Shown piece by piece: positions 1 to 64,000 of a DNA stretch of 64,000 nt (position 1 is its first letter; the number at the start of each line of letters is the position of its first letter). The notes under the pieces are model-generated. The model did not search any database. It saw only the letters and a program-made list of their open reading frames with translations, and was not told the origin of the DNA. This stretch comes from Deltaproteobacteria bacterium (lineage in GTDB: Bacteria > Desulfobacterota > GWC2-55-46), in contig JAIOIE010000018.1 of the NCBI GenBank assembly GCA_019912665.1, positions 624,690 through 688,689 on the forward strand, read 5' to 3'. The position numbers and the translations under genes are program-made.

Positions 1-819
1 AGGGGCCTTTCCCCTCTTCCCTCGCCTGTAAAGCTCCTTGCCCTCGAAAATGGCGTACCCGTGCTCGAGCCCCTGAAATTAAAAGACGAATCCTTCATGG
101 AGAGACTGCGGGCGCTCAGCCCCGACCTCATAGTGGTCGTTGCCTATGGAAAAATCCTCCCCACAGCCATACTCTCACTCCCCCCTAAGGGATGCGTCAA
201 CCTCCATGCCTCGCTTCTCCCTAAATACAGGGGCGCGGCCCCCATAAACCGGGCCATAATGAACGGCGAGAAAGAGACCGGGGTGTGCACCATGCTCATG
301 GATGAGGGCATGGACACCGGAGACACGCTCATCTGTGAGCGCATGCCAATAGGAGAGGAGGATACGGCAGAAGACCTCGCGAAGGCACTTTCGGAAAAAG
401 GGGCAGCTGTTCTTCTTAAGACCGTCGACCTCCTCTTGAGGGGCGACATAAAACCTGTTCCGCAGGACGATAGCCTCGCCTCGTACGCGCCTGTATTAAA
501 AAAAGAAGACGGCAGGGTCGATTGGAAAAGGAGCGGCGTCGAGATAAAGGACCAGGTCCGGGGGCTCTATCCGTGGCCCGGCGCTTTTACTTCCTGGAAG
601 GGATCGCTTTTGAAGATACACAAAGGGAAAGCGGCCGAGGCCGCTGCATCCGGAGGCGAGCCGGGGACCGTGCTGTATGCGGGCAAGGACGGGATAATAA
701 TCGCCTGCGGAAAAGGGGCTTTCGTCATAGCAGAGCTTCAGCCCGAGAACAAGAGACGCATGAGCGCGGCCGAGTTCGTGGCCGGCTACAGGGTTTCAAA
801 GGGGGAACGGCTTGGCTGA
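1..819 (+). CDS. fmt: Methionyl-tRNA formyltransferase, 5'-truncated by the window edge
   Basis: The translation has Fmt hallmarks (LHASLLPKYRGAAPINRAIMNGEKETGV, plus the C-terminal Fmt domain). The frame stays open back to nt 1 (..SPVKLLALENGVPVLEP), so the N-terminus lies outside the window. Confidence 0.9.
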   Translation, partial: RGLSPLPSPVKLLALENGVPVLEPLKLKDESFMERLRALSPDLIVVVAYGKILPTAILSLPPKGCVNLHASLLPKYRGAAPINRAIMNGEKETGVCTMLMDEGMDTGDTLICERMPIGEEDTAEDLAKALSEKGAAVLLKTVDLLLRGDIKPVPQDDSLASYAPVLKKEDGRVDWKRSGVEIKDQVRGLYPWPGAFTSWKGSLLKIHKGKAAEAAASGGEPGTVLYAGKDGIIIACGKGAFVIAELQPENKRRMSAAEFVAGYRVSKGERLG

Positions 820-1621
820 CGGTCAAATGCAGGGCATAGGTCACGGGAGCGCCGGGAGCATATCCTACAGGCCCGGGCGGAGCCTCTTCGCGGCCCTCAT
901 CGTACTCCTGGCATTGGCGGCAGCGTCCTTCGGCTTTCTCCTCTGGTATGTGCCGACAGTGGGCCTCCGGAACATCCATCCGGCGCTTCCCTGGCTCCTG
1001 GGCGTTATCACGTTCGTCTTTTCGCTTGCCATCTTCGGGGGCGGCGCGATAATACTGAACGCCGCGCTGCTCGGGAAGGTCCCCTTCTACTCCGGGTGGC
1101 TCCGCTGGCTCATAATGAGGTTTTACCTCCCGGTCATGTCACTGGCCGGGGCGCTCCTGAAAATGCCCAGGATAAAGATCGAACAGGCCTTCATAGAGCT
1201 CAATAACCAGATGGTCAGGATGATGGCCAGGGGCTTGAAACCAGGGCGCCTCCTCATACTCATGCCCCATTGCATACAGTTCGACAACTGCAAGATAAAG
1301 GTCACGAGGGACGTCAGGAACTGCGCCGGCTGCGGAAAGTGCGAGATAGGAGAGCTCGTTAATCTAAGCGACGAGTTCGGCATAAACCTCTTCATCTCGA
1401 CCGGCGGCACCGTCGCGAGGAGAAAAGTCCAGGAGGAGAGGCCGGACGCTGTCATAGCGGTCGCCTGCGAGAGGGACCTCGCGAGCGGCCTTCAGGACGC
1501 CTATCCCCTTCCGGTCCTGGCCATAGTAAACGAAAGGCCCCGCGGCTATTGCATGGAGACCGGGGTCGCGGTCAAAGACGTGCGCCAGGCCATTATAGAG
1601 CTTGCAGGCCGTGCCCCTTAG
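812..1621 (+). CDS. DUF116 family membrane protein with a Cys-rich C-terminal domain
   Basis: N-terminal TM helices are followed by CIQFDNC..CAGCGKCEIG..VACERDL, as in DUF116 proteins, which often follow fmt. TTG at 812 overlaps the fmt stop; ATG at 827 is an alternative start. Confidence 0.7.
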   Translation: MADGQMQGIGHGSAGSISYRPGRSLFAALIVLLALAAASFGFLLWYVPTVGLRNIHPALPWLLGVITFVFSLAIFGGGAIILNAALLGKVPFYSGWLRWLIMRFYLPVMSLAGALLKMPRIKIEQAFIELNNQMVRMMARGLKPGRLLILMPHCIQFDNCKIKVTRDVRNCAGCGKCEIGELVNLSDEFGINLFISTGGTVARRKVQEERPDAVIAVACERDLASGLQDAYPLPVLAIVNERPRGYCMETGVAVKDVRQAIIELAGRAP

Positions 1622-1772
1622 CCCACCCTCCAAACCGGTAACCGGAACATATACCTTTCCACGCTCGCTTCAAATGTACTCCCTTAATAAGATATAATCA
1701 AAAGAGAGCCGGTCGCTTCCGCGGAGCCGATCAGTTCGGGTTTCCGGCAGCAGGCCGGGCCGGGAGGGCCTT

Positions 1773-2609
1773 ATGAACTATTTGAAGACAGCCGCCCTTT
1801 TAGCGGTGCTTACAGCCTTGTTGATCTTCCTGGGAGACATGCTCGGCGGACGCCAGGGCGCGATACTTGCGCTTATCTTCGCGGGGGTCATGAACTTCGG
1901 GGCCTACTGGTGGAGCGACAAAATAGTGCTCAGGATGTATAACGCCAGGAGGGTGGACGAGGGGAGCGCGCCAGGCCTCTACCGCATAGTGGCGGAGCTT
2001 GCTTCAAGGGCCGGGATGCCGATGCCCGCAGTCCATATAATAGAGAACGATACCCCAAATGCCTTCGCCACTGGCCGGAACCCGGACCATGCGGCGGTGG
2101 CAGTGACGACCGGGATTATGAGGATACTGAACAGAGAGGAACTCGAAGGGGTAATAGCTCACGAGCTTTCGCACGTAAAGCACAGGGACATACTCATATC
2201 ATCGGTCGCTGCGACCATTGCCGGAGCCATAACCCTCCTTGCGCGCCTGGCGTACTTTTCGGCCATATTCGGCGGACGGCGCGGACGGGGCGGCAACCCT
2301 TTGGCGCTGCTCGTGATGATGATAGTCGCGCCGATAGCCGCGATGATAGTGCAGCTCGCCGTGTCAAGGTCGAGGGAGTACGGGGCCGACGACGGAGGGG
2401 CCAGGCTCACTAACCCGCTTTACCTCGCGAGCGCTTTGAGGAAGCTCGAGTATCAGAACAGGCGCCATCCCATGGAAGTAAACGACGGAACGGCGCACCT
2501 CTTTATAGTTAACCCATTGAGCGCCCGGTCTTTCGCCAAGCTCTTCTCCACCCACCCGCCAATAGCGGAACGGGTCCGGCGGCTTGAGGGGAAAGCGGGC
2601 GGCTTGTGA
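1773..2609 (+). CDS. htpX: Zinc metalloprotease HtpX (peptidase M48)
   Basis: TM helices, the HELSHVKHRD (HExxH) motif, and the C-terminal FSTHPPIAERV typical of HtpX. A GGGAGGG RBS lies just upstream of the ATG. Confidence 0.9.
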   Translation: MNYLKTAALLAVLTALLIFLGDMLGGRQGAILALIFAGVMNFGAYWWSDKIVLRMYNARRVDEGSAPGLYRIVAELASRAGMPMPAVHIIENDTPNAFATGRNPDHAAVAVTTGIMRILNREELEGVIAHELSHVKHRDILISSVAATIAGAITLLARLAYFSAIFGGRRGRGGNPLALLVMMIVAPIAAMIVQLAVSRSREYGADDGGARLTNPLYLASALRKLEYQNRRHPMEVNDGTAHLFIVNPLSARSFAKLFSTHPPIAERVRRLEGKAGGL

Positions 2610-2668
2610 AACGGACTCGCAAAAAGGCGACCCATTGGAAGGACCGCATTTGCTTTCAAACAGCAGTT

Positions 2669-2836
2669 TTAGCAGGTTACGGGAAAAACACGGGATTCGC
2701 TAAAGGCTGCTCAAAAAGCTCCAGATGCGAGGCCCCCCGTTGTTGGAAATGGGAAGCGAGGAAGAGGGTATTTTTGCATACGTCGGAGTGTCAAGCGACG
2801 AAGCCAACGAAGCGGATGGACTTTTTCAGCGGCCTA
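2669..2836. repeat. Intergenic hairpin repeat, family 1, copy 1
   Basis: Left module ttagcaggttacgggaaaaac, then inverted termini aggctgctcaaaaag (2703) and ctttttcagcggcct (2821). Related copies lie at 19537-19688, 34477-34532 and 51780-51889. Confidence 0.7.
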
Positions 2837-2844
2837 CTTAGGAT

Positions 2845-3255
2845 TCAGGTCCTCTGATGCTCGTTCCTCTTCTTATAAAAAGTCAGGAACTCATCCATCG
2901 CGTCCCTGTCAGATTCGGTAAGGTCGAGGAACATTATGCCGTAGCGAAGTATCTTCCTGGGGGTTTCGCTAGTCGGTCTTATCCTCCTTGGCGCCGCCTC
3001 GGTGCCGGGCTCCACGCGAATTATCTCGCCGGTTATCTCAACCGACCTGTCGGTACCGGGCAGGGTGAAGGTGTACTTTACGAGGGAGCCTTTGGGTACC
3101 ATGAAGCCGGTCTCTACCAGCGCGCCGCTCGTGCTTATGTTTACGGTATTGCAGAGGCACGATTCCGCCGGAGCGGAGCTCCCTTCAAGCTTGAGCTTGC
3201 CGAGTATCTGAAGCTCAAATCTATCCGCCCTCGCCAGCTCCTTCAGGTTTCCCAT
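2845..3255 (-). CDS. PilZ domain protein
   Basis: 136 aa with NISTSG (N-x-S-x-x-G), the c-di-GMP-binding PilZ signature, and a beta-rich remainder. Codon usage matches the neighbouring genes. Confidence 0.7.
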   Translation of the reverse strand: MGNLKELARADRFELQILGKLKLEGSSAPAESCLCNTVNISTSGALVETGFMVPKGSLVKYTFTLPGTDRSVEITGEIIRVEPGTEAAPRRIRPTSETPRKILRYGIMFLDLTESDRDAMDEFLTFYKKRNEHQRT

Positions 3256-3467
3256 CTCGAATCCTCTCTCGCGGCTGTGCGTAAAGGCCGTTTAGGCCGT
3301 TAAATTCTAAGGATTGTCACTATATACCACGAATGAAAGCGGAGGTGAAATCTTTTTTTCATGCCGCTCGTCAGTATCGGTTCAAGCCGACATGATTTGA
3401 GTTGCTTTTCAGGCCTTATTTTGTTAGTATCCGGAAAAATATCCCTTTTAAATGCAATAGGAGGAAT

Positions 3468-4034
3468 ATGGGCAGCTCAAAAATATATGATACTCTTTTA
3501 AAGACGGCATTATTGTCATTTACCGCTCTACTGCTTGTTACGCCTTACGGCTGCTCCAAGGCCGAGAAGGAAGCCGCCGCTCCTGCCGAGCAGCAGCAAC
3601 AACAACAGCAGACCGCCGACCCGTCCGACCCGGCAAAGGCGCATTTCGAAAAAGGAGTGCAGCATCTCCTTAAAAAAGAATACGACCTCGCGATAAAGGA
3701 GTACGAGACCGTGCTCCAGTATAACCCCAAGAGCGCCGAAACATATAATAACCTGGGGTTCGCTTATTTCGACACCGGAGAGTTTGAAAAGGCCTCGGAA
3801 GCCCAAAAGAAGGCAGTCGAGATCAAACCTGACATGGCCAACGCATATTACGGGCTCGCAATGGCCCAGGAAAAGACCGGCGACCTTGTCGGGGCCCTTG
3901 AGAGCTGGAAGGCCTTCTCCGGCCTCACACAGCCGAACAGCAAATGGTGGGCCAAGGCCCAGGAGCGGATACAGGTCCTGGAAAACTACAAATCCGCACA
4001 CGGTCAGGACGCAGGCAAGCCTGCCGGACACTGA
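3468..4034 (+). CDS. TPR-repeat secreted protein, possibly a lipoprotein
   Basis: AGGAGG RBS before ATG 3468. Signal peptide ending PYGC, a Gln-rich linker (QQQQQQQ), then TPR repeats (AIKEYETVLQYNPKSAETYNNLGFAYF, ANAYYGLAMA). Confidence 0.75.
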   Translation: MGSSKIYDTLLKTALLSFTALLLVTPYGCSKAEKEAAAPAEQQQQQQQTADPSDPAKAHFEKGVQHLLKKEYDLAIKEYETVLQYNPKSAETYNNLGFAYFDTGEFEKASEAQKKAVEIKPDMANAYYGLAMAQEKTGDLVGALESWKAFSGLTQPNSKWWAKAQERIQVLENYKSAHGQDAGKPAGH

Positions 4035-4051
4035 AACCTGCAAGACTTTAA

Positions 4052-4090
4052 AATAAAAAAGGCAGGCCTTTTGGCCCGCCTTTTTTTTTG
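4052..4090. terminator. Bidirectional Rho-independent terminator between convergent genes
   Basis: aaaaaaGGCAGGCCttttGGCCCGCCttttttttt: a GC hairpin flanked by an A-run and a T-run, between the TPR gene (+) and purA (-). Confidence 0.75.
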
Positions 4091-4126
4091 CCCTTTGCGA
4101 GGATTGGGTCTAAAGAAGCGCTGAAT

Positions 4127-5419
4127 TTACTTGAACGGGTCCTTTATTACGATGGCGTCCTTCCTGTTCGCGCCCACCGAGACTATCACGGCCTCCACAC
4201 CCGATAGCTCCTCGAGCCTCCTCACATAATCCCTTGCCTTTGAGGGGAGCTTCTCAAAGCTCGTTACACCCTGCGTGGGCGCGCGCCAGCCCTCGATCTC
4301 TTCGTAGACCGGCTCGCAGCCGGAAAGGACGGCCCCTTCGGTCGGGAAGTCGTCTATCAACTTCCCCTTGTATCTGTACCCGGTGCAGACCTTTATCTTA
4401 TCGAGCTTGTCGAGCACGTCGAGCTTGGTTATGACGAGGCCGTCAAGGCCGTTGACCCTGGCCGCGTACCTCAAGGCCACTGCGTCGAACCAGCCGCACC
4501 TCCTCGGTCTTCCTGTGGTCGCGCCGTACTCCCCACCCTGCTCGCGGAGCCATTCGGCCTCGGCCCCGGAAAGCTCGGTCGGGAAGGGACCCTCGCCCAC
4601 CCTTGTGCAGTACGCCTTTGTTATGCCTATTACCTTGTCTATCCTTGAAGGCCCTATGCCGCTCCCGGTGACCGCTCCGCCCGCGACCGTGCTGCTGGAT
4701 GTGACATACGGGTAAGTGCCATGGTCTATGTCGAGGAGCGTGCCCTGGGCGCCCTCGAAGAGTATCTTCTTGCCCTCTTCCGAGGCGGACCAGAGAAACC
4801 TGGAGGTGTCCCTTATGAACGGCGCCATGGCCGAGGCATAGGACATGTAAGCCTCATGGACCTGGCCGGCGTCGAATCCTTCCTCGCCGAGTATGGTCTT
4901 TATGAACTGGCTCTTCTCGACGAGGTTGGCCTCGAGTTTCCGCCTGAAGGCGTCGGCGTCGAAGAGGTCGCCGCATTTTATGCCGCACCTTGCGACCTTG
5001 TCCTCGTAGGCCGGGCCTATGCCGCGGCCGGTTGTGCCTATTTTCGCAGCGCCTCTCAGTTTCTCGCGCGCTATGTCCAGCTTCTTATGGTAGGGCATTA
5101 TAAGGTGCGCGTCCTTGCTTATAAGGAGGTCCTCGGGCCTGAAGATGCCTTTCGCCTTAAGGAGCTCTATCTCCTTCACGAGCACCTCGGGGTCGAGCAC
5201 CACGCCAGCGCCGATTACGCAGGTCTTTCCCGGATGGAGCACGCCGGAAGGAAGAAGGTGGAATATGTATTTCTCCGAACCGACGATAACGGTATGCCCC
5301 GCGTTATTCCCGCCCTGAAAGCGGACGACCACGTCCGCGCTCTCCGTGAGGATGTCGACGATCTTTCCCTTGCCCTCGTCCCCCCACTGGGCGCCTACTA
5401 TTACTATGTTCCTGGCCAT
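4127..5419 (-). CDS. purA: Adenylosuccinate synthetase
   Basis: MARNIVIVGAQWGDEGKGKIVD P-loop at the N-terminus, GGNNAGHT, and full-length PurA-like sequence. An upstream ATG at 5449 would form an ATGA overlap with the hisZ stop and is a possible alternative start. Confidence 0.93.
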   Translation of the reverse strand: MARNIVIVGAQWGDEGKGKIVDILTESADVVVRFQGGNNAGHTVIVGSEKYIFHLLPSGVLHPGKTCVIGAGVVLDPEVLVKEIELLKAKGIFRPEDLLISKDAHLIMPYHKKLDIAREKLRGAAKIGTTGRGIGPAYEDKVARCGIKCGDLFDADAFRRKLEANLVEKSQFIKTILGEEGFDAGQVHEAYMSYASAMAPFIRDTSRFLWSASEEGKKILFEGAQGTLLDIDHGTYPYVTSSSTVAGGAVTGSGIGPSRIDKVIGITKAYCTRVGEGPFPTELSGAEAEWLREQGGEYGATTGRPRRCGWFDAVALRYAARVNGLDGLVITKLDVLDKLDKIKVCTGYRYKGKLIDDFPTEGAVLSGCEPVYEEIEGWRAPTQGVTSFEKLPSKARDYVRRLEELSGVEAVIVSVGANRKDAIVIKDPFK

Positions 5420-5445
5420 CCTTCCCCTGTCCTTTTCCGAATTCT

Positions 5446-6450
5446 TCATTTCCCGCCGGTCCTGGCCTCCAGGCCGGATGAGAGCTGCTCGACGTCAAAG
5501 GCGAAGCCAGTGGCCCTGCACGGATACCCGTACTTCTCAAGCAGGCTGTCATATCTGCCGCCCGAGAGGATGGGCTTCCCGATGCCCGGGGCGAAGCCTT
5601 CGAATATGATGCCCGTGTAATAATCGAAGCCCCTGACCTCGCCGAGGTCTATGGTTATCCAATCCCTGAGCCCGCTGGAGGCTATCGCTTCCATCACCTT
5701 CCCGAGATAATCGAGGGAGGCCAGGGCCGAAGGGTCTTTCGTGAGCGAAGCCGCCTTCTCTATGACCTCTTCCTCGCCGTAGAATGTGGTGAGGTTCATA
5801 AGGAGCTCCTTGTCGCCCGCGCCTATGCTGTCAATTCGGCCAAGGAGCGTTTCCAGCCCCGAGGTGTCTTTTTTCTCAAGGAGGCCCTGCACCGTTTTCC
5901 TCAAGCCCTCGTCGAAATGGCTCTCAAGGACCTTCTTAAGGAACCCGACGTCGCCGATGTCGATCTTGAAGTCCTTAAGGCCCACGGCCTTAAGCGCCTC
6001 GACGGCCATTATTATCATCCTGGCGTCGTCTTCCGGGGAGGCCTCCGCGGATATGTACTCCGCCCCAATCTGCAGGACCTCCCGCTTCCTTCCGTCCCTC
6101 GTGTCCTGGTACCTTACCACACTTTCGTTATAGCAGAGTTTCAAGGGAAGCGCGTGAGCGCGCATCCTGGTCGCGGCCACCCTCGCTATCTGGGGCGTTA
6201 TGTCCGGCCTTATTGCTATGACCCGGCCGGTGGGCGGGTCTATGAACTTAATGACGCTCTCCAGGAGGTCGGACCCGGCTCCGATTGAAAGGACGTCCGC
6301 GTACTCGAGTAGCGGCGTGATCACCTTCCTGAAGCCGTACCTTGAGAATACCGAGAGTATCCCGGACTCGACTGCCCCGATCCTCTCGGCTTCTTCAGGC
6401 AATATGTCTCTTACGCCCTGCGGCAGGGATATGGTAGGCGAATTTATCAT
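5446..6450 (-). CDS. hisZ: ATP phosphoribosyltransferase regulatory subunit (HisRS paralogue)
   Basis: Class II aaRS-like core (LPQGVRDILPEE, GGRYD) with no anticodon-binding domain. The start is placed at ATG 6450 because ATG 6486 lies inside the serA terminator hairpin. Confidence 0.8.
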   Translation of the reverse strand: MINSPTISLPQGVRDILPEEAERIGAVESGILSVFSRYGFRKVITPLLEYADVLSIGAGSDLLESVIKFIDPPTGRVIAIRPDITPQIARVAATRMRAHALPLKLCYNESVVRYQDTRDGRKREVLQIGAEYISAEASPEDDARMIIMAVEALKAVGLKDFKIDIGDVGFLKKVLESHFDEGLRKTVQGLLEKKDTSGLETLLGRIDSIGAGDKELLMNLTTFYGEEEVIEKAASLTKDPSALASLDYLGKVMEAIASSGLRDWITIDLGEVRGFDYYTGIIFEGFAPGIGKPILSGGRYDSLLEKYGYPCRATGFAFDVEQLSSGLEARTGGK

Positions 6451-6460
6451 GATTGTCCCG

Positions 6461-6496
6461 GAAAAAAGCCGTGTTACGCATAACATAACACGGCTT
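6461..6496 (-). terminator. Rho-independent terminator downstream of serA
   Basis: On the minus strand, AAGCCGTGTTA-loop-TAACACGGCTT is followed by TTTTTT, about 40 nt after the serA stop. Confidence 0.7.
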
Positions 6497-6538
6497 TATC
6501 CGGTGGTCTATTAATTTTTGTTAAGGCTTTCGTGCGGC

Positions 6539-8122
6539 TCAGAGCTCCACGACGTCGGCCTTTATCATATGCGGGAGCTTGAGTATTTTCTCTATGAGCC
6601 CCTTGGATATGGGCGTGTCCACGCTCCAGACAGATACGGCCGCGCCTCCGACAGCCTGCCTGCCGAGATGGAGCCTCGCGACGTTTATGTTGTTCGCGGC
6701 AAGGAGAGTGCCCACGTTCCCGATGACGCCGGGCTTGTCCTCGTTCTGAAGGAGAAGGAGGTATCCTTCGGGCACTGCGTCAAGCAGGAACTTGTCTATC
6801 CTCACTATCCTCGGCTCCTTCTTGCCGAAGAGCGCGCCCTCGACCACGTTCTCCTCGTCCTTGGTGCCGACCTTTATGGTCACGGAGCTTGCGAAATCCG
6901 TGGACCTCGAGCTCTTTATCTCGACTACCTTTATCCCGCGCTCCTTTGCCACGAACGGGGCGTTCACGAAATTGACGTACATGTCGAGGACCTGGTCAAG
7001 GAGGCCCTTGAGGCACGAGATGGTTATGGGCGCGACGTCGTAGTTGACGACGTCCCCGCTGTACTCGATAGTTACCTCCTCTATGCCGCCCTTAAGTATC
7101 TGCCCCTGGAAGCTCCCGAGCTTCTCGCCGAGCGAGATATAGGGCCCGAGCGCCGTCAGGAGCTCGGCCGGTATGGAGGGCACGTTCACCGCGTTCCTTA
7201 TGGTGCCGTTCACGAGGTAGTCGACGATTTGCTCGGCTATGGCCACGGCCACGCTCTCCTGCGCCTCCTGCGTGGATGCGCCGAGATGCGGGGTGAGGAT
7301 CACCTCATCGAGCTGAAGGAGCGGGTTGTCGGCCGGGGTGGGCTCCTTCTCGAAGACGTCCATGGCCGCGCCCGAGACTATCTTGTCCTTTATGGCCTCA
7401 GCGAGGTCGGCCTCGTTCACTATGCCGCCCCTTGCGCAGTTAATTATCTTTACGCCCTTCTTCATCTTCCTGAAGGCGTCGGCGTTAACGATATTCTTCG
7501 TCTCGTTCGTAAGCGGCACGTGTATGGAAATGAAGTCGCTTCTCCTGAAGAGCTCGTCCACGGTGACGAGGGCTATGCCCATCTTGTCGGCCGCCTCCTC
7601 GGATATGAAGGGGTCGTAGGCTATGACGTTCATCCGAAGGCCCAGGGCCCTGCTAGCGACGACGCTCCCGATATTACCCACGCCGAGGATGCCGAGGGTC
7701 TTCCCGGTTATCTCGGTCCCCTCGAACTTCTTCTTCTCCCATTCGCCCTTCCTCATGGAGGCGGTAGCCTGGGGGATCTTCCTTGCAAGGGCCATCATCA
7801 TGGCGATCGCGTGCTCGGCTGTCGTGATGGTGTTGCCGCCAGGGGTGTTCATTACAACTATCCCCTTTTTGGTCGCGGCGATCGTGTCTATGTTGTCCAC
7901 ACCCGTCCCGGCGCGGCCTATGACCTTGAGGTTTTCGGCGGCCTCGATTATCTCGGCCGTGGCCTTCGTGGCGCTCCTTACGACAAGGCCGTGATAATCC
8001 TTTATCTTGGCCTTGAGCTCATCGGGCTTAAGATTGGTTATTACGTCCACTTCGAGGCCGGGCGTATTTTTGAGGACGTCAACGGCCTTCGAAGACATGC
8101 TGTCGCTTATGAGTACCTTCAT
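6539..8122 (-). CDS. serA: D-3-phosphoglycerate dehydrogenase (long form with C-terminal ACT domain)
   Basis: MKVLISD start, NAD-binding GILGVGNIGS, 2-hydroxyacid dehydrogenase core, and an ACT-like C-terminus. The start follows directly after the upstream gene's stop. Confidence 0.92.
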   Translation of the reverse strand: MKVLISDSMSSKAVDVLKNTPGLEVDVITNLKPDELKAKIKDYHGLVVRSATKATAEIIEAAENLKVIGRAGTGVDNIDTIAATKKGIVVMNTPGGNTITTAEHAIAMMMALARKIPQATASMRKGEWEKKKFEGTEITGKTLGILGVGNIGSVVASRALGLRMNVIAYDPFISEEAADKMGIALVTVDELFRRSDFISIHVPLTNETKNIVNADAFRKMKKGVKIINCARGGIVNEADLAEAIKDKIVSGAAMDVFEKEPTPADNPLLQLDEVILTPHLGASTQEAQESVAVAIAEQIVDYLVNGTIRNAVNVPSIPAELLTALGPYISLGEKLGSFQGQILKGGIEEVTIEYSGDVVNYDVAPITISCLKGLLDQVLDMYVNFVNAPFVAKERGIKVVEIKSSRSTDFASSVTIKVGTKDEENVVEGALFGKKEPRIVRIDKFLLDAVPEGYLLLLQNEDKPGVIGNVGTLLAANNINVARLHLGRQAVGGAAVSVWSVDTPISKGLIEKILKLPHMIKADVVEL

Positions 8123-8123
8123 A

Positions 8124-9269
8124 TCACTTGTATCCTTCCGCGAGAATTTGAAGGGCGGCCGCAACACCCTTCCCGTACTGGGCCTTGTACCCGAACTTGT
8201 TGAGCGCTATCTCGAGGGCCGAGATGGCCGTTACGACATCGAAGGTGTCCACGTACCCGAGGTGCGCGACCCTCACTATCTTGCCCTTCAGGTGGTCCTG
8301 GCCGCCGGCCATGGTGACCCCCATGTCGTCCCTCATGTATTTCACGAGCTTTCCACCCTCGACCCCTTCGGGGACGAAGATGCCGGTAGTGGCATTGGAG
8401 GGGTTCTCGGGGGCGAGGAGCTTAAGCCCCAAGGCCTCTGCCGCGGCCCTTGTGGCCCTGGCCAGCCTATCATGCCTCGCGAAGACGTTTTGTAGCCCCT
8501 CTTCCTTTATCATCAGAAGGGCCTGCCTCAGGCCGGTTATGAGGGAGACGGCCGGGGTATAGGCGGAGGTATTGTCCTTAAGGTTCTTCCTCTCCTTCTT
8601 GAAATCGAAATAGAACCTGGGGCACTTGGCGGTCTCCTGGAATTTCCAGGCCTTCTCCGAGAGCGCTACGAAGGCGAGTCCGGGCGGGAGCATGAAGGCC
8701 TTCTGGGAGCCGGAAACAAGGACGTCTATGCCCCAGTCGTCCATGGGGAGATCGAATACGCCGACGCCGGTTATGCCGTCGACTATGAGGAGGCATTCCC
8801 TGTCTTTCGTAAGGGCCGCAAGCTCTTTTGTCGGATGGGCTACGGTCGTCGAGGTCTCGCTCGCCTGGACGAGCACTGCCCGTGATTTCGGGTTCTCATC
8901 CAGTACCTTCTTTACGACGGCCGGGTCGACCGCCTTGCCCCATTCTACATTTATCCAGTGGGCCTTCAGGCCGTAGGCCTCGGAGATCTTCCCCCACCTC
9001 TCACCGAACTTTCCGCCGTTTATTACGACCACCTCGTCTCCGGGGGAGAAGAGGTTGGTGATCGAGCCTTCCATGGCGCCGGTCCCCGAGGCGGCGAGCA
9101 TTAGGACGTCCTGCTTCGTCTGGAATACGTATTTAAGGAGCTCAGCCGTTTCCTTGAAGACCTCCGAGAACTGGGGGGTCCTGTGGTGGATTATGGGCTG
9201 GGCCATCGCAAGGAGCGCCGACTCGGGCACAGGTGTCGGGCCGGGCGCCAGAAGGTAACTCTTTCTCAT
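8124..9269 (-). CDS. Class V aminotransferase (serine-glyoxylate / phosphoserine aminotransferase family)
   Basis: LAPGPTPVP N-terminus and the SGSQKAF PLP-lysine motif. GGGAGG RBS. Co-transcription with serA suggests a phosphoserine aminotransferase role. Confidence 0.85.
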   Translation of the reverse strand: MRKSYLLAPGPTPVPESALLAMAQPIIHHRTPQFSEVFKETAELLKYVFQTKQDVLMLAASGTGAMEGSITNLFSPGDEVVVINGGKFGERWGKISEAYGLKAHWINVEWGKAVDPAVVKKVLDENPKSRAVLVQASETSTTVAHPTKELAALTKDRECLLIVDGITGVGVFDLPMDDWGIDVLVSGSQKAFMLPPGLAFVALSEKAWKFQETAKCPRFYFDFKKERKNLKDNTSAYTPAVSLITGLRQALLMIKEEGLQNVFARHDRLARATRAAAEALGLKLLAPENPSNATTGIFVPEGVEGGKLVKYMRDDMGVTMAGGQDHLKGKIVRVAHLGYVDTFDVVTAISALEIALNKFGYKAQYGKGVAAALQILAEGYK

Positions 9270-9736
9270 GACTTAAGATTCCTCCCTTTCATCTTTTGAA
9301 AATAATTTGATCAGAACAATAAAGAGGGCCGCCAGATTTTACTGACGGCTCCAGGGGCCTGGCTCGTAACAGCTTGATTTTTAGGCCTTTTAAGGCCTTC
9401 TACAGCCAAAAAAAACCGCCTGGGGCCGTTCCATACTACCTCGTTAGAGGTAAATGCGATGCCCAGACGGTCGACAAGTATATGATCCTTCGCTCCCCGG
9501 TGGTCCCCCACCTTGATTCCGTCAGTCACGAAGGAGACTGCCTCTGTATGGGGTCTATACTAATCTTACTCCGGGGTTTTTGTCAAGCGGGATTTTGGGC
9601 CGGAAACCGAGAGTCGGCCTGGGCCTCAAAGCCCCCGCCTTTCGGTCTTTTGGTTTTACTTATGGTGTCGAAAAAGGTTATGATTAGCATCTGTCCGGGC
9701 CTTGATGCCCGGTAATCGACGACAGGATGTCTTAAG

Positions 9737-10441
9737 ATGCCAAAAGGCGTAACAGTAGTGCTTCCCACCTATAATGAAAGGGAGAACATAGGGAAGCTGG
9801 CCCGCGGGATACTCGATTCGGTCAGGACGGACGTCGAGATCATAGTGGTTGACGACGACTCCGAGGACCTGACATGGAAGGCGGTCGAGGAAATGGGCCT
9901 CCCTTCGGTGCGGGTCATAAGGAGGGTCGGCGAGAAGGGCCTCACATCGGCGATAAACCGCGGCATAAGCGAAAGCCGTTATGATTTAGTAGCGTGGATG
10001 GACGCGGACCTTTCGATGCCCCCGGATAAGATAAACGACCTCCTCGCGTGCCTTGAGCGGCATGACATAGCTGTGGGCTCCCGTTACGTGCCGGGCGGCA
10101 GGGACCTCGGGGACTCGCGAACTGCCGCCTTCATGAGCCGCCTCCTGAGCATAATCGCCAAGACGGTCCTGAATGTCCCCGTGAACGATATGAACAGCGG
10201 CTTTATAGCTACGAAAAAGGAGATAGTGAAAGAACTCGGGCTGAGGGGCGACTACGGCGAGTACTGCCTCGACTTCCTCTACAGGGCCCATAAGAAAGGG
10301 TATAGCATAGCTGAAGCGCCGTATGTATGCGTACCACGGCTTAAGGGCGTATCCAAGACAGCTACCGGCCTCCTGGGCTTTTTCTGGCGCGGGAGGAAGT
10401 ACATATACTCCATAATGAAACTACGGCTGGCCCGCATATAA
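9737..10441 (+). CDS. Family 2 glycosyltransferase, polyprenyl-phosphate sugar synthase-like (DPM1/ArnC-like)
   Basis: VVLPTYNERENI, VVDDDSED (DxD), AINRG, and VGSRY, typical of Dpm1/ArnC/GtrB-type GT2 enzymes. At 234 aa it has no C-terminal TM segment. Confidence 0.85.
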   Translation: MPKGVTVVLPTYNERENIGKLARGILDSVRTDVEIIVVDDDSEDLTWKAVEEMGLPSVRVIRRVGEKGLTSAINRGISESRYDLVAWMDADLSMPPDKINDLLACLERHDIAVGSRYVPGGRDLGDSRTAAFMSRLLSIIAKTVLNVPVNDMNSGFIATKKEIVKELGLRGDYGEYCLDFLYRAHKKGYSIAEAPYVCVPRLKGVSKTATGLLGFFWRGRKYIYSIMKLRLARI

Positions 10442-10822
10442 AACCGGGCGCGGCGCAGGAAACAGCACCGTCATCCTCACCTCCGCCCCATTCCCTCAGG
10501 GACCGCTCCAATCCACCAGCCCTGTCGCCCCGAAGCCACGCATATCTATAATTCTCTTGAATATAGCTGGTTTATTAGAGTAAAATATTCGCCTGGCAAA
10601 AAGGCCGTTTTTGCAAGTTTCGCGTATTCTTCGCGCTTGCAAGCGCGTGCTGTTGGGCTCCGGACTACGCGCAAAAACAGAAAGCGGGGTACTGGCATGC
10701 TTAAAAGAACCATACAGCCGGAAGATTACGCCTTCGGGGAAAAAATCGATGTACTCCCTGGCAAGGACCCGGAGGTTAAGATAACCCTCAAACGCATACC
10801 GGTGGTCGAGGAAGAGGGAAAG

Positions 10823-11935
10823 ATGATCCCGGTCTGCGAGCCGATCCTCCAGGGGAACGAGCTCAAGTATCTGAAAGAGTGCGTGGAGACGAACTGGATC
10901 TCCTCCACCGGCCGGAAGATAATCGCTTTCGAAGAGGCCTTTGCCAAAAAAGTGGGCGCCAAGTACGGCGTCTCGTGCACGAACGGCACCACCGCCCTCC
11001 ATCTCGCCCTTTATGTTGCCGGGGTAGGCCCCGGAGACGAGGTCATTCTCCCGACCTTCACGATGATAGCCACGGCCAACGTGGTCACGCACCTGGGCGC
11101 CAGGCCCGTCCTCGTTGACGCCGACCCATACACCTATACGATGGACGCCGGCAAAATAGAGGAAAAGATAACTGAAAAGACCAGGGCCATAGTGCCGGTG
11201 GACATCTACGGCCACCCATGCGACATGGACCCAATACTGGAGATAGCCGATAGATTCGGCCTCGCGGTGATCGAGGACGCGGCAGAGGCGCACGGCGCGG
11301 AATACCGCGGCAGGAAGATAGGCTCCATATCCGACGCCTCGACATTCAGCTTCTATGCCAACAAGATAATCACTACCGGCGAGGGCGGCATGATAACGAC
11401 CGACAGCCGCGAGTTCTATGACAAGGCCAGGAACATAAGGGACCACGCCTTCTCCGAGGACAGGCATTTCTGGCACAAGTACGTGGGTTTCAACTACCGC
11501 ATGACGAATCTCCAGGCCGCGGTGGGGCTTGCTCAGGTCGAGCGTTTCGAAGAACTCGTCGGCGCCCGAATAAGGAACGCCGCGCTCTATAACTCGCTCC
11601 TCAAGGACATCCCGGGCCTTAGATTGCCGCCGGAGGCCGAAGGGGTCAAGAACGTCTTCTGGATGTATGCCCTTCTCGTCGAGGACGGATTCGGGATGAG
11701 CCGCGACGAATTGAGAAAGCAGCTCGCGGACAGGGGCATCGAGACCAGGACCTTTTTCATCCCCATACACCTTCAGCCCATATACCACAAGCTCTTCAAG
11801 GGAGAGTCCTTCCCGGTCTCCGAATCGCTCTGCGCCAGGGGCCTCTATCTCCCCTCATCGTCGGGCCTCGGCGAGAACGAGATACGTTATGTCTGCGGCG
11901 CGATAAAAGACATACTGGAGGGAGCCAGCCTCTAA
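10823..11935 (+). CDS. DegT/DnrJ/EryC1/StrS family sugar aminotransferase (perosamine synthase/ArnB-like)
   Basis: MIPVCEPILQGNELKYLKECVETNWISS N-terminus and the SFYANKIITTGEGG PLP-lysine motif. GAGGGA RBS before ATG 10823. Longer in-frame starts at 10697 and 10637 are possible. Confidence 0.88.
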   Translation: MIPVCEPILQGNELKYLKECVETNWISSTGRKIIAFEEAFAKKVGAKYGVSCTNGTTALHLALYVAGVGPGDEVILPTFTMIATANVVTHLGARPVLVDADPYTYTMDAGKIEEKITEKTRAIVPVDIYGHPCDMDPILEIADRFGLAVIEDAAEAHGAEYRGRKIGSISDASTFSFYANKIITTGEGGMITTDSREFYDKARNIRDHAFSEDRHFWHKYVGFNYRMTNLQAAVGLAQVERFEELVGARIRNAALYNSLLKDIPGLRLPPEAEGVKNVFWMYALLVEDGFGMSRDELRKQLADRGIETRTFFIPIHLQPIYHKLFKGESFPVSESLCARGLYLPSSSGLGENEIRYVCGAIKDILEGASL

Positions 11936-12673
11936 ATGGAAGAGCAGGAATACGGGAAGATGTACGAGTTGGAGGAATCCTTCTGGTGGTTCAGGGGGAA
12001 GGACCGTATCCTTCACGGCCTTTTGAAAAAAACCGGTGCTGGCGCGACAAGGGGCGGCAAAATACTCGACATAGGCTGCGGTACCGGGCGGGTGCTTGAA
12101 AATCTACGAGTTTATGGTGAAACGTACGGCATAGATTTCTCGGCGACAGCCATCGCATTCTGCAGGGAAAGAGGTCTAAAAAAACTAGTCCGCGGGACCG
12201 GAGATGTGCTGCCCTTCCGCGACGGGGTTTTCGACGTGGTGACGGCGCTTGACGTCTTTTGCCATCGCGGGATACGCGACAACAAGGCTGCCCTGAAGGA
12301 AGTGGCAAGGACGCTGAGGAGCGGCGGCCGCTTCATCTTGAGCGAGCCGGCTTTCATGTTCCTGTACGGTCCGCATGATGAGTCCCAGCACTGCAAGCAG
12401 CGTTTCAATGCCGCGGAGATGAAAGAGCTCATGGCCTCCTGCGGCCTCAAGATAGAAAAGCTCTCGTACTTCAACTTCATCCTTTTTCCGCTCGTTCTCG
12501 CCCACAGGCTCGCCATGAGATGGAGCGGCCTCAAATCACAGTCGGATGTGAAAGAGATTAACCCCGTACTTAACAGCATCCTTTTCCTGTTCCTCAGGCT
12601 CGAAGCCGGGCTTCTGCGTTTTATGAACCTGCCCGCGGGAAGCTCCGTCATCTGCGTGGCCAGGAAACCTTAG
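11936..12673 (+). CDS. Class I SAM-dependent methyltransferase
   Basis: Motif I ILDIGCGTGR and acidic post-I residues. The ATG directly abuts the DegT stop (TAAATG). Confidence 0.85.
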   Translation: MEEQEYGKMYELEESFWWFRGKDRILHGLLKKTGAGATRGGKILDIGCGTGRVLENLRVYGETYGIDFSATAIAFCRERGLKKLVRGTGDVLPFRDGVFDVVTALDVFCHRGIRDNKAALKEVARTLRSGGRFILSEPAFMFLYGPHDESQHCKQRFNAAEMKELMASCGLKIEKLSYFNFILFPLVLAHRLAMRWSGLKSQSDVKEINPVLNSILFLFLRLEAGLLRFMNLPAGSSVICVARKP

Positions 12674-12718
12674 AACTGCACGGGTCTGCCCGTCCGCGTA
12701 CGAATCTCTATTTCTGGA

Positions 12719-14137
12719 TTATTTCAGACCGAATATCGCGAAAAATCCGTTTATCTGCCCCTTGAGCTGGGCCAGGGACTTGATTGAAAAAAGCCTTCTC
12801 AGTATGTAGGAGGGCCTGAGATAGAAGCTCCTGTACATGTGGTCGAGGTATTTGCCGTATGCTTCGGCGTCCATGCCCTCGGGCACATAGAGCAGGGCAG
12901 AATGGTCGAGTATGCTCGAGCTCTTCGTGAAATCGAACTTGTATCCCTTGGCTGTGAGCGCTTCGTAGAGCTCAGTGCCTGGAAAAGGCACAAATTTGTT
13001 GAAATGGGCGTAGTCTACTCTGAGCCTTTTTGCGAACTCTAGCGTCTTCTCCATGCTCTCGAGGGTCTCCCCGGGGGTGCCCACGATGAAGTCGGCCCTT
13101 ACGCTCAGGCCCGCCTCCCTGGCCCACCTGGTCGCGTTCTCGCTGTGCTCGACGGTAATGCCCTTGCTGAGGAGCTTTAGCATCCGATCATCGCCGGATT
13201 CGAGGCCGTAGAGGACCTGCCAGCAACCGGCCTGCTTCATCCTCTTCAGCATCTCGGGCGTTACGGCGCTCACGCGCGTAAGGCATGTCCACGGTATCCT
13301 TATCTTTCTCCTGTCGAACTCGTCGCAGATCTCGAAGACGCGCTTCTTGTTCATGGTGAGCGTGTCGTCGAAGAACCTTATCTCCCTGGCGCCGTACCTC
13401 CCAATGAGCTCCTCGACCTCGTCCATCACGTTTTTGGCGCTCCTCACCCTGTAAGTGGTGCCGAAGACGGACCGGTCGCAAAACGTGCACTGGAAGGGGC
13501 ATCCCCTCGAAGTTATCATGACCCCGAGAGGCAGCTTTCTATAAGAAGCCGGCGTCGGCCTGTAGGCCGAAAGCGGTGGCAGCAGGTGCCTCGCGGGGAA
13601 AGGGAGGTTGTCCAGGTCTTTTATGAAGGGACGCCTGCCGGTCGAGATGACCCTGTCCCCCTCCTTGAAGACTATGCCCTGGACGTCGCCCAAGTTTTTT
13701 CGCCCGTGCTCCTCGAAGTGCCGCACGAGCTCGACAAAGGTCACCTCGCCCTCGCCGACGACGCCGGCATCGAAAGGCGCGGATTTCATGACCTCGCCCG
13801 GGACAGCCGTGAGGTGAGCGCCGCCGGCCACTACCAAGGCGTCGGGAAGGAGGCTACGGACGTCCCTCGCGACCCTGTACATGCTGATGGACGAGGGGGT
13901 GGTGCCGGTTATGCCGACGACGTCGGGTCGCTCCCTTTTCAGGGCCTCGGCGAGCTCGGCGTGTGACATGCCCAGGGTGCAGTCGAAGATCTTTACCTCG
14001 TAGCCCGCCTTCTCCGCGGAAGCGGCCACATAGGCGAGCCCGAGCGCGGGAATGACATTCAAGACTTTCTGAATGCTCTTGCTGCCGCCGACTGAGAGCT
14101 CTTCCTCAAATGGAGGGTCTACGAGTATGATTTTCAT
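12719..14137 (-). CDS. B12-binding domain radical SAM protein
   Basis: N-terminal Rossmann-like cobalamin-binding domain (MKIILVDPP.., VVGITG), then the SRGCPFQCTFC (CX3CX2C) radical SAM cluster motif. Confidence 0.88.
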   Translation of the reverse strand: MKIILVDPPFEEELSVGGSKSIQKVLNVIPALGLAYVAASAEKAGYEVKIFDCTLGMSHAELAEALKRERPDVVGITGTTPSSISMYRVARDVRSLLPDALVVAGGAHLTAVPGEVMKSAPFDAGVVGEGEVTFVELVRHFEEHGRKNLGDVQGIVFKEGDRVISTGRRPFIKDLDNLPFPARHLLPPLSAYRPTPASYRKLPLGVMITSRGCPFQCTFCDRSVFGTTYRVRSAKNVMDEVEELIGRYGAREIRFFDDTLTMNKKRVFEICDEFDRRKIRIPWTCLTRVSAVTPEMLKRMKQAGCWQVLYGLESGDDRMLKLLSKGITVEHSENATRWAREAGLSVRADFIVGTPGETLESMEKTLEFAKRLRVDYAHFNKFVPFPGTELYEALTAKGYKFDFTKSSSILDHSALLYVPEGMDAEAYGKYLDHMYRSFYLRPSYILRRLFSIKSLAQLKGQINGFFAIFGLK

Positions 14138-14268
14138 CACAGGCCACCAGCATTCTATGCCAACGGGTCCGAAATGGCAATAAAAAACAATAAAAACGCC
14201 CGCATAAGGAATTTGACACCCGCTTTTTCCGCCTTGTCTTTTCCAGCAAAAAATCGTATAAAAATACC

Positions 14269-15975
14269 ATGCTGAACGGAAAGGAAGAAGGATTCAATCG
14301 CCTGATTTTCGCTCTCGCGCTCGTCATGGCGGTCATTTTCTTCGCGAGCATTTTCAGGCACCTATCCTACCCGCTACTCTGGAATGACGAGGGCGACACC
14401 GCCATGTTCGCAACGCGCATCCTCGAGTACGGCTACCCCAAGGTCCATGACGGCAAGAACATCCTTCATGTCCACCCGGTCACGGACATCGACCTCGTAG
14501 TCAACAAGAAGTGGGACATGTACACCGCCGACACGATCATGACCTATTATTGGGCGGTCCCCGGAGCATGGCTTGCCGCCAAGGCCGAGGACATATACTC
14601 CAAGACTTTCCTTTTCAGGGCCCCTTTCGCGGCTACGGGTTTCATCGGTGTGCTGATAATGGGTTTGACGGCGGCAAGCCTCCTTGAGAGGGGCCGGCCG
14701 GGAAAGCCGCTAATTCTGGCCCTCTTTTTCCTGTTCGCCACTTTATCGGTTTCGCTGGCCCTGCATCTCAAGGACGCCCGCTCTTACTCGCCCGTAATGC
14801 TCCTTTCGGCAGGCGTCCTGTATTTCTATATCAACCACAGGGTGCTTGAAAGGCTCAGCTTCAGGCTGCACACCTCGGCCCTCGTAATATTGCTGCTTTG
14901 CATATACCATAACTTCTACCCTCTCTATATAGTCTTCCTGGCCTTTTTAGGACTTTACGAATCCATAAGGCTTATCGGGAAATGCCTCGAAAACCGCCGT
15001 ATCGGCCGGGCTTTTGCCATGCCGGGAATACGCGATTTCAAGTATTTCGTCCCCATAATCCTCTCGGTCATATCCATTGTCCCTTTCGTAATCGCGTTCA
15101 AGACCATACAGCTCATCATGGCAGGCTCAGCGGCGGGGAACAGCAGCTATCTCAGGAACCTCGCGTTCATATTCGGCTACTTCATCCGCCACGAATTCCT
15201 CTTTCTTGCGTTTTTTGTCAAGTCGGTGCTTGTGTTCATGCTCATCAGGTGCCGCCTTTCAGGAACATCATTATTCGAGTCGGTTGCCAGGAAAGTCCGG
15301 GTCTCGAACTTCCTGACCCTGTTCTTCGTGGTCCATGTGTTCGTCATTGCCGGGACCCCTTGGATATACACGCGCTACTTCATAGTCCTGCAGCCGGTCC
15401 TGACAATGATACTCCTACTGGACGCCTTCGTCGTCTTCGAGGTCCTCGCAAAAGCCGTTCGGGAACCAGTCCGGAACAGATGGCGGGCCGCCTTTATCGC
15501 AGCAGCCGCAGTGATATTCGTCCTAGTTACAGCCGGCAAGTACGAGGACCTGAAAGGGCGCGTCTACGAGCTTACTCACCAATATAAGGGCCCCCTGGAC
15601 TTCGTAGTGCCGTTTATCAAGGAGAACTACGAGAACCCGGAAGACCTCGTCATCGCCACTAACGTCGAGGAAGCCTCACTTATGTACTACCTGGGGAGCA
15701 AGGTGATAATCGGTTTCATATGGAACAACATCGTTGAAGACCTGAAGTTGACGCCGGACATAATATTCTATCGTAGTTACTGGGGCGGGTGGGAGGTCAG
15801 GAGCCTCTTCGAGCGGCGGCTGCTGCCGAAGGCCGCTTACTGGCCTGTCTCGTTCCCGGTCCAGGACTACCCGATAAACAACATCCCTGACATCCATTTC
15901 CGGATCAGGCACCTCTATCGCACCCCGGCAGCCGAGAACGAGGCGGAGCGCTTGAGAATATTCGTAAGGAAATAA
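14269..15975 (+). CDS. Polytopic GT-C-like (ArnT/PMT-like) membrane glycosyltransferase, paralogue 1
   Basis: More than 10 predicted TM helices, a WNDEGDTAMFA acidic motif in the first loop as in GT-C enzymes, and a C-terminal soluble domain. Clearly paralogous to the next gene. Confidence 0.7.
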   Translation: MLNGKEEGFNRLIFALALVMAVIFFASIFRHLSYPLLWNDEGDTAMFATRILEYGYPKVHDGKNILHVHPVTDIDLVVNKKWDMYTADTIMTYYWAVPGAWLAAKAEDIYSKTFLFRAPFAATGFIGVLIMGLTAASLLERGRPGKPLILALFFLFATLSVSLALHLKDARSYSPVMLLSAGVLYFYINHRVLERLSFRLHTSALVILLLCIYHNFYPLYIVFLAFLGLYESIRLIGKCLENRRIGRAFAMPGIRDFKYFVPIILSVISIVPFVIAFKTIQLIMAGSAAGNSSYLRNLAFIFGYFIRHEFLFLAFFVKSVLVFMLIRCRLSGTSLFESVARKVRVSNFLTLFFVVHVFVIAGTPWIYTRYFIVLQPVLTMILLLDAFVVFEVLAKAVREPVRNRWRAAFIAAAAVIFVLVTAGKYEDLKGRVYELTHQYKGPLDFVVPFIKENYENPEDLVIATNVEEASLMYYLGSKVIIGFIWNNIVEDLKLTPDIIFYRSYWGGWEVRSLFERRLLPKAAYWPVSFPVQDYPINNIPDIHFRIRHLYRTPAAENEAERLRIFVRK

Positions 15976-16020
15976 ATTACAAAGACCGCGCCCGCGCGGC
16001 GATAAAGGCCGACCTTTTCA

Positions 16021-17718
16021 ATGCCGAACGAGAGAGACAAAAAATTAAACCGCCTGTTTTTCACCTTCGCGCTTATCATGGCGGTCCTTTTCTTCGCGAG
16101 CATTTTCAAGCACCTCTCGTATCCGCTTCTATGGAACGACGAGGGCGATACGGCCATGTTCGCAACGCGCGTCCTCGAGTACGGCTTCCCCAAGGTCTAT
16201 GACGGAAAGAACGTGGTCTATGTCCACCCGGTCGATATAAAAATCGGCGTTAACGATTTCGGCATGTTTGTGGCCGACCCGATACTTATCTATTACCTGG
16301 CCGCGCCCGGCGCGTGGCTCGCGGAGAAGGCGGCGGACATATACGACAAGACCCTCCTATTCAGGCTGCCTTTCGCCATTGCAGGGCTCCTGGGGGCGTT
16401 AGTAATGGCGCTTGCCGCGGCAAACCTCTTTGAAAGGAACCGTCCGGCAAGGCCTCTTTTCATGGCGTTATTTTTCCTTTTTGCCACACTCTCGGTCTCC
16501 CTGGCCCTCCACCTCAGGGAGGCCAGGTATTATTCGCCGCTCGTCCTCTTCTCGGCCATCCTCTTCTATTCCTATTTCAAACACCGGCTCCTGGAGGAAT
16601 CGGGTTACAGGTCCTATTTTGCCGTGTCCGTATTCATGCTCTTTCTGATCTACAATACCTTCTACCCGCTCTATTTCATGCTGCTCGCCTCGATCGGCCT
16701 ATACGAGTTTTTCGCTCTTTTAAGGAAGATGCGTAGCGGGCTGGCGCCGGGCCGGCCCTTCGCGCTCCCGGCCATGCGGGATTTGAAGCCGTTCTTGCCG
16801 CTTTTCGTTTCGATCCTTACGGTAATACCTCTCCTCATATTCTTCAGGACCATAGAGGTAGCCCTTCTGAAGGGGTCTACCGTCGGGTTCAGCATGGAAA
16901 GGTATATCGCGAACCTGCAGTTCATTTTCGGATATTTTGTAAAGCACGAGTTTCTGTTTATCGCGCTCCTCATGAAGGCTGCCCTCGCCTTTCTTCTGAT
17001 ACGGGGGCGCGCAAAGGGCGAGGCGCTGCCGGATGGAACGGAGAGAAAGGTTAGCGCCTCCAATTTCCTGACCCTCTTCTTCCTCGTCCATGTGTTCGTG
17101 ACAGCGGCTACCCCTCTCATGTTCACCCGCTACTTCATGGTCCTTCTGCCGGTCGTGACAGGCATAATGCTCCTCGATGCCTTCGCCGTGTTCGAAATTA
17201 CGAGGAAATATCCTGTCGCCGCCCGGAAGGCATGGCAGGGGGTTCTGGTTGCCGCCTCTGTTGCGCTATTCATCATGGGGCTTGCGGGCAAAGCCGGGGA
17301 CTTGAAGGGGCGCGCCTACGAGCTCACCCACCAGTACAAGGGGCCCCTTGATTTTGTCGTTCCTTTCGTCATCGAGAACTATGAGAGGCCCGAGGACATC
17401 ATAATAGCCACGAACTACGAAGAGGCCTCGCTCATGTATTACACGAAGAGCATGGTGATAATAGGCTTCATAGGGATAAACCTCACGGAAGACATGAAGG
17501 AGACCCCTGACATAATTATCCATAGGGATTTCTGGCCCAACATACCCTATCCCTTCCCGGCCCTCCTCAGGAAGGCCGAGTACGGAAAGGTCTCCTTTCC
17601 CGTAAGGGACTACCAGGTGAACAACATACCCGACCTCCATAACGCAACCAGGCACCTCTACCAGACCCGCACGCCCCGGACCGAAGCTGAGAGCATGACC
17701 ATATTCATCAGAAAATAA
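16021..17718 (+). CDS. Polytopic GT-C-like (ArnT/PMT-like) membrane glycosyltransferase, paralogue 2
   Basis: Collinear with 14269-15975 over its full length (FASIFKHLSYPLLWNDEGDTAMFATR, YELTHQYKGPLDFVVPF, EEASLMYY shared). Confidence 0.7.
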   Translation: MPNERDKKLNRLFFTFALIMAVLFFASIFKHLSYPLLWNDEGDTAMFATRVLEYGFPKVYDGKNVVYVHPVDIKIGVNDFGMFVADPILIYYLAAPGAWLAEKAADIYDKTLLFRLPFAIAGLLGALVMALAAANLFERNRPARPLFMALFFLFATLSVSLALHLREARYYSPLVLFSAILFYSYFKHRLLEESGYRSYFAVSVFMLFLIYNTFYPLYFMLLASIGLYEFFALLRKMRSGLAPGRPFALPAMRDLKPFLPLFVSILTVIPLLIFFRTIEVALLKGSTVGFSMERYIANLQFIFGYFVKHEFLFIALLMKAALAFLLIRGRAKGEALPDGTERKVSASNFLTLFFLVHVFVTAATPLMFTRYFMVLLPVVTGIMLLDAFAVFEITRKYPVAARKAWQGVLVAASVALFIMGLAGKAGDLKGRAYELTHQYKGPLDFVVPFVIENYERPEDIIIATNYEEASLMYYTKSMVIIGFIGINLTEDMKETPDIIIHRDFWPNIPYPFPALLRKAEYGKVSFPVRDYQVNNIPDLHNATRHLYQTRTPRTEAESMTIFIRK

Positions 17719-17767
17719 CCTCGGTTCTGCCACTGCCCACGAAAATGAATCCCGGCAAGCCGTCCAT

Positions 17768-17796
17768 TTGACAACCCGGCCTGATTGAGCTATCGT
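17768..17796 (+). promoter_or_regulatory. Putative sigma70-type promoter upstream of nirS
   Basis: TTGACA-N17-TATCGT, about 110 nt upstream of the nirS ATG. Confidence 0.3.
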
Positions 17797-17905
17797 TTCC
17801 ATGTCTGCATGTCTGCCGTCCCGTGAACGGTTTCCCCAGCTTGCCTGTTTTCTAACGCCGACGCCGCTTAATATTGGGTTCAACCTGCTTACAAGGAGAG
17901 ACCGC

Positions 17906-19504
17906 ATGGCTCGAATTGGCGCCCTCAGGCTTACACTCCTCATCCTTTCCCTTGCAGTATCAGTCCCAGCCTTTGCCCAGGAGGCCGTGCCGAGGCTTTC
18001 TGACGCGGAATTCGCCAGAGCCAAGCAGATATATTTCGACAGGTGCGCCGGATGCCACGGCACGCTCAGGAAGGGGGCTACCGGGCCCAACCTGGAACCT
18101 GAGAAGACACGCGTAATACCGGTCGAATCGCTGGCCATCATACTGGCCGAGGGCACGGCCGGGGGGATGCCCCCCTGGAAGGACATACTCTCGCAGGAGG
18201 AGATGGAGCTGGTATCCAGGTACCTGCACCTCGACCCTCCCCTTCCACCTGAGTGGAGCATGGACCAGGTAAGGGAGTCCTGGAAGCTCGTGGCCCCGGT
18301 CGAAAAGAGGCCTAAAAGCCCGCCGAAGAGGAACTGGCAGAACTACTTCGGGGTCATACAGAGGGATGTGGGGAAGGTGAGCGTGATAGACGGGGACACA
18401 AAGGAGGTCCTCTCCACCCTTGATACGGGGTTCGCGGTCCATATCCTGCGCACATCGGCCTCGGGCAGGTACATGTACTCCATAGGACGGGACGGGAAGG
18501 CCACCATGATAGACCTCTGGATGGACCCGCCCGGCATAGTCGCCGAGATAAAGACCGGGATAGACGCAAGGTCCATAGACACGAGCAAGTACAAGGGCGA
18601 ACTAGGGGACTTTACCGACACCTATGCGGTGGTCGGCAATTACTGGCCTCCACATTATGTGATAATGAAAGGAGACACCCTCGAGCCGCTCAAGATCGTA
18701 AGCACGCGGGGGTACACCTACGACACGAACGAGTTCCACCCGGAGCCGAGGGTCGCCTCGATAGTCTCGTCGCACAACGCGCCGGAGTTCGTCCTTAACA
18801 TCAAAGAGACCGGGGTCGTCCTACTCGTCGATTACAGCAAGCTCGACGCCGGCACTGTGACAGAAACGAAGATAAACGCCGAACGGTTCCTCCACGACGG
18901 CGGCTGGGACTCTACCAAGCGCTACTTCCTCGTTGCCGCGAACATGAGAAATAAGGTCGCTGCCATAGATACCCTCGAAAGAAAACTTACTGCCCTGATA
19001 GAGACCGGGAACAAGCCGCACCCCGGAAGGGGCGCAAACTGGGTGGACCCTGAGTACGGCCCTGTCTGGGCCACCCCGCACATGGGCGAGCCCATGGTGG
19101 CGGTCATAGGCACGGACCCCGAAGGACATCCCGAGCACGCCTGGAAGGTCGTAAGGAAGATACCGGTTGCCGGGAACGGGCTCTTCATCAAGACCCACCC
19201 GAAGAGCGACAATATCTGGATCGATAATATCCTCAGCAAGGACGTGGAGGTCGCCCAGACGCTCACGGTCATAAGCAAGAGCGATATCGGGGCAGAGCCG
19301 GTAAACTTGAGGCTCAGCGACTGGGGCAAGCTGGTCCATATGGAATACAACCGGGCCGGCGACGAGGTGTGGGTTTCTGTCTGGGAAAGGGAGGGCGAGA
19401 TAATCGTAATAGACGACAAGACCCGCAAGGTAAAAAACAGGATAAAGCTGGCTACCCCCACGGGAAAGTTCAACGTCTACAATACGATGATGGACATATA
19501 TTGA
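17906..19504 (+). CDS. nirS: Cytochrome cd1 nitrite reductase
   Basis: Signal peptide, heme c site FDRCAGCHGTLRKGATGPNL, then a d1 beta-propeller with long stretches matching Pseudomonas NirS (PPEW..ESWK, GRDGKATMIDLW, YWPPHYVIM, HPEPRVA). AAGGAG RBS. Confidence 0.93.
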   Translation: MARIGALRLTLLILSLAVSVPAFAQEAVPRLSDAEFARAKQIYFDRCAGCHGTLRKGATGPNLEPEKTRVIPVESLAIILAEGTAGGMPPWKDILSQEEMELVSRYLHLDPPLPPEWSMDQVRESWKLVAPVEKRPKSPPKRNWQNYFGVIQRDVGKVSVIDGDTKEVLSTLDTGFAVHILRTSASGRYMYSIGRDGKATMIDLWMDPPGIVAEIKTGIDARSIDTSKYKGELGDFTDTYAVVGNYWPPHYVIMKGDTLEPLKIVSTRGYTYDTNEFHPEPRVASIVSSHNAPEFVLNIKETGVVLLVDYSKLDAGTVTETKINAERFLHDGGWDSTKRYFLVAANMRNKVAAIDTLERKLTALIETGNKPHPGRGANWVDPEYGPVWATPHMGEPMVAVIGTDPEGHPEHAWKVVRKIPVAGNGLFIKTHPKSDNIWIDNILSKDVEVAQTLTVISKSDIGAEPVNLRLSDWGKLVHMEYNRAGDEVWVSVWEREGEIIVIDDKTRKVKNRIKLATPTGKFNVYNTMMDIY

Positions 19505-19506
19505 AA

Positions 19507-19540
19507 AGGGAAGGGGGCTTTTAAGCCCCCCTCTCTTTAG
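19507..19540 (+). terminator. Rho-independent terminator after nirS
   Basis: GGGGGC-ttttaa-GCCCCC hairpin followed by ctctcttt, immediately after the nirS stop. Confidence 0.6.
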
Positions 19541-19688
19541 CAGGTTGCGGAAAAACGCAACCTGCCAAGCAATCCAGGGATGGATTGCCAAATTGCGAGC
19601 CTGTAAAGTCGAGCAATTTGTGAGACTTGCACGAATTCACTTCGGGCAAGTCGTGGCTGAAAAAGTCCAGGAAGGACTTTTTTCAGCA
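19537..19688. repeat. Intergenic hairpin repeat, family 1, copy 2
   Basis: ttaGCAGGTTGCGgaaaaaCGCAACCTGC is a perfect 10-bp stem. The copy ends with gctgaaaaagtcc-agga-aggacttttttcagc. Both ends resemble the termini of the copy at 2669-2836. Confidence 0.65.
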
Positions 19689-19730
19689 TACTGTTAGATT
19701 ACAATGACTTTCTTCAGCGCGCCTTTCGCA

Positions 19731-20192
19731 TCACCTGCACGATGCCGCATATGAGGCCGCCGCCTCTCCAAGGAGGTCCGCGTCGATATGGACGCAACCG
19801 GCCTTTAGCACGCCGAACCTCTCCCTCTCCATTATCGCCGGATACATTTCCGGGGTATATCGGTCCCCAAGGGCGGCGAATATGCTCTCCTCTGAATGGA
19901 TGTTTCTGTAAGATACCGGGGCGGAGGGTTCAACGCCCTTGTCGCTCTCCTTTTTATCCTGAGCCACGCCTCCGTCATTCCCCTTTTTATCCTGGGCCGC
20001 GCTCTCGCGGTTGTCTTCCAGGGCAGATACGAACCTCTGGAAGTTGGTGTAGGTCGTTTTTTCCAGGTAAGCGACCTGGACCCCGGACGACCCGTCCTTG
20101 CCGGGAAGTTCTTCGGATGCGGAAGCCTGGGAGGCAACCGAAACCATAGCGAATGCCGTCAGGGCAAACGATAAAAACGTAAATCTTTTCAC
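19731..20192 (-). CDS. Hypothetical secreted protein with an internal AQDKK repeat
   Basis: GTG start 5 nt after a GGAGG RBS. Signal peptide MKRFTFLSFALTAFAMVSVASQASA, imperfect repeat AAQDKKGNDGGVAQDKKESDKGV, and two C-terminal Cys. No family recognised. Confidence 0.55.
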   Translation of the reverse strand: MKRFTFLSFALTAFAMVSVASQASASEELPGKDGSSGVQVAYLEKTTYTNFQRFVSALEDNRESAAQDKKGNDGGVAQDKKESDKGVEPSAPVSYRNIHSEESIFAALGDRYTPEMYPAIMERERFGVLKAGCVHIDADLLGEAAASYAASCR

Positions 20193-20324
20193 TTCCGCCT
20201 CCTTCCTCGCGATATGCTTCTGCGCAATAGAATGCCGCGCCCCGCATTGGGGCCTTTTTGCCGATTGATTCCGTTGATCTGATGGTGATCGCAAGAGAGA
20301 GAAGCGAGCTGCAGGAGGATATAC

Positions 20325-20353
20325 CTATAATACGGGAGAGATGCCTTTGTCAA
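20325..20353 (-). promoter_or_regulatory. Putative sigma70-type promoter for the 19731-20192 gene
   Basis: On the minus strand, TTGACA-N16/17-ATTATA/TTATAG lies in the 200-nt gap after nirN. Confidence 0.3.
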
Positions 20354-20395
20354 GCCCAAATTTCAGGAAGCCGCGTAGACAGCGGGGAATATGAT

Positions 20396-21802
20396 TCAGA
20401 ACCGCCTGTTCGAGGCGTTGTACTTGCCGACAGGCCTTTTGAAGGGAATGGACTTTACCGGCTCAAGGCTTCTTGTGTCGTATACCGCTATCCTCCCGTC
20501 GTCTTCCGAGACGCTCACGAGCGCAAAGGCCCCGTCCCTCGTGAACTCAATATGCATGGCCTTTTTCCCCGGCTCCGGGACCACCTCGCCTGAAATGGCA
20601 AGGGTCTTTTTATCGATGAGCTGGATCGTGTCCGTGCCGGTGTCGACCCAGATGTGCGGAACGTTCTCGTGCGTGCGCGCAAAAAAGCCCGGCCCCTTCA
20701 CCTTCATTTCGGCCAGAAGCTCCCAGTCCCCGAGCCGTAGGACGCTCAGGACCGGCGCGCCTATGTGCGGGAATGCGGCGAACCCGGCCCCTTCCGTCTC
20801 CCAGAACGCCGCTGAGGCGAGGTGCGGCATGCCCGACTTGAGGGTTAGCTCCTTTACTACCCTCTCTTCCTTCAAGTCCAGGACCCATAGCTTTCCGCTC
20901 CCCCTTGAAGTGGCGGCCATGTATCTTTCCCCCGGCTCGATGAAGAAATCCGTCACTGGCGTATCGGTCTCCATGAACTTCACTTCAAGCGCGTTATCAT
21001 CGATAAAGAGAAGGCCTGCCCTGTCCCTTGCGGCTGCCACGAACCTCCGGCCCTCTCTCAAGGCGTAGACAGAACTTATCGGCCCGGCATCCCGGAGCGA
21101 CCTTATCGGCTCAAGGGTCGCGGCATCGAAGACCACGAGCCCGGCCGGCAGAAGGGACGCAACCGCCACCTTTTTCCCGTCTGCAGAGACCGCCAGGTTC
21201 CTCGCGCTTATGCCAGCCCTTATCCTTCCTGCCTCCCTGAGGTCAAGGAGGTCGTATTTTATGACCCAGCCGTCCCTTGACGATATGAACGCTTGCTCAA
21301 GGCCGGGGCCGAACTTGGGCCCGCCGTGGACCGCTCCGGCCTTTACGCTCCCCATTAGCTCGAAGCTCTCTCCGTCCATGAAATGCACCGTATTTCTGCC
21401 CGCCTCAACGACCATGAAGAGGTTATCCCTGTTATGGACGGATCCGGACCCGTCCTCCAGGGCGGAAATAACGCGGGTCGAAAGCATCTCTTTAAAGCCC
21501 CACTCTGGTGCTTTTGCCGGGGTCTTTACGAAGCGGGCAGCCTCAAGAAGTTCCTCGTCCGAAAGGACGCCCTTAAAGGGAGGCATGTTGGTCGCCTTTA
21601 TCCCATCTCTTATTATCGAGGCGAGCTCAGTCTCGTTTTTAGAGCCGAGGTACTCGGGTATGAGGGGCGGCCCAGTCAACCCGTGCCTTTCCGGGTGGTG
21701 GCACGAGGCGCAGTGCTTGAGATAGAGGGGCTCTCCTCCGGCCAGGGCGCCGCTTCCCGGGGAGACAAATATCGCGATTATTACAGTTAAGGCGAGTCTC
21801 AT
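20396..21802 (-). CDS. nirN: NirN-like cytochrome c + d1-type beta-propeller protein (dihydro-heme d1 dehydrogenase)
   Basis: Signal peptide, CASCH heme c site, and NMPPF, followed by a NirS/NirF-like propeller. The 468-aa length and architecture fit NirN. Confidence 0.8.
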   Translation of the reverse strand: MRLALTVIIAIFVSPGSGALAGGEPLYLKHCASCHHPERHGLTGPPLIPEYLGSKNETELASIIRDGIKATNMPPFKGVLSDEELLEAARFVKTPAKAPEWGFKEMLSTRVISALEDGSGSVHNRDNLFMVVEAGRNTVHFMDGESFELMGSVKAGAVHGGPKFGPGLEQAFISSRDGWVIKYDLLDLREAGRIRAGISARNLAVSADGKKVAVASLLPAGLVVFDAATLEPIRSLRDAGPISSVYALREGRRFVAAARDRAGLLFIDDNALEVKFMETDTPVTDFFIEPGERYMAATSRGSGKLWVLDLKEERVVKELTLKSGMPHLASAAFWETEGAGFAAFPHIGAPVLSVLRLGDWELLAEMKVKGPGFFARTHENVPHIWVDTGTDTIQLIDKKTLAISGEVVPEPGKKAMHIEFTRDGAFALVSVSEDDGRIAVYDTRSLEPVKSIPFKRPVGKYNASNRRF

Positions 21803-22308
21803 GCGGTTGAGCTGCCCGCGGGCTCGGCCCGGTAGTTTATGAAATAGACGGGGGAGCTTTTTTTAAACTCCCTCACCGTATGAAGGGACTTTTGCCTGGA
21901 CGCGCCCGCCTTTTCCGCCAGCCCGACTATAACCGCCTCAAGGTCTTCGCGTGAGTTCCCATGTACCATGGTGTAGACATTAAAGGGGAAGCCCTCGAAC
22001 CTGGGTCGTATGTAGCAGTGGCTCACCCTCGGGTGCCCGGCAAGGGCGCTCCCGGCTTCATCTGCCCCCTTGTCGTCTATATCCCAGACCACCATCGCGT
22101 TATTCCTGAACCCCGCGTTTCTTGGGGTAAGCGCGGCCCCGAACCTCCTTATGACCCCGCATTCGAGTAGTGAGGCCGAGCGCTCAAGGACCTCTTCCAC
22201 GCTCCAGCCGAGGCGTAAGGCGGCCTCGTGGAAAGGCCTGGCCGTAAGAAAGAGGCCCTCGTCCTGAAGGACCCTTATGAGCGCAATGTCCCTGGGGTCG
22301 CGTATCAT
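21799..22308 (-). CDS. Siroheme decarboxylase subunit, AsnC/Lrp-like (NirL/NirH type)
   Basis: 169 aa. wHTH-like N-terminus (DIALIRVLQ), GVIRRFGA, and VSHCYIRP, typical of NirDLGH/AhbAB. ATGA overlaps at both ends. Confidence 0.8.
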   Translation of the reverse strand: MIRDPRDIALIRVLQDEGLFLTARPFHEAALRLGWSVEEVLERSASLLECGVIRRFGAALTPRNAGFRNNAMVVWDIDDKGADEAGSALAGHPRVSHCYIRPRFEGFPFNVYTMVHGNSREDLEAVIVGLAEKAGASRQKSLHTVREFKKSSPVYFINYRAEPAGSSTA

Positions 22309-22769
22309 TCCACCCTCAAATCCACCTTGACCTTGAACATCCTTGCAGCCGGGAGGTTATGGACCCGGTCTATTCCGGCCCTTTCGCATATGTCGGATAC
22401 GACCTCGCCTATGGCTTCCCTGGAAGGGGCTATTACGGTGAACCAGAGGTTCGGGACCCCGTCCCGCTGGTAGTTGTGCGTGACCTCGGGCCGGGAATTT
22501 ATTATTGATGCGACCTGCTCTATTCTCTCCTCAGGCACATGCACTGCGCAAAGTGTCGATGATGAACCCATCTTTTTGGCGTCAAAGAACGGACCCACCT
22601 TGCGGACGACCCCGGCCTTGACGAGCCGCCTTACTCTCGAAAGCGCCTCATCCCCGGTCACCCCAGCCATTTTTCCAAGCTCCTCATAGGGCTCTGCCTT
22701 TAACGGAAAACCGCCCTGTACGATGTTAAGGAGCGCCTTGTCGATACTGTCGAGCATATGTTCCGCCAT
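22305..22769 (-). CDS. Siroheme decarboxylase subunit, AsnC/Lrp-like (NirD/NirG type)
   Basis: 154 aa. LDSIDKALLNIVQGGFPL, GVVRKVGPFF, and PEVTHNYQRD, typical of NirD/NirG/AhbA. Confidence 0.8.
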   Translation of the reverse strand: MAEHMLDSIDKALLNIVQGGFPLKAEPYEELGKMAGVTGDEALSRVRRLVKAGVVRKVGPFFDAKKMGSSSTLCAVHVPEERIEQVASIINSRPEVTHNYQRDGVPNLWFTVIAPSREAIGEVVSDICERAGIDRVHNLPAARMFKVKVDLRVE

Positions 22770-22914
22770 AATGGTCTCCCGCCGAGCTTAAGGAAAGTAG
22801 AACACCACAAACGCGGCCTGTCAACCGGGCGCTCGTGCGGATTTACTTTTTTCTGCTATGCTGTCTTATATCCAGCCGGGGACCAAATGAATCGGCGGTC
22901 CCCTTGGGGGTGCG

Positions 22915-24072
22915 ATGCTATCGGTTTCAGGGATACTTTCCGGAAAGACCTCTGGCAGCAGCCGGACGGAAAGGCTCCGCTATTCGCGGGAGTCAAGGCC
23001 GGTGGTCGTCTGGAACCTGACCCGCAGCTGCACCTTGAGTTGCCTGCATTGCTATAACGATTCCCGGGACAGGGCGTTCGACGGGGAGCTTTCGACTGCC
23101 GAGGCCGTCTCCGTAATCGATAGCCTTTCCGTTTTCGGCGTCCCTGCCATAGTCTTCTCCGGCGGCGACCCTCTTACAAGAGACGATATTTTCCATCTGG
23201 CGGGATACGCTGGCTCAAAGAGGATACGGACTATTCTTTCAACGAGCGGGGTGCTCATCGACGAGCCCGCTGCCAAAAGAATCAAAAAGGCCGGGTTCTC
23301 GTATGCGGGCGTAAGCATCGACGGAAGCGAGGAGACGAACGACAGGCTCCGCGGCTCGAAGGGGAGCTTCAAAAAGGCCCTGGACGGGATACGGTGTCTT
23401 AAGGGCCTTGACATTCCCACGGGCGTTCGCATTACCTTGAGCAGGAACAATGCCGGAGAGCTCCCCTTCATCTTCGACCTGATTGAAAAGGAAGGGCTTG
23501 AACGGGGATATTTCGCGCACCTTGTCTACTCCGGCAGGGGCGGGGCTTTTTCCAGGGAAGACCTCGGCTACGCCGAGACAAGGGCGGCGCTCGACTATAT
23601 CTTCGAGCGCGCGGCAGGCTTTATCGAAAAGGGCGTTCATAAGGAGATCGTCACAGGCAGCAACGACGCTGACGGGGCCTACCTGTATCTCAAGCTCAGG
23701 GAGAGCGACCCGGAAAAGGCGGAGGCAATGCGCGGGCTCCTATCCGGAAGAGGCGGCAATACCGCGGGCGTGAACATCGCCTGCATAGACAACCTGGGCA
23801 GGGTGCACGCTGACCAGTTCTGGCAGGGCCATCCGCTCGGTAGCGTAAGGGAGCGGCCCTTCGGAGAGATATGGAGGGGTCCGGAGCCGCTCCTTAACGC
23901 GCTCCGGGACAGGAAGGCGTTCATAAAGGGCCGGTGCAACTGGTGCTCGTTCTTTGATATCTGCGGCGGGAACAGCAGGGCAAGGGCCGCATCCGCATAC
24001 GGCGACTTCTGGGCAGAGGACCCGGCCTGCTATCTTACGGACGAGGAGATAGGGATAAAGCTCGAAAATTGA
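22915..24072 (+). CDS. nirJ: Heme d1 biosynthesis radical SAM protein
   Basis: VVWNLTRSCTLSCLHCY (CX3CX2C) and a C-terminal Cys cluster (CNWCSFFDICGG). 385 aa, matching NirJ/AhbC-D-like enzymes, in nir context. Confidence 0.85.
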   Translation: MLSVSGILSGKTSGSSRTERLRYSRESRPVVVWNLTRSCTLSCLHCYNDSRDRAFDGELSTAEAVSVIDSLSVFGVPAIVFSGGDPLTRDDIFHLAGYAGSKRIRTILSTSGVLIDEPAAKRIKKAGFSYAGVSIDGSEETNDRLRGSKGSFKKALDGIRCLKGLDIPTGVRITLSRNNAGELPFIFDLIEKEGLERGYFAHLVYSGRGGAFSREDLGYAETRAALDYIFERAAGFIEKGVHKEIVTGSNDADGAYLYLKLRESDPEKAEAMRGLLSGRGGNTAGVNIACIDNLGRVHADQFWQGHPLGSVRERPFGEIWRGPEPLLNALRDRKAFIKGRCNWCSFFDICGGNSRARAASAYGDFWAEDPACYLTDEEIGIKLEN

Positions 24073-24082
24073 AGGGGGCGAG

Positions 24083-25312
24083 ATGAGAAATGCGGGAATT
24101 ATAATCGGGGTCCTGCTCTTTCTGTTTGCGGGCGCAGGCCGGTCCGCCGAAGCGGAGAGCGTGAAAAAGGTCTACGGAACAGCGGCCCTGATGGTGGTGG
24201 TCGAAAGGGAAGACGGCAGGGTCGCGGTAATAGATTCCGTGAACCACGAACTTATAGGAAGGATAGCCGGGCTTGGCAACCTGAGGCACGCATCGATCGT
24301 ATTTTCGAGGGACGCGAGGTTCGCGTTCGTCGCTGCAAGGGACGGCATGATTAGCAAGATAGACCTGCTGGGCATGGAAATCGCCGCCCAGAAAAAAGCA
24401 GGCGATAGCTCCATAGGCATCGCCATATCCAGGGACAACAGGTACATAATGGTATGCAACTACGAGCCGGGCGGGGCAGTCATCATGGACGCAGCCTCTC
24501 TCGAAATAGTAAAGGAGATCCCGGCGGAATTCACCCTGCCGGACGGGAGCAAATCAAGGGCGAGGACCGTCGGCCCGCTCGATACCGCCGACAACCTCAT
24601 GATATTCGCGCTCATGGAAGGGAACGCGGTCTGGGTGGTGGACATGAGAAAGGAAGGTTTCCCGGCCGTAAGGAAATTCGAGGACGTGGGCGACACCCCC
24701 TATGACCAGCTCATAACGCCCGACGGCAGGCATTACATGGTCGGCCTCTTGAAATCGGACTGGATGGGGCTTCTCGACACCTGGAAGCTCGACGGGATGA
24801 AAAGGATAGACGTCAGCGAGAGGAGGTCGGCGTTAAAAAAAGAGGGCGAGAAGGTCCCGCTCCACCACATACCGCATATCGAGTCATGGGCCATAGCAGG
24901 GAGGCTCGCCTTTGTGCCCGCCTTCGCTGAAAAGAGGGTGATAGTCTACGAGACCGACAACTGGACTGTCGTAAAATCAATACCTGTCTCAGGCACGCCG
25001 CTATTCGTGGTGGCGCGTCCGGGCGGCAGGGAGATATGGGTGGATAACGTCGGAGAGCCCGGAAGCAAGGAGGAAAGGCTCATAGAGGTCATAGACATTG
25101 AGAGCCTTGAGGTCAAGAAGGCCATAGACGCGGGAAAGGGGGCCATACACCCCCAGTTCACGCCCAAGGGCGAGGCGGTCTATATATCGATACAGGGCGA
25201 GGACAGGATAGCGGTCTACGACGCCGACACCTACACGCTTATAAAGGATTTCCCGGCAAAAAAGCCCTCGGGGATATTCTCGTCGGACAGGGCCTCAAAG
25301 TTCGGCCTCTGA
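24083..25312 (+). CDS. nirF: Heme d1 biosynthesis protein NirF (d1-type beta-propeller, no heme c site)
   Basis: Signal peptide and NirS-like propeller repeats (DGRVAVIDSVNHE.., ARDGMISKIDLL). No CxxCH. 409 aa. Confidence 0.8.
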   Translation: MRNAGIIIGVLLFLFAGAGRSAEAESVKKVYGTAALMVVVEREDGRVAVIDSVNHELIGRIAGLGNLRHASIVFSRDARFAFVAARDGMISKIDLLGMEIAAQKKAGDSSIGIAISRDNRYIMVCNYEPGGAVIMDAASLEIVKEIPAEFTLPDGSKSRARTVGPLDTADNLMIFALMEGNAVWVVDMRKEGFPAVRKFEDVGDTPYDQLITPDGRHYMVGLLKSDWMGLLDTWKLDGMKRIDVSERRSALKKEGEKVPLHHIPHIESWAIAGRLAFVPAFAEKRVIVYETDNWTVVKSIPVSGTPLFVVARPGGREIWVDNVGEPGSKEERLIEVIDIESLEVKKAIDAGKGAIHPQFTPKGEAVYISIQGEDRIAVYDADTYTLIKDFPAKKPSGIFSSDRASKFGL

Positions 25313-25354
25313 TACGGGTTTTAATTTCAAGCGCATGGGTGCTATAATAACAGA

Positions 25355-25633
25355 ATGGCACAGTGCTTCCACTGCAAGAAGGCCATAGAGGCCAGGTGCA
25401 GGCCCGGCAGGGGCGAGTCATGCCCGGTCTGCGGCTCGGACCTGCTGGTATGCCTGAACTGCGGGTTCTATGACCCGGCCTCCTATAACGAATGCCGGGA
25501 ACCTGCTGCCGAAAGGGTGCTCGATAAGGAAAAGGCCAACTTCTGCGAGTACTTCGAGTTCAGGGAGGCGGCGTCTGGACGCGGCAAGGGAACCGATTCG
25601 GTAGAGGAGCTAAGAAAGCTATTCAAAACCTGA
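25355..25633 (+). CDS. Small Cys-rich zinc-ribbon protein
   Basis: 92 aa with three CxxC pairs (CFHC, CPVC, CLNC) plus extra Cys and an ANFCEYFEF tail. Codon usage is native. Confidence 0.6.
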   Translation: MAQCFHCKKAIEARCRPGRGESCPVCGSDLLVCLNCGFYDPASYNECREPAAERVLDKEKANFCEYFEFREAASGRGKGTDSVEELRKLFKT

Positions 25634-25675
25634 GCTGCCGTAGCGCGCCCTGATAAGACGAATCCCGCCAAATTC

Positions 25676-26122
25676 CTAATCGTACACCTTGTGACCGTTC
25701 TCGGAGAGCCAGTTCATCTGCTCGGCGCTGAGCCTCTTCTGGCACACGTACCAGTTCTCGTTATAGATCCTCACCCAGCCCTGGTCCTCGAGCTCCGGGA
25801 CCTTCTTGCCGAGTACGCAAAACGCGAGCACGTCGTGCGCGTAGGTGGGGCAGCCGTAGAACCTCCCCTCGCGCGAAAGCCAGCCGGAATTGCATTCCGG
25901 GTCGTAGTACGGGGTCTTGGTCCAGTCAAGGAGGCGGATGTGCTCGGACGAGACCGATTCCAGAACGAGATCGCGCTCGTCTTTTTCCTTCCAGCGGCTC
26001 CGCGCGACGTCTTCCCAGTGCCCGCCCCTGTCCTTCATCCAATAGGCCGGGGATCCGGGTTTTTCCTGCTCGGAACCGGGGCTGACGAGGAAATAATTCT
26101 TATGTCCGGTTTTGGTCTTCAT
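25676..26122 (-). CDS. Hypothetical protein (Trp/Tyr-rich, no recognised domain)
   Basis: 148 aa. High third-position GC and balanced composition, unlike the overlapping plus-strand ORF, which looks like a shadow frame. Confidence 0.6.
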   Translation of the reverse strand: MKTKTGHKNYFLVSPGSEQEKPGSPAYWMKDRGGHWEDVARSRWKEKDERDLVLESVSSEHIRLLDWTKTPYYDPECNSGWLSREGRFYGCPTYAHDVLAFCVLGKKVPELEDQGWVRIYNENWYVCQKRLSAEQMNWLSENGHKVYD

Positions 26123-26194
26123 CGGAGCGTCCCATAAAGTATAGACCGGGTCCGTTGCAAGGTCAAAGGGACCCCTGGTGGCCGGAAATCCTGC

Positions 26195-26821
26195 TCAGCC
26201 CGGCAGGAGGTCGTCCCAGACCTTCACGGGGTCGAGTGCGAAGATCGCGTCCGGGCCGGCGTCCATCACATGCCAGCCGCCCTGGAGGAGCTCCCTTTCG
26301 AGCTGGTCCGGGGCCCATCCGGCGTACCCGGCATAGATGCGGAAAGAGTCCGACGGCATGCCGGCCTCCATCCCCTTCCTGAGGTTCGCCTCGCTCGTGC
26401 TCACGCACACGCCGGGAAGGACAGGGCCACAGCCCTCCATCTCACCTTCGGTCCGGAATAGCATCCAGACATTGCCCGGCTCGACGGGGCCGCCGAAGAA
26501 AAGCGGGTCGTCCTTGCGGGACTCTGCAACGCCCAGGACGCCGTCCGCGAGCTTCATTTTCAAAGGCCGGTTGAGTATCAGCCCCGCAGCGCCGTGGCTC
26601 CCGTATTCGAATAGGAGTATTACGGTCTTTTTGAAGACCGGGTCGTTCAAGTCGGCCCCAGCCACGAGGAACTTGCCTTTTGCGAGCCGGTAATCGTGCC
26701 TGTAGGTCTCGGGGTCGAGCCTTTCAGACTCTTCAGGAACTATATGTGCGTGGATGGAAGGGAGCGCAATTCCCCACATGAGGAGCGCAAGCAAGGACAT
26801 CCTTAAAGCGTAGAGCTTCAT
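26195..26821 (-). CDS. YqgE/AlgH family protein with an N-terminal hydrophobic leader
   Basis: DPVFKKTVILLFEYGSHGAAGLILNRP and a GGPV core typical of UPF0301/YqgE. The N-terminus MKLYALRMSLLALLMWGIALPSIHA looks like a signal peptide. Confidence 0.75.
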   Translation of the reverse strand: MKLYALRMSLLALLMWGIALPSIHAHIVPEESERLDPETYRHDYRLAKGKFLVAGADLNDPVFKKTVILLFEYGSHGAAGLILNRPLKMKLADGVLGVAESRKDDPLFFGGPVEPGNVWMLFRTEGEMEGCGPVLPGVCVSTSEANLRKGMEAGMPSDSFRIYAGYAGWAPDQLERELLQGGWHVMDAGPDAIFALDPVKVWDDLLPG

Positions 26822-27037
26822 GACTTAGATTCCGGAACAGACATGAATCAAAAAGACCCCCGCATCGGCTGCTTGGAAGTGAGCTCCCATGTTACCTTAA
26901 GACCGGCCGGTTTGCACCATTAAACGGGAGGGCGCGCGCTTCCGGATTGACATCCCACCTCTCTCCGATAAAGACCTTTATAACCGGCCCCTGAAGTGTT
27001 AACCTCATAAAAAAAATTTCCCTGGGAGTGGGCTCTC

Positions 27038-27697
27038 ATGCCTCATTTCGATCTCCGCCATTTCCTTGAAACGCTCGGAGAAAGGCTCGGAAGCCGCGCC
27101 TTCGTCGTCCAGGTAGGGGCCATGGACGGGAAGACCTTCGACCCGGTGCACGAGTACATAAAACGCTTCGGCTGGAGCGGGTTACTTATTGAGCCCGTCA
27201 GGGAGCATTTCGAGAAGCTGAAGGAGACCTACCGGGAAAACCCGGGAATAGCTTTTTCTAACGTGGCTGTTGCCGGGCACTGCGGGACCATCGAGCTATT
27301 CAGGGTGCCTTCCGAGCATGTCATCGAAGGGCGCGTGCCTAGATGGGGGCTTGGGGCCGCCTCAATCTATGCTGACCGGAACGCGCTTTCGTTCCCAGAG
27401 GTGCGCCCGTTCGTGGTGAAGGAGGAGGTCCCCTGCATGACGCTTCCGGGAATACTGCGGGAGCATAATGTAGCTCGGATCGACGTCCTGCAGATCGATA
27501 CCGAGGGCTGCGACTATCAGGTATTGAAGCAGCTCGATTTCAGCGCCTTCCGCCCCAAGGTCATAAATATGGAGATAGTGAACATACCGAAAAGCGAGCG
27601 GACCCCCTGCAAGCGCCTCCTCGACTCGCATGGGTATACATATGTCAAGGCGGGCTACGACCTGCTGGCGGTCTCGCTCGATGATTTCATGAAGTAA
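27038..27697 (+). CDS. FkbM family methyltransferase
   Basis: VVQVGAMDGKTFDP, LIEPV, and IDVLQIDTEGCDYQVL, typical of FkbM-type SAM methyltransferases. Confidence 0.8.
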   Translation: MPHFDLRHFLETLGERLGSRAFVVQVGAMDGKTFDPVHEYIKRFGWSGLLIEPVREHFEKLKETYRENPGIAFSNVAVAGHCGTIELFRVPSEHVIEGRVPRWGLGAASIYADRNALSFPEVRPFVVKEEVPCMTLPGILREHNVARIDVLQIDTEGCDYQVLKQLDFSAFRPKVINMEIVNIPKSERTPCKRLLDSHGYTYVKAGYDLLAVSLDDFMK

Positions 27698-28655
27698 GCC
27701 TTATTTTCCCGCCGAGCCTCCACTCCATAGTAAGTCCGAGCCCGCTTTCGAGCCCCACGAGCGGCCCCCATCCAAGCCCCTCTTTTGCCTTCCCTATTGT
27801 AAGACAACTCCTTTTAATATCCCCTGGTCTTGCATCGCCTTTAGCAGGGGTTTTTAGGGCCTCCGACAAGGGCCTGACCCGGCTCAGGGCTGAAGCGATG
27901 CCGTTAAAGAGCTCCAGGGTATGGGTGGCCACACCCGTCCCGATATTGTATATACCCCCGCTCCCCTTTTCGAGGGCCAGGAGGTTTGCCCGTGCAACGT
28001 CTGTGACGAAGCAGTAATCCCTGGTCATGCCCCTCGGCTCGTCAGAATAGGCGTTAACCGTGCAGGGGAGCCCCGATATGAGCCTGTCCATGAATATGGC
28101 GACGACGCCAGCCTCCCCGTGCGGGACCTGCCTGGGGCCGTATATGTTCGCGTATCTCAATACCGTGTAGTCAAGCCCGTACTGATCCCGGTAGAAATCG
28201 AGGTACTTCTCGGATACGAGCTTGGTTATGGCATAGGGCGAGGCAGGCCTGGGCATGTAATCTTCACCCGTGGGGTATTCCGTCGCCTCTCCGTAGACGG
28301 CCCCGCCTGAGGATATGAATATGACCTTTTTCGTCCCGTTCTTCCTTGCGGCCTCGAGGACGTTCAGGAAGCCCTTTACGTTCACGTCCGCGTCGAAGAG
28401 CGGGTCTTCAACCGAGGCCGGAACCGACATCTGCGCCGCGTGATGGTTAACGACATCGGGCCTTTCGTGCTCGAATACCTTCCCGACCTCGGGCGAGCGC
28501 ACGTCCATCAGATAGAACTTCGCCCTGGGGTTAAGGTTCTCGCGCCTGCCCGTAAAGAGGTTGTCGAGTATGACCACCTCGTGCCCGGCCTCTATGTAAG
28601 CGTCGGCCACGTTCGAGCCTATGAAACCCGCGCCACCTGTAACAAGTATCTTCAT
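27687..28655 (-). CDS. NAD-dependent sugar epimerase/dehydratase (UDP-glucose 4-epimerase-like SDR)
   Basis: [15 protein letters not shown], and YAITK (YxxxK). Confidence 0.85.
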   Translation of the reverse strand: MKILVTGGAGFIGSNVADAYIEAGHEVVILDNLFTGRRENLNPRAKFYLMDVRSPEVGKVFEHERPDVVNHHAAQMSVPASVEDPLFDADVNVKGFLNVLEAARKNGTKKVIFISSGGAVYGEATEYPTGEDYMPRPASPYAITKLVSEKYLDFYRDQYGLDYTVLRYANIYGPRQVPHGEAGVVAIFMDRLISGLPCTVNAYSDEPRGMTRDYCFVTDVARANLLALEKGSGGIYNIGTGVATHTLELFNGIASALSRVRPLSEALKTPAKGDARPGDIKRSCLTIGKAKEGLGWGPLVGLESGLGLTMEWRLGGKIRLTS

Positions 28656-28700
28656 ATCACCCCTCTGAAATAGAATTCAGCAAGTCCGTCTGCCTCGCGT

Positions 28701-29603
28701 TCAGCGTAGCTCGCCTTTTATCCCCTTAAGGTAGTCCCTGAAGCCTTTTGTTATCATACTCGCGCCAGGGGCCGCCGGGGTCTTCATGGTAAGAAGGCTT
28801 AAAAACGAGGCGGCCAGTATCGAAAGGTATCTCGCGTAGCGCAAGGGCAAGGGTAGAGGCCTGTTCAGGTCAACGCACCTCAAGGTGTTCCGGGTCGAGT
28901 AATAAAGGGACGCGGCCACCCCGACAGCCCCGCTCGATGCCGAGACCTTGTGCCAGACCTTTGATGATGGCACGTAGAGCACCTTGAACCCGGCCTTTTT
29001 CGCGCGCATCCCCCAGTCCAGGTCCTCGGCGTAGCAGAAGTAATCCTCGTCGAAAAGGCCGACCTTCTCGCAGAGGATTCTACTGACCATCATGGCGCAG
29101 CCCGTGGGCCTTCCTGTCTCCCTTGTCCCGGAACCGCCAGAGTCCTTCTTATTGAAACCGAGGTGCCTTCCCCAGCCAAGCAGACTGCTAAAGTAAGCAC
29201 CGCCGTACCATACTGTGTCCGGCCTGTCATGGAAATACACCTTCGAGCAGAGTATACCAGCCTGAGGCTCGCCTTCTGCGGCGGCAACAAGCTCGCTTAC
29301 GAAATCGGGCGCAACAATGGTATCGTTATTGAGGAGCAGCACATAATCCGCCTCGTTCTCAAAGGCCTGCCTTATGCCCGCGTTGCAGCCACCGGCAAAG
29401 CCCAGGTTTTTCCCGGTCCCGATGAACCTTATGCCCGAGGGGAAACGCCTCTTGAGGGCATTGAGGGAGCCGTCCACGGAGCCGTTGTCAACGACCATTA
29501 TCTCAAGCGCCGGATAGACTACTTTCTTCAGTGACTGTAAGCACTCCGCCGTATCCCTGTACCCGTTCCAGTTGAGGACGACTATCGAGACCTTCGGGGC
29601 CAT
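28701..29603 (-). CDS. Family 2 glycosyltransferase
   Basis: MAPKVSIVVLNWNGYRDT, VVDNGSVDGS, and LLLNNDT (DxD-like). The start is set at the ATG after the upstream gene's stop. The long ORF extension is Arg-rich and unlikely to be coding. Confidence 0.85.
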   Translation of the reverse strand: MAPKVSIVVLNWNGYRDTAECLQSLKKVVYPALEIMVVDNGSVDGSLNALKRRFPSGIRFIGTGKNLGFAGGCNAGIRQAFENEADYVLLLNNDTIVAPDFVSELVAAAEGEPQAGILCSKVYFHDRPDTVWYGGAYFSSLLGWGRHLGFNKKDSGGSGTRETGRPTGCAMMVSRILCEKVGLFDEDYFCYAEDLDWGMRAKKAGFKVLYVPSSKVWHKVSASSGAVGVAASLYYSTRNTLRCVDLNRPLPLPLRYARYLSILAASFLSLLTMKTPAAPGASMITKGFRDYLKGIKGELR

Positions 29604-29607
29604 TATT

Positions 29608-30834
29608 TCAGCGCCTCCCGGTCTCAAGGGCCGCCCTGCCCTTTTCCGGGAGGAGCTCCATGTATTTCCGCTCAAGCCCGGCCGCAATCTTCTCCCATGA
29701 ATACTTCTCTGAGACGAGGGCATAGCCGCCCTTTCTTATCCTCTCGGAGAGAGAGCGGTCTTCCATGAGCCTCTTGCAGGCCTCGGCAAACTCCCGGGGG
29801 CTGTCGGCTATGAGGATATTCTCGTTATTCCGGACCTCTATGCCCTCGCACCCTATGGAGGTCGAAACGACCGGAGAGCCGGCTGCCATCGCCTCCAGTA
29901 TCTTAAGCCTCGTGCCGCTCCCGACTCTCAACGGCACTATGGAGATCGCGTTTTTAAGCATCGGCCCCGTCTCTTTAACGAACCCGTGGAGTTTTATATC
30001 CGGGTCCGTCTCAAGCGGCTTTAGCGCGCCAACAGGGTCGCTCCCTGCCACATCCAATTTTACGCCCAGGCATATCTCCTTGAGTATCGGGAATATGGCT
30101 TCATGGAAATAGAGGAGGCCGTCCCTGTTCGGCCAATGGCCGGTAGAGCCTATGTATAGCAGCCTTTTCCCCGGCTCAAAGGGCGCGAGCGCCTCCTCGG
30201 GGCTCAAGGGGGTTGCGCCGTTCGGCACTACCTGAAACCGGTCTCCCGGACAGAGCTTCCGGAGCATTTCCGCGTCGGCCTGGGACATCATTATCCTCAG
30301 GTCGAAGCGTCCGGAAAGTTTTTTCTCAAGCCGCCTGCTCTTTAGCCACTGGATGTAGAAGAACGCCTTCCAGACCATGCCGGGGGCGTTCCTGGCGCGG
30401 CGGTACTGGGTCACGAAGGAAAGGTCCTGCTCGGTAAGGGCGCCTACGCCGGCAAACTTGTCCGGGAGATAGGGCCCCATCTCCGTAAGCTCTATCTGAA
30501 CGACGTCGAATGAGCCAGAGGCAAGGAGGGCATTAAGCCTTTCCGCCATCCGCTTCGAGCGGTACGCGAGGGATATTATCGGATAAGGCGAGAGTATGTG
30601 GCGTATATTGAAGAGAAGGGACGGTAGCCCGGTGAGCTCCCTTCTTTCCACTCCCTCGACCCTGCAATATCTCTCAAGCTCCTTGAGGGCGGAAAGCTCG
30701 CCGTTTCCGCTGTAGAAACATAAGAGCGTGACCTCGTTCCTCCGTGAAAGCTCCCTTATGAGGTTGAAGACCCTCACCTTGCCGCCGTCGGCAGGCGGGT
30801 AGGGCGGGAAAGGCGATACGACGAGTATCCTCAT
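29608..30834 (-). CDS. Family 4 (GT-B) glycosyltransferase
   Basis: MRILVVSPFPPYPPADGGKVRV and the C-terminal EGFGLxxLEAMA-like motif (GTRLKILEAMAAGSPVV). Confidence 0.85.
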   Translation of the reverse strand: MRILVVSPFPPYPPADGGKVRVFNLIRELSRRNEVTLLCFYSGNGELSALKELERYCRVEGVERRELTGLPSLLFNIRHILSPYPIISLAYRSKRMAERLNALLASGSFDVVQIELTEMGPYLPDKFAGVGALTEQDLSFVTQYRRARNAPGMVWKAFFYIQWLKSRRLEKKLSGRFDLRIMMSQADAEMLRKLCPGDRFQVVPNGATPLSPEEALAPFEPGKRLLYIGSTGHWPNRDGLLYFHEAIFPILKEICLGVKLDVAGSDPVGALKPLETDPDIKLHGFVKETGPMLKNAISIVPLRVGSGTRLKILEAMAAGSPVVSTSIGCEGIEVRNNENILIADSPREFAEACKRLMEDRSLSERIRKGGYALVSEKYSWEKIAAGLERKYMELLPEKGRAALETGRR

Positions 30835-30838
30835 CCGG

Positions 30839-31930
30839 TCATTCAGCCTGCGTTACGATTCTATCACTATACTGGAGGCTATAATATTTAGTGTACTCGC
30901 CGGAGATTATCCTGTCCCACCAGTCGCGGTTGGCGATGTACCAGTCTATGGTCTTCGCTATCCCGTCCTCGAAGCAATGCGCCGGCGCCCAGCCGAGCTC
31001 CTTCTCCATCTTCGAACAGTCTATGGCGTATCTCCTGTCGTGGCCGGGCCTGTCCTTCACGAAGGTGATGAGCTTTTCGCGGCTCCCCTCGAAGGGGTAC
31101 TCCTTTAATGCGCCCTCACCGGCCTTCCTGTCCAGGACCGAGCAGATGAGCTTTACTATCTCGATATTCTTCTTCTCGTTCCGGCCGCCTATGTTGTAGG
31201 TCTCGCCGAGCCTCCCTTTTTCAAGGACGGTATCCACGGCCCTGCAGTGGTCCTCGACATAGAGCCAGTCCCTGACGTTAAGCCCGTCGCCATAGACCGG
31301 AAGGGCCTTGCCCTTCAATGCGTTTATTACCATCAACGGGATGAGCTTCTCCGGAAACTGGTACGGCCCGTAGTTGTTCGAGCAGTTGGTCGTGAGGACC
31401 GGGAGCCCGTAGGTGTGGAAGTAGGCCCTGACGAGATGGTCGGATGAGGCCTTGCTCGCGGCATAGGGCGAGTTGGGGCTGTAGGCGGTAGTCTCTGTGA
31501 AAAAGCCTGTGGGCCCGAGCGTGCCGTAGACCTCGTCGGTCGAGACGTGGAGGAACCTTTTTCCGCCGGAATCATTGCCCCAGTGCTTCCTCGCGGCCTC
31601 GAGCAGGGTGAATGTGCCGAGGATGTTCGTCTCTATGAAGTCCCTGGGGCCGAGTATCGAGCGGTCCACGTGCGATTCGGCAGCGAAGTTCACGACCGTG
31701 TCTATGCCCTCTTCCGTAAAGAGCGCGTCAACGAGATTTATATCGGTTATATCGCCCTTCACGAACCTGTATAGCGGCCCCTCCTTTAAAGACGCGAGGT
31801 TTTCTAGGTTGCCCGCGTAGGTGAGCTTATCGAGCACCACGAGCCTGTCGCCGGGGTGGGCGGCCCTCATGTGGAGGACGAAATTAGAGCCGATGAAGCC
31901 TGCGCCGCCTGTTATGAGTATCTTACGCAT
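30839..31930 (-). CDS. rfbB: dTDP-glucose 4,6-dehydratase
   Basis: [35 protein letters not shown], and [19 protein letters not shown] 6 nt before the ATG. Confidence 0.92.
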
Positions 31931-32013
31931 TGCCAACCCCCCTTTGAGGCAACCCCTAAAAATCGATCTTTTCCCCGGACTCTGCGTCAGGCCGGGAAAA
32001 GCGTGAAAAAGCT

Positions 32014-32904
32014 CTAATTTTCAGAAGTTGCCTTGAGTTCCTTGAGCATCGACCGGAGCGAGTCTCTCCAGTAAGGAATCCGGAGCCCGAAGGCCCCCTT
32101 TATCCTGGCCTTGTCCAGGACCGAGAAGGCAGGCCTCCTGGCCGGGACAGGATATTCAGCCGTGAGTATCGGCTCTATTGCCGAGCACTTAAGCCCGGTG
32201 CCGAGCGCCTTCGCCTCCTCGCATATCGCAACCGCGAAATCGAACCAGCTCGCCACACCCTCATTGGAATAATGGTAAGTCCCCCAGGGGCTTTTGCCCG
32301 CGCTGATTGATTTTGCGACCTCGACTATCGCGGAGGCCAGGTCCGCGCTCCAGGTCGGAGAGCCGACCTGGTCGTATACCACCCTGAGCGAGTCCCGCTC
32401 CGATGCGAGCCTCAGTATCGTCTTTACGAAGTTATGCCCCGTGACCCCGTAGACCCACGAGGTGCGTATGACCACGCGCTTATCCAAAAGGGCCGCGAGG
32501 GCCGCCTCGCCCGCGAGCTTGGACTCTCCATAGACGCTCTGCGGGTTGGTCGCGTCGTCTTCCCTGTAAGGGACCGCCCTCGACCCGTCGAATACGAAAT
32601 CGGTCGAGACGTGTATAAGTGGGATGCCCGCCTCAAGCGCGGCCCGTCCGAGGTTTGCAGGGCCGTCGGAATTCACGGCAAAGGCCCTTTCCCTCTCCTT
32701 CTCGGCGAGATCGACCTTCGTGTAAGCCGCCGCGTTTATTATAAGGCCGGGCCTCTCCTTCCGTACCGCGTTGAAAACCGCAGTGGCGTCCGCTATGTCA
32801 AGCTCGGATGAGCCGAAGGCCGCTGTCTCGAACCCGGCATTCCGGAGAAGCGGCCCAAGGTCGCTCCCGAGCTGCCCTTTTGCGCCTGTCAGTAGTGCCT
32901 TCAT
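32014..32904 (-). CDS. rfbD: dTDP-4-dehydrorhamnose reductase
   Basis: [23 protein letters not shown], and YGESKLAGE. Confidence 0.9.
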
Positions 32905-33378
32905 TCAATCCAGCCTGTAGGGGGATTTGGGGTCGTTCTCGTATCTCACCTCGTCAACCGGCTCCTTTTTGCCGTTCCCCTTAAAGAGCCTGTTCGGGCA
33001 GTTTATGACGAGCCCGTCCTCGCTCCCCACGTTCCTGTACGCGTGGACGACCTTTTTGGGGACGATGACGACCGAGGGGTTTGATTCCCCGGCCACGAAG
33101 GCCATCCTGTTCCCGAAGGTCGGCGACTCGGGCCTGTTGTCCCAGAGATACACCTTGAAGTCCGACGGCCCGGCAAAGCAGAAATAATCGGCCTGGTCCA
33201 TGTGCTCGTGCGGCCCCCTCGCCACACCCGGCCTCGTAAGCGAGACATAGGTCATGACGGGAACGTACTCCTCTGAAATTTCATCCGTGCGGAAGAGCTC
33301 CATCAGCCACCCGCGGTCGTCCGCATACCTCTTGAGCTCCTTTATCACAATACCCTCAATCGGCCCGTCCTTGAACAT
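32905..33378 (-). CDS. rfbC: dTDP-4-dehydrorhamnose 3,5-epimerase family cupin (short form)
   Basis: DDRGWLMELFR, RGPHEH and HAYRN motifs. Sits between rfbA and rfbD. Confidence 0.8.
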   Translation of the reverse strand: MFKDGPIEGIVIKELKRYADDRGWLMELFRTDEISEEYVPVMTYVSLTRPGVARGPHEHMDQADYFCFAGPSDFKVYLWDNRPESPTFGNRMAFVAGESNPSVVIVPKKVVHAYRNVGSEDGLVINCPNRLFKGNGKKEPVDEVRYENDPKSPYRLD

Positions 33379-33381
33379 GCC

Positions 33382-34455
33382 TTACACCTCCACCACGGAA
33401 TCATCGCCTATCATCAGACGGAGCGCCTCGTGCTTCTCATGGCACCTCCGGACCTTCGCGTTCCTGCCGATAAGGCTGTCCTCGAGCCTGTCCACGTGGT
33501 CCACCTCGGAGCCCGAGAGTATGACGCAGTGCTCGACGATGGACTTGAAGACGCGTGTCTTCGCGCCTATGCTCGTGAAGGGGCCGATGAAGCTCCCCTC
33601 TATGACTGCCCCCTTGCCGATGACTATCGGCCCGCGGAGCGTGCTGTTAACGACCCTGGCCCCTTCCTCTATCGTGACCCTTCCGGTCACCTCGGAATTT
33701 TCGACCTCGCCCCTTATGTCGCGCTTGTACCATTCGTCAAGGACGATGGTATTGGCGGCCAGTAGGTCGTCTTTTTTTCCTGTATCGAGCCACCAGGTGT
33801 CGAGCACGTGGCTGTGCACGGGCCTGCCCTGGTTTATCAGCTCCTGTATGGCGTCCGTTATCTCGAGCTCCCCGCGCGCCGAGGGCTTGATGCGGGATAT
33901 GGCCCTGTGTATCTCGGTCGAGAATATGTAAACGCCTACGAGCGCAAGGTTGCTCTTCGGGGCCTTTGGTTTTTCCTCAAGGCAGATGATGCGGCCGGTG
34001 CCGTCGGTCTGGGCGACCCCGAAGGAGGACGGGTTTTCCACGGGCTTAAGGAGAATGACCGCGTCAGCCCCGGTGGACCTGAACGTGCTTACGAAAGATT
34101 CTATGCCGGTCCCGATGAGGTTATCGCCCAGATACATGACAAAGGGGCTATTTCCGAGGAAGGCGCTTCCGGTGATGACCGCGTGGGCGAGGCCGCCGGG
34201 CTTCTCCTGCATGATGTAGGTGATGGCGACCCCCCAGTCGGAGCCGTCGCCCATGGTGTCCTTCACCTCCTGCCCGGTCTCGGGAGAGATGATTATGCCG
34301 ACCTCCTTTATGCCCGCCCTCGCGATGTTGTCGAGCACATAGGCGAGTATTGGGCGGTTAGCTATGGGGACGAGCTGCTTTGCGCCCGTGTGCGTAAGGG
34401 GCCGTAGCCTCGTGCCTTTGCCCCCGCTAAGGACCAGGGCCTTCATCTCGGACAT
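33382..34455 (-). CDS. rfbA: Glucose-1-phosphate thymidylyltransferase (long form with C-terminal left-handed beta-helix)
   Basis: MKALVLSGGKGTRLRPLTHTGAKQL, then hexapeptide-repeat-like C-terminus. GGAGG RBS 9 nt before ATG 34455. Confidence 0.88.
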   Translation of the reverse strand: MSEMKALVLSGGKGTRLRPLTHTGAKQLVPIANRPILAYVLDNIARAGIKEVGIIISPETGQEVKDTMGDGSDWGVAITYIMQEKPGGLAHAVITGSAFLGNSPFVMYLGDNLIGTGIESFVSTFRSTGADAVILLKPVENPSSFGVAQTDGTGRIICLEEKPKAPKSNLALVGVYIFSTEIHRAISRIKPSARGELEITDAIQELINQGRPVHSHVLDTWWLDTGKKDDLLAANTIVLDEWYKRDIRGEVENSEVTGRVTIEEGARVVNSTLRGPIVIGKGAVIEGSFIGPFTSIGAKTRVFKSIVEHCVILSGSEVDHVDRLEDSLIGRNAKVRRCHEKHEALRLMIGDDSVVEV

Positions 34456-34476
34456 AAACTCTCTACCTCCTCTAAG

Positions 34477-34532
34477 CAGGCTGCTGAAAAAACCCAATCT
34501 GCGGTGTCGTCTTGGGCTTTTTGAGCAGCCTG
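34477..34532. repeat. Intergenic hairpin repeat, family 1, short copy
   Basis: caggctgctgaaaaaacccaa...cttgggctttttgagcagcctg forms a roughly 20-bp near-perfect stem between fcl and rfbA on the same transcript strand. Confidence 0.7.
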
Positions 34533-34567
34533 AATGTGATTTCAAGTCTGCCAGATCGATTTCTTCC

Positions 34568-35530
<963 letters not shown>

Positions 35531-35557
35531 TTATTTCCAATCTGCATCAGTTCCTTG

Positions 35558-35735
35558 TGTCATTGCGAGCATACCGAAGAATCTTGCCCAACAGTCCATC
35601 AAACCTTTGCTGTCATTCTGAGCGGAGCGAAGAATCTCGACGTATGCCTTCCCCAAGACTCTTTTCTATCATTCCGAGGCAAGTCCCTCGTCATTGCGAG
35701 AGACGCAAGTCCTGCAGGGTGCGCTTTGCGCACCA
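35558..35735. repeat. Cluster of family 2 short repeats (tgtcattSYgagcg..gaagaatct modules)
   Basis: tgtcattgcgagcataccgaagaatcttgc (35558), tgtcattctgagcggagcgaagaatctcga (35611), and tatcattccgagg../cgtcattgcgagagacgcaagtcctgc (35667-35727). The same module forms an inverted pair at 61899-61983. Confidence 0.7.
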
Positions 35736-35747
35736 ATTCATTTTTTA

Positions 35748-36383
35748 TCAGGCCGCAGGGCCTTCTATCTTTTTAAGCCACCCGCCGGAGCTTATGGACA
35801 GAATCTTTTTATCATCAACCCCGGCGCGGACGAGCCCCCTTCTCAGGGCCTCGTCGTCCTTGAAGTTCGTTATCACAACCACATCGAACGAAAGGCTCTT
35901 TATATCCCCTATGGCCCTGACCTCGTGGCCGAGAAATCGCTGCTTCGAGGGCTCGGAGTCCACGATCCCGGTAAGCTCAAGGTCGGTATCCTTCAAAGAA
36001 AGGTAAGCTATCTCGGTGACTTCGTCAACCCCGCAAAAGGCGACCCTCTTTACGCCCGAGGCAGCGAGCCTGGTAAAAAGGGCGCTAAAGTCCCTCCGCG
36101 CGACCCTGTAGAGGGCCGTAAAGTTCTGGAGATGGCGGTAAGTTAGGCGGGTTTTCTCGGCAAAGCCGTGAGGAGTAAGGTAATACGCGTATCTTTTCCG
36201 GGGTATGGTGGATATGGTTATGTAGCCTTTGGCGGCAAGGTTCTTGAGGTATGAGTTTATAAGGCCGAGCGCGACCCCGAGCTTCCGGCTCAAGTCCCGC
36301 TGGGTAAGCTCATGGTTACGGGATATCTCGTCAAGGAGCTGTAGCGAGCGGTAGTCGTCTGTCTGCTCGTCCTTGTTGTTCAT
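35748..36383 (-). CDS. Winged helix-turn-helix regulator with a C-terminal Rossmann-like domain
   Basis: The N-terminus LTQRDLSRKLGVALGLINSYLKNLAAKGYI is wHTH-like. The C-terminus (VAFCGVDEVTEIAY..VVITNF) is Rossmann/CoA-binding-like. Confidence 0.7.
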   Translation of the reverse strand: MNNKDEQTDDYRSLQLLDEISRNHELTQRDLSRKLGVALGLINSYLKNLAAKGYITISTIPRKRYAYYLTPHGFAEKTRLTYRHLQNFTALYRVARRDFSALFTRLAASGVKRVAFCGVDEVTEIAYLSLKDTDLELTGIVDSEPSKQRFLGHEVRAIGDIKSLSFDVVVITNFKDDEALRRGLVRAGVDDKKILSISSGGWLKKIEGPAA

Positions 36384-36478
36384 GAAATGAACATACCATA
36401 GGAAAGCTGGTGCAGTCAAGAGGGGAGGGGGCGCGATTTGACAATGTTCCCTGCACCCCCGTGAACGAAAAATGTCGT

Positions 36479-36507
36479 TTGAGAAAACGAATAGTTTATG
36501 CTATAAA
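36479..36507 (+). promoter_or_regulatory. Putative sigma70-type promoter of the low-GC two-gene operon
   Basis: TTGAGA-N17-TATAAA in an AT-rich spacer, about 75 nt upstream of ATG 36584. Confidence 0.35.
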
Positions 36508-36568
36508 AAACGCACAGAATCCTTGTTGAAGCTTTTGGCGAATAGCACATTAATAATTTCCCGCATAT

Positions 36569-36602
36569 CCCTCTGAAATTGAAATGAAAACCGCTCAGAG
36601 GG
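36569..36602 (+). promoter_or_regulatory. Hairpin enclosing the first ATG of the 36584 ORF
   Basis: CCCTCTGA (36569-76) pairs with TCAGAGGG (36595-602), and ATG 36584 lies in the loop. This could be translational control, or the real start may be ATG 36623. Confidence 0.3.
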
Positions 36603-37504
36603 GCGAATTCAGACACCTTCTTATGATTAGAAAAAGGACCTTTTTCCTATTTATAAACGGGCTTTCTGTCCTTACATTAGGGATTTTGCCTTTTGGACAA
36701 AATCTGCTAGGCTTGCTTAGTAACTCCATTTTCAACCAACTCCTTACCTATATCCTCATTACTCATGCACCAGAAACGGTCTTGCTTTGTGGCGCTTATT
36801 CTGCAAGTTACAGCATTATACCCTCATGGTTGTTTACTAGAAAAGAGCGGAATCGATTAAAAAAGAAATTTATTGAGAGAATTCACAGCGAATTGCTTGA
36901 CGGAAATGCCGATACTCATAGAGTAACACTCTTTAGAGAAGTTGGTTATTTACGGGTCTTTATCAGAAATTACTGTAATTTATTTAGACATTTATTTTCC
37001 AATAACAGATGGCGTTGGAATTTATATTTACTACCTCCACAATATGGCAAATACCTAATCGTCGATGTAAGATGTGGGCGTCCTTATCAGAACAATTCGT
37101 CTACGATGTTTCGTGTCGAACCATACGAAGAAAAAGATTGTGATGGGATTGCAGGTTACATAAGATTTTCAAATTCTAAGGCCTGCATAACAGATCTGCC
37201 AGATATAAGTCAGATAGAATTTAAAAATTATAAAAATTTAGAAGAAGTCGCATATAGGCCAGATAAGAAAAAAATACGCGAGTATATGGAATATGGTTAC
37301 ATAAAAGAGTTTACAGCATTAAGAAAAATGCACAGTAGGGCTCGTCATTTTTTGGGAACTGTAATAAACAATAAGGATGGGTCACCATCAGGGGTCCTTT
37401 TAATTGATAGCGTAGCAAATAGTAATCCATTCAATTCAGAAATAGAGAAGCGATTTAACTCGTTTGCAATATCAGTATATGATATTGTCAATTGGGAGGC
37501 CTAA
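36584..37504 (+). CDS. Hypothetical membrane protein: two N-terminal TM helices plus a GAF-like cytoplasmic domain
   Basis: 306-aa ORF in the low-GC island. TM segments at about residues 19-37 and 52-84. The C-terminal part has a GAF-like pattern (RVTLFRE, GIAGYIRFSNSKACITDLPD, HFLGTVINNKDGSPSGVLLIDS). Alternative start at 36623. Confidence 0.7.
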   Translation: MKTAQRGEFRHLLMIRKRTFFLFINGLSVLTLGILPFGQNLLGLLSNSIFNQLLTYILITHAPETVLLCGAYSASYSIIPSWLFTRKERNRLKKKFIERIHSELLDGNADTHRVTLFREVGYLRVFIRNYCNLFRHLFSNNRWRWNLYLLPPQYGKYLIVDVRCGRPYQNNSSTMFRVEPYEEKDCDGIAGYIRFSNSKACITDLPDISQIEFKNYKNLEEVAYRPDKKKIREYMEYGYIKEFTALRKMHSRARHFLGTVINNKDGSPSGVLLIDSVANSNPFNSEIEKRFNSFAISVYDIVNWEA

Positions 37505-37954
37505 ATGAGCACTAATAGAGCAATCGTTGTAAATAAGGAACTTTATAATAAGCCCATAGCGGACCTTCATAAAACACGTGTTAGAATTAAGCTTTATCTT
37601 CCACCAAGCGATATTCCTAAGACGATATCGCCTAATTACAATAAAAACGAAGACAGGTTGACTATCACATTCGACTATATCGACTCCGAGAAAGAAAAAG
37701 AACTTTTGAATAGAGATGGCATCAAATTGATTGTGGGCGTTTATAGTGGGAAGCCCCTTAGAATTGAGATAAGTAATATTAAAAAAGAACGCATTGACAA
37801 TGTAAAACTCACAAACATAATAGAGAGCGAGATTGGCAAACTAATCGATTCAAAAAAATCTGAACTTGAAGGTGCCAGGGAAAAAGCCAATTTAAGCTTT
37901 GCTGAAGAGCTTTTAAAGAGCAATGCTGGCATCTTGGCTCAAGCAACTCTCTAA
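37505..37954 (+). CDS. Hypothetical 149-aa protein, operon partner of the 2TM-GAF-like gene
   Basis: The ATG abuts the upstream stop (TAAATG) and shares the same low GC. A beta-rich N-terminal half (RLTITFDYID..GIKLIVGVYSGKPLRIEISNI) is followed by a helical Lys/Glu-rich C-terminus. Confidence 0.7.
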   Translation: MSTNRAIVVNKELYNKPIADLHKTRVRIKLYLPPSDIPKTISPNYNKNEDRLTITFDYIDSEKEKELLNRDGIKLIVGVYSGKPLRIEISNIKKERIDNVKLTNIIESEIGKLIDSKKSELEGAREKANLSFAEELLKSNAGILAQATL

Positions 37955-38017
37955 TCAGAGCCCCTTGTGGGAAGCAAGAACGATTCTAACTCTCAATGTA
38001 CTGGTTTCATACCGTAT

Positions 38018-38054
38018 TTTTTTAGAAAAAGAATAAGGGTGCGCGGGCGCACCC
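38018..38054 (-). terminator. Rho-independent terminator after the dienelactone hydrolase gene
   Basis: GGGTGCGC-gg-GCGCACCC hairpin, followed on the minus strand by ttattctttttct. Confidence 0.6.
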
Positions 38055-38091
38055 TTCGAGCTTAGAAACAAGTTTCTCGACTCTCAACCCC

Positions 38092-38877
38092 CTACCTCCC
38101 CCCGAACGCCTCCTTCAAGAAATCCTTCATCGCCTCCCAGGAGCGTTTGTCGGCCTTTTCGTTGTAGGCGAGGCCGTCGGAGGGGTCCGTGTCGTTATTC
38201 GGGTTCGAGAAGCCGTGCACCGCGCCGCCATAGCTTGTGAAAACCCAGTCGGCCCCCGCGTTCCGCATCTCGTCCTTGAAGGCCCGCACCTCTTCCGGCT
38301 TCACATTCGGGTCTTCCGCGCCGTGGAGCGCCAGCACGCTCCCCTTTATGTCGCCGGGCTTTGCCTTACTTTTAGTGGCAAGAGTGCCGTGGAAGGAGAC
38401 GGTGCCGGAAACCGGCGCGCCGCTTCTGGCAAGCTCAAGGGCCGCGCCGCCGCCGAAGCAATACCCGATGGCGGCTATCCGTGAAGTGTCCACGAGCTCA
38501 ATTTCCCTCAGGGCCTCAAGCCCGGCCGTCGCGCGGGAGCGCATGAGGGCGTTATCTGCCCGTAGCTTCCCGGCGGCCTCCCCGGCCGCCTTGGGATCGG
38601 TCGGGCGCACGCCCTTCCCGTACATATCAGGCGCGAAGGCCACATAGCCGAGCCTAGCGAGCTCATCCGCGCGGCCTCTTATATAGTCGTTTATCCCCCA
38701 CCATTCGTGAAAAACGAGCACGCCGGGCCTCGGGCCGCTCACCTCGTCGTCATAGACGAGATAGCCCTCAAGGACGGTATCGTTGGCGTTGTATTCGATC
38801 GTCTCGCCCACCAACTTCGCGTGCGCATTGACGGAAAAGAGGAGCAGGACTGCCGCGACCGCAATAAGGGTCTTCAT
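38092..38877 (-). CDS. Dienelactone hydrolase family protein, secreted
   Basis: Signal peptide. GVLVFHEWWGINDYIRGRADELARLGYVAFAPDMYG, a GYCFGG nucleophile elbow, and a C-terminal His region. Confidence 0.85.
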   Translation of the reverse strand: MKTLIAVAAVLLLFSVNAHAKLVGETIEYNANDTVLEGYLVYDDEVSGPRPGVLVFHEWWGINDYIRGRADELARLGYVAFAPDMYGKGVRPTDPKAAGEAAGKLRADNALMRSRATAGLEALREIELVDTSRIAAIGYCFGGGAALELARSGAPVSGTVSFHGTLATKSKAKPGDIKGSVLALHGAEDPNVKPEEVRAFKDEMRNAGADWVFTSYGGAVHGFSNPNNDTDPSDGLAYNEKADKRSWEAMKDFLKEAFGGR

Positions 38878-39056
38878 CGTGACCTCCTTGAAGGCCGGCC
38901 CATCAGGGCACAGTGTGTTTTATCATCGGGCGTTCAGCCTTTTCGCCTGTCATTAGGAGTATACAATATTTTTTGAAAGGGGCAGGGACTTCGAACCGGG
39001 CAGGGCCTTGGGCGAGCAAAAAAGGGGCAACGAGTTCCCGTAGCCCCTTTAACTTT

Positions 39057-39098
39057 TGTGGGCCGCATAGGCGTCAACCTGCGACCCGCTGATTAAAG
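39057..39098 (-). pseudogene. Degenerate copy of the 3' half of a tRNA-Lys gene (acceptor 3' strand, T arm, up to the anticodon loop)
   Basis: tgtgggccgcataggcgtcaacctgcgacccgctgattaa aligns with 40095-40136 of tRNA-Lys, with about 36 of 43 positions identical by eye. The T stem no longer pairs. A terminator-like hairpin follows at 39024-39056, as downstream of the intact tRNA. Confidence 0.65.
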
Positions 39099-39251
39099 GG
39101 TATCCCTCGGAAAAACTTTTCTTTTGCTTCTGTTTGCTTTCATTTGCTCCCGCCTACCTTCTATGGCCTTTTTAGCGGACAGCAGGCTTTTGCCCCCTTT
39201 AAGGAGTTTTTTCTTTCGGGCATACAAAAACCATAGGCCCGCGACGACCTC

Positions 39252-39929
39252 CTAACTTCGAATCACACCATTCCGCGGGGCACTGCCGGGAGTTCCCTCA
39301 TCGTTATGGTAGTCCCTGAAATAAACCACCAATGTCCAGAGGATGACCAGGGGGATACCCAACTCCAAAGATTCCTCGAGGTAGGTGACATAGGCCGACC
39401 AGGCATCCGGCAGATATACTCCCAGAGACCTGAGCTTTCGCTGGAAACCGTCAAGGGTTTTCACCAGAGCTGCCAGCAGGAAACCAGCTATAGACAACAT
39501 GTAAATCCTGCCATGAGCGGCAAAGCCCCGGCGGAAACGGATAAGGTGCTGCTTCAAAATCATCACGGCAATCCACGCCAGTATCATCAGCACCAGGCTC
39601 CCCAATAACTTTTCCGCCAAAGGGGTATGCCCCGTATAAAACTCGAGCTTCATCAAGCCGACTGATGTGAATCTCCTGTTGAAATCCAACTCTCTCAATG
39701 CGCAAAAAACAAACAGGGCAATAAAGTAAGGTCGGGTACGGACGAACCGAACACCCCCTTTGAAAAAGGCGTAAGCCGCCGCCAGGCCGTATCCCAGCGC
39801 CGACAAGCTCTCGATCAGATTATTTTCCCTGAATAATGCGGTCGATCCAGGCTGGAGATAAGGCAAGAACGAAACTCCAAACAGGATCAGCACCAGAAAA
39901 AGACAAAACAGGATGTCTTTGCGTTGCAT
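39252..39929 (-). CDS. Hypothetical polytopic membrane protein
   Basis: 225 aa with about 6 hydrophobic helices and no recognised motif. GC is visibly lower than the neighbours. Lies between the tRNA-Lys gene and its partial copy. Confidence 0.6.
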   Translation of the reverse strand: MQRKDILFCLFLVLILFGVSFLPYLQPGSTALFRENNLIESLSALGYGLAAAYAFFKGGVRFVRTRPYFIALFVFCALRELDFNRRFTSVGLMKLEFYTGHTPLAEKLLGSLVLMILAWIAVMILKQHLIRFRRGFAAHGRIYMLSIAGFLLAALVKTLDGFQRKLRSLGVYLPDAWSAYVTYLEESLELGIPLVILWTLVVYFRDYHNDEGTPGSAPRNGVIRS

Positions 39930-40037
39930 GGCAAGAAGCAGCCTCCGCGGGTGAGGGTTTCTCCGCTGACAGGACAGTAAAGCCGTTAAAGTGCTTCAGA
40001 ACCATGACCGAAGATCAACTATACAGAAACTATACAG

Positions 40038-40084
40038 CAAAAAAGAAAAAGGGGTTGCAGGATTTGAAAAAATCCTGCAACCCC
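40038..40084 (-). terminator. Rho-independent terminator downstream of tRNA-Lys
   Basis: GGGGTTGCAGGATT-loop-AATCCTGCAACCCC, followed on the minus strand by tttttctttttt. Confidence 0.75.
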
Positions 40085-40093
40085 TTCCTGATT

Positions 40094-40169
<76 letters not shown>

Positions 40170-40234
40170 AAGAAGAAATCTATTTGAAAGTCAGCGCCTG
40201 TATTGCGTTTTTCCTTCCCGGCCCGCCCTGAATC

Positions 40235-40310
40235 TGGCGCGCCTGAGAGGATTTGAACCTCCGACCCTCGGCTTCGGAGGCCGATGCTCTATCCACTGAG
40301 CTACAGGCGC
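40235..40310 (-). tRNA. tRNA-Arg (anticodon CCG), CCA encoded
   Basis: Manual cloverleaf: acceptor GCGCCTG/CAGGCGC, D stem GCTC/GAGC, anticodon stem TCGGC/GCCGA with loop CTCCGAA, and T arm GGAGG-TTCAAAT-CCTCT. 76 nt. Confidence 0.93.
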
Positions 40311-40608
40311 GTAAAACCGAATCTTTTCAGGTTACAAAAAAGGCAGCCCTTTGTCAAGGCAAAATCCATATCCTTTAAAAACGGGCCTGGCCGGGTCTTT
40401 ACGCCAGGAGCGGCCCGCGGCCATTATTCCTTTGCCCGGCGCTCACTTCCGAAGCATCGGTTGAACTCCATTAAGCCCAAAAACAGGGCGGCTTGTCAAG
40501 CCATTCAAGAAAAAGCCCTCAAAACGGCTTTATTTTTTACGGGATTTTGCTAATATGGTTGTTAAGCCCGCCTCGCGGCGGGATTCAAGACGAAAGGGCT
40601 TTAAACGG

Positions 40609-40977
40609 ATGACCGAAAAGAAATACGGCGCAAAGGCCATAGAGGAAGCGAAGCTCGAAGCCTGGGACAACACGAGCCCGGACAGGGACTATACGATAGA
40701 GATAAGCTACTCCGAGTTCACCTGCGTGTGCCCGCGCTCGGGATACCCGGACTTCGCAACGATACGCGTCTCCTATGTGCCTGACACGAAGGTCGTGGAG
40801 CTTAAGTCGCTCAAGCTCTACCTCAACGCCTTCCGCGACAGGGCCATCTCACACGAGGCCGCAACCAACCTCATCTTCGACGACCTGAAAAAACTACTCT
40901 CGCCGAGGAAGCTCGACGTTGTTGCGGACTTCAATGTGCGCGGGAATGTGAAAACTGTCATTAAAGTGAGCCTTTAA
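40609..40977 (+). CDS. queF: NADPH-dependent 7-cyano-7-deazaguanine (preQ0) reductase, type I
   Basis: [17 protein letters not shown] (catalytic Cys) and the [15 protein letters not shown] QueF motif. Start set at ATG 40609 (122 aa); ATG 40555 is possible. Confidence 0.88.
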
Positions 40978-40981
40978 ACAT

Positions 40982-42106
40982 TCACGCGGTCCGCTCGCCC
41001 CTCTTTCTTTTTCCTCTCTCCTTCGCCCCGGTCTTTCCGAGCGCCTCTCTCAGTGAATCGACAAGGAGGCGGTTACTATCCCTTCCGAGCACAGCCACCC
41101 TGAAGAACTCCGGGCCGAGCCCGGTAAAGGCGCTCAGGTCGCGTATGAGTATCCCGTCTTGAAGAAGCCTGGAAGCGAGCGCCCTGGCATCGAGGCGCGG
41201 CTTAGATATCCTTACCATCAGGTAATTCGCCGACGACGGAAAAGGCGTAAGCCCCTTTACTGATGCTATGCCTTCCGATAGCGCGTCCCTCTCCGTTGAA
41301 AGCCATTTTGCCGTCCGCTTCCTGTACTGAGCGTCCGCAAGGCAGGCGGCCCCTGCAATGGACGAGAGCGTATTAACGGACCACGGCGGCTTAAGCCTTT
41401 CGAGCCTTGAAAGAAGCCTCCTGTCAGCCGCCGCGTACCCGAGCCTCAGGCCCGCAAGCGCGTGGAATTTGGTCATGGAACGGAGCACTATAGCGTTGCC
41501 CGCCCTTATTGCCTCCCGCATGACACTACCGCCTGAGAAGTCTATGAAGGCCTCGTCAAGCACCGCCAGTGCGCCGCTTAAGCGAGCGAGTTTTAAGAAC
41601 GCGAGCGTCTCCTCTTCGGAATAGAGTACGCCGGTCGGGTTTGCGGGGTTTGCCATGAAGACGAGGCCGAAGCCCTTTGAGAGCCTTTTCCCGAGCTTTT
41701 TAAGGTCGAGCCTGAAACCGTCGTTTTTATCCAGGACAAAGCTCTCGGCCTCCCATCCCGCAAGGGCAAGGGCCTTTTTGTATTCGCTGAAGGCGGGCTC
41801 CATGATGAGCGCCCTGCCGGGCCTCATGAGCCTGGGGATCATATAGATAAGCTCTGTCGAGCCGTTCGCCGGAAGGATGCTGTCCGCGGATATGCCGTGA
41901 TGAAATGCGAGCGCCTCCTTGAGGGCGCTCGCAGAAGGGTCGGGGTACGGGGGTATGAACCTGAGCCCTTCCTCTATCGCCTTTATTGCCGAAGCTGGCG
42001 GGCCCAGCGGGTTTATGCTCGCGCTGAAATCGATTATCCCCTCAAGCGGCTTCGAGACTTGTTTAGCCGCCTTCCAGATGTCTCCCCCGTGTATGTCCTT
42101 GACCAA
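40982..42106 (-). CDS. cobD: Threonine-phosphate decarboxylase (class I/II aminotransferase fold, cobalamin pathway)
   Basis: HGGDIW..IDFSASINPLGPP N-terminus as in CobD. The PLP Lys region is SMTKFHALAGLRLGY. Same strand as cbiB/cobQ. TTG start. Confidence 0.78.
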   Translation of the reverse strand: MVKDIHGGDIWKAAKQVSKPLEGIIDFSASINPLGPPASAIKAIEEGLRFIPPYPDPSASALKEALAFHHGISADSILPANGSTELIYMIPRLMRPGRALIMEPAFSEYKKALALAGWEAESFVLDKNDGFRLDLKKLGKRLSKGFGLVFMANPANPTGVLYSEEETLAFLKLARLSGALAVLDEAFIDFSGGSVMREAIRAGNAIVLRSMTKFHALAGLRLGYAAADRRLLSRLERLKPPWSVNTLSSIAGAACLADAQYRKRTAKWLSTERDALSEGIASVKGLTPFPSSANYLMVRISKPRLDARALASRLLQDGILIRDLSAFTGLGPEFFRVAVLGRDSNRLLVDSLREALGKTGAKERGKRKRGERTA

Positions 42107-42135
42107 CGACCAGACCCCAAGAATGGAATAATGCC

Positions 42136-42840
42136 TTATACCAGCAATGCCCTGGCATCCAATGCCAGGGCCCCTCTCTCATACACCACAAGTGGGTTTA
42201 TCTCAAGCTCTTTTATGGCGCTCACCTCGTCCATTATCCTCCCGACCTTCATTATAACGTCGGTTATGGCGTCCAGGTCCTTGTGGCTTCCGCCCCTGAA
42301 GCCCGTAAGGAGCGGAAAGCTCTTTACCTCGGATATCATCTCAAAAGCCTCCTCCCTCGAAACCGGGGCGAGCCTGAAGGAGACGTCCTTAAGAAGCTCT
42401 ACTGCCACCCCTCCGAGGCCGAACATCACGGCAGGGCCGAACTGCGCATCCCTTATACCGCCGACTATGACCTCTGTCCCCTTGCCCGCCATCTCCTCGA
42501 TTAGAAAGCCCTCTATAATAGAGGCCGGGGCCTCATCCGCCGCGCCGAGTATCATCCGCGACCAGCTCGCCTCAAGCTCCCCGGCATCTTTTATGCCCAG
42601 GGCTACCCCGCCTATGTCGCTCTTATGCAATATGTCCGGCGAGACCAGCTTAAGCGCGACCGGATAGCCTATCCCGGAAGCGGCCTCGATAGCACCGGCC
42701 ATGTCCTTCACCACCCTGTGCCTGGGGACCGGGATGGATGCGAGGCTTATGACAGCCTTTGCCTCAGGCTCGATGAGCGCCCTTCTCCCCAGGCTCAAGG
42801 CCTCTTTTACTATCTTCTCTATCGCGGCCCTCCCGGCCAT
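42136..42840 (-). CDS. NDP-forming acyl-CoA synthetase, ATP-grasp (beta) subunit
   Basis: ATP-grasp fold motifs (YPVALKLVSPDILHKSDIGGV, IEEMA..GTEVIVG) and a C-terminal ELEINPL. Confidence 0.8.
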   Translation of the reverse strand: MAGRAAIEKIVKEALSLGRRALIEPEAKAVISLASIPVPRHRVVKDMAGAIEAASGIGYPVALKLVSPDILHKSDIGGVALGIKDAGELEASWSRMILGAADEAPASIIEGFLIEEMAGKGTEVIVGGIRDAQFGPAVMFGLGGVAVELLKDVSFRLAPVSREEAFEMISEVKSFPLLTGFRGGSHKDLDAITDVIMKVGRIMDEVSAIKELEINPLVVYERGALALDARALLV

Positions 42841-42841
42841 T

Positions 42842-44209
42842 CTATTTCCCCCTCGCGAGGATGGCCGCTGCGCGCACCGCGCCCTCTGGTGTCGTGAATA
42901 CCGGGAGGCCCGCTTCCCTGAATAGCCTGAGACGCGACCGCGAATACTCCCCCCCCGGCGTGCAGATGATAATGGGCTTTTCGGAAAACCCCGGCTTCTG
43001 GACCAGCATGCCAGGTAGTCTATCGGTTAGGGCTGGCGGGCCCCAGAGCGCGGCTACTATGGCGATGTCGTAATGCCCTCCCGCCATCGTCTTCTGGACC
43101 GAGAGGGCAAAGGACTCGTCTGTTGCGCTCCCTGTAAGGTCAAGGGGATTGGAAATGGAAAAATAGGGCGGGAAAACGGCCTTGAGCTCTTTTTCAAGTG
43201 CTGCTGGAAGCGGCGCGGCATCGAGCCCGATCGCGTGGCAGGCGTCTGCGATGCCCACGCCCATGCCGCCGCCGTCGGTTATTATCATTACACGTCTGCC
43301 AGAAGCCCTCCCCTGAAGCCCGAATGCCTTGCAGGCGGCCTGGAATTCCTCGTAGCCGTTAAGCTCCGCTACACCCGCCTTTTTGAAGGCGGCCCTGTAT
43401 ATCTCGTACCTCCCGGCGATCGCGCCGGTGTGGGAGCGGGCCGCGACAGCGCCCGCGCCGAACTTCCCGACCTTGACGGCCATGACCGGTTTTTCCGAGG
43501 AACACTTTGAGGCGGCCTCGACAAACCTCCTGCCGTCGGCGACGGATTCCATGTATACGACTACGGCCTTCGTCTCCGGGTCGGATGCCAGGAACTCGAG
43601 GCAGTCGGACTCGTTAACGTCAATAGCGTTCCCGTAGCTTACTATTCTGGCAACGCCGATGCCTTCTGCCGCAAGCTCGTCCATGGCGGTCGCGGCGAAC
43701 GAGCCGCTCTGTGAGAGTATGGAAAGCCCTCCCCTCCCCGGCCTTCCGGCCCTGTCAGTGGGTATGAAGAAGGTATCGACCTTCGAAACAGCGTCGTAGA
43801 TGCCGAGGCAGTTTGGCCCGATTACGCGCACCCCGGTCTTACGCGCTATCTCCAGGACCTCCTTTTCGAGGACCTTTCCAGTTTCACCGGCCTCCCCGAA
43901 GCCGCCGCTCACGATTATCGCGCCCCGGACTTTCCCTTCAGCGCGCTTTAATGCGTCGGGGACGGCAGCGGCCGGTATGGCGAAGACCGCAAGGTCTATC
44001 ACCTCGCTCGACTCTTCGAGGGAAGGCAGGCACTCAAGCCCCATGACAGAGGCCTGCCCGGGATTGACGGGGATTATCCTTCGCCCGTAGCCCGCGCCTA
44101 TGAGGCTCCTGAGTATGATATTCGAGATCTTCCCCGGCTCGGGCGAAGCGCCGACCACGGCAACCGAGCCCGGGTTGAAGAAGAACGATATGTCCCCGCC
44201 ATTCGGCAT
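42842..44209 (-). CDS. NDP-forming acyl-CoA synthetase, CoA-binding/ligase (alpha) subunit
   Basis: FFNPGSVAVVGASPEPGKI (CoA-binding), VIGPNCLG, and the SQSGS and GAIAG regions, as in ADP-forming acetyl-CoA synthetase. Confidence 0.82.
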   Translation of the reverse strand: MPNGGDISFFFNPGSVAVVGASPEPGKISNIILRSLIGAGYGRRIIPVNPGQASVMGLECLPSLEESSEVIDLAVFAIPAAAVPDALKRAEGKVRGAIIVSGGFGEAGETGKVLEKEVLEIARKTGVRVIGPNCLGIYDAVSKVDTFFIPTDRAGRPGRGGLSILSQSGSFAATAMDELAAEGIGVARIVSYGNAIDVNESDCLEFLASDPETKAVVVYMESVADGRRFVEAASKCSSEKPVMAVKVGKFGAGAVAARSHTGAIAGRYEIYRAAFKKAGVAELNGYEEFQAACKAFGLQGRASGRRVMIITDGGGMGVGIADACHAIGLDAAPLPAALEKELKAVFPPYFSISNPLDLTGSATDESFALSVQKTMAGGHYDIAIVAALWGPPALTDRLPGMLVQKPGFSEKPIIICTPGGEYSRSRLRLFREAGLPVFTTPEGAVRAAAILARGK

Positions 44210-44227
44210 CCGGACGGCCTGCCCCCT

Positions 44228-44434
44228 CTACTGGTCGAGCTTAAAGGCTACTTTTACGACAGCCTGGAACTCGGCTATCTTGCCTTCCGCGATCCTGCCG
44301 TGCTGCTCGACGACCTCGAACCACGCAAGCCCGTGAAGGGTCTTGGAGGCCTTCTCTATAGCGGTCGAAACTGCGTCCTCGAAGCTTTTGGACGAGATGC
44401 CGACTATCTCTATCTTTTTATAGATCTTGTCCAT
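44228..44434 (-). CDS. Dodecin family flavin-binding protein
   Basis: 68 aa. YKKIEIVGISSKSFEDAVSTAIEKASKTL..WFEVVE..VKVAFKL matches the dodecin pattern. Confidence 0.85.
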   Translation of the reverse strand: MDKIYKKIEIVGISSKSFEDAVSTAIEKASKTLHGLAWFEVVEQHGRIAEGKIAEFQAVVKVAFKLDQ

Positions 44435-44477
44435 GTCGCCTCCCTTTGTTTTTTTCTGGCGCCTTGAAGGATACTTC

Positions 44478-44948
44478 TTATAATCTGAGATTCCTCGAGA
44501 CGAGAAATACCAGGACGATTCCGGCGACCATGACCACCAGGTTCAGGGCGAAGCTCGTCCTGTGGACGCCCCTGAACTCGCTCCGTAGCTCTTCGAGCCT
44601 CTGCGGGTCCTCCACTACTTTCATCTGGGCCTTTATGGTCTGCGCCTCCTGGGCCACCACGAGCCCCGAATAAAAGGTGAGCGCGGTCATAAGCGCCAGG
44701 ATAAGAACCCTGGCCATGGGAAAGACCTTCTCGATAAATGACATGGCGATGAGCGAGGCAAGCGAGAGTATGGCCGCGACATAGCCTATGCCCCAGTATT
44801 TGGGGAATATGTGAGAGACCACATCCCCCGCGAGCTCCCTCGGTAGGGACTTGAATATGCTCGGGGTTACGAAGAGTGTATAAAAGATTATCATCCCCAC
44901 CCATGTCACGATGCTCATGAGGAAGATGAACCTGAGCGCGTTAAGCAT
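44478..44948 (-). CDS. DUF4149 (TMEM205-like) membrane protein
   Basis: 4 TM helices and FVTPSIFKSLPRELAGDVVSHIFPKYW. AGGAGG RBS before ATG 44948; an upstream TTG at 44981 is less likely. Confidence 0.72.
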   Translation of the reverse strand: MLNALRFIFLMSIVTWVGMIIFYTLFVTPSIFKSLPRELAGDVVSHIFPKYWGIGYVAAILSLASLIAMSFIEKVFPMARVLILALMTALTFYSGLVVAQEAQTIKAQMKVVEDPQRLEELRSEFRGVHRTSFALNLVVMVAGIVLVFLVSRNLRL

Positions 44949-44991
44949 CGGCCTCCTCTTTACGCCCGGGATACGTTTCAATGGGCGGCGT

Positions 44992-45987
44992 TTATTTGAA
45001 AAGGAGCATTATTGCAATTACAATCCCGGCCATCATAAGACCGGCGGTCCTCATTATCTTTACCGAAGATATTACCGTCCCGGGATCAAAGCCCTTCTCC
45101 GGGTCGCCTATCCAGGGCTTCTCCGAAAATACGCCGCCGTAGAACGACCCTCCGCCGAGCCTAAGGCCCAGAGCGCCTGCCATTGCGGCCTCCGGGACCC
45201 CGGAGTTGGGACTCGGATGGTTCCGCCCGTCTCTCGCCAGTATGGCCGCGGACTTCATACAATTATATCCTAAAATAAAAGAGGCTGTGACGATGAGCGC
45301 GCCCGAGGCCCTCGCGGGTATGAAATTGGCCGCGTCGTCCATCCTCGCCGAAAACCAGCCGAAGTGCCTGTACCTTTCGTTCCGGTAGCCCACCATCGAA
45401 TCGAGCGTGTTTACGGCCTTGTACGCCATCATTAGCGCCGGGCCGCCGAGAGCCAGGAAAAAAAGCGGCGCTATGACTCCGTCCGAGGTGTTCTCTGCAA
45501 CTGTCTCGACAGCGGCCTTAAGCACCTCTTCCTCCTTGAGATTGCCGGTATCCCTCCCGACTATGCGGCTCAGCCGTCTTCTCCCATACTCCAGCCCATG
45601 CCCGAGCGCTCTTACGACCGCCAGGGCCTCGTCCCCGAGAGATTTCATGGAAAGCCCGGCCCATATGAAAAAGACCGAGAGCACAAAAGAGAACGTGGTC
45701 GAATAGAGGCTTGAAAAAAGGAGGACAAGGGCGGCCGACGCGTAAATGCCGACGACGACGAAAATCCATAGGAGCGCTCCACCGAGCTTTTCCCATCCGG
45801 CGCTCTTTGGCAGGGCCTTCCGTATTGCGGCCTCAAGAAAGGCCGCAAGCCTCCCGATCCACCTGACCGGGTGGGGCGCCCTCTCAGGGTCTCCTATCAC
45901 AAAGTCGAGGATGAGCGCCGTAAGGAACGCGAGCGCGGAAAGGGGCACAATGTCCAGCACGCCCTCAAGCACTTGAGGGCCCGTCAT
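44992..45987 (-). CDS. cbiB: Adenosylcobinamide-phosphate synthase
   Basis: GDPERAPHPVRWIG, SMVGYRNERY, and PNSG(V)PEAAMAGALG, typical of CbiB/CobD. ATGA overlap with cobQ. Confidence 0.9.
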   Translation of the reverse strand: MTGPQVLEGVLDIVPLSALAFLTALILDFVIGDPERAPHPVRWIGRLAAFLEAAIRKALPKSAGWEKLGGALLWIFVVVGIYASAALVLLFSSLYSTTFSFVLSVFFIWAGLSMKSLGDEALAVVRALGHGLEYGRRRLSRIVGRDTGNLKEEEVLKAAVETVAENTSDGVIAPLFFLALGGPALMMAYKAVNTLDSMVGYRNERYRHFGWFSARMDDAANFIPARASGALIVTASFILGYNCMKSAAILARDGRNHPSPNSGVPEAAMAGALGLRLGGGSFYGGVFSEKPWIGDPEKGFDPGTVISSVKIMRTAGLMMAGIVIAIMLLFK

Positions 45988-47477
45988 ACCCCGATTATCC
46001 GAAGGATCTTTTCCATTTGAACGTTCTCCTCGAATATCGAGGCCAGTGAATCAAGCGCGCTCTCGCGCCCGGACTCGAAACCCGCCACAATCGGCCCGCC
46101 CTTTCCGCCGGAGAGCGCTGATACGACCGCCTGCCTGAAGATGTCGTTATCGAATATGCCGTGGACATAGGTACCCCATACCATGCCGTCGGGAGAGGCC
46201 GCGCCGTCCGGGAAATAGCAGGTCCTGCCGTTACGGTCGAGTATCCTTGAGAACGGGGTGCCTTTTACGATAGTCTCGCCCATGTGTATCTCGTAGCCCC
46301 TGACCTCGTAGTCCCCTCCCATGAGCCTTGCCACAGCCGATACCTCGAAGGTCTTCTTCTCCCTGCCGAGGACGGTCACGGCGTCTACAAGGCCGAAGCC
46401 CTCGGCCTCTCCCAGGCCGGATTCAACGCCGTGCGGGTCCTTTACCGCGGTCCCCAGCATCTGGAATCCCCCGCATATGCCCGCGACCATGCCGCCTTTC
46501 TCGATGTGCTCCCTTATTGCAGGGCCGAAGCCCCTCGATTTCATCCACATGAGGTCGGCTATCGTGCTCTTTGTGCCTGGTATTATGACGAGCCCTGCCC
46601 CGTCCATTTCATCAGGAGAGCTTATGAACGAGAGCTCTATGCCCGGATCCCCCCTGAACGGGTCGAAGTCAGTGAAGTTCGAAAGTCGCGGGAGCTTCAC
46701 GACCGCCACTTTCAATCCGGAAGCGCCCCCCGAAGACTCCCTCTCGTCAAGAGAGACGCTATCCTCGTCGGGTATGAGGAGGCCCGAAAAGCTCGGCACG
46801 ACCCCCAGAACATCCTTCCCGGTCCTTGCCTCGAGGAAATCGAGCCCCGGCTTAAGGAGGCCTGTGTCGCCCCTGAATTTATTTATTATGAAACCCTTTA
46901 TCCTCTCCCTTTCTTCCATCGAAAGGAGCTCTAGCGTGCCGACGAGCGAGGCAAAAACCCCGCCCCTGTCTATGTCGCCGATGAGCACGACGGGGCTCCC
47001 GATTGCCCCGGCTATGCCCATGTTGGCAATGTCGTTATCGCGGAGGTTCACCTCAGCCGGGCTCCCGGCCCCTTCGATGACGATTACATCGTAATCACGG
47101 GCAAGCCTTTCATAGCTCTCCAGCACATAGTCCAGCGCCTCTTTCTTGAAGGCATGGTACTCGACTGCCGACATCATGCCGACGGCCTTCCCCTGGATAA
47201 TGACCTGGGACATTGAATCCCCTGTGGGCTTAAGGAGCACGGGGTTCATGTGGACTGAGGGCTTGAGGCCCGCTGCCTCGGCCTGGAATGCCTGCGCCCT
47301 CCCTATCTCGCCGCCGTCAATGGCCACCGCCGAATTCAGGGCCATGTTCTGGGCCTTGAAAGGGGCGACACTGAAGCCCCTGTACTTCAAGGCCCTCAAG
47401 AGCGCAGCAGTGAGGACGCTTTTCCCCACATGCGAGGAGGTGCCCTGAAACATTATATTTTTCGCGTAGTTTGCCAT
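45984..47477 (-). CDS. cobQ: Cobyric acid synthase
   Basis: IMFQGTSSHVGKSV P-loop, EGAGSPAE, and a C-terminal glutamine amidotransferase domain (GICGGFQMLG, YEIHMG). Confidence 0.92.
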   Translation of the reverse strand: MANYAKNIMFQGTSSHVGKSVLTAALLRALKYRGFSVAPFKAQNMALNSAVAIDGGEIGRAQAFQAEAAGLKPSVHMNPVLLKPTGDSMSQVIIQGKAVGMMSAVEYHAFKKEALDYVLESYERLARDYDVIVIEGAGSPAEVNLRDNDIANMGIAGAIGSPVVLIGDIDRGGVFASLVGTLELLSMEERERIKGFIINKFRGDTGLLKPGLDFLEARTGKDVLGVVPSFSGLLIPDEDSVSLDERESSGGASGLKVAVVKLPRLSNFTDFDPFRGDPGIELSFISSPDEMDGAGLVIIPGTKSTIADLMWMKSRGFGPAIREHIEKGGMVAGICGGFQMLGTAVKDPHGVESGLGEAEGFGLVDAVTVLGREKKTFEVSAVARLMGGDYEVRGYEIHMGETIVKGTPFSRILDRNGRTCYFPDGAASPDGMVWGTYVHGIFDNDIFRQAVVSALSGGKGGPIVAGFESGRESALDSLASIFEENVQMEKILRIIGV

Positions 47478-47514
47478 TGAATCCGTACCAGGACCGTGCT
47501 AAAATATTCGGCCT

Positions 47515-48024
47515 ATGCGTACTTCCATCAAGAAAACTATTCTATCCATCCTCATTACGGCTTTCATCGCGGCGGCCGCGCCTTTTTCCGGGGCATATGC
47601 CGGAGAAACGGCTGACGCCGATATTGCAATGATAGCCGGCGTCCTCTCAAAAATAGAGGCTGTAATGGGATTTAGCCCCAGGGTAGTCCTAAGCGCTGAC
47701 GCATCAGGGAGCGCCTTTGTCATGCCCGACGGAACTGTCGTTCTCTCGGCCGGGCTGGTCTCTAAAACCCGGACGGATGACGAGATGGCCTTCGTCATCG
47801 CGCACGAGGCCTCTCACATACTCGCGGGGGACCAGTCTCCTGCGCTCTCAGGCATTGACAGCCCCCTTGAGCGGGAGATGGAGGCTGACAAAAACGCTCT
47901 CGGCATTATGGAGCGGGCCGGATTCGATCCCGGCGCCTCGGTCGATATCCTGTCCAGGCTCTCCGGAAGGGTCGACATAAAATCCCGCATACTCGCCATA
48001 TCAAGGCTCCTCGGCTTGGATTAG
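47515..48024 (+). CDS. Small secreted M48-like zinc metallopeptidase
   Basis: Signal peptide, then FVIAHEASHILAGD (HExxH) and a downstream EMEADK. Confidence 0.7.
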   Translation: MRTSIKKTILSILITAFIAAAAPFSGAYAGETADADIAMIAGVLSKIEAVMGFSPRVVLSADASGSAFVMPDGTVVLSAGLVSKTRTDDEMAFVIAHEASHILAGDQSPALSGIDSPLEREMEADKNALGIMERAGFDPGASVDILSRLSGRVDIKSRILAISRLLGLD

Positions 48025-48111
48025 CTCAAATAGCCCCATATTGCCCTTTCAAGCCCAGTTAAGCTGGTGTAAGATTATACTACTTCACTACTCCTCAACA
48101 AGGAGATTCTG

Positions 48112-48855
48112 GTGTTTTCCGGCCTCGGAGAGATTAGAGTCGAGAGGGCCCTCCTGCCCGGAGATACATTTACTCTCGACCCCGAAAATACAGGCAGGCT
48201 CCTTTCTTGGCAGCCCAGGCCCGGCGAGGCGTTCACGCTCATAGACGGACGAGGCGAGCTTGTCCGCGGAAGGCTCCTGTCATTATCCGGCGGGGTGGCC
48301 GAGCTTATCGTCTTCGAGGAGATTGGGGCGGTCGAGCCCGGCCCGGCGGTTCTTCTTCTTCAGGCACTGCCCGAGAGGGAGCGGCTGGAGACCATAATCC
48401 AGAAGACGACCGAGCTCGGGGTTACCGCAATACTCCCTTTCAAATCCGAAAGGTCGATATCCATCGAGGAGCTCGACTCAAGGCAGAAGAGGTCGCATAA
48501 CTGGCAGAAGGTGGCCATCAAGGCCGCGAAGCAGTCAAGGAGATGGGACATACCGAATGTCCTTCCTTACGCGGCTTTCAGGGAAGCGCTGCACGAGACC
48601 GCAGCTACGGAGCTTAAAGTAATGCTCTGGGAAAGTCCCGGCCTGAAAGGCCTGAAAGATTTCTTAAGGGAGAATGAGAAGCCAATCGGGAGTGTTTCGC
48701 TACTCGTCGGGCCTGAAGGCGGCTTTACGGAAGAAGAGGCTGCGGCGGCAAGGGAAGAGGGTTTCGCGCAGGCAAGCCTTGGAAGCAGGGTCTTACGGAC
48801 CGAGACCGCAGCGATCTTCGGAGTCGGGCTGCTCCGATACGAGCTCGGGGGGTAA
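48112..48855 (+). CDS. rsmE: 16S rRNA (uracil1498-N3)-methyltransferase
   Basis: PUA-like N-terminus, ERLETIIQKTTELGV, and LLVGPEGGFTEEE, typical of RsmE. GTG start. Confidence 0.85.
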   Translation: MFSGLGEIRVERALLPGDTFTLDPENTGRLLSWQPRPGEAFTLIDGRGELVRGRLLSLSGGVAELIVFEEIGAVEPGPAVLLLQALPERERLETIIQKTTELGVTAILPFKSERSISIEELDSRQKRSHNWQKVAIKAAKQSRRWDIPNVLPYAAFREALHETAATELKVMLWESPGLKGLKDFLRENEKPIGSVSLLVGPEGGFTEEEAAAAREEGFAQASLGSRVLRTETAAIFGVGLLRYELGG

Positions 48856-48869
48856 GGACTGAATTATAT

Positions 48870-48944
48870 GGCAACGTCTAAAAATTTGAAATTTTTCCCG
48901 TAATCAAGAAAGGCCGGGGAAAAGATCAATTTTTAGAGGTTGCC
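48870..48944. repeat. Intergenic hairpin repeat, family 3, short copy
   Basis: Inverted termini GGCAACGTCTAAAAATT / AATTTTTAGAGGTTGCC around an inner hairpin tttttcccg..ccggggaaaag. A longer copy lies at 50830-50970. Confidence 0.75.
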
Positions 48945-49667
48945 TCATAATAATCCCTCTCCGCCCTCCCCTATGACCTGGTCCTCTATGAACTTCCTGA
49001 GGCCGGCCTGGATGTTGGGATCAAGGCCGATAAACCTTATGCCCATGCCGGGCTCGGAGAGGCCGTCCGGCATCTCCTTAACCGCATAGAGCACCTCTCC
49101 GTCGAGCACAAGAGGCTTGGGCGTAGGCAGCTCCAGAGAGATCTTGACCTTCGCGCCCTCGGCAAAAGGCTTAAGCGTCCTTATGAAGACGCCCTGCTCC
49201 GAAAGGGCTGTCGCGAAGGTTGCGCGGCCGGTCGAGCCGGTTACGACGGTCGCCTTGAAAAGGACCCGTATCCTGAGGAAGTTTCTCGGCCGGGGCTCGA
49301 CAAGCTTCTGTATCGTCCTGTAAAGCTCGGTCGGGCTTACCGGCCTTGCGACATACCCTGCGGCGCCCTTTGAAAGCGAGGCCACGAGGTCGCTTGTGCG
49401 CCCCACGTCCGATGTCGTTATTATCCTGATCATGCTTAAGCTCCTGTTCGACCTGAGGGCGTCTATGCAGGGCTGCCCGGATATCGGCGGCATGTCTAAA
49501 TCAAGGAGCACGGCGTTTGGTATTATGCCGGAGGTCATCCGTACGAGATCAGGGCCGTTCGAGGCAAGGAAGACGTTGTAGTCGAGCCTCTTTACCATCG
49601 TGGCGAGCTTTAGGCACCTTGCCGCGTCAGGATCAGCCACGACTATGGTCTTCGGGGGAGTAAGAAT
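48945..49667 (-). CDS. Response regulator receiver domain fused to a PilZ domain
   Basis: REC (VLLDLDMP phospho-acceptor region, ITTSD, KGAAGYVARP) plus PilZ (RNFLR, LSEQG). The annotated GTG 49640 would remove REC strand beta1. ATT 49667, 8 nt after AAAGGAG, is proposed as the start. Confidence 0.75.
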   Translation of the reverse strand: MLTPPKTIVVADPDAARCLKLATMVKRLDYNVFLASNGPDLVRMTSGIIPNAVLLDLDMPPISGQPCIDALRSNRSLSMIRIITTSDVGRTSDLVASLSKGAAGYVARPVSPTELYRTIQKLVEPRPRNFLRIRVLFKATVVTGSTGRATFATALSEQGVFIRTLKPFAEGAKVKISLELPTPKPLVLDGEVLYAVKEMPDGLSEPGMGIRFIGLDPNIQAGLRKFIEDQVIGEGGEGLL

Positions 49668-49794
49668 GGGAGCGGCTCCTTTTTAGGATTGCCAATACTT
49701 GTAAGTGATTTTACTGCTTTTGTCAACAATCTTGGCTCCTTCGGGCCAAGATTCCACTTGAGGAACAGAGGATAAGGATTTAAAATCCATTCCC

Positions 49795-49968
49795 ATGAAC
49801 GAATCGATAATCTGCATAGAATGCGTCCACGCCGTTTTCCTGGACCCGAAAAAAGAGATCTGCTACAAGACCGGGGGCCTATACTGCAGGAAGCTCAAGG
49901 CGATTGTCGGAAAATACGACCTATGCCGCATAAAGCCTGTTAAAAAGGCCAAAGGCAAGGGCAAGTAG
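49795..49968 (+). CDS. Possible small Cys-rich, Lys-tailed protein (57 aa), below the ORF-track cutoff
   Basis: ATG..TAG ORF: MNESIICIECVHAVFLDPKKEICYKTGGLYCRKLKAIVGKYDLCRIKPVKKAKGKGK. Native-like codon usage (ATA, AAG, AGG), but no good RBS. Confidence 0.35.
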   Translation: MNESIICIECVHAVFLDPKKEICYKTGGLYCRKLKAIVGKYDLCRIKPVKKAKGKGK

Positions 49969-50098
49969 CCAGGTCCCTCGGGTCTTTCTCCCACGCCGGA
50001 GCTAAAAGCGCACCGGCCTTTCCCATTCCCCGATTCTGGTATATTATATAAGTTCCGCCCCTGTATTTGCGCATACTACAACTGGAAAGAGACACCGG

Positions 50099-50740
50099 AT
50101 GGAATTAAACGCGACACTGGCGAAATCACTCGGGGCGGCCGGGAAGCTCAGGAACCTCATAATATTCTACGCCGCCGTCCATGTGATATTCCTCTTCTTC
50201 GGACAATGGATGGTGGCACAGGGATACCCGGGCGTAATCGAGCTCCGGGAAGAGCAGTTGAAGGAGATACAGGAGCTCCCGTATCTGAAGCCGCTTACGG
50301 GAGCGCTCGCTGAGAACCTCCCGCTCAAGATCCTCTACACTTTCTCTTTCAACCTGGTATTTGGGGCATTTTTCAGCACTACCCTTACGGGCCTCGTATT
50401 CTTTTTCCCTTACGTCGTCGCCGTCTGGAGGAGCTTCATAATAGGGATACTCATAGCCGGAATGGACGTGAGCGCTACGATGCTCCTTGTATTCTACGGC
50501 ACCTTTGTCCTCGAATTCGGGGCATACTGCCTCTCATCCTCGGTCGGGACCGACCTGGGCCTATCCCTCATCTGGCCTGACCGCAAGGGGGCGGCATCAA
50601 GGAAAGAGGCGCTCCTCAATGCCGGGAGGAACGGGGCTAGGCTGTATGTGCTTGTAATCATTATTCTTTTCATAGCCGCCATATGGGAGATGGCCCTTCT
50701 GCATTACATGGGGCCGATAACGGGCCCTGCCGCCTCCTGA
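50099..50740 (+). CDS. Hypothetical polytopic membrane protein (SpoIIM/DUF95-like?)
   Basis: 213 aa with about 5 TM helices. Layout is TM1, a soluble loop (LREEQLKEIQEL), then a TM bundle, resembling DUF95. Confidence 0.6.
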   Translation: MELNATLAKSLGAAGKLRNLIIFYAAVHVIFLFFGQWMVAQGYPGVIELREEQLKEIQELPYLKPLTGALAENLPLKILYTFSFNLVFGAFFSTTLTGLVFFFPYVVAVWRSFIIGILIAGMDVSATMLLVFYGTFVLEFGAYCLSSSVGTDLGLSLIWPDRKGAASRKEALLNAGRNGARLYVLVIIILFIAAIWEMALLHYMGPITGPAAS

Positions 50741-50829
50741 TTTTTTTCGCAAAAACCCGTGAAAACCAAGATTTCGCTTGGACACTGCCCCCATATATGC
50801 TATAAGGTCTCGTAAACAACAGGTGATAA

Positions 50830-50970
50830 GGCAGCCTCTAAAATTTGAGGTTTTTCCCGCAATCAAGAAAGGACGGGAATAAAAAGCGGAGCATATATGC
50901 GAATATGTGAGCATTTTTATTCCCGGCCTGACATGGAGTCCGGGGAAAAAACCAATTTTTAGAGATTGCC
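50830..50970. repeat. Intergenic hairpin repeat, family 3, long copy with a nested hairpin
   Basis: GGCAGCCTCTAAAATTT...AATTTTTAGAGATTGCC termini. The interior matches 48870-48944 plus an inserted hairpin gggaataaaaa..tttttattccc. Confidence 0.75.
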
Positions 50971-51059
50971 ATAAGTTATTTTCCAGCAAAGTCGCTTCTC
51001 TTCTCCCCGCTCGGTTTTAAAGGGCCTTCGGCCCCCAATACTGTTTGCCGGATTTCCTG

Positions 51060-51779
51060 ATGGCTGGAAACAATATTTCTGAGAATATCCTCAATATTTA
51101 CGACCGAATAAGGAGGGCGGCACGGAAAGCCGGCCGCGATCCCGGCGAGATAACTGTCGTGGCTGTCACCAAGATGGTGGAACCCAGAAAGGTCAAGGAG
51201 GCCGTTTCGGCGGGCATCCGGGTCTTTGGCGAGAATTATGTGCAGGAGGCCCAGGAGAAGATCGGCAAAGTCAAGGACAAGAAGATAACATGGCACTTCA
51301 TAGGCCATCTTCAGAAGAACAAGGCGAAGCTGGCAGTAGAGCTCTTTGATATGATCGAGAGCGTGGACTCGGTCGAGCTAGCAAAGGAGCTCGATAAGAG
51401 GGCTGCCGGGCCGCTCGATATCATGATAGAGGTGAATATCGCGAGGGAGAAGACCAAGGGCGGGGTAAGCCCGGACGAGGCCGTAAGGCTCGCAAAGGCC
51501 GTATCCGGGATGGCGAACCTCCGGCTCAAGGGCCTGATGACCATACCCCCGTTCTTTGAGGACCCCGAGATGTCGAGGCCTTACTTCGCCATGCTCCGGC
51601 GCCTTGCCGAGCGCATAAACAAAGAGAAATTCCCCGGCGTTTTCATTAAGGAACTCTCGATGGGCATGTCCAACGACTTCGAGGTGGCCATAGAAGAGGG
51701 CGCCACCATGGTCCGGATCGGGACCGCCATATTCGGCAGCAGGGAAACTCAAGTTAAAAAGGCCGCCAAGTCCGCCTGA
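51060..51779 (+). CDS. yggS: YggS family pyridoxal-phosphate homeostasis protein
   Basis: VVAVTK (PLP Lys), FGENYVQE, WHFIGHLQKNK, and LSMGMSNDFE. Confidence 0.9.
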   Translation: MAGNNISENILNIYDRIRRAARKAGRDPGEITVVAVTKMVEPRKVKEAVSAGIRVFGENYVQEAQEKIGKVKDKKITWHFIGHLQKNKAKLAVELFDMIESVDSVELAKELDKRAAGPLDIMIEVNIAREKTKGGVSPDEAVRLAKAVSGMANLRLKGLMTIPPFFEDPEMSRPYFAMLRRLAERINKEKFPGVFIKELSMGMSNDFEVAIEEGATMVRIGTAIFGSRETQVKKAAKSA

Positions 51780-51889
51780 CAGGCTGCTCAAAAAGTTCAA
51801 GATGCACGGAGTCGAGGAATTAGGAACGAGGCGTACGCCGAAGTGTCCAATTTTTAAAGACGACGCATTCAAGGACTTTCCAGCAGTCC
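51780..51889. repeat. Intergenic hairpin repeat, family 1, copy 4
   Basis: caggctgctcaaaaagttcaagatgcacgg...ggactttccagcagtcc is collinear with 2703-2836, between yggS and proC. Confidence 0.7.
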
Positions 51890-51907
51890 GATAATCCTGA
51901 AAAAATC

Positions 51908-52744
51908 ATGCTCACAAGGAAGACCATAGGCTTTCTCGGAAGCGGGAACCTGGCCGAGGCCCTTATCAAAGGGCTTCTCGCCTCATCCAAGGTAAATCCC
52001 GGGCAGATAATCGCAAGCGACAGGATAAACGAACGGCTCATCCACCTCGCCGAAAGCTACGAGGTGAAGGTCCTCAGCAAGAATTTCGAAACCGCGAAGA
52101 ATGCTGATATAATATTCCTGACGGTCAAGCCCGGCGATGTTGAAGGCGTCTTGAGGGAGATAGCCCCCGAGATAGAGGCCGGGAAGCTCCTCATCTCGAC
52201 CGCCGCAGGGATTACGACCTCACGGATACTTGAGGTCCTGAAGGAAGCGGGCCTTTCGCATTTTCTGCCGGTAGTGAGGGCCATGCCCAATACCCCTGCC
52301 ATCGTCCGTGAGGGAGTAACGGCACTTTGCGCCGGGCTCGGAACAGGCGAGCGGCACCTTGAGCTCGCAACCAAGATATTCGGGTCGATCGGGAGGGTGG
52401 CCGCGGTAAAAGACGAGTCCATGATGGACGCGGTAACGGGACTGAGCGGAAGCGGGCCCGCCTACGTCTTCCTCTTCATCGAGGCTCTCGTAGACGGCGG
52501 GGTAAGGGCGGGCCTTCCGGCGGACACGGCAAAGGAGCTCGCCTTTCAGACCGTCTTCGGCGCGGCGAAGCTCGCGATTGAGAGCCCCATGGACCTCGAC
52601 GCGCTCAGGCGCATGGTCGCCTCCCCCGGCGGGACCACGGTCGAGGGCCTCCGGCGGCTCGAGGAGGGCGGCTTCAAAGAGACGGTCGCTTCCGCCGTAA
52701 TCGCGGCGGCGAAAAGGGCAAGGGAGCTTTCAGGGGGGAAATAG
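51908..52744 (+). CDS. proC: Pyrroline-5-carboxylate reductase
   Basis: IGFLGSGNLAEAL, RAMPNTPA, GSGPAYVF, and SPGGTT motifs. Confidence 0.92.
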   Translation: MLTRKTIGFLGSGNLAEALIKGLLASSKVNPGQIIASDRINERLIHLAESYEVKVLSKNFETAKNADIIFLTVKPGDVEGVLREIAPEIEAGKLLISTAAGITTSRILEVLKEAGLSHFLPVVRAMPNTPAIVREGVTALCAGLGTGERHLELATKIFGSIGRVAAVKDESMMDAVTGLSGSGPAYVFLFIEALVDGGVRAGLPADTAKELAFQTVFGAAKLAIESPMDLDALRRMVASPGGTTVEGLRRLEEGGFKETVASAVIAAAKRARELSGGK

Positions 52745-52807
52745 GCCCGAAGCTCCCGTCAGTCATCAAGCTTAAAAAAGACAAAACCACATAATAAGGA
52801 AGATTGA

Positions 52808-53119
52808 ATGTTCATGCTGGCCAATATCATAATCGGGCTCACAAAGGTGCTGGATACGGTCCTGACCCTTTACTTCTGGGTGATAGTCATAAGGGCCATC
52901 ATCTCATGGGTGAACCCGGACCCCTACAACCCCATTGTAAAATTCCTCTACCAGATAACCGAGCCGGTCCTTGGCCGTGTCCGTAGATACATACCCTATC
53001 TGGGCGGGATAGATATCTCCCCTCTCGTTGTGATTTTAATCATATACTTCATACAGGCCGGCATAATACCCTCCTTGTACGAGCTTGCCAACAGGCTCAA
53101 GACAGGAGGAGGCTTCTGA
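52808..53119 (+). CDS. yggT: YggT family membrane protein
   Basis: LYFWVIVIRAIISWV.PD.YNP...FLYQITEP.L...R is a typical YggT pattern. 103 aa. Confidence 0.85.
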   Translation: MFMLANIIIGLTKVLDTVLTLYFWVIVIRAIISWVNPDPYNPIVKFLYQITEPVLGRVRRYIPYLGGIDISPLVVILIIYFIQAGIIPSLYELANRLKTGGGF

Positions 53120-53616
53120 TGAAAATAACCGCGCTCGAGATAAAGGGACACGCATTAAGGAAGCGCTTCAGGGGATACGACGTAAAGGAAGTGGAGGAGC
53201 TACGCGATGCCGCTTCCGAGGCCCTGGCCGGGGCGGCCAAGGAGATAATGGACCTGAAGGAGAAGCTCGAGGAGGCCGGGGAGCGCATACGCGAGTACGC
53301 CTCAAACGAGAACGTCCTTCGGGAGGCCATCACCACGGTCCAGAGGATGGCTGAGGAGATGAAATCGAACGCCAAGAAAGAAGCGGAGATACTCCTTGCC
53401 GAGGCAAGGCTCCAGGCAGACGAGATAATCAGGCAGGCCCATTCCCGTTCATCCGCGCTCCAAGATGAGATATTCAGGCTCCGGAAGCAGAGGAAAGAGC
53501 TCGAATCCTCCATAAAGTCCGTAATAGAATACCACTCCTCCATCCTCCTCCTTGAAGAGGAAGAGGCCAGAAAGGCCGATGAGGAATCGGACAAGCTCAA
53601 GTTCCTCCCGAAATAG
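53119..53616 (+). CDS. divIVA: DivIVA domain protein
   Basis: MKITALEIKGHALRKRFRGYDVKEVEELRD is a DivIVA N-terminal domain, followed by coiled coil. ATGA overlap with yggT. Confidence 0.85.
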   Translation: MKITALEIKGHALRKRFRGYDVKEVEELRDAASEALAGAAKEIMDLKEKLEEAGERIREYASNENVLREAITTVQRMAEEMKSNAKKEAEILLAEARLQADEIIRQAHSRSSALQDEIFRLRKQRKELESSIKSVIEYHSSILLLEEEEARKADEESDKLKFLPK

Positions 53617-53914
53617 CGCTTCATATGTCACGCCCGCCGAAGGAGGCGCGTCCATAAGGGTGAGGCTCAAGCCGCGTTCTTCCAGGAACATGGTCGAGGG
53701 CGCCGAGGAGGGCTCGCTTAGGATAAGAATAACGGCCCCGCCTGTAGAGGGCGAGGCGAACAGGGCCCTCATAGAGTTCCTCTCCGGGATTACCGGCATA
53801 AGAAAAAGCGCCTTCCATATAGAGTCCGGCCTCAAATCCAGGGAAAAAAGGGTCTTCGTTGCCGGGGCGTCGGCCGCGGAGCTTGAAAAGGCCATCTCGT
53901 CCAGGATTTCGTAA
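53579..53914 (+). CDS. DUF167 (YggU) family protein
   Basis: IRVRLKPRSSRN..LRIRITAPPVEGEANRALIEFL matches the YggU pattern. The only in-frame canonical starts (ATG 53579, TTG 53552) overlap the divIVA 3' end. Confidence 0.75.
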   Translation: MRNRTSSSSSRNSASYVTPAEGGASIRVRLKPRSSRNMVEGAEEGSLRIRITAPPVEGEANRALIEFLSGITGIRKSAFHIESGLKSREKRVFVAGASAAELEKAISSRIS

Positions 53915-54443
53915 ATTCAAAATCCAACCAGACCTGAACCGTATTGATTGAGAGAAAGGCCTTTTTACGCGCTGCCGCGCGTTTTGGGCATAAGGCTCCG
54001 CACTCTTTCCGCCTTCAGCCTCCAGCCTCGGCCCTTAAGTCGCTCGGCCTTTGGCCTCGCTCCTGCAGCCCCGCCTCGCCCGCCCTCCTCCATCCCTATG
54101 TTCGCTCCGCCTTATGCCCGGTTTATTTCTGAAAGACAAAACAAAAATGTTTTTTTGTATTTTCAACAAACCCCGGAGGGTAAGGCGAGCGTAGCATAAA
54201 GGAGAAATAGCGTGAACGGGACGGGATTATAGGAGAGAAGCGACTTCAGAGGCCCTGTTCACGGGGTCGGGGAGGGGGCTAACGCGAGCCCCTCAAACCG
54301 CACGGAAGTACGGAAAGGGCCTTTTGCTACGACTTTCGAATGTTAATTGCCGGTGGTAACCGGGTTTGCACGGTGTTATAATGTACCCTGCCCGGCCTTC
54401 CTACTGTAAGCGGAAGCGGCTCTGGGGTTTAAAGGAGATGCTA

Positions 54444-55589
54444 ATGGACGGCATAATCTGTCCCGCGCCCTGGAACAGCCTTCATTTTTTCGAGGCCGGG
54501 CGAGTATTCACCTGCTGCACCGGATGGGTAAAGTCGCCGGTAGGGAGCCTTCAGAAGCAGACCATCTCCGAGATCTGGAACGGTCCGGAGATCCAGTCCA
54601 TGAGGAAGAAGATGCTCGAAGGGGCATGGCGTGAGATATGCCGCCCATCATGCCCGTTCATCCAATGGCACCTCTCCGGCGGCAGGCTCATAAAATTCGC
54701 CGACCTTGAAAAACACGGAGTTATACCGGCCGCCGCGGACGAGATACGGGCCGGCAAGACCGTCATCTCTACACCGCCAACCGTATTCAACTTCTCCAAT
54801 TCCGGCTACTGCAACCTCAAGTGCATCATGTGCAACACGAATCTCAAGGAGGACAGGGAACTCCTTGAGAGGGCCTATAACGACTTCATAACATATCTCC
54901 CTACGGCGCGGGAGGTGGTCCTGAGCGGGTGGGGAGACCCCTTCGCGAGGCCGGACACGCGTAAGATACTCACCGAGTTCGACGGAAGCCGCTATCCTGA
55001 CCTGAAATTCAGCCTCATAACGAACGGGCTACTCCTAAAGAGGTACTGGGACAGGATTAAGCACCAGAACTTCGCCGGGATAAACATCTCGGTCGACGCG
55101 GCCACAAAGGAGACATACGAGAAGATACGGGTGGGCGGCAGGTGGGAGGACCTCCTCGAAAACCTCGAACTGGTAAAGGACAACAGGAAGAGGTTCAGCG
55201 ATGTCGTCATAAACATGACCGTCATGAGGGCCAACTACATGGAGATACCGGCTTTCGTGGACTTCGGTGAAAGCTACGGCTTCAATGTGGTCTTCCAGAA
55301 GATAACAGGGAGGTGCGGGGACCAGAACTTCTTCCTGCACGGGGACAGGAAGTTGATCGCCGAGGTAAAGGCGATGCTCCAGGAGATACAGGCGTCCAGG
55401 AAGGCGAGGAAGATCTCCGTGGACGTCGAATCGAACTTCGGAAACCTCCTTTCAGGAGAAAACCTGGATGGGGAAAAGCGCCTCCACGCGCTCCTCAATT
55501 ACTGGGGCTGGAGGCTTACGGCGCCGGTATCGAAGGCGATGGGGCTTCTGAAGGGGAAAACCGGCACTGATAATTTTTCAGACAACTGA
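54444..55589 (+). CDS. Radical SAM protein with an N-terminal SPASM/twitch-like Cys motif
   Basis: NSGYCNLKCIMCN (CX3CX2C) core, preceded by CPAPW..L.F...G.V..CC...EIWNG...C...C. AAGGAG RBS 6 nt before ATG 54444. Confidence 0.8.
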   Translation: MDGIICPAPWNSLHFFEAGRVFTCCTGWVKSPVGSLQKQTISEIWNGPEIQSMRKKMLEGAWREICRPSCPFIQWHLSGGRLIKFADLEKHGVIPAAADEIRAGKTVISTPPTVFNFSNSGYCNLKCIMCNTNLKEDRELLERAYNDFITYLPTAREVVLSGWGDPFARPDTRKILTEFDGSRYPDLKFSLITNGLLLKRYWDRIKHQNFAGINISVDAATKETYEKIRVGGRWEDLLENLELVKDNRKRFSDVVINMTVMRANYMEIPAFVDFGESYGFNVVFQKITGRCGDQNFFLHGDRKLIAEVKAMLQEIQASRKARKISVDVESNFGNLLSGENLDGEKRLHALLNYWGWRLTAPVSKAMGLLKGKTGTDNFSDN

Positions 55590-55654
55590 ACCACTACGGC
55601 TGAAAGGCGGGGGGATTTTAGAGTCCCATAACGAGACATTAAAAGGCTTTAAAA

Positions 55655-55692
55655 GAAGAGGGGGGGGGTGAATCGCCCCCCCCTCTTTGAGT
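55655..55692. terminator. Bidirectional Rho-independent terminator between the radical SAM gene and rpoD
   Basis: aaaagaAGAGGGGGGGGG-tgaatcg-CCCCCCCCTCTttga between convergent genes. Confidence 0.75.
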
Positions 55693-55708
55693 TCATAACA
55701 GAATCTTA

Positions 55709-57226
55709 TCAGCCTTCGCTGAAGCCCTTCAAGAGCTTGGCCCTCGTGGGGTGCCTGAGCCTCCTTATGGCCTTGGCCTCTATCTGGCGCACCCTCTCTC
55801 GCGTGACGCCGAGGACCTTCCCCACCTCTTCAAGCGTATAATCCTGCTTCTCGCCAATTCCGAACCTCATCCTCAAGACCTTCTCCTCTCTCGGGGTAAG
55901 GGTCTCGAGGACCGAGTTCGTCTGGTCCGAAAGGTCCTTCTCTATGGCCGCGTCAGAAGGCGAAGGGGACTTCTCGTCCTCGATAAAATCGCCAAGCGAG
56001 CTCTCCTCGTCGTCGCCGATGGGCGTCTCGAGCGAGAGGGTCTGCTTCATGAGCCTCAGGATGCGCCTGACCTTCTGGATGGGTATGTCCATCCTCTCGG
56101 CTATCTCTTCGGGGTAGGGCTCCCTGCCGAGCTCCTTAAGGAGTTGCCTCGATGTCTGCAGCAGCCTGTTAATGGTCTCTATCATGTGGACCGGGATCCT
56201 TATGGTCCTCCCGTGGTCGGCTATGGATCTCGTGATGGCCTGCCTTATCCACCATGTAGCGTAGGTCGAGAACTTGTAGCCCTTCTTGTAGTCGAATTTG
56301 TCGACGGCCTTCATGAGGCCGATATTGCCTTCCTGGATGAGATCCGAGAACTTGAGCCCCAGGTTCACATATCTCTTTGCGATGGAGACCACGAGCCGGA
56401 GGTTCGCCTCAATGAGCCTCTGCTTGGCTTCCCACATGTTGAAGTCGTGTATTTTTACCTGCCTTGCGAGCTCGCGGAGGTCGCCCCTCTTCATCTCTAG
56501 GCGCCTCATTATCTTTCTTATGCGGGCCTTGGCGCGCTCCTGTTTCCTGGGGCCCTTTTTCGACTCCTCGCGCTCAATAAGGTGCTCGAGGCGGACTATC
56601 CTCTTTACAACGCGCCTGATGATGTTGGCGCTGAGGTTCATGTCCTTAAGGAGCTTGTAGGCGCTATCGGGTTTGCGCCTCCTGAGCCTTTCGAGCTTGG
56701 CAAGTACTTCGTCGGTCGCGGCGGTTGCCTCTTCGGCCTGGTTCTCCTCAACCTCTTCCTCTATGAGGTCGCGGAGCGACGCCTTGCCTGCTCTTACGCG
56801 GCCCACAAGCCTCAATATCTCTATAACCGCAAAGGGGCTGGAGAGGGTGAGCCTGCGGAGTTCGTTCCTGCTCTCCTCTATCCTCTTCGCGTATACGATC
56901 TCCTCTTCGCGCTTAAGAAGCGGCACCGCGCCCATCTCGCGCATGTAGATCCTGACCGGGTCCTCGACCCGCTCCACTTCCTCCACCTCGAACTCGCGCG
57001 GCTCCGCCACTTCCTGGGCCTCCGGGCCGCCCTTTTCAGCGCTGTCCACAACGTCTATTCCGAGCTCTCCGAGGGTCTCAAGCAAGTTGTCCATCTCCTC
57101 CACAGAGAAATTGTCCTGCGGGAACGCGTCGTTTATTTCATCATAGGTGAGGAACCCCTTGTCCTTCCCTATGTCGATAAGACCCAAGAGTTCCACGCTC
57201 TGGTTATTTCCTGCTTTTTTGCTCAT
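55709..57226 (-). CDS. rpoD: RNA polymerase primary sigma factor (sigma-70)
   Basis: Region 1.1/1.2 ([11 protein letters not shown]), region 2 ([45 protein letters not shown]), region 3, and region 4 ([31 protein letters not shown]). Confidence 0.95.
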
Positions 57227-57468
57227 AAACCCTTCCTTTACTTGCCTTTCCCTGGACATAAAAATTATTTAATCCTAACATAACTATAGGACAAATGTCA
57301 AGCCCCGTCAAGCCATGCCAAGTTACCGATTTTACGCTCTTTTGGGCGGTCCCGCTTGACCTTGCGGCGCGATTGTGTTAAAGTTTTTAATTCTAACCCA
57401 TTGTCATTATAAGCTTTTTTACAGTATCGGTCAGTGACTTATGTTGCGTAACCGCACGTCATTTAAAT

Positions 57469-59715
57469 ATGAAGTTTATGGACGGAGGAGCAATCGGTAA
57501 AAACATTCCCAGAGCCCTCGGGGCGCTGGCCCTCGCGCTATTTTTATTGATCGCAGGCTGCACGCCCAACGACCCTTACCGCCCGTCCGAACGGGGTAAG
57601 AACATCTTCTACACGACCTTTTTCGAGCCTCCCAAGCACCTCGACCCCGGCCGCGCCTACAGTTCCGATGAATACGACATAATCGGGCAGATATACGAGC
57701 CCCCGCTCGAATACCATTACCTGAAGAGGCCTTATGAACTTCAGCCCCTCGCGGTCGAGGAAGTCCCGGACCCCGTCTATTTCGGCAAGGACGGGCATAA
57801 GCTCCCCGACGGAGCGCCGGCCGAGGCCGTGCACAGGGCCGTCTACGAGCTAAAGGTGAGGGACGGGATACTCTACCAGGACCACCCTGCCTTTGCCCTG
57901 GACCGGGACGGAAAGCCTCTTTATCAGGGCGTTGAGGAAAACGAGATCGGCGGGATAAAGGGGGTGTCGGACTTTCCGGTAAAGGGCACGAGGGAGCTTA
58001 CGGCCGACGACTTTATCTACCAGATAATGAGGCTCGCGGACCCGCAGGTCGAAAGCCCTGTACTCTCCATTCTCGAAAAATATATACTTGGGCTGGAAGA
58101 GTACGCAAAGGCCCTCCGGGCCGACCTCGAGGAGATAAGGTCAGAGAGGCGGGCCGAAGCCGGCTTTTCCTACAACCAGGCGGCTGACGAGAAAGAGAAC
58201 CCCATTATCCTCGATTACTGGAAGCACCCCCTTCCCGGGGTCGAGAAGGTAGACGACCATACCTTCAGGATAGTCTTGAAGACCAAGTACCCGCAGTTCG
58301 TCTACTGGCTCGCAATGCCCTTTTTCGCGCCCATGCCGAGGGAGGCCGCCGAGTTCTACAAGCAGGGCGCGCTCATCGACAGGAACATGACCCTCAACAG
58401 GTTTCCCGTGGGCACTGGCCCGTACATGATGGAGACCTTCAACCCGAACATGGAGATAGTGCTCGTAAAAAACGGGAACTACCGCCACGATCCCTTTCCT
58501 GCCGAAGGCGAGGAGGGCGACACTGAAAAAGGGCTCTTAAAGTATGCGGGAGAGGGCCTTCCCTTCATAGAGAAGATAGTCTTCAAGCTCGAAAAGGAGG
58601 CTATCCCCAGGTGGAACAAGTTTCTCCAGGGATATTACGACAACTCCGGCATAAGCTCCGAGAGCTTCGACCAGGCCGTCTCCATAGGGAGCGGCGGAAG
58701 GCCCGAGCTTACCGATGACATGCGGGAAAGGGGCATGAGGCTCCTTACGTCAGTCCGTCCCTCCATCTATTATTCCGGGTTCAACATGCTCGACGACGTC
58801 GTGGGGGGCTACTCGCCCGAAAAGCAGAAACTCCGGCAAGCCATCTCCATAGTGCTCGATTATGACGAGTTCATCTCCATTTTCAATAACGGGAGGGGCA
58901 TAGGCGCCATGTCCCCGCTCCCGCCGGGCATATTCGGATACAAGGAAGGCAAGGAAGGCATAAACCCGTACGTCTATGATTGGGACCACGCAAGGAAAAA
59001 GCCGGTGCGGAAATCCCTCGAAGAGGCGAAACGGCTCATGGCGGAGGCAGGCTACCCCGGCGGCAGGACCCCGGGCGGCAGGCCGCTCGTCATCACCTTC
59101 GACAACGCCTGGACAGGGGCCGACTCTACACCGCTCATAAACTGGTACATAAAGAAGTTCGCGCTCCTCGGCATACAACTCGAAAACAGGACTACCGACT
59201 ACAACCGCTTCCAGGAGAAGATGTTCAGGGGCAACTTCCAGTTCTTCTCCTGGGGCTGGAACGCCGACTACCCGGACCCGGAGAACTTTTTCTTCCTCCT
59301 TGCGGGCCCGAACGGCAAGGTGAAATTCCAGGGCGAGAACACTGCCAACTACTCCCATCCGGAGTTCGACATGCTCTTTAAAACAATGGAGAACATGGAG
59401 AACGGTCCGGCCCGGCAGAAGGTCATAGACGGGATGAACGAGATACTGAGAAGGGACGCGCCCTGGGTATGGGGATACCACCCCGTTGCGTTCTCCCTTT
59501 TCCACGGCTGGGTAGAGAACGTCAAGCCCAACCCCATGTCGAACAACACGATGAAGTACATAAAATTAAACGCGGAGAAGAGGCAGGCGGCCAGGGACGA
59601 ATGGAACAGGCCGGTCATATGGCCGGTGGCGGCGCTCATCGCCGTAATAATCATAGGGTCGCTCCCGGCCATAATAACCGTCCGGAGGAGGCGCGGCCTC
59701 GGCAGAAAGGCCTGA
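57469..59715 (+). CDS. ABC transporter substrate-binding protein, family 5 (peptide/nickel type), large form
   Basis: Lipobox LIAGC, SBP_bac_5-like core (FFAPMP, GTGPYM, WNADYPDPENF), and a C-terminal hydrophobic helix followed by RRRRG. Confidence 0.85.
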   Translation: MKFMDGGAIGKNIPRALGALALALFLLIAGCTPNDPYRPSERGKNIFYTTFFEPPKHLDPGRAYSSDEYDIIGQIYEPPLEYHYLKRPYELQPLAVEEVPDPVYFGKDGHKLPDGAPAEAVHRAVYELKVRDGILYQDHPAFALDRDGKPLYQGVEENEIGGIKGVSDFPVKGTRELTADDFIYQIMRLADPQVESPVLSILEKYILGLEEYAKALRADLEEIRSERRAEAGFSYNQAADEKENPIILDYWKHPLPGVEKVDDHTFRIVLKTKYPQFVYWLAMPFFAPMPREAAEFYKQGALIDRNMTLNRFPVGTGPYMMETFNPNMEIVLVKNGNYRHDPFPAEGEEGDTEKGLLKYAGEGLPFIEKIVFKLEKEAIPRWNKFLQGYYDNSGISSESFDQAVSIGSGGRPELTDDMRERGMRLLTSVRPSIYYSGFNMLDDVVGGYSPEKQKLRQAISIVLDYDEFISIFNNGRGIGAMSPLPPGIFGYKEGKEGINPYVYDWDHARKKPVRKSLEEAKRLMAEAGYPGGRTPGGRPLVITFDNAWTGADSTPLINWYIKKFALLGIQLENRTTDYNRFQEKMFRGNFQFFSWGWNADYPDPENFFFLLAGPNGKVKFQGENTANYSHPEFDMLFKTMENMENGPARQKVIDGMNEILRRDAPWVWGYHPVAFSLFHGWVENVKPNPMSNNTMKYIKLNAEKRQAARDEWNRPVIWPVAALIAVIIIGSLPAIITVRRRRGLGRKA

Positions 59716-59725
59716 GCACGGCAAG

Positions 59726-60706
59726 ATGCTATCGTACATCGTAAGAAGGATACTCTACGCCATCCCCATAATAATCGGCGTGAACGTGCTGACGGCGCTC
59801 CTATTCTTCTACGTCAACACGCCCGACGACATGGCCAGGAAGGTGCTCGGCGATAAAAACGTCACGCCTGCCGCTGTCGAGAACTGGAAAAGGGACCACG
59901 GCTATGACCTCCCGGCGTTCGTGAACACGGAGGAGCCGGGCATAAGGAAGGTAACGGAGACGGTCTTTTTCCAGAAGTCCGTGCCGCTACTCTGGTTCGA
60001 CTTCGGCAGGTCCGACAGGAACAACATCGACATCAGCCAGGAGATACGGACGCGCATGTGGGCGAGCCTCGCCATAAGCGTCCCCATGTTCATGGCCGGG
60101 GTGGCGGTTAACCTCTTTCTAGCCATGATGCTCGCCTATTACCGGGCCACCTACATAGATATCTGGGGAGTCATTCTGGCGGTCGTCCTCATGTCCGTAT
60201 CGACCCTCTTCTATATCATAGGCGGGCAGTACATATTGGGGAAGCTCCTCCGGCTATTCCCAATTTCGGGCTTTGACGCGGGGCTCCATTCCATGAAGTT
60301 CCTGGTGCTCCCGGTCATAATAGGAATCATCGCCTCCATAGGCACTGGGGTCCGCTTCTACAGGACAGTGTTCCTTGAGGAGATAAACAAGGACTACGTA
60401 AGGACCGCCAGGGCAAAGGGGCTCACCGAAGGCAGGGTGCTCTTTAAGCACGCGCTCAAGAACGCGATGATACCGGTCCTCACGAACGTGGTCGTATCCA
60501 TACCGTTCCTCTTTTACGGGAGCCTCATACTCGAGACCTTCTTCGCCATACCCGGGCTCGGGAGCTTCACCATAGACGCCATACAGTCCCAGGACTTCGC
60601 CATAGTGAGGTCCATGGTATACCTTGGCTCGATACTCTACATAATCGGGCTCATAATGACGGACATAAGCTATACGCTCGTCGACCCCCGGGTCAGGCTC
60701 GAATAG
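59726..60706 (+). CDS. ABC transporter permease (DppB/OppB-like)
   Basis: MLSYIVRRILYAIP start and the EAA-like loop DYVRTARAKGL. Confidence 0.88.
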   Translation: MLSYIVRRILYAIPIIIGVNVLTALLFFYVNTPDDMARKVLGDKNVTPAAVENWKRDHGYDLPAFVNTEEPGIRKVTETVFFQKSVPLLWFDFGRSDRNNIDISQEIRTRMWASLAISVPMFMAGVAVNLFLAMMLAYYRATYIDIWGVILAVVLMSVSTLFYIIGGQYILGKLLRLFPISGFDAGLHSMKFLVLPVIIGIIASIGTGVRFYRTVFLEEINKDYVRTARAKGLTEGRVLFKHALKNAMIPVLTNVVVSIPFLFYGSLILETFFAIPGLGSFTIDAIQSQDFAIVRSMVYLGSILYIIGLIMTDISYTLVDPRVRLE

Positions 60707-60713
60707 GAATAAA

Positions 60714-61886
60714 ATGCCTGTAATTCTCGCGACAGATTTCATAGTCTTCTTCCTCGCCGGAGCGATAGTCTACTTCGTTATTGCCGTAAGAAAGGACGGG
60801 GCGGCAGCTTCCGCCTGGCGGGAGATAAAGAAGAACAGGCTCGCCCTTGCCTGCATGGCGATGCTCGCGCTTTATTTCTCGGTCGCACTCATGGACAGCG
60901 TCCGCTACAGGGACCCGGTGATAACCGAAGATAGCGTCCAGGCCACGACCGAGAGCGGCGCAGCGATTTATAGCGCCCAGGCCCTGAGCCTCCTTGACAG
61001 GGCGTTCGTGGGCATGAGGAACAATACCGAGAAGACCTACTCGGCCCCGTTCGCAAAATACCTCTTTCTAAAAGAGAATGTGGAGATGCCGGACGGGACG
61101 ACGGTACGGGAGTATCCGCCTCTTAAGCACCCGGGCGCGCACTGGCTCGGGACCGACAAGGTCGGAAATGACGTCCTCTATAACGCCCTTAAGGGCGTGA
61201 GGACCGCGGTCGTCATCGGCGCGGGCACGACCCTCATAATAGTGCCCTTCGCCATATTCTTCGGAGTGGTTGCAGGATATTTCGGCGGCTTGCTCGACGA
61301 CGTCGTCCAGTACATATACACGACCCTCGCCTCGATACCCGGCGTGCTCCTCATAGTCGCGTTCATGCTCCTTTTCGGAACATCCGGCTACCAGGGCGGG
61401 CTCATATCTGAGGGGCAGCTGAGCCTCGGGGTCTTCGTCTGGAACGACCGGCTCTTCTGGCTCGCCCTCATACTCGGCATCACCTCGTGGACCGACCTCT
61501 GCAGGCTTATTCGGGGAGAGACTTTGAAGCTCAGGGAGCTCGAGTACGTGCAGGCCTCAAGGGCCTTCGGAGTATCGAGGCCCGGCATAATTTACAGGCA
61601 TATCGTTCCGAACGTCATGCACCTGGTGCTCATAACATTCGTCCTCCAGTTCAGCGCCCTGGTGCTGGCGGAGGCCATATTGAGCTACATAGGCATAGGC
61701 GTGGGCCCGCAGATGGGGAGCTGGGGCAATATGATAAACACCTCCAGGCTGGAACTCTCGATGGACCCGGTCGTCTGGTGGAATCTCACGGCCTCGTTCC
61801 TGTTCATGTTCGGGCTCGTGCTACCGGCGAACATATTCGGTGACGCGGTAAGGGACGCGCTCGACCCGAGGCTCAGGTACAGGTAG
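60714..61886 (+). CDS. ABC transporter permease (DppC/OppC-like) with a long periplasmic loop
   Basis: HWLGTDKVGNDVL and the EAA-like EYVQASRAFG motif. 390 aa. Confidence 0.88.
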   Translation: MPVILATDFIVFFLAGAIVYFVIAVRKDGAAASAWREIKKNRLALACMAMLALYFSVALMDSVRYRDPVITEDSVQATTESGAAIYSAQALSLLDRAFVGMRNNTEKTYSAPFAKYLFLKENVEMPDGTTVREYPPLKHPGAHWLGTDKVGNDVLYNALKGVRTAVVIGAGTTLIIVPFAIFFGVVAGYFGGLLDDVVQYIYTTLASIPGVLLIVAFMLLFGTSGYQGGLISEGQLSLGVFVWNDRLFWLALILGITSWTDLCRLIRGETLKLRELEYVQASRAFGVSRPGIIYRHIVPNVMHLVLITFVLQFSALVLAEAILSYIGIGVGPQMGSWGNMINTSRLELSMDPVVWWNLTASFLFMFGLVLPANIFGDAVRDALDPRLRYR

Positions 61887-61898
61887 CACATTTATTAT

Positions 61899-61983
61899 TG
61901 TCATTCTGAGGCGAAGCCGAAGAATCTCGGCGCTGATGAACCAATTAAGAGATTCTCCGTCGACTTCGCTCCTCAGAATGACA
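61899..61983. repeat. Inverted pair of family 2 repeat modules forming a long hairpin
   Basis: tgtcattctgaggcgaagccgaagaatctc ... gagattctccgtcgacttcgctcctcagaatgaca, between the permease stop and the ATPase start. Confidence 0.75.
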
Positions 61984-62000
61984 GACAGAAAACGACTGAC

Positions 62001-63896
62001 ATGGAACCTGTCATAAAGGTAAAAGACCTCCGCGCCTATTTCAAGACCCCCAAGGGGCTTGCAAGGGCGGTCGACGGCATCTCATTCGAGATACCCAAGG
62101 GGGGGACCTTTGCCCTGGTCGGAGAATCGGGTTGCGGAAAGTCCGTTACCGCGCTCTCGCTCATTCAGCTCGTCCCAGAGCCCGCGGGCTACATAGCCGG
62201 AGGGGAGATAATCCTTAACGGCAGGGACATAGTCCCGCTCGATGAGCGATCAAAGAGGGAGATACGCGGCAACAAGATATCCATGATATTCCAGGAGCCC
62301 ATGACCTCCTTGAACCCGGTCTTCACCGTAGGCGACCAGCTCATGGAGACCATCGTCCTCCATCAGGGGAAAAGGAAGGGGGAGGCAAGGAAGGCCGCCG
62401 TCGAGATGCTCGAAAAGGTGCACCTACCTGAGCCCGAGAGGCTATTTGGCGAGTACCCCCACAGGCTCTCAGGAGGGCAGCGCCAGAGGGTCATGATAGC
62501 CATGGCCCTTTCCTGCAGGCCAGACCTCCTCATTGCCGACGAGCCCACGACCGCCCTCGACGTCACCATCCAGGAGGAGATATTAAAGCTCATAAGGGAG
62601 ATGAAGGATTCCCTCGGCACGGCCGTCCTCCTCATAACCCACAACATGGCCCTGGTCTACAGGAACGCGGACATGGTAGGGGTGATGTACGCGGGAAAGC
62701 TCGTGGAATCCGCATCCACGCAGGGGCTTTTCCGTAACCCCATGCATCCGTACACCATAAAGCTCCTTCGCTCCATACCCGGCCAGGAGAAGAGGGGCAA
62801 GGCCCTTGATACCATTCCCGGCGCAGTGCCCTCGGCGGTCTCCTACCCCGCCGGATGCCATTTTTCGGGCAGGTGCCCGAGGGAGATGGAAGGGTGCGCC
62901 TCAATAGAGCCGCCTCTTATTGAGAGGGCCCAGGGCCATTCGGTCGCCTGCCACCTGCACGACCCGGGCTTCATGAGCCAGCCTCATTCCAGGCCCCTGA
63001 GGCAGGAGCCGGACGCGCTCCCTCCCCTGGCGGTGCCCCCTTCCGAGAGGGAGACCATACTTGAAGTGAGAACTTTGAAGACCTGGTACCCCATAAGGAA
63101 GGGCGTGCTTAAAAGGACCGTGGGCCACATAAAGGCCGTGGACGGCATCGACATTTCCATAAGGAAGGGCTCTACGCTCGCGCTCGTAGGCGAGTCAGGC
63201 TGCGGAAAGACGACCGCGGGAAAATCCATAATACAGCTCATAAAGCCGACCGGAGGCGAGGTCCTCTATAAGGGCGCCGACATCGCCAAGCTCGGCGAGC
63301 GGAGGCTTAAGCAGTTCAGGTCTTCACTCCAGATAATATTCCAGGACCCGTACTCGTCCCTCAACCCCCGGCTCACGGTGAGGGAGACCATAGAAGAGGG
63401 GCTACGGGCCGTAAAGCCCGGCATGGGCAAATCAGAGAGGATTGAGAAGGTAAGAAGCGTCCTCGAAAGGGTCGGGCTCGGGCCAGAGGCCATGTCGAGG
63501 TACCCGCACGAGTTCTCGGGCGGCCAGCGCCAGAGGATAGGTATCGCCAGGGCGCTTGCGGTTGACCCCGAGTTCATCGTCTGCGACGAGGCGGTATCGG
63601 CCCTGGACGTCTCGGTGCAGGCCCAGATACTCAATCTCCTCAAGTCCATACAGAGGGACTTCGGCCTCTCGTTCCTCTTTATAACCCACGACCTCGGGGT
63701 CGTCGAGTATATTGCCGACGAGGTGGCGGTCATGCACAACGGAAGGATAGTCGAGCGCGGAACGACTGCCGAGATATTCTCGGACCCGAAGCACGACTAC
63801 ACGAAGAAGCTCCTTTCAGCCGTACCCAGGATAGACAGCCGCCTTGCCGATTTCTGGCATTTGCCGGGGAGTCTCTCTGAAAAGGGCATTGGCTGA
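62001..63896 (+). CDS. ABC transporter ATP-binding protein, fused tandem ATPase (DppD-DppF-like)
   Basis: Two Walker A motifs (GESGCGKS twice), two signatures ([16 protein letters not shown]) and two Walker B motifs. 631 aa. Confidence 0.92.
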
Positions 63897-63926
63897 ACCA
63901 TTATCGGGAGCGCCTCTCAAAAAGAA

Positions 63927-63965
63927 AGAGGGGGCTGCTAAAAGCAGCCCCCTCTTTTGCTTTCC
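63927..63965 (+). terminator. Rho-independent terminator after the ABC operon
   Basis: AGAGGGGGCTGC-taaaa-GCAGCCCCCTCT followed by tttgcttt. Confidence 0.75.
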
Positions 63966-64000
63966 AACCCGGTCGGCCTTATTCCGCCAGTTTCTTCTTA

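Follow-up and report, generated by a model that had tools for sequence, protein, structure and literature searches.

The stretch of DNA analysed here (the window, 64,000 nt) contains an AT-rich cassette of 1.65 kb, lying in a slot that has a polysaccharide-cluster regulator on one side and a dienelactone hydrolase gene on the other. Within the cassette, two genes, here called A and B, follow each other in the same orientation and are joined as TAAATG (Table 1). The initial annotation of this DNA had listed the two open reading frames, their junction and a candidate promoter of their own, and all of these are present. The candidate promoter was not listed in a consensus promoter scan, because the scan rule demands a T at position 6 of the -10 hexamer. 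A hairpin enclosing the first ATG had also been described. An inverted repeat does exist there and probably belongs to the 5′ UTR, but the region is no stabler than shuffled sequence (z = -0.25), and a regulatory start-codon hairpin was rejected on these grounds.

Table 1. Features of the A/B cassette and the basis on which each was placed (positions in the window).
Feature	Position	Strand	Basis
Swapped, horizontally acquired segment (promoter, two genes and hairpin)	36432..38090	.	blastn borders, low GC
Candidate sigma-70 promoter TTGAGA-N17-TATAAA; a TG precedes the -10 hexamer	36479..36507	+	read from sequence, inside the swapped segment
Inverted repeat CCCTCTGA/TCAGAGGG around the first ATG, 8-bp stem	36569..36602	+	MFE structure
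Gene A, membrane-anchored GAF-domain protein	36584..37504	+	ORF; homologues aligned
A residues ~18-83, hydrophobic membrane anchor	36635..36832	+	hydropathy and AF2
A residues ~105-302, GAF-fold domain	36896..37489	+	Foldseek of AF2 model against PDB
Shine-Dalgarno motif GGGAGG for B	37494..37499	+	read from sequence; lies within the conserved codons at the C-terminus of A
Gene B, 149-aa soluble partner	37505..37954	+	ORF; AF2 model pLDDT 78.7
Palindromic, G+C-rich hairpin in the gap where the A/B operon and hydrolase gene converge	38035..38056	.	terminator scan and inverted repeat I17

A foreign cassette in an exchange slot

The cassette has a GC content of 36% at 36432-38090, compared to 56.5% for the whole window. 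The GC profile remains at 0.33-0.40 over 36500-38000, with flanks at 0.55-0.66, and the value for 36480-38030 is 0.362 against 0.565 for the window. The island is the lowest-GC 1500-nt stretch of the 64 kb, lying about 6 sd under the mean, and third codon positions follow the same trend (GC3 of 0.33 in A and 0.37 in B, versus 0.62-0.79 in neighbouring genes). DNA homology to the sister genomes L064 and L065 was found by blastn to end at 36431-36438 and to restart at 38088-38091, and the swapped segment was placed at about 36432-38090 because the homology breaks there. The sharp low-GC island of the initial annotation is therefore borne out by the GC and GC3 profiles, and its borders (36420-38040) lie near those set by the homology breaks. 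The hydrolase terminator, which had been taken as the right-hand border, does not hold that position: the hairpin in question, terminator-like on the - strand, falls within the swapped segment, and is thus not part of the conserved hydrolase flank.

The two closest sister genomes do not contain A/B. Their flanks share 87-91% DNA identity with the window (the regulator is 96% and 94% identical in the sister genomes that lack A/B), and other cargo is present at the same junctions, namely PDC-S13, a PADLOC defence candidate (E = 3e-108), or an HSDR_N nuclease-like protein. A complete IetAS system occupies the slot in a more distant relative (IetA, 8e-99; IetS, 1e-277), and in another relative the slot is filled by unknown ORFs with a GC of 0.30. 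Horizontal acquisition, which had been suggested at the outset, is strongly supported by the foreign composition and by the absence of the cassette from the two closest sister genomes; the island is of foreign origin and lies in an exchange slot. With PDC-S13, HSDR_N and IetAS as its contents in relatives, the slot serves as a site for defence cargo, and its at least four different cargoes document a compact defence hotspot in an uncultured Desulfobacterota lineage. The same island junctions were found in at least nine assemblies from different samples, and the identity of these junctions excludes an assembly chimera.

No integrase gene is present inside the island, and no direct repeats were found to flank it. 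The proposed tRNA integration scar is real, in that a 53-nt imperfect copy of the 3′ part of tRNA-Lys (39044-39096) matches 40081-40135, but it does not mark the borders of the island: this partial duplicate flanks another segment of about 1 kb (39097-40080). An integrase-mediated, tRNA-targeted island was rejected for these reasons. In the sister genome L064 the junction fragments are duplicated, and the cargo appears to be exchanged via flanking homology.

The membrane-anchored GAF-fold protein and its small partner

From its first ATG, A comprises 306 aa. Translation probably begins instead at M14 (ATG 36623, giving 293 aa), which is favoured because the homologues begin at the equivalent of M14. 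The anchor consists of one clear TM segment (residues ~18-45) and a second, weaker hydrophobic helix (~50-83), and is bordered by the basic stretches MIRKRT and TRKERNRLKKK. Hydropathy in 19-residue windows exceeds 1.4 only at centres 27-30, 36 and 50, and the AF2 model contains helices at 3-42, 49-60 and 62-78. A two-TM, N-in topology is predicted from the positive-inside rule. A basic linker helix (85-104) connects the anchor to the GAF region, which was modelled with a pLDDT of ~90.

Comparison of the A model with the PDB by Foldseek revealed that the top matches are all GAF domains, led by PDE5A/PDE2A (E = 7e-5, probability 1.0). The TM-score against single GAF domains reached 0.71, and nearly all of the 12 PDB fold matches at E <= 1e-3 were GAF or GAF-containing proteins. 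At the level of sequence, A gave zero matches to Pfam at E <= 1 and none to NCBIfam or PHROGs; 67 diverse members of its family matched no GAF family at E <= 0.01 and nothing in the family libraries (Pfam, NCBIfam, PHROGs and PADLOC), and a PDB sequence search with the A-family profile returned no match. Membership in the GAF superfamily is evident from the fold and not from the sequence. Among 127 family members, R113 and R163 are 100% invariant, and T115, Y234 and D275 are conserved at ~98%.

The A family comprises about 354 sequence clusters. A tblastn search of phage and plasmid collections with A and two distant members gave no match, and a profile search with a close A alignment found nothing in genome or viral collections. 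In 185,579 species genomes, two scans with degenerate motifs recovered four true A-family members, Gelidibacter not being among them. The Gelidibacter toxin WP_027127282.1 (see below) did not turn up in the sequence clusters of 20 family representatives either. An apparently truncated A in a Planctomycetota locus was dismissed, as the ORF there is full-length when read from an alternative start.

In the AF2 model of B, residues 1-29 are disordered, residues 40-90 fold into a five-strand beta-meander, and residues 99-148 make up a helical hairpin of two long helices. P38, F56, Y58 and E62 are invariant in 27 sequences, and R5, N10 and Y14 mark a conserved segment near the N-terminus. Neither B nor the 27 B members matched Pfam, NCBIfam, PHROGs or PADLOC, PDB sequence searches with the B profile gave no match, and the fold of B has no significant match in PDB or BFVD. 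No toxin or antitoxin Pfam family was matched by A (67 members) or B (27 members), and each of the two proteins matched 0 families of PADLOC-DB 2.0.0 at E <= 1. These results agree with the initial annotation, which had placed neither protein in a named family (Pfam, NCBIfam, PHROGs and PADLOC) and had read A as a membrane anchor plus a ligand-sensor-like domain, now recognised as the hydrophobic N-terminal region and the GAF fold.

B showed no match to HTH, RHH or AbrB domains. It carries no DNA-binding domain, and classic type II autoregulation is therefore not evident; such a domain is absent from some type II antitoxins. The two genes differ in their ribosome-binding sites, with a Shine-Dalgarno (SD) motif preceding B in 16 of 19 loci and A in only 1 of 16 valid starts. 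The putative toxin A comes first in the operon, an order that is less common in toxin-antitoxin operons.

The beta-meander of B recurrently gave weak Foldseek matches to viral DUF2283 proteins (E 0.02-0.7, probability <=0.98), with an rmsd of ~3 A over 50-70 residues. The DUF2283/YuzE family is annotated as "predicted antitoxin" (PMC12521503). The resemblance is not significant by sequence (one of the 27 B members, at E 0.089), DUF2283/YuzE is absent from the 50 best PDB fold matches of B, and B differs in having an extra conserved N-terminal segment and the long helical hairpin. We take the resemblance as a lead only.

Conservation of the pair and its genomic contexts

Of 24 distinct loci that could be evaluated, from at least five phyla, 22 have B immediately after A, with a gap of -28 to +25 nt, so that conservation as a pair, on which the initial annotation had wished its proposal to be checked, is confirmed. 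These loci include remote A/B pairs in Acidobacteria, Gemmatimonadaceae and Steroidobacter, which were detected by a profile that does not contain them (per-candidate E 1e-6 to 5e-4). Steroidobacter flavus CGMCC 1.10759 carries one pair (L043). The adjacency, pairing and mobility that are generic to type II toxin-antitoxin genes are all present, as seen from the TAAATG junction and the spread over phyla and phages. B is not the sole partner of A: a DUF2188/PDC-S16 fusion is also found, and three distinct loci have, in place of B, a fusion of nucleoside 2-deoxyribosyltransferase (NDT) and SAM-methyltransferase as the partner of A. The pairing with the NDT-methyltransferase fusion, in a minority of loci, accords with a signalling model no less well than with an antitoxin model.

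Judged locus by locus, defence and mobile-element genes recur beside the family. One A/B locus adjoins an integrase and ends a region that also encodes a cI-like repressor and an excisionase-like HTH protein. Others adjoin a PemK toxin-antitoxin pair, a type IIS restriction-modification system with PIN/MazE, restriction-modification genes with a resolvase and an integrase, or AIPR with a methylase and an integrase; Lamassu-type genes adjoin an A-family locus. The pair is present on an IMG/VR viral contig, and inside a tail module it forms a low-GC moron directly upstream of the phage tape-measure gene. Such low-GC morons were found in at least three (pro)phages, and the GC of the pair is below that of its surroundings in all loci tested. 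Three loci (L003, L018 and L029) have housekeeping neighbours only, and no neighbours are conserved around A/B across unrelated phyla and phages.

Interpretation and comparison with known systems

The conservation of the pair, its association with phages and defence islands, the folds and the asymmetry of the ribosome-binding sites are direct observations. The presence of a foreign cassette in a defence slot, and of a pair that travels across phyla and phages, makes A/B a well-supported candidate for a toxin-antitoxin-like defence module. The conflict- or defence-type role first suggested for this locus is accordingly supported by context (slot cargo, pair conservation, defence and mobile neighbours, phage morons). 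We lean slightly towards reading A/B as a conflict cassette of two genes, horizontally mobile and self-contained and of the toxin-antitoxin or abortive-infection type, housed in a defence slot that is exchanged by recombination. Counting against this reading are the negative searches with PADLOC models and with toxin and antitoxin Pfam families, the toxin-first gene order, the missing DNA-binding domain of B, the loci with housekeeping neighbours only, and those in which an enzyme replaces B.

For the toxicity of A, its neutralisation by B, and the trigger, target and ligand, we infer the following scheme. A would sit in the inner membrane through its N-terminal anchor, and the basic linker helix would lead to a GAF-fold domain in the cytoplasm, in which the invariant Arg/Thr/Arg/Tyr/Asp residues probably form a predicted site for an anionic ligand or a partner peptide. 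As the putative effector (toxin), A would, when unrestrained, act from the membrane to arrest the cell, whether by interfering with division, the effect shown for toxFtsL (see below), or by compromising membrane integrity. B, a small cytoplasmic protein that is predicted to be translationally favoured over A, would keep A inactive and would be the infection-sensitive element, which could, for example, be displaced, titrated or degraded during phage infection. A bolder reading, which we hold tentatively and rate somewhat below even, is that A/B belongs to an undescribed anti-phage family spread by phages and by the exchange of cassettes at defence hotspots, in which a membrane-tethered, divergent GAF domain with interchangeable partners would sense an infection cue, whether a ligand or the loss of its B partner, and halt either division or the function of the membrane.

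Judged by described architecture, the closest known system appears to be toxFtsL(D9):PanA, the Gelidibacter mesophilus pair identified in the NetFlax study (Ernits et al. 2023; toxin WP_027127282.1; PMC10440598). toxFtsL(D9) is a protein of 281 aa, described as "GAF; FtsL; transmembrane", in which a membrane helix at the N-terminus leads through a helical linker into a GAF domain. Its toxicity has been validated by experiment and is neutralised directly by the adjacent small protein; the toxin makes cells filament, delocalises FtsZ and brings on delayed lysis with no depolarisation of the membrane (PMC10440598). Members of the A family (275-300 aa) have the same order of parts, in a comparison made by described architecture alone, and are likewise encoded bicistronically with a small partner, direct neutralisation being known for the toxFtsL pair. 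NetFlax toxins swap partners, as does A with B, the DUF2188 fusion and the NDT-methyltransferase fusion. The partners themselves differ, since that of toxFtsL is the Panacea-domain protein PanA, whereas B represents an unannotated beta-meander and helical-hairpin family, and no Panacea/DUF4065 antitoxin was called among the neighbours of A homologues in the loci examined. Toxicity, filamentation and FtsZ delocalisation are established for toxFtsL only.

The fold of A also invites a different assignment. GAF domains are well known as sensors of small molecules (cNMPs), and the top fold matches of A are all GAF domains. The two invariant Arg residues, together with Thr, Tyr and Asp, suggest a predicted site for an anionic ligand. 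A might thus be the ligand-gated effector of a signalling-type defence, in which the GAF domain binds a small molecule, such as a phage metabolite or a signal derived from a nucleotide, and thereupon switches on the membrane part, while B or an enzyme serves as sensor or signal generator instead of inhibitor; the NDT and SAM-methyltransferase fusion that replaces B in three loci could make or modify a nucleotide signal. In the TM effectors of CBASS and Pycsar, rare mobile genes of defence islands, the part that spans the membrane is joined to a cytoplasmic domain that binds a small molecule, and A too joins a membrane region to a cytoplasmic sensor-type domain and is found in defence islands. 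We nevertheless regard a signalling role as unlikely. In 22 of 24 loci the partner is B, in which neither an enzymatic fold nor a catalytic motif can be recognised, and the A/B operon contains no cyclase, nucleotide synthase or other signal synthase. The canonical cNMP-binding GAF signature is undetectable in A, because no Pfam GAF model matched; its sensor has the GAF fold and is not a cNMP-binding, SAVED or beta-barrel domain, and no PADLOC model of the CBASS and Pycsar systems matches A or B. The high translation of B and low translation of A, as predicted from the SD motifs, would suit an inhibitor better than a catalytic sensor.

The moron positions in (pro)phages (beside an integrase, upstream of the tape-measure gene, on the IMG/VR contig) and the predicted membrane anchor of A would fit a non-toxic module of superinfection exclusion or lysogenic conversion, in which A and B block DNA entry or alter the envelope. 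Such a role seems quite improbable, given that most of A (the GAF domain) is predicted to be cytoplasmic, with an outer loop of few residues that would be unusual for a surface entry blocker, that a dangerous effector kept together with its restrainer typically shows such tight coupling and SD asymmetry, and that many copies reside in chromosomal defence islands without a phage. Among prophage modules of two genes, RexA/RexB of lambda is an abortive-infection system made up of a membrane protein and a cytoplasmic partner. A/B resembles it in being two prophage-carried genes for a putative membrane effector and a soluble partner, in moron position and with a candidate promoter of their own, but no similarity of sequence or fold was found. 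RexB, for its part, spans the membrane several times and has no GAF domain. It is very improbable that A/B merely serves its host as an accessory pair of signalling or regulatory genes, perhaps linked to the adjacent polysaccharide cluster and simply AT-rich, or else is a chimera of assembly. The island does adjoin a polysaccharide biosynthesis cluster with its regulator, and GAF domains are common in housekeeping signalling proteins; the closest relatives, however, keep the cluster and the regulator without A/B, the pair occurs in unrelated phyla and phages where its neighbours are not conserved, and a chimera would not recur with identical junctions across those nine or more assemblies from different samples.

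If confirmed, the conflict cassette favoured here would add a new family of membrane-tethered GAF effectors to bacterial conflict systems, one whose ~354 clusters have no model in Pfam, NCBIfam, PHROGs or PADLOC, together with the fast-evolving family of B. It would also link the lone validated toxFtsL toxin to a wider, phage-borne group, and would provide a case of one effector module combined with different partners. The pair is compact, with two genes in 1.4 kb, and R113, R163 and D275 are clear residues for point mutants.

The island and its exchange slot

The sharply low GC content that the initial annotation ascribed to the island was borne out by sliding-window analysis, which gave values of 0.33-0.40 across 36500-38000, compared with 0.55-0.66 in the flanks (0.362 for the island and 0.565 for the whole window). 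Within the 64 kb no 1500-nt stretch is lower in GC than the island, which lies about six standard deviations under the mean, and the GC3 of genes A and B (0.33 and 0.37) lies far from the 0.62-0.79 of four neighbouring genes. Both co-oriented reading frames were found, joined by the proposed TAAATG junction. Identical island and junctions were present in at least nine assemblies of separate samples, among them a 1.55-Mb contig carrying the label Desulfobacterota UBA5799; this rules out an assembly chimera.

A search for relatives of the flanking regulator yielded 41 loci. Neither of the two closest, in the sister genomes L064 (regulator 96% identical, hydrolase 91%) and L065 (regulator 94%), has A or B; each holds other cargo in the slot between the regulator and dienelactone hydrolase genes. 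DNA homology to both genomes breaks off at window positions 36431-36438 and restarts at 38088-38091, which delimits a swapped segment of about 36432-38090, containing the candidate promoter, both genes, and the hairpin on the right. These breakpoints overturned an earlier assignment of that hairpin to the hydrolase gene. Given the foreign composition and the absence of A/B from the closest relatives, the cassette was horizontally acquired, as initially proposed, and the slot is a hotspot. The complete IetAS system at L076, divergent and upstream of the regulator homologue, extends this defence hotspot beyond the closest relatives. At L069 (regulator 71% identical), the regulator is preceded by 2 kb of GC 0.30, against 0.58 downstream, and the three-ORF block, in which no ORF matches Pfam or PADLOC, is another candidate cargo.

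No direct repeats flanking the island were found. In L064, duplicated copies of both junction sequences surround the cargo, which suggests that recombination through the flanks, and not site-specific integration, has exchanged cassettes repeatedly. The extra copies in L064 are nested between the full-length genes, where a MetA-type porin gene and a lipoprotein gene are found as well.

A tRNA integration scar had also been reported near the island. The scar is real, a 53-nt imperfect duplicate of the tRNA-Lys(ctt) 3′ part and downstream bases, but it brackets a different segment of about 1 kb, and its link to the island did not hold. This segment encodes a multi-pass membrane protein with no match in a Pfam search, and appears to be what remains of a small insertion targeted to the tRNA, distinct from the A/B island. 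Tandemly spaced short repeats between the epimerase and regulator genes (e.g., TGTCATTGCGAGCATACCGAAGAATCT / TGTCATTCTGAGCGGAGCGAAGAATCT; spacing 53-56 nt) resemble a small intergenic repeat element.

Features of the window, of the slot in related genomes, and of loci carrying A elsewhere
Locus	Feature	Coordinates	Strand	Remarks
Window	Short repeats	35558-35690		
Window	Promoter-like TTGAGA-N17-TATAAA	36479-36507		TG directly 5′ of -10 hexamer; read from sequence
Window	Gene A	36584-37504	+	306 aa from first ATG
Window	Gene B	37505-37954	+	149 aa
Window	G+C-rich hairpin	38035-38056		within swapped segment
Window	tRNA-Lys duplicate	39044-39096		matches 40081-40135
Window	Membrane ORF	39252-39929		225 aa; GC 0.50
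Window	tRNA-Lys(ctt)	40094-40169	-	
L064	Slot cargo: Bro-N protein			matches PADLOC candidate PDC-S13, E 3e-108
L064	Extra copy, hydrolase 3′ end	3205-3449		245 nt; flanks PDC-S13 cargo
L064	Extra copy, regulator 5′ end	4584-4673		90 nt; flanks PDC-S13 cargo
L065	Slot cargo: HsdR-N-type nuclease-like protein			270 aa
L069	Slot cargo: three co-oriented unknown ORFs	386-2884		165, 269, 401 aa; GC 0.30
L076	Slot cargo: complete IetAS system	2339-5698		IetA E 8e-99; IetS E 1e-277
L001	Pair adjoins integrase			end of region with cI-like repressor and excisionase-like HTH gene
L004	Pair adjoins PemK toxin-antitoxin pair			
L015	Pair adjoins type IIS restriction-modification pair			also DUF6339, PIN/MazE
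L021	Pair flanked by resolvase and restriction-modification cluster			cluster with Vsr and integrase
L023	Pair near methylase, ResIII, TnsA-like gene			
L025	Pair near AIPR, methylase, Vsr, integrase			
L105	Pair on IMG/VR viral contig			
L106	Pair within phage tail module			directly upstream of tape-measure gene
L106	AT-rich stretch, promoter-like TTGAAA...TATAAA	7657-8000		just 5′ of A gene, end of tail-chaperone region
L018	206-aa protein following a distant A homologue	1257-1877		Phycisphaerales MAG
L019	Deoxyribosyltransferase-methyltransferase fusion	1338-2606		adjoins Lamassu-type genes, HNH, methylase
L020	Same fusion	8794-10062		422-450 aa across the three loci
L055	Same fusion	1012-2364		
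L043	Distant, GC-rich A+B pair	486-2058		NZ_JBHSDU010000003.1

The A and B proteins and their expression

The candidate promoter proposed at 36479 is present; a consensus promoter scan did not list it, because its rule demands T at the last -10 position. The inverted repeat of the hairpin thought to enclose the first ATG of A is present, but this region shows no more folding stability than shuffled sequence does (z = -0.25). In alignments, A homologues begin at the residue equivalent to M14, pointing to ATG 36623 as the probable real start.

As the initial annotation had found, neither protein could be assigned to a named family, with no match in Pfam, NCBIfam, PHROGs, or PADLOC even at E <= 1. 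A word-seeded homology search returned just 7 A clusters out of 5.8 billion; an exhaustive profile search widened the family to 354 representatives at E <= 1e-3, of which 47 reached E <= 1e-30. Almost all have 275-300 aa and match over their full length, and the family divides into three main clades. None of 67 diverse members convincingly matched any Pfam family. The AF2 model of A (pLDDT 78) starts with N-terminal helices over a hydrophobic region (clear at about 18-45, weaker at about 50-83), continues with a basic linker helix at residues 85-104, and ends in an alpha/beta domain at 112-302. Foldseek matches to this last domain were almost exclusively GAF domains, with E 7e-5 for PDE5A/PDE2A and TM-scores of up to 0.71 against single GAF domains. 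The model and hydropathy thus agree with the suggested membrane anchor and ligand-sensor-like domain. The hydrophobic region is flanked on either side by basic residues, which suggests a cytoplasmic GAF domain. R113 and R163 never vary among 127 full-length members, and conservation reaches about 98% at T115, Y234, and D275.

In the model of B (pLDDT 79), a conserved though disordered N-terminal segment leads into a five-strand beta-meander (40-90), which two long helices follow. This fold had no significant match in the PDB and weak, recurrent similarity in BFVD to DUF2283 proteins only; sequence profile searches with B found nothing. The gene pair is conserved: of 24 distinct loci that could be evaluated, 22 have B as the next gene after A, at a distance of -28 to +25 nt. 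Word-seeded searching gave 9 B clusters, and an extended profile 15. In distant A clades, downstream ORFs of 157-168 aa were matched by a B profile built without them, with per-candidate E values from 1e-6 to 5e-4; these clades take in an Acidobacteria MAG, a Gemmatimonadaceae MAG, the isolate Steroidobacter flavus CGMCC 1.10759, and two phage contigs. P38, F56, Y58, and E62 are common to all 27 aligned B sequences. B is therefore a single family, whose fast evolution explains why direct searches find few members.

A Shine-Dalgarno motif, usually GGAGG(T), precedes B in 16 of 19 loci and lies inside the conserved C-terminal codons of A, whereas one precedes A in only 1 of the 16 loci where the estimated start falls on a start codon. 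This asymmetry indicates that the operon is built for much more B than A, the stoichiometry expected for a dangerous effector restrained by its partner. The codons for the A C-terminal residues [W/M]-E-[V/A] form the B Shine-Dalgarno (37490-37504 and equivalent positions), so part of the conservation there, where E305 is invariant in the close family, may be at the RNA level.

Genomic contexts and alternative partners

Phages and defence islands carry the pair (Table). Its GC is below that of the surroundings in every locus tested; in the phage tail module at L106, a textbook moron, it is 0.42 versus 0.53 for the rest. The promoter-like TTGAAA...TATAAA of L106 mirrors the cassette-borne promoter of the window. 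Some loci (L003, L018, and L029) have housekeeping neighbours only.

At three distinct loci, the place of B after A is taken by a nucleoside 2-deoxyribosyltransferase fused to a SAM methyltransferase, a fusion that weakly matches PADLOC 'mad2'. Such an enzymatic partner may hint that the GAF domain has a nucleotide-derived ligand. The 206-aa partner at L018 has a C-terminal DUF2188 (PADLOC candidate PDC-S16, E 4e-22) and a faintly B-like N-terminus; a GIY-YIG gene comes next.

A candidate conflict cassette

With the pair conservation, the folds, and the translation asymmetry established, genomic context and structure prediction make the island a well-supported, cheaply testable candidate for a mobile toxin-antitoxin-like or abortive-infection cassette; context likewise supports the conflict/defence reading of the initial annotation. 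A would be a membrane-anchored, putatively toxic effector, and B its putative neutraliser or an infection-sensitive sensor; we infer a trigger, a target, and a ligand for the cassette.

Alternatively, A might be a ligand-gated signalling effector whose GAF domain senses a small molecule, with the partner as the sensor or the signal generator. In favour are the GAF fold, the invariant arginines, and the alternative partner that is an enzyme, but B is without any enzymatic features and a synthase gene is absent, which weakens this reading. A non-toxic superinfection-exclusion module would be compatible with the moron positions, although it accommodates a cytoplasmic GAF domain and the translation asymmetry less well. 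The comparative data contradict both an ordinary host signalling pair and an artefact.

The toxin-antitoxin-like reading places the island in a known kind of system, the mobile conflict cassette of two genes, for which one validated TM-GAF toxin sets a precedent. Its nearest known counterpart is toxFtsL(D9):PanA of Gelidibacter mesophilus, compared here by description of architecture and size. The 281-aa toxin toxFtsL(D9), which carries the annotation 'GAF; FtsL; transmembrane', makes cells filament and delocalises FtsZ; lysis is delayed, and the membrane is not depolarised. The adjacent Panacea-domain antitoxin PanA neutralises it (PMC10440598). By these descriptions A shares the architecture and size of the toxin, but the partner differs, being a Panacea-domain antitoxin there and B here. 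The A/B family is unannotated, absent from PADLOC 2.0 and Pfam, with no published description found in the literature searched, and the partner family is new. The Steroidobacter flavus strain (L043) is the only cultured isolate found with the A+B pair, and offers a possible experimental entry point.
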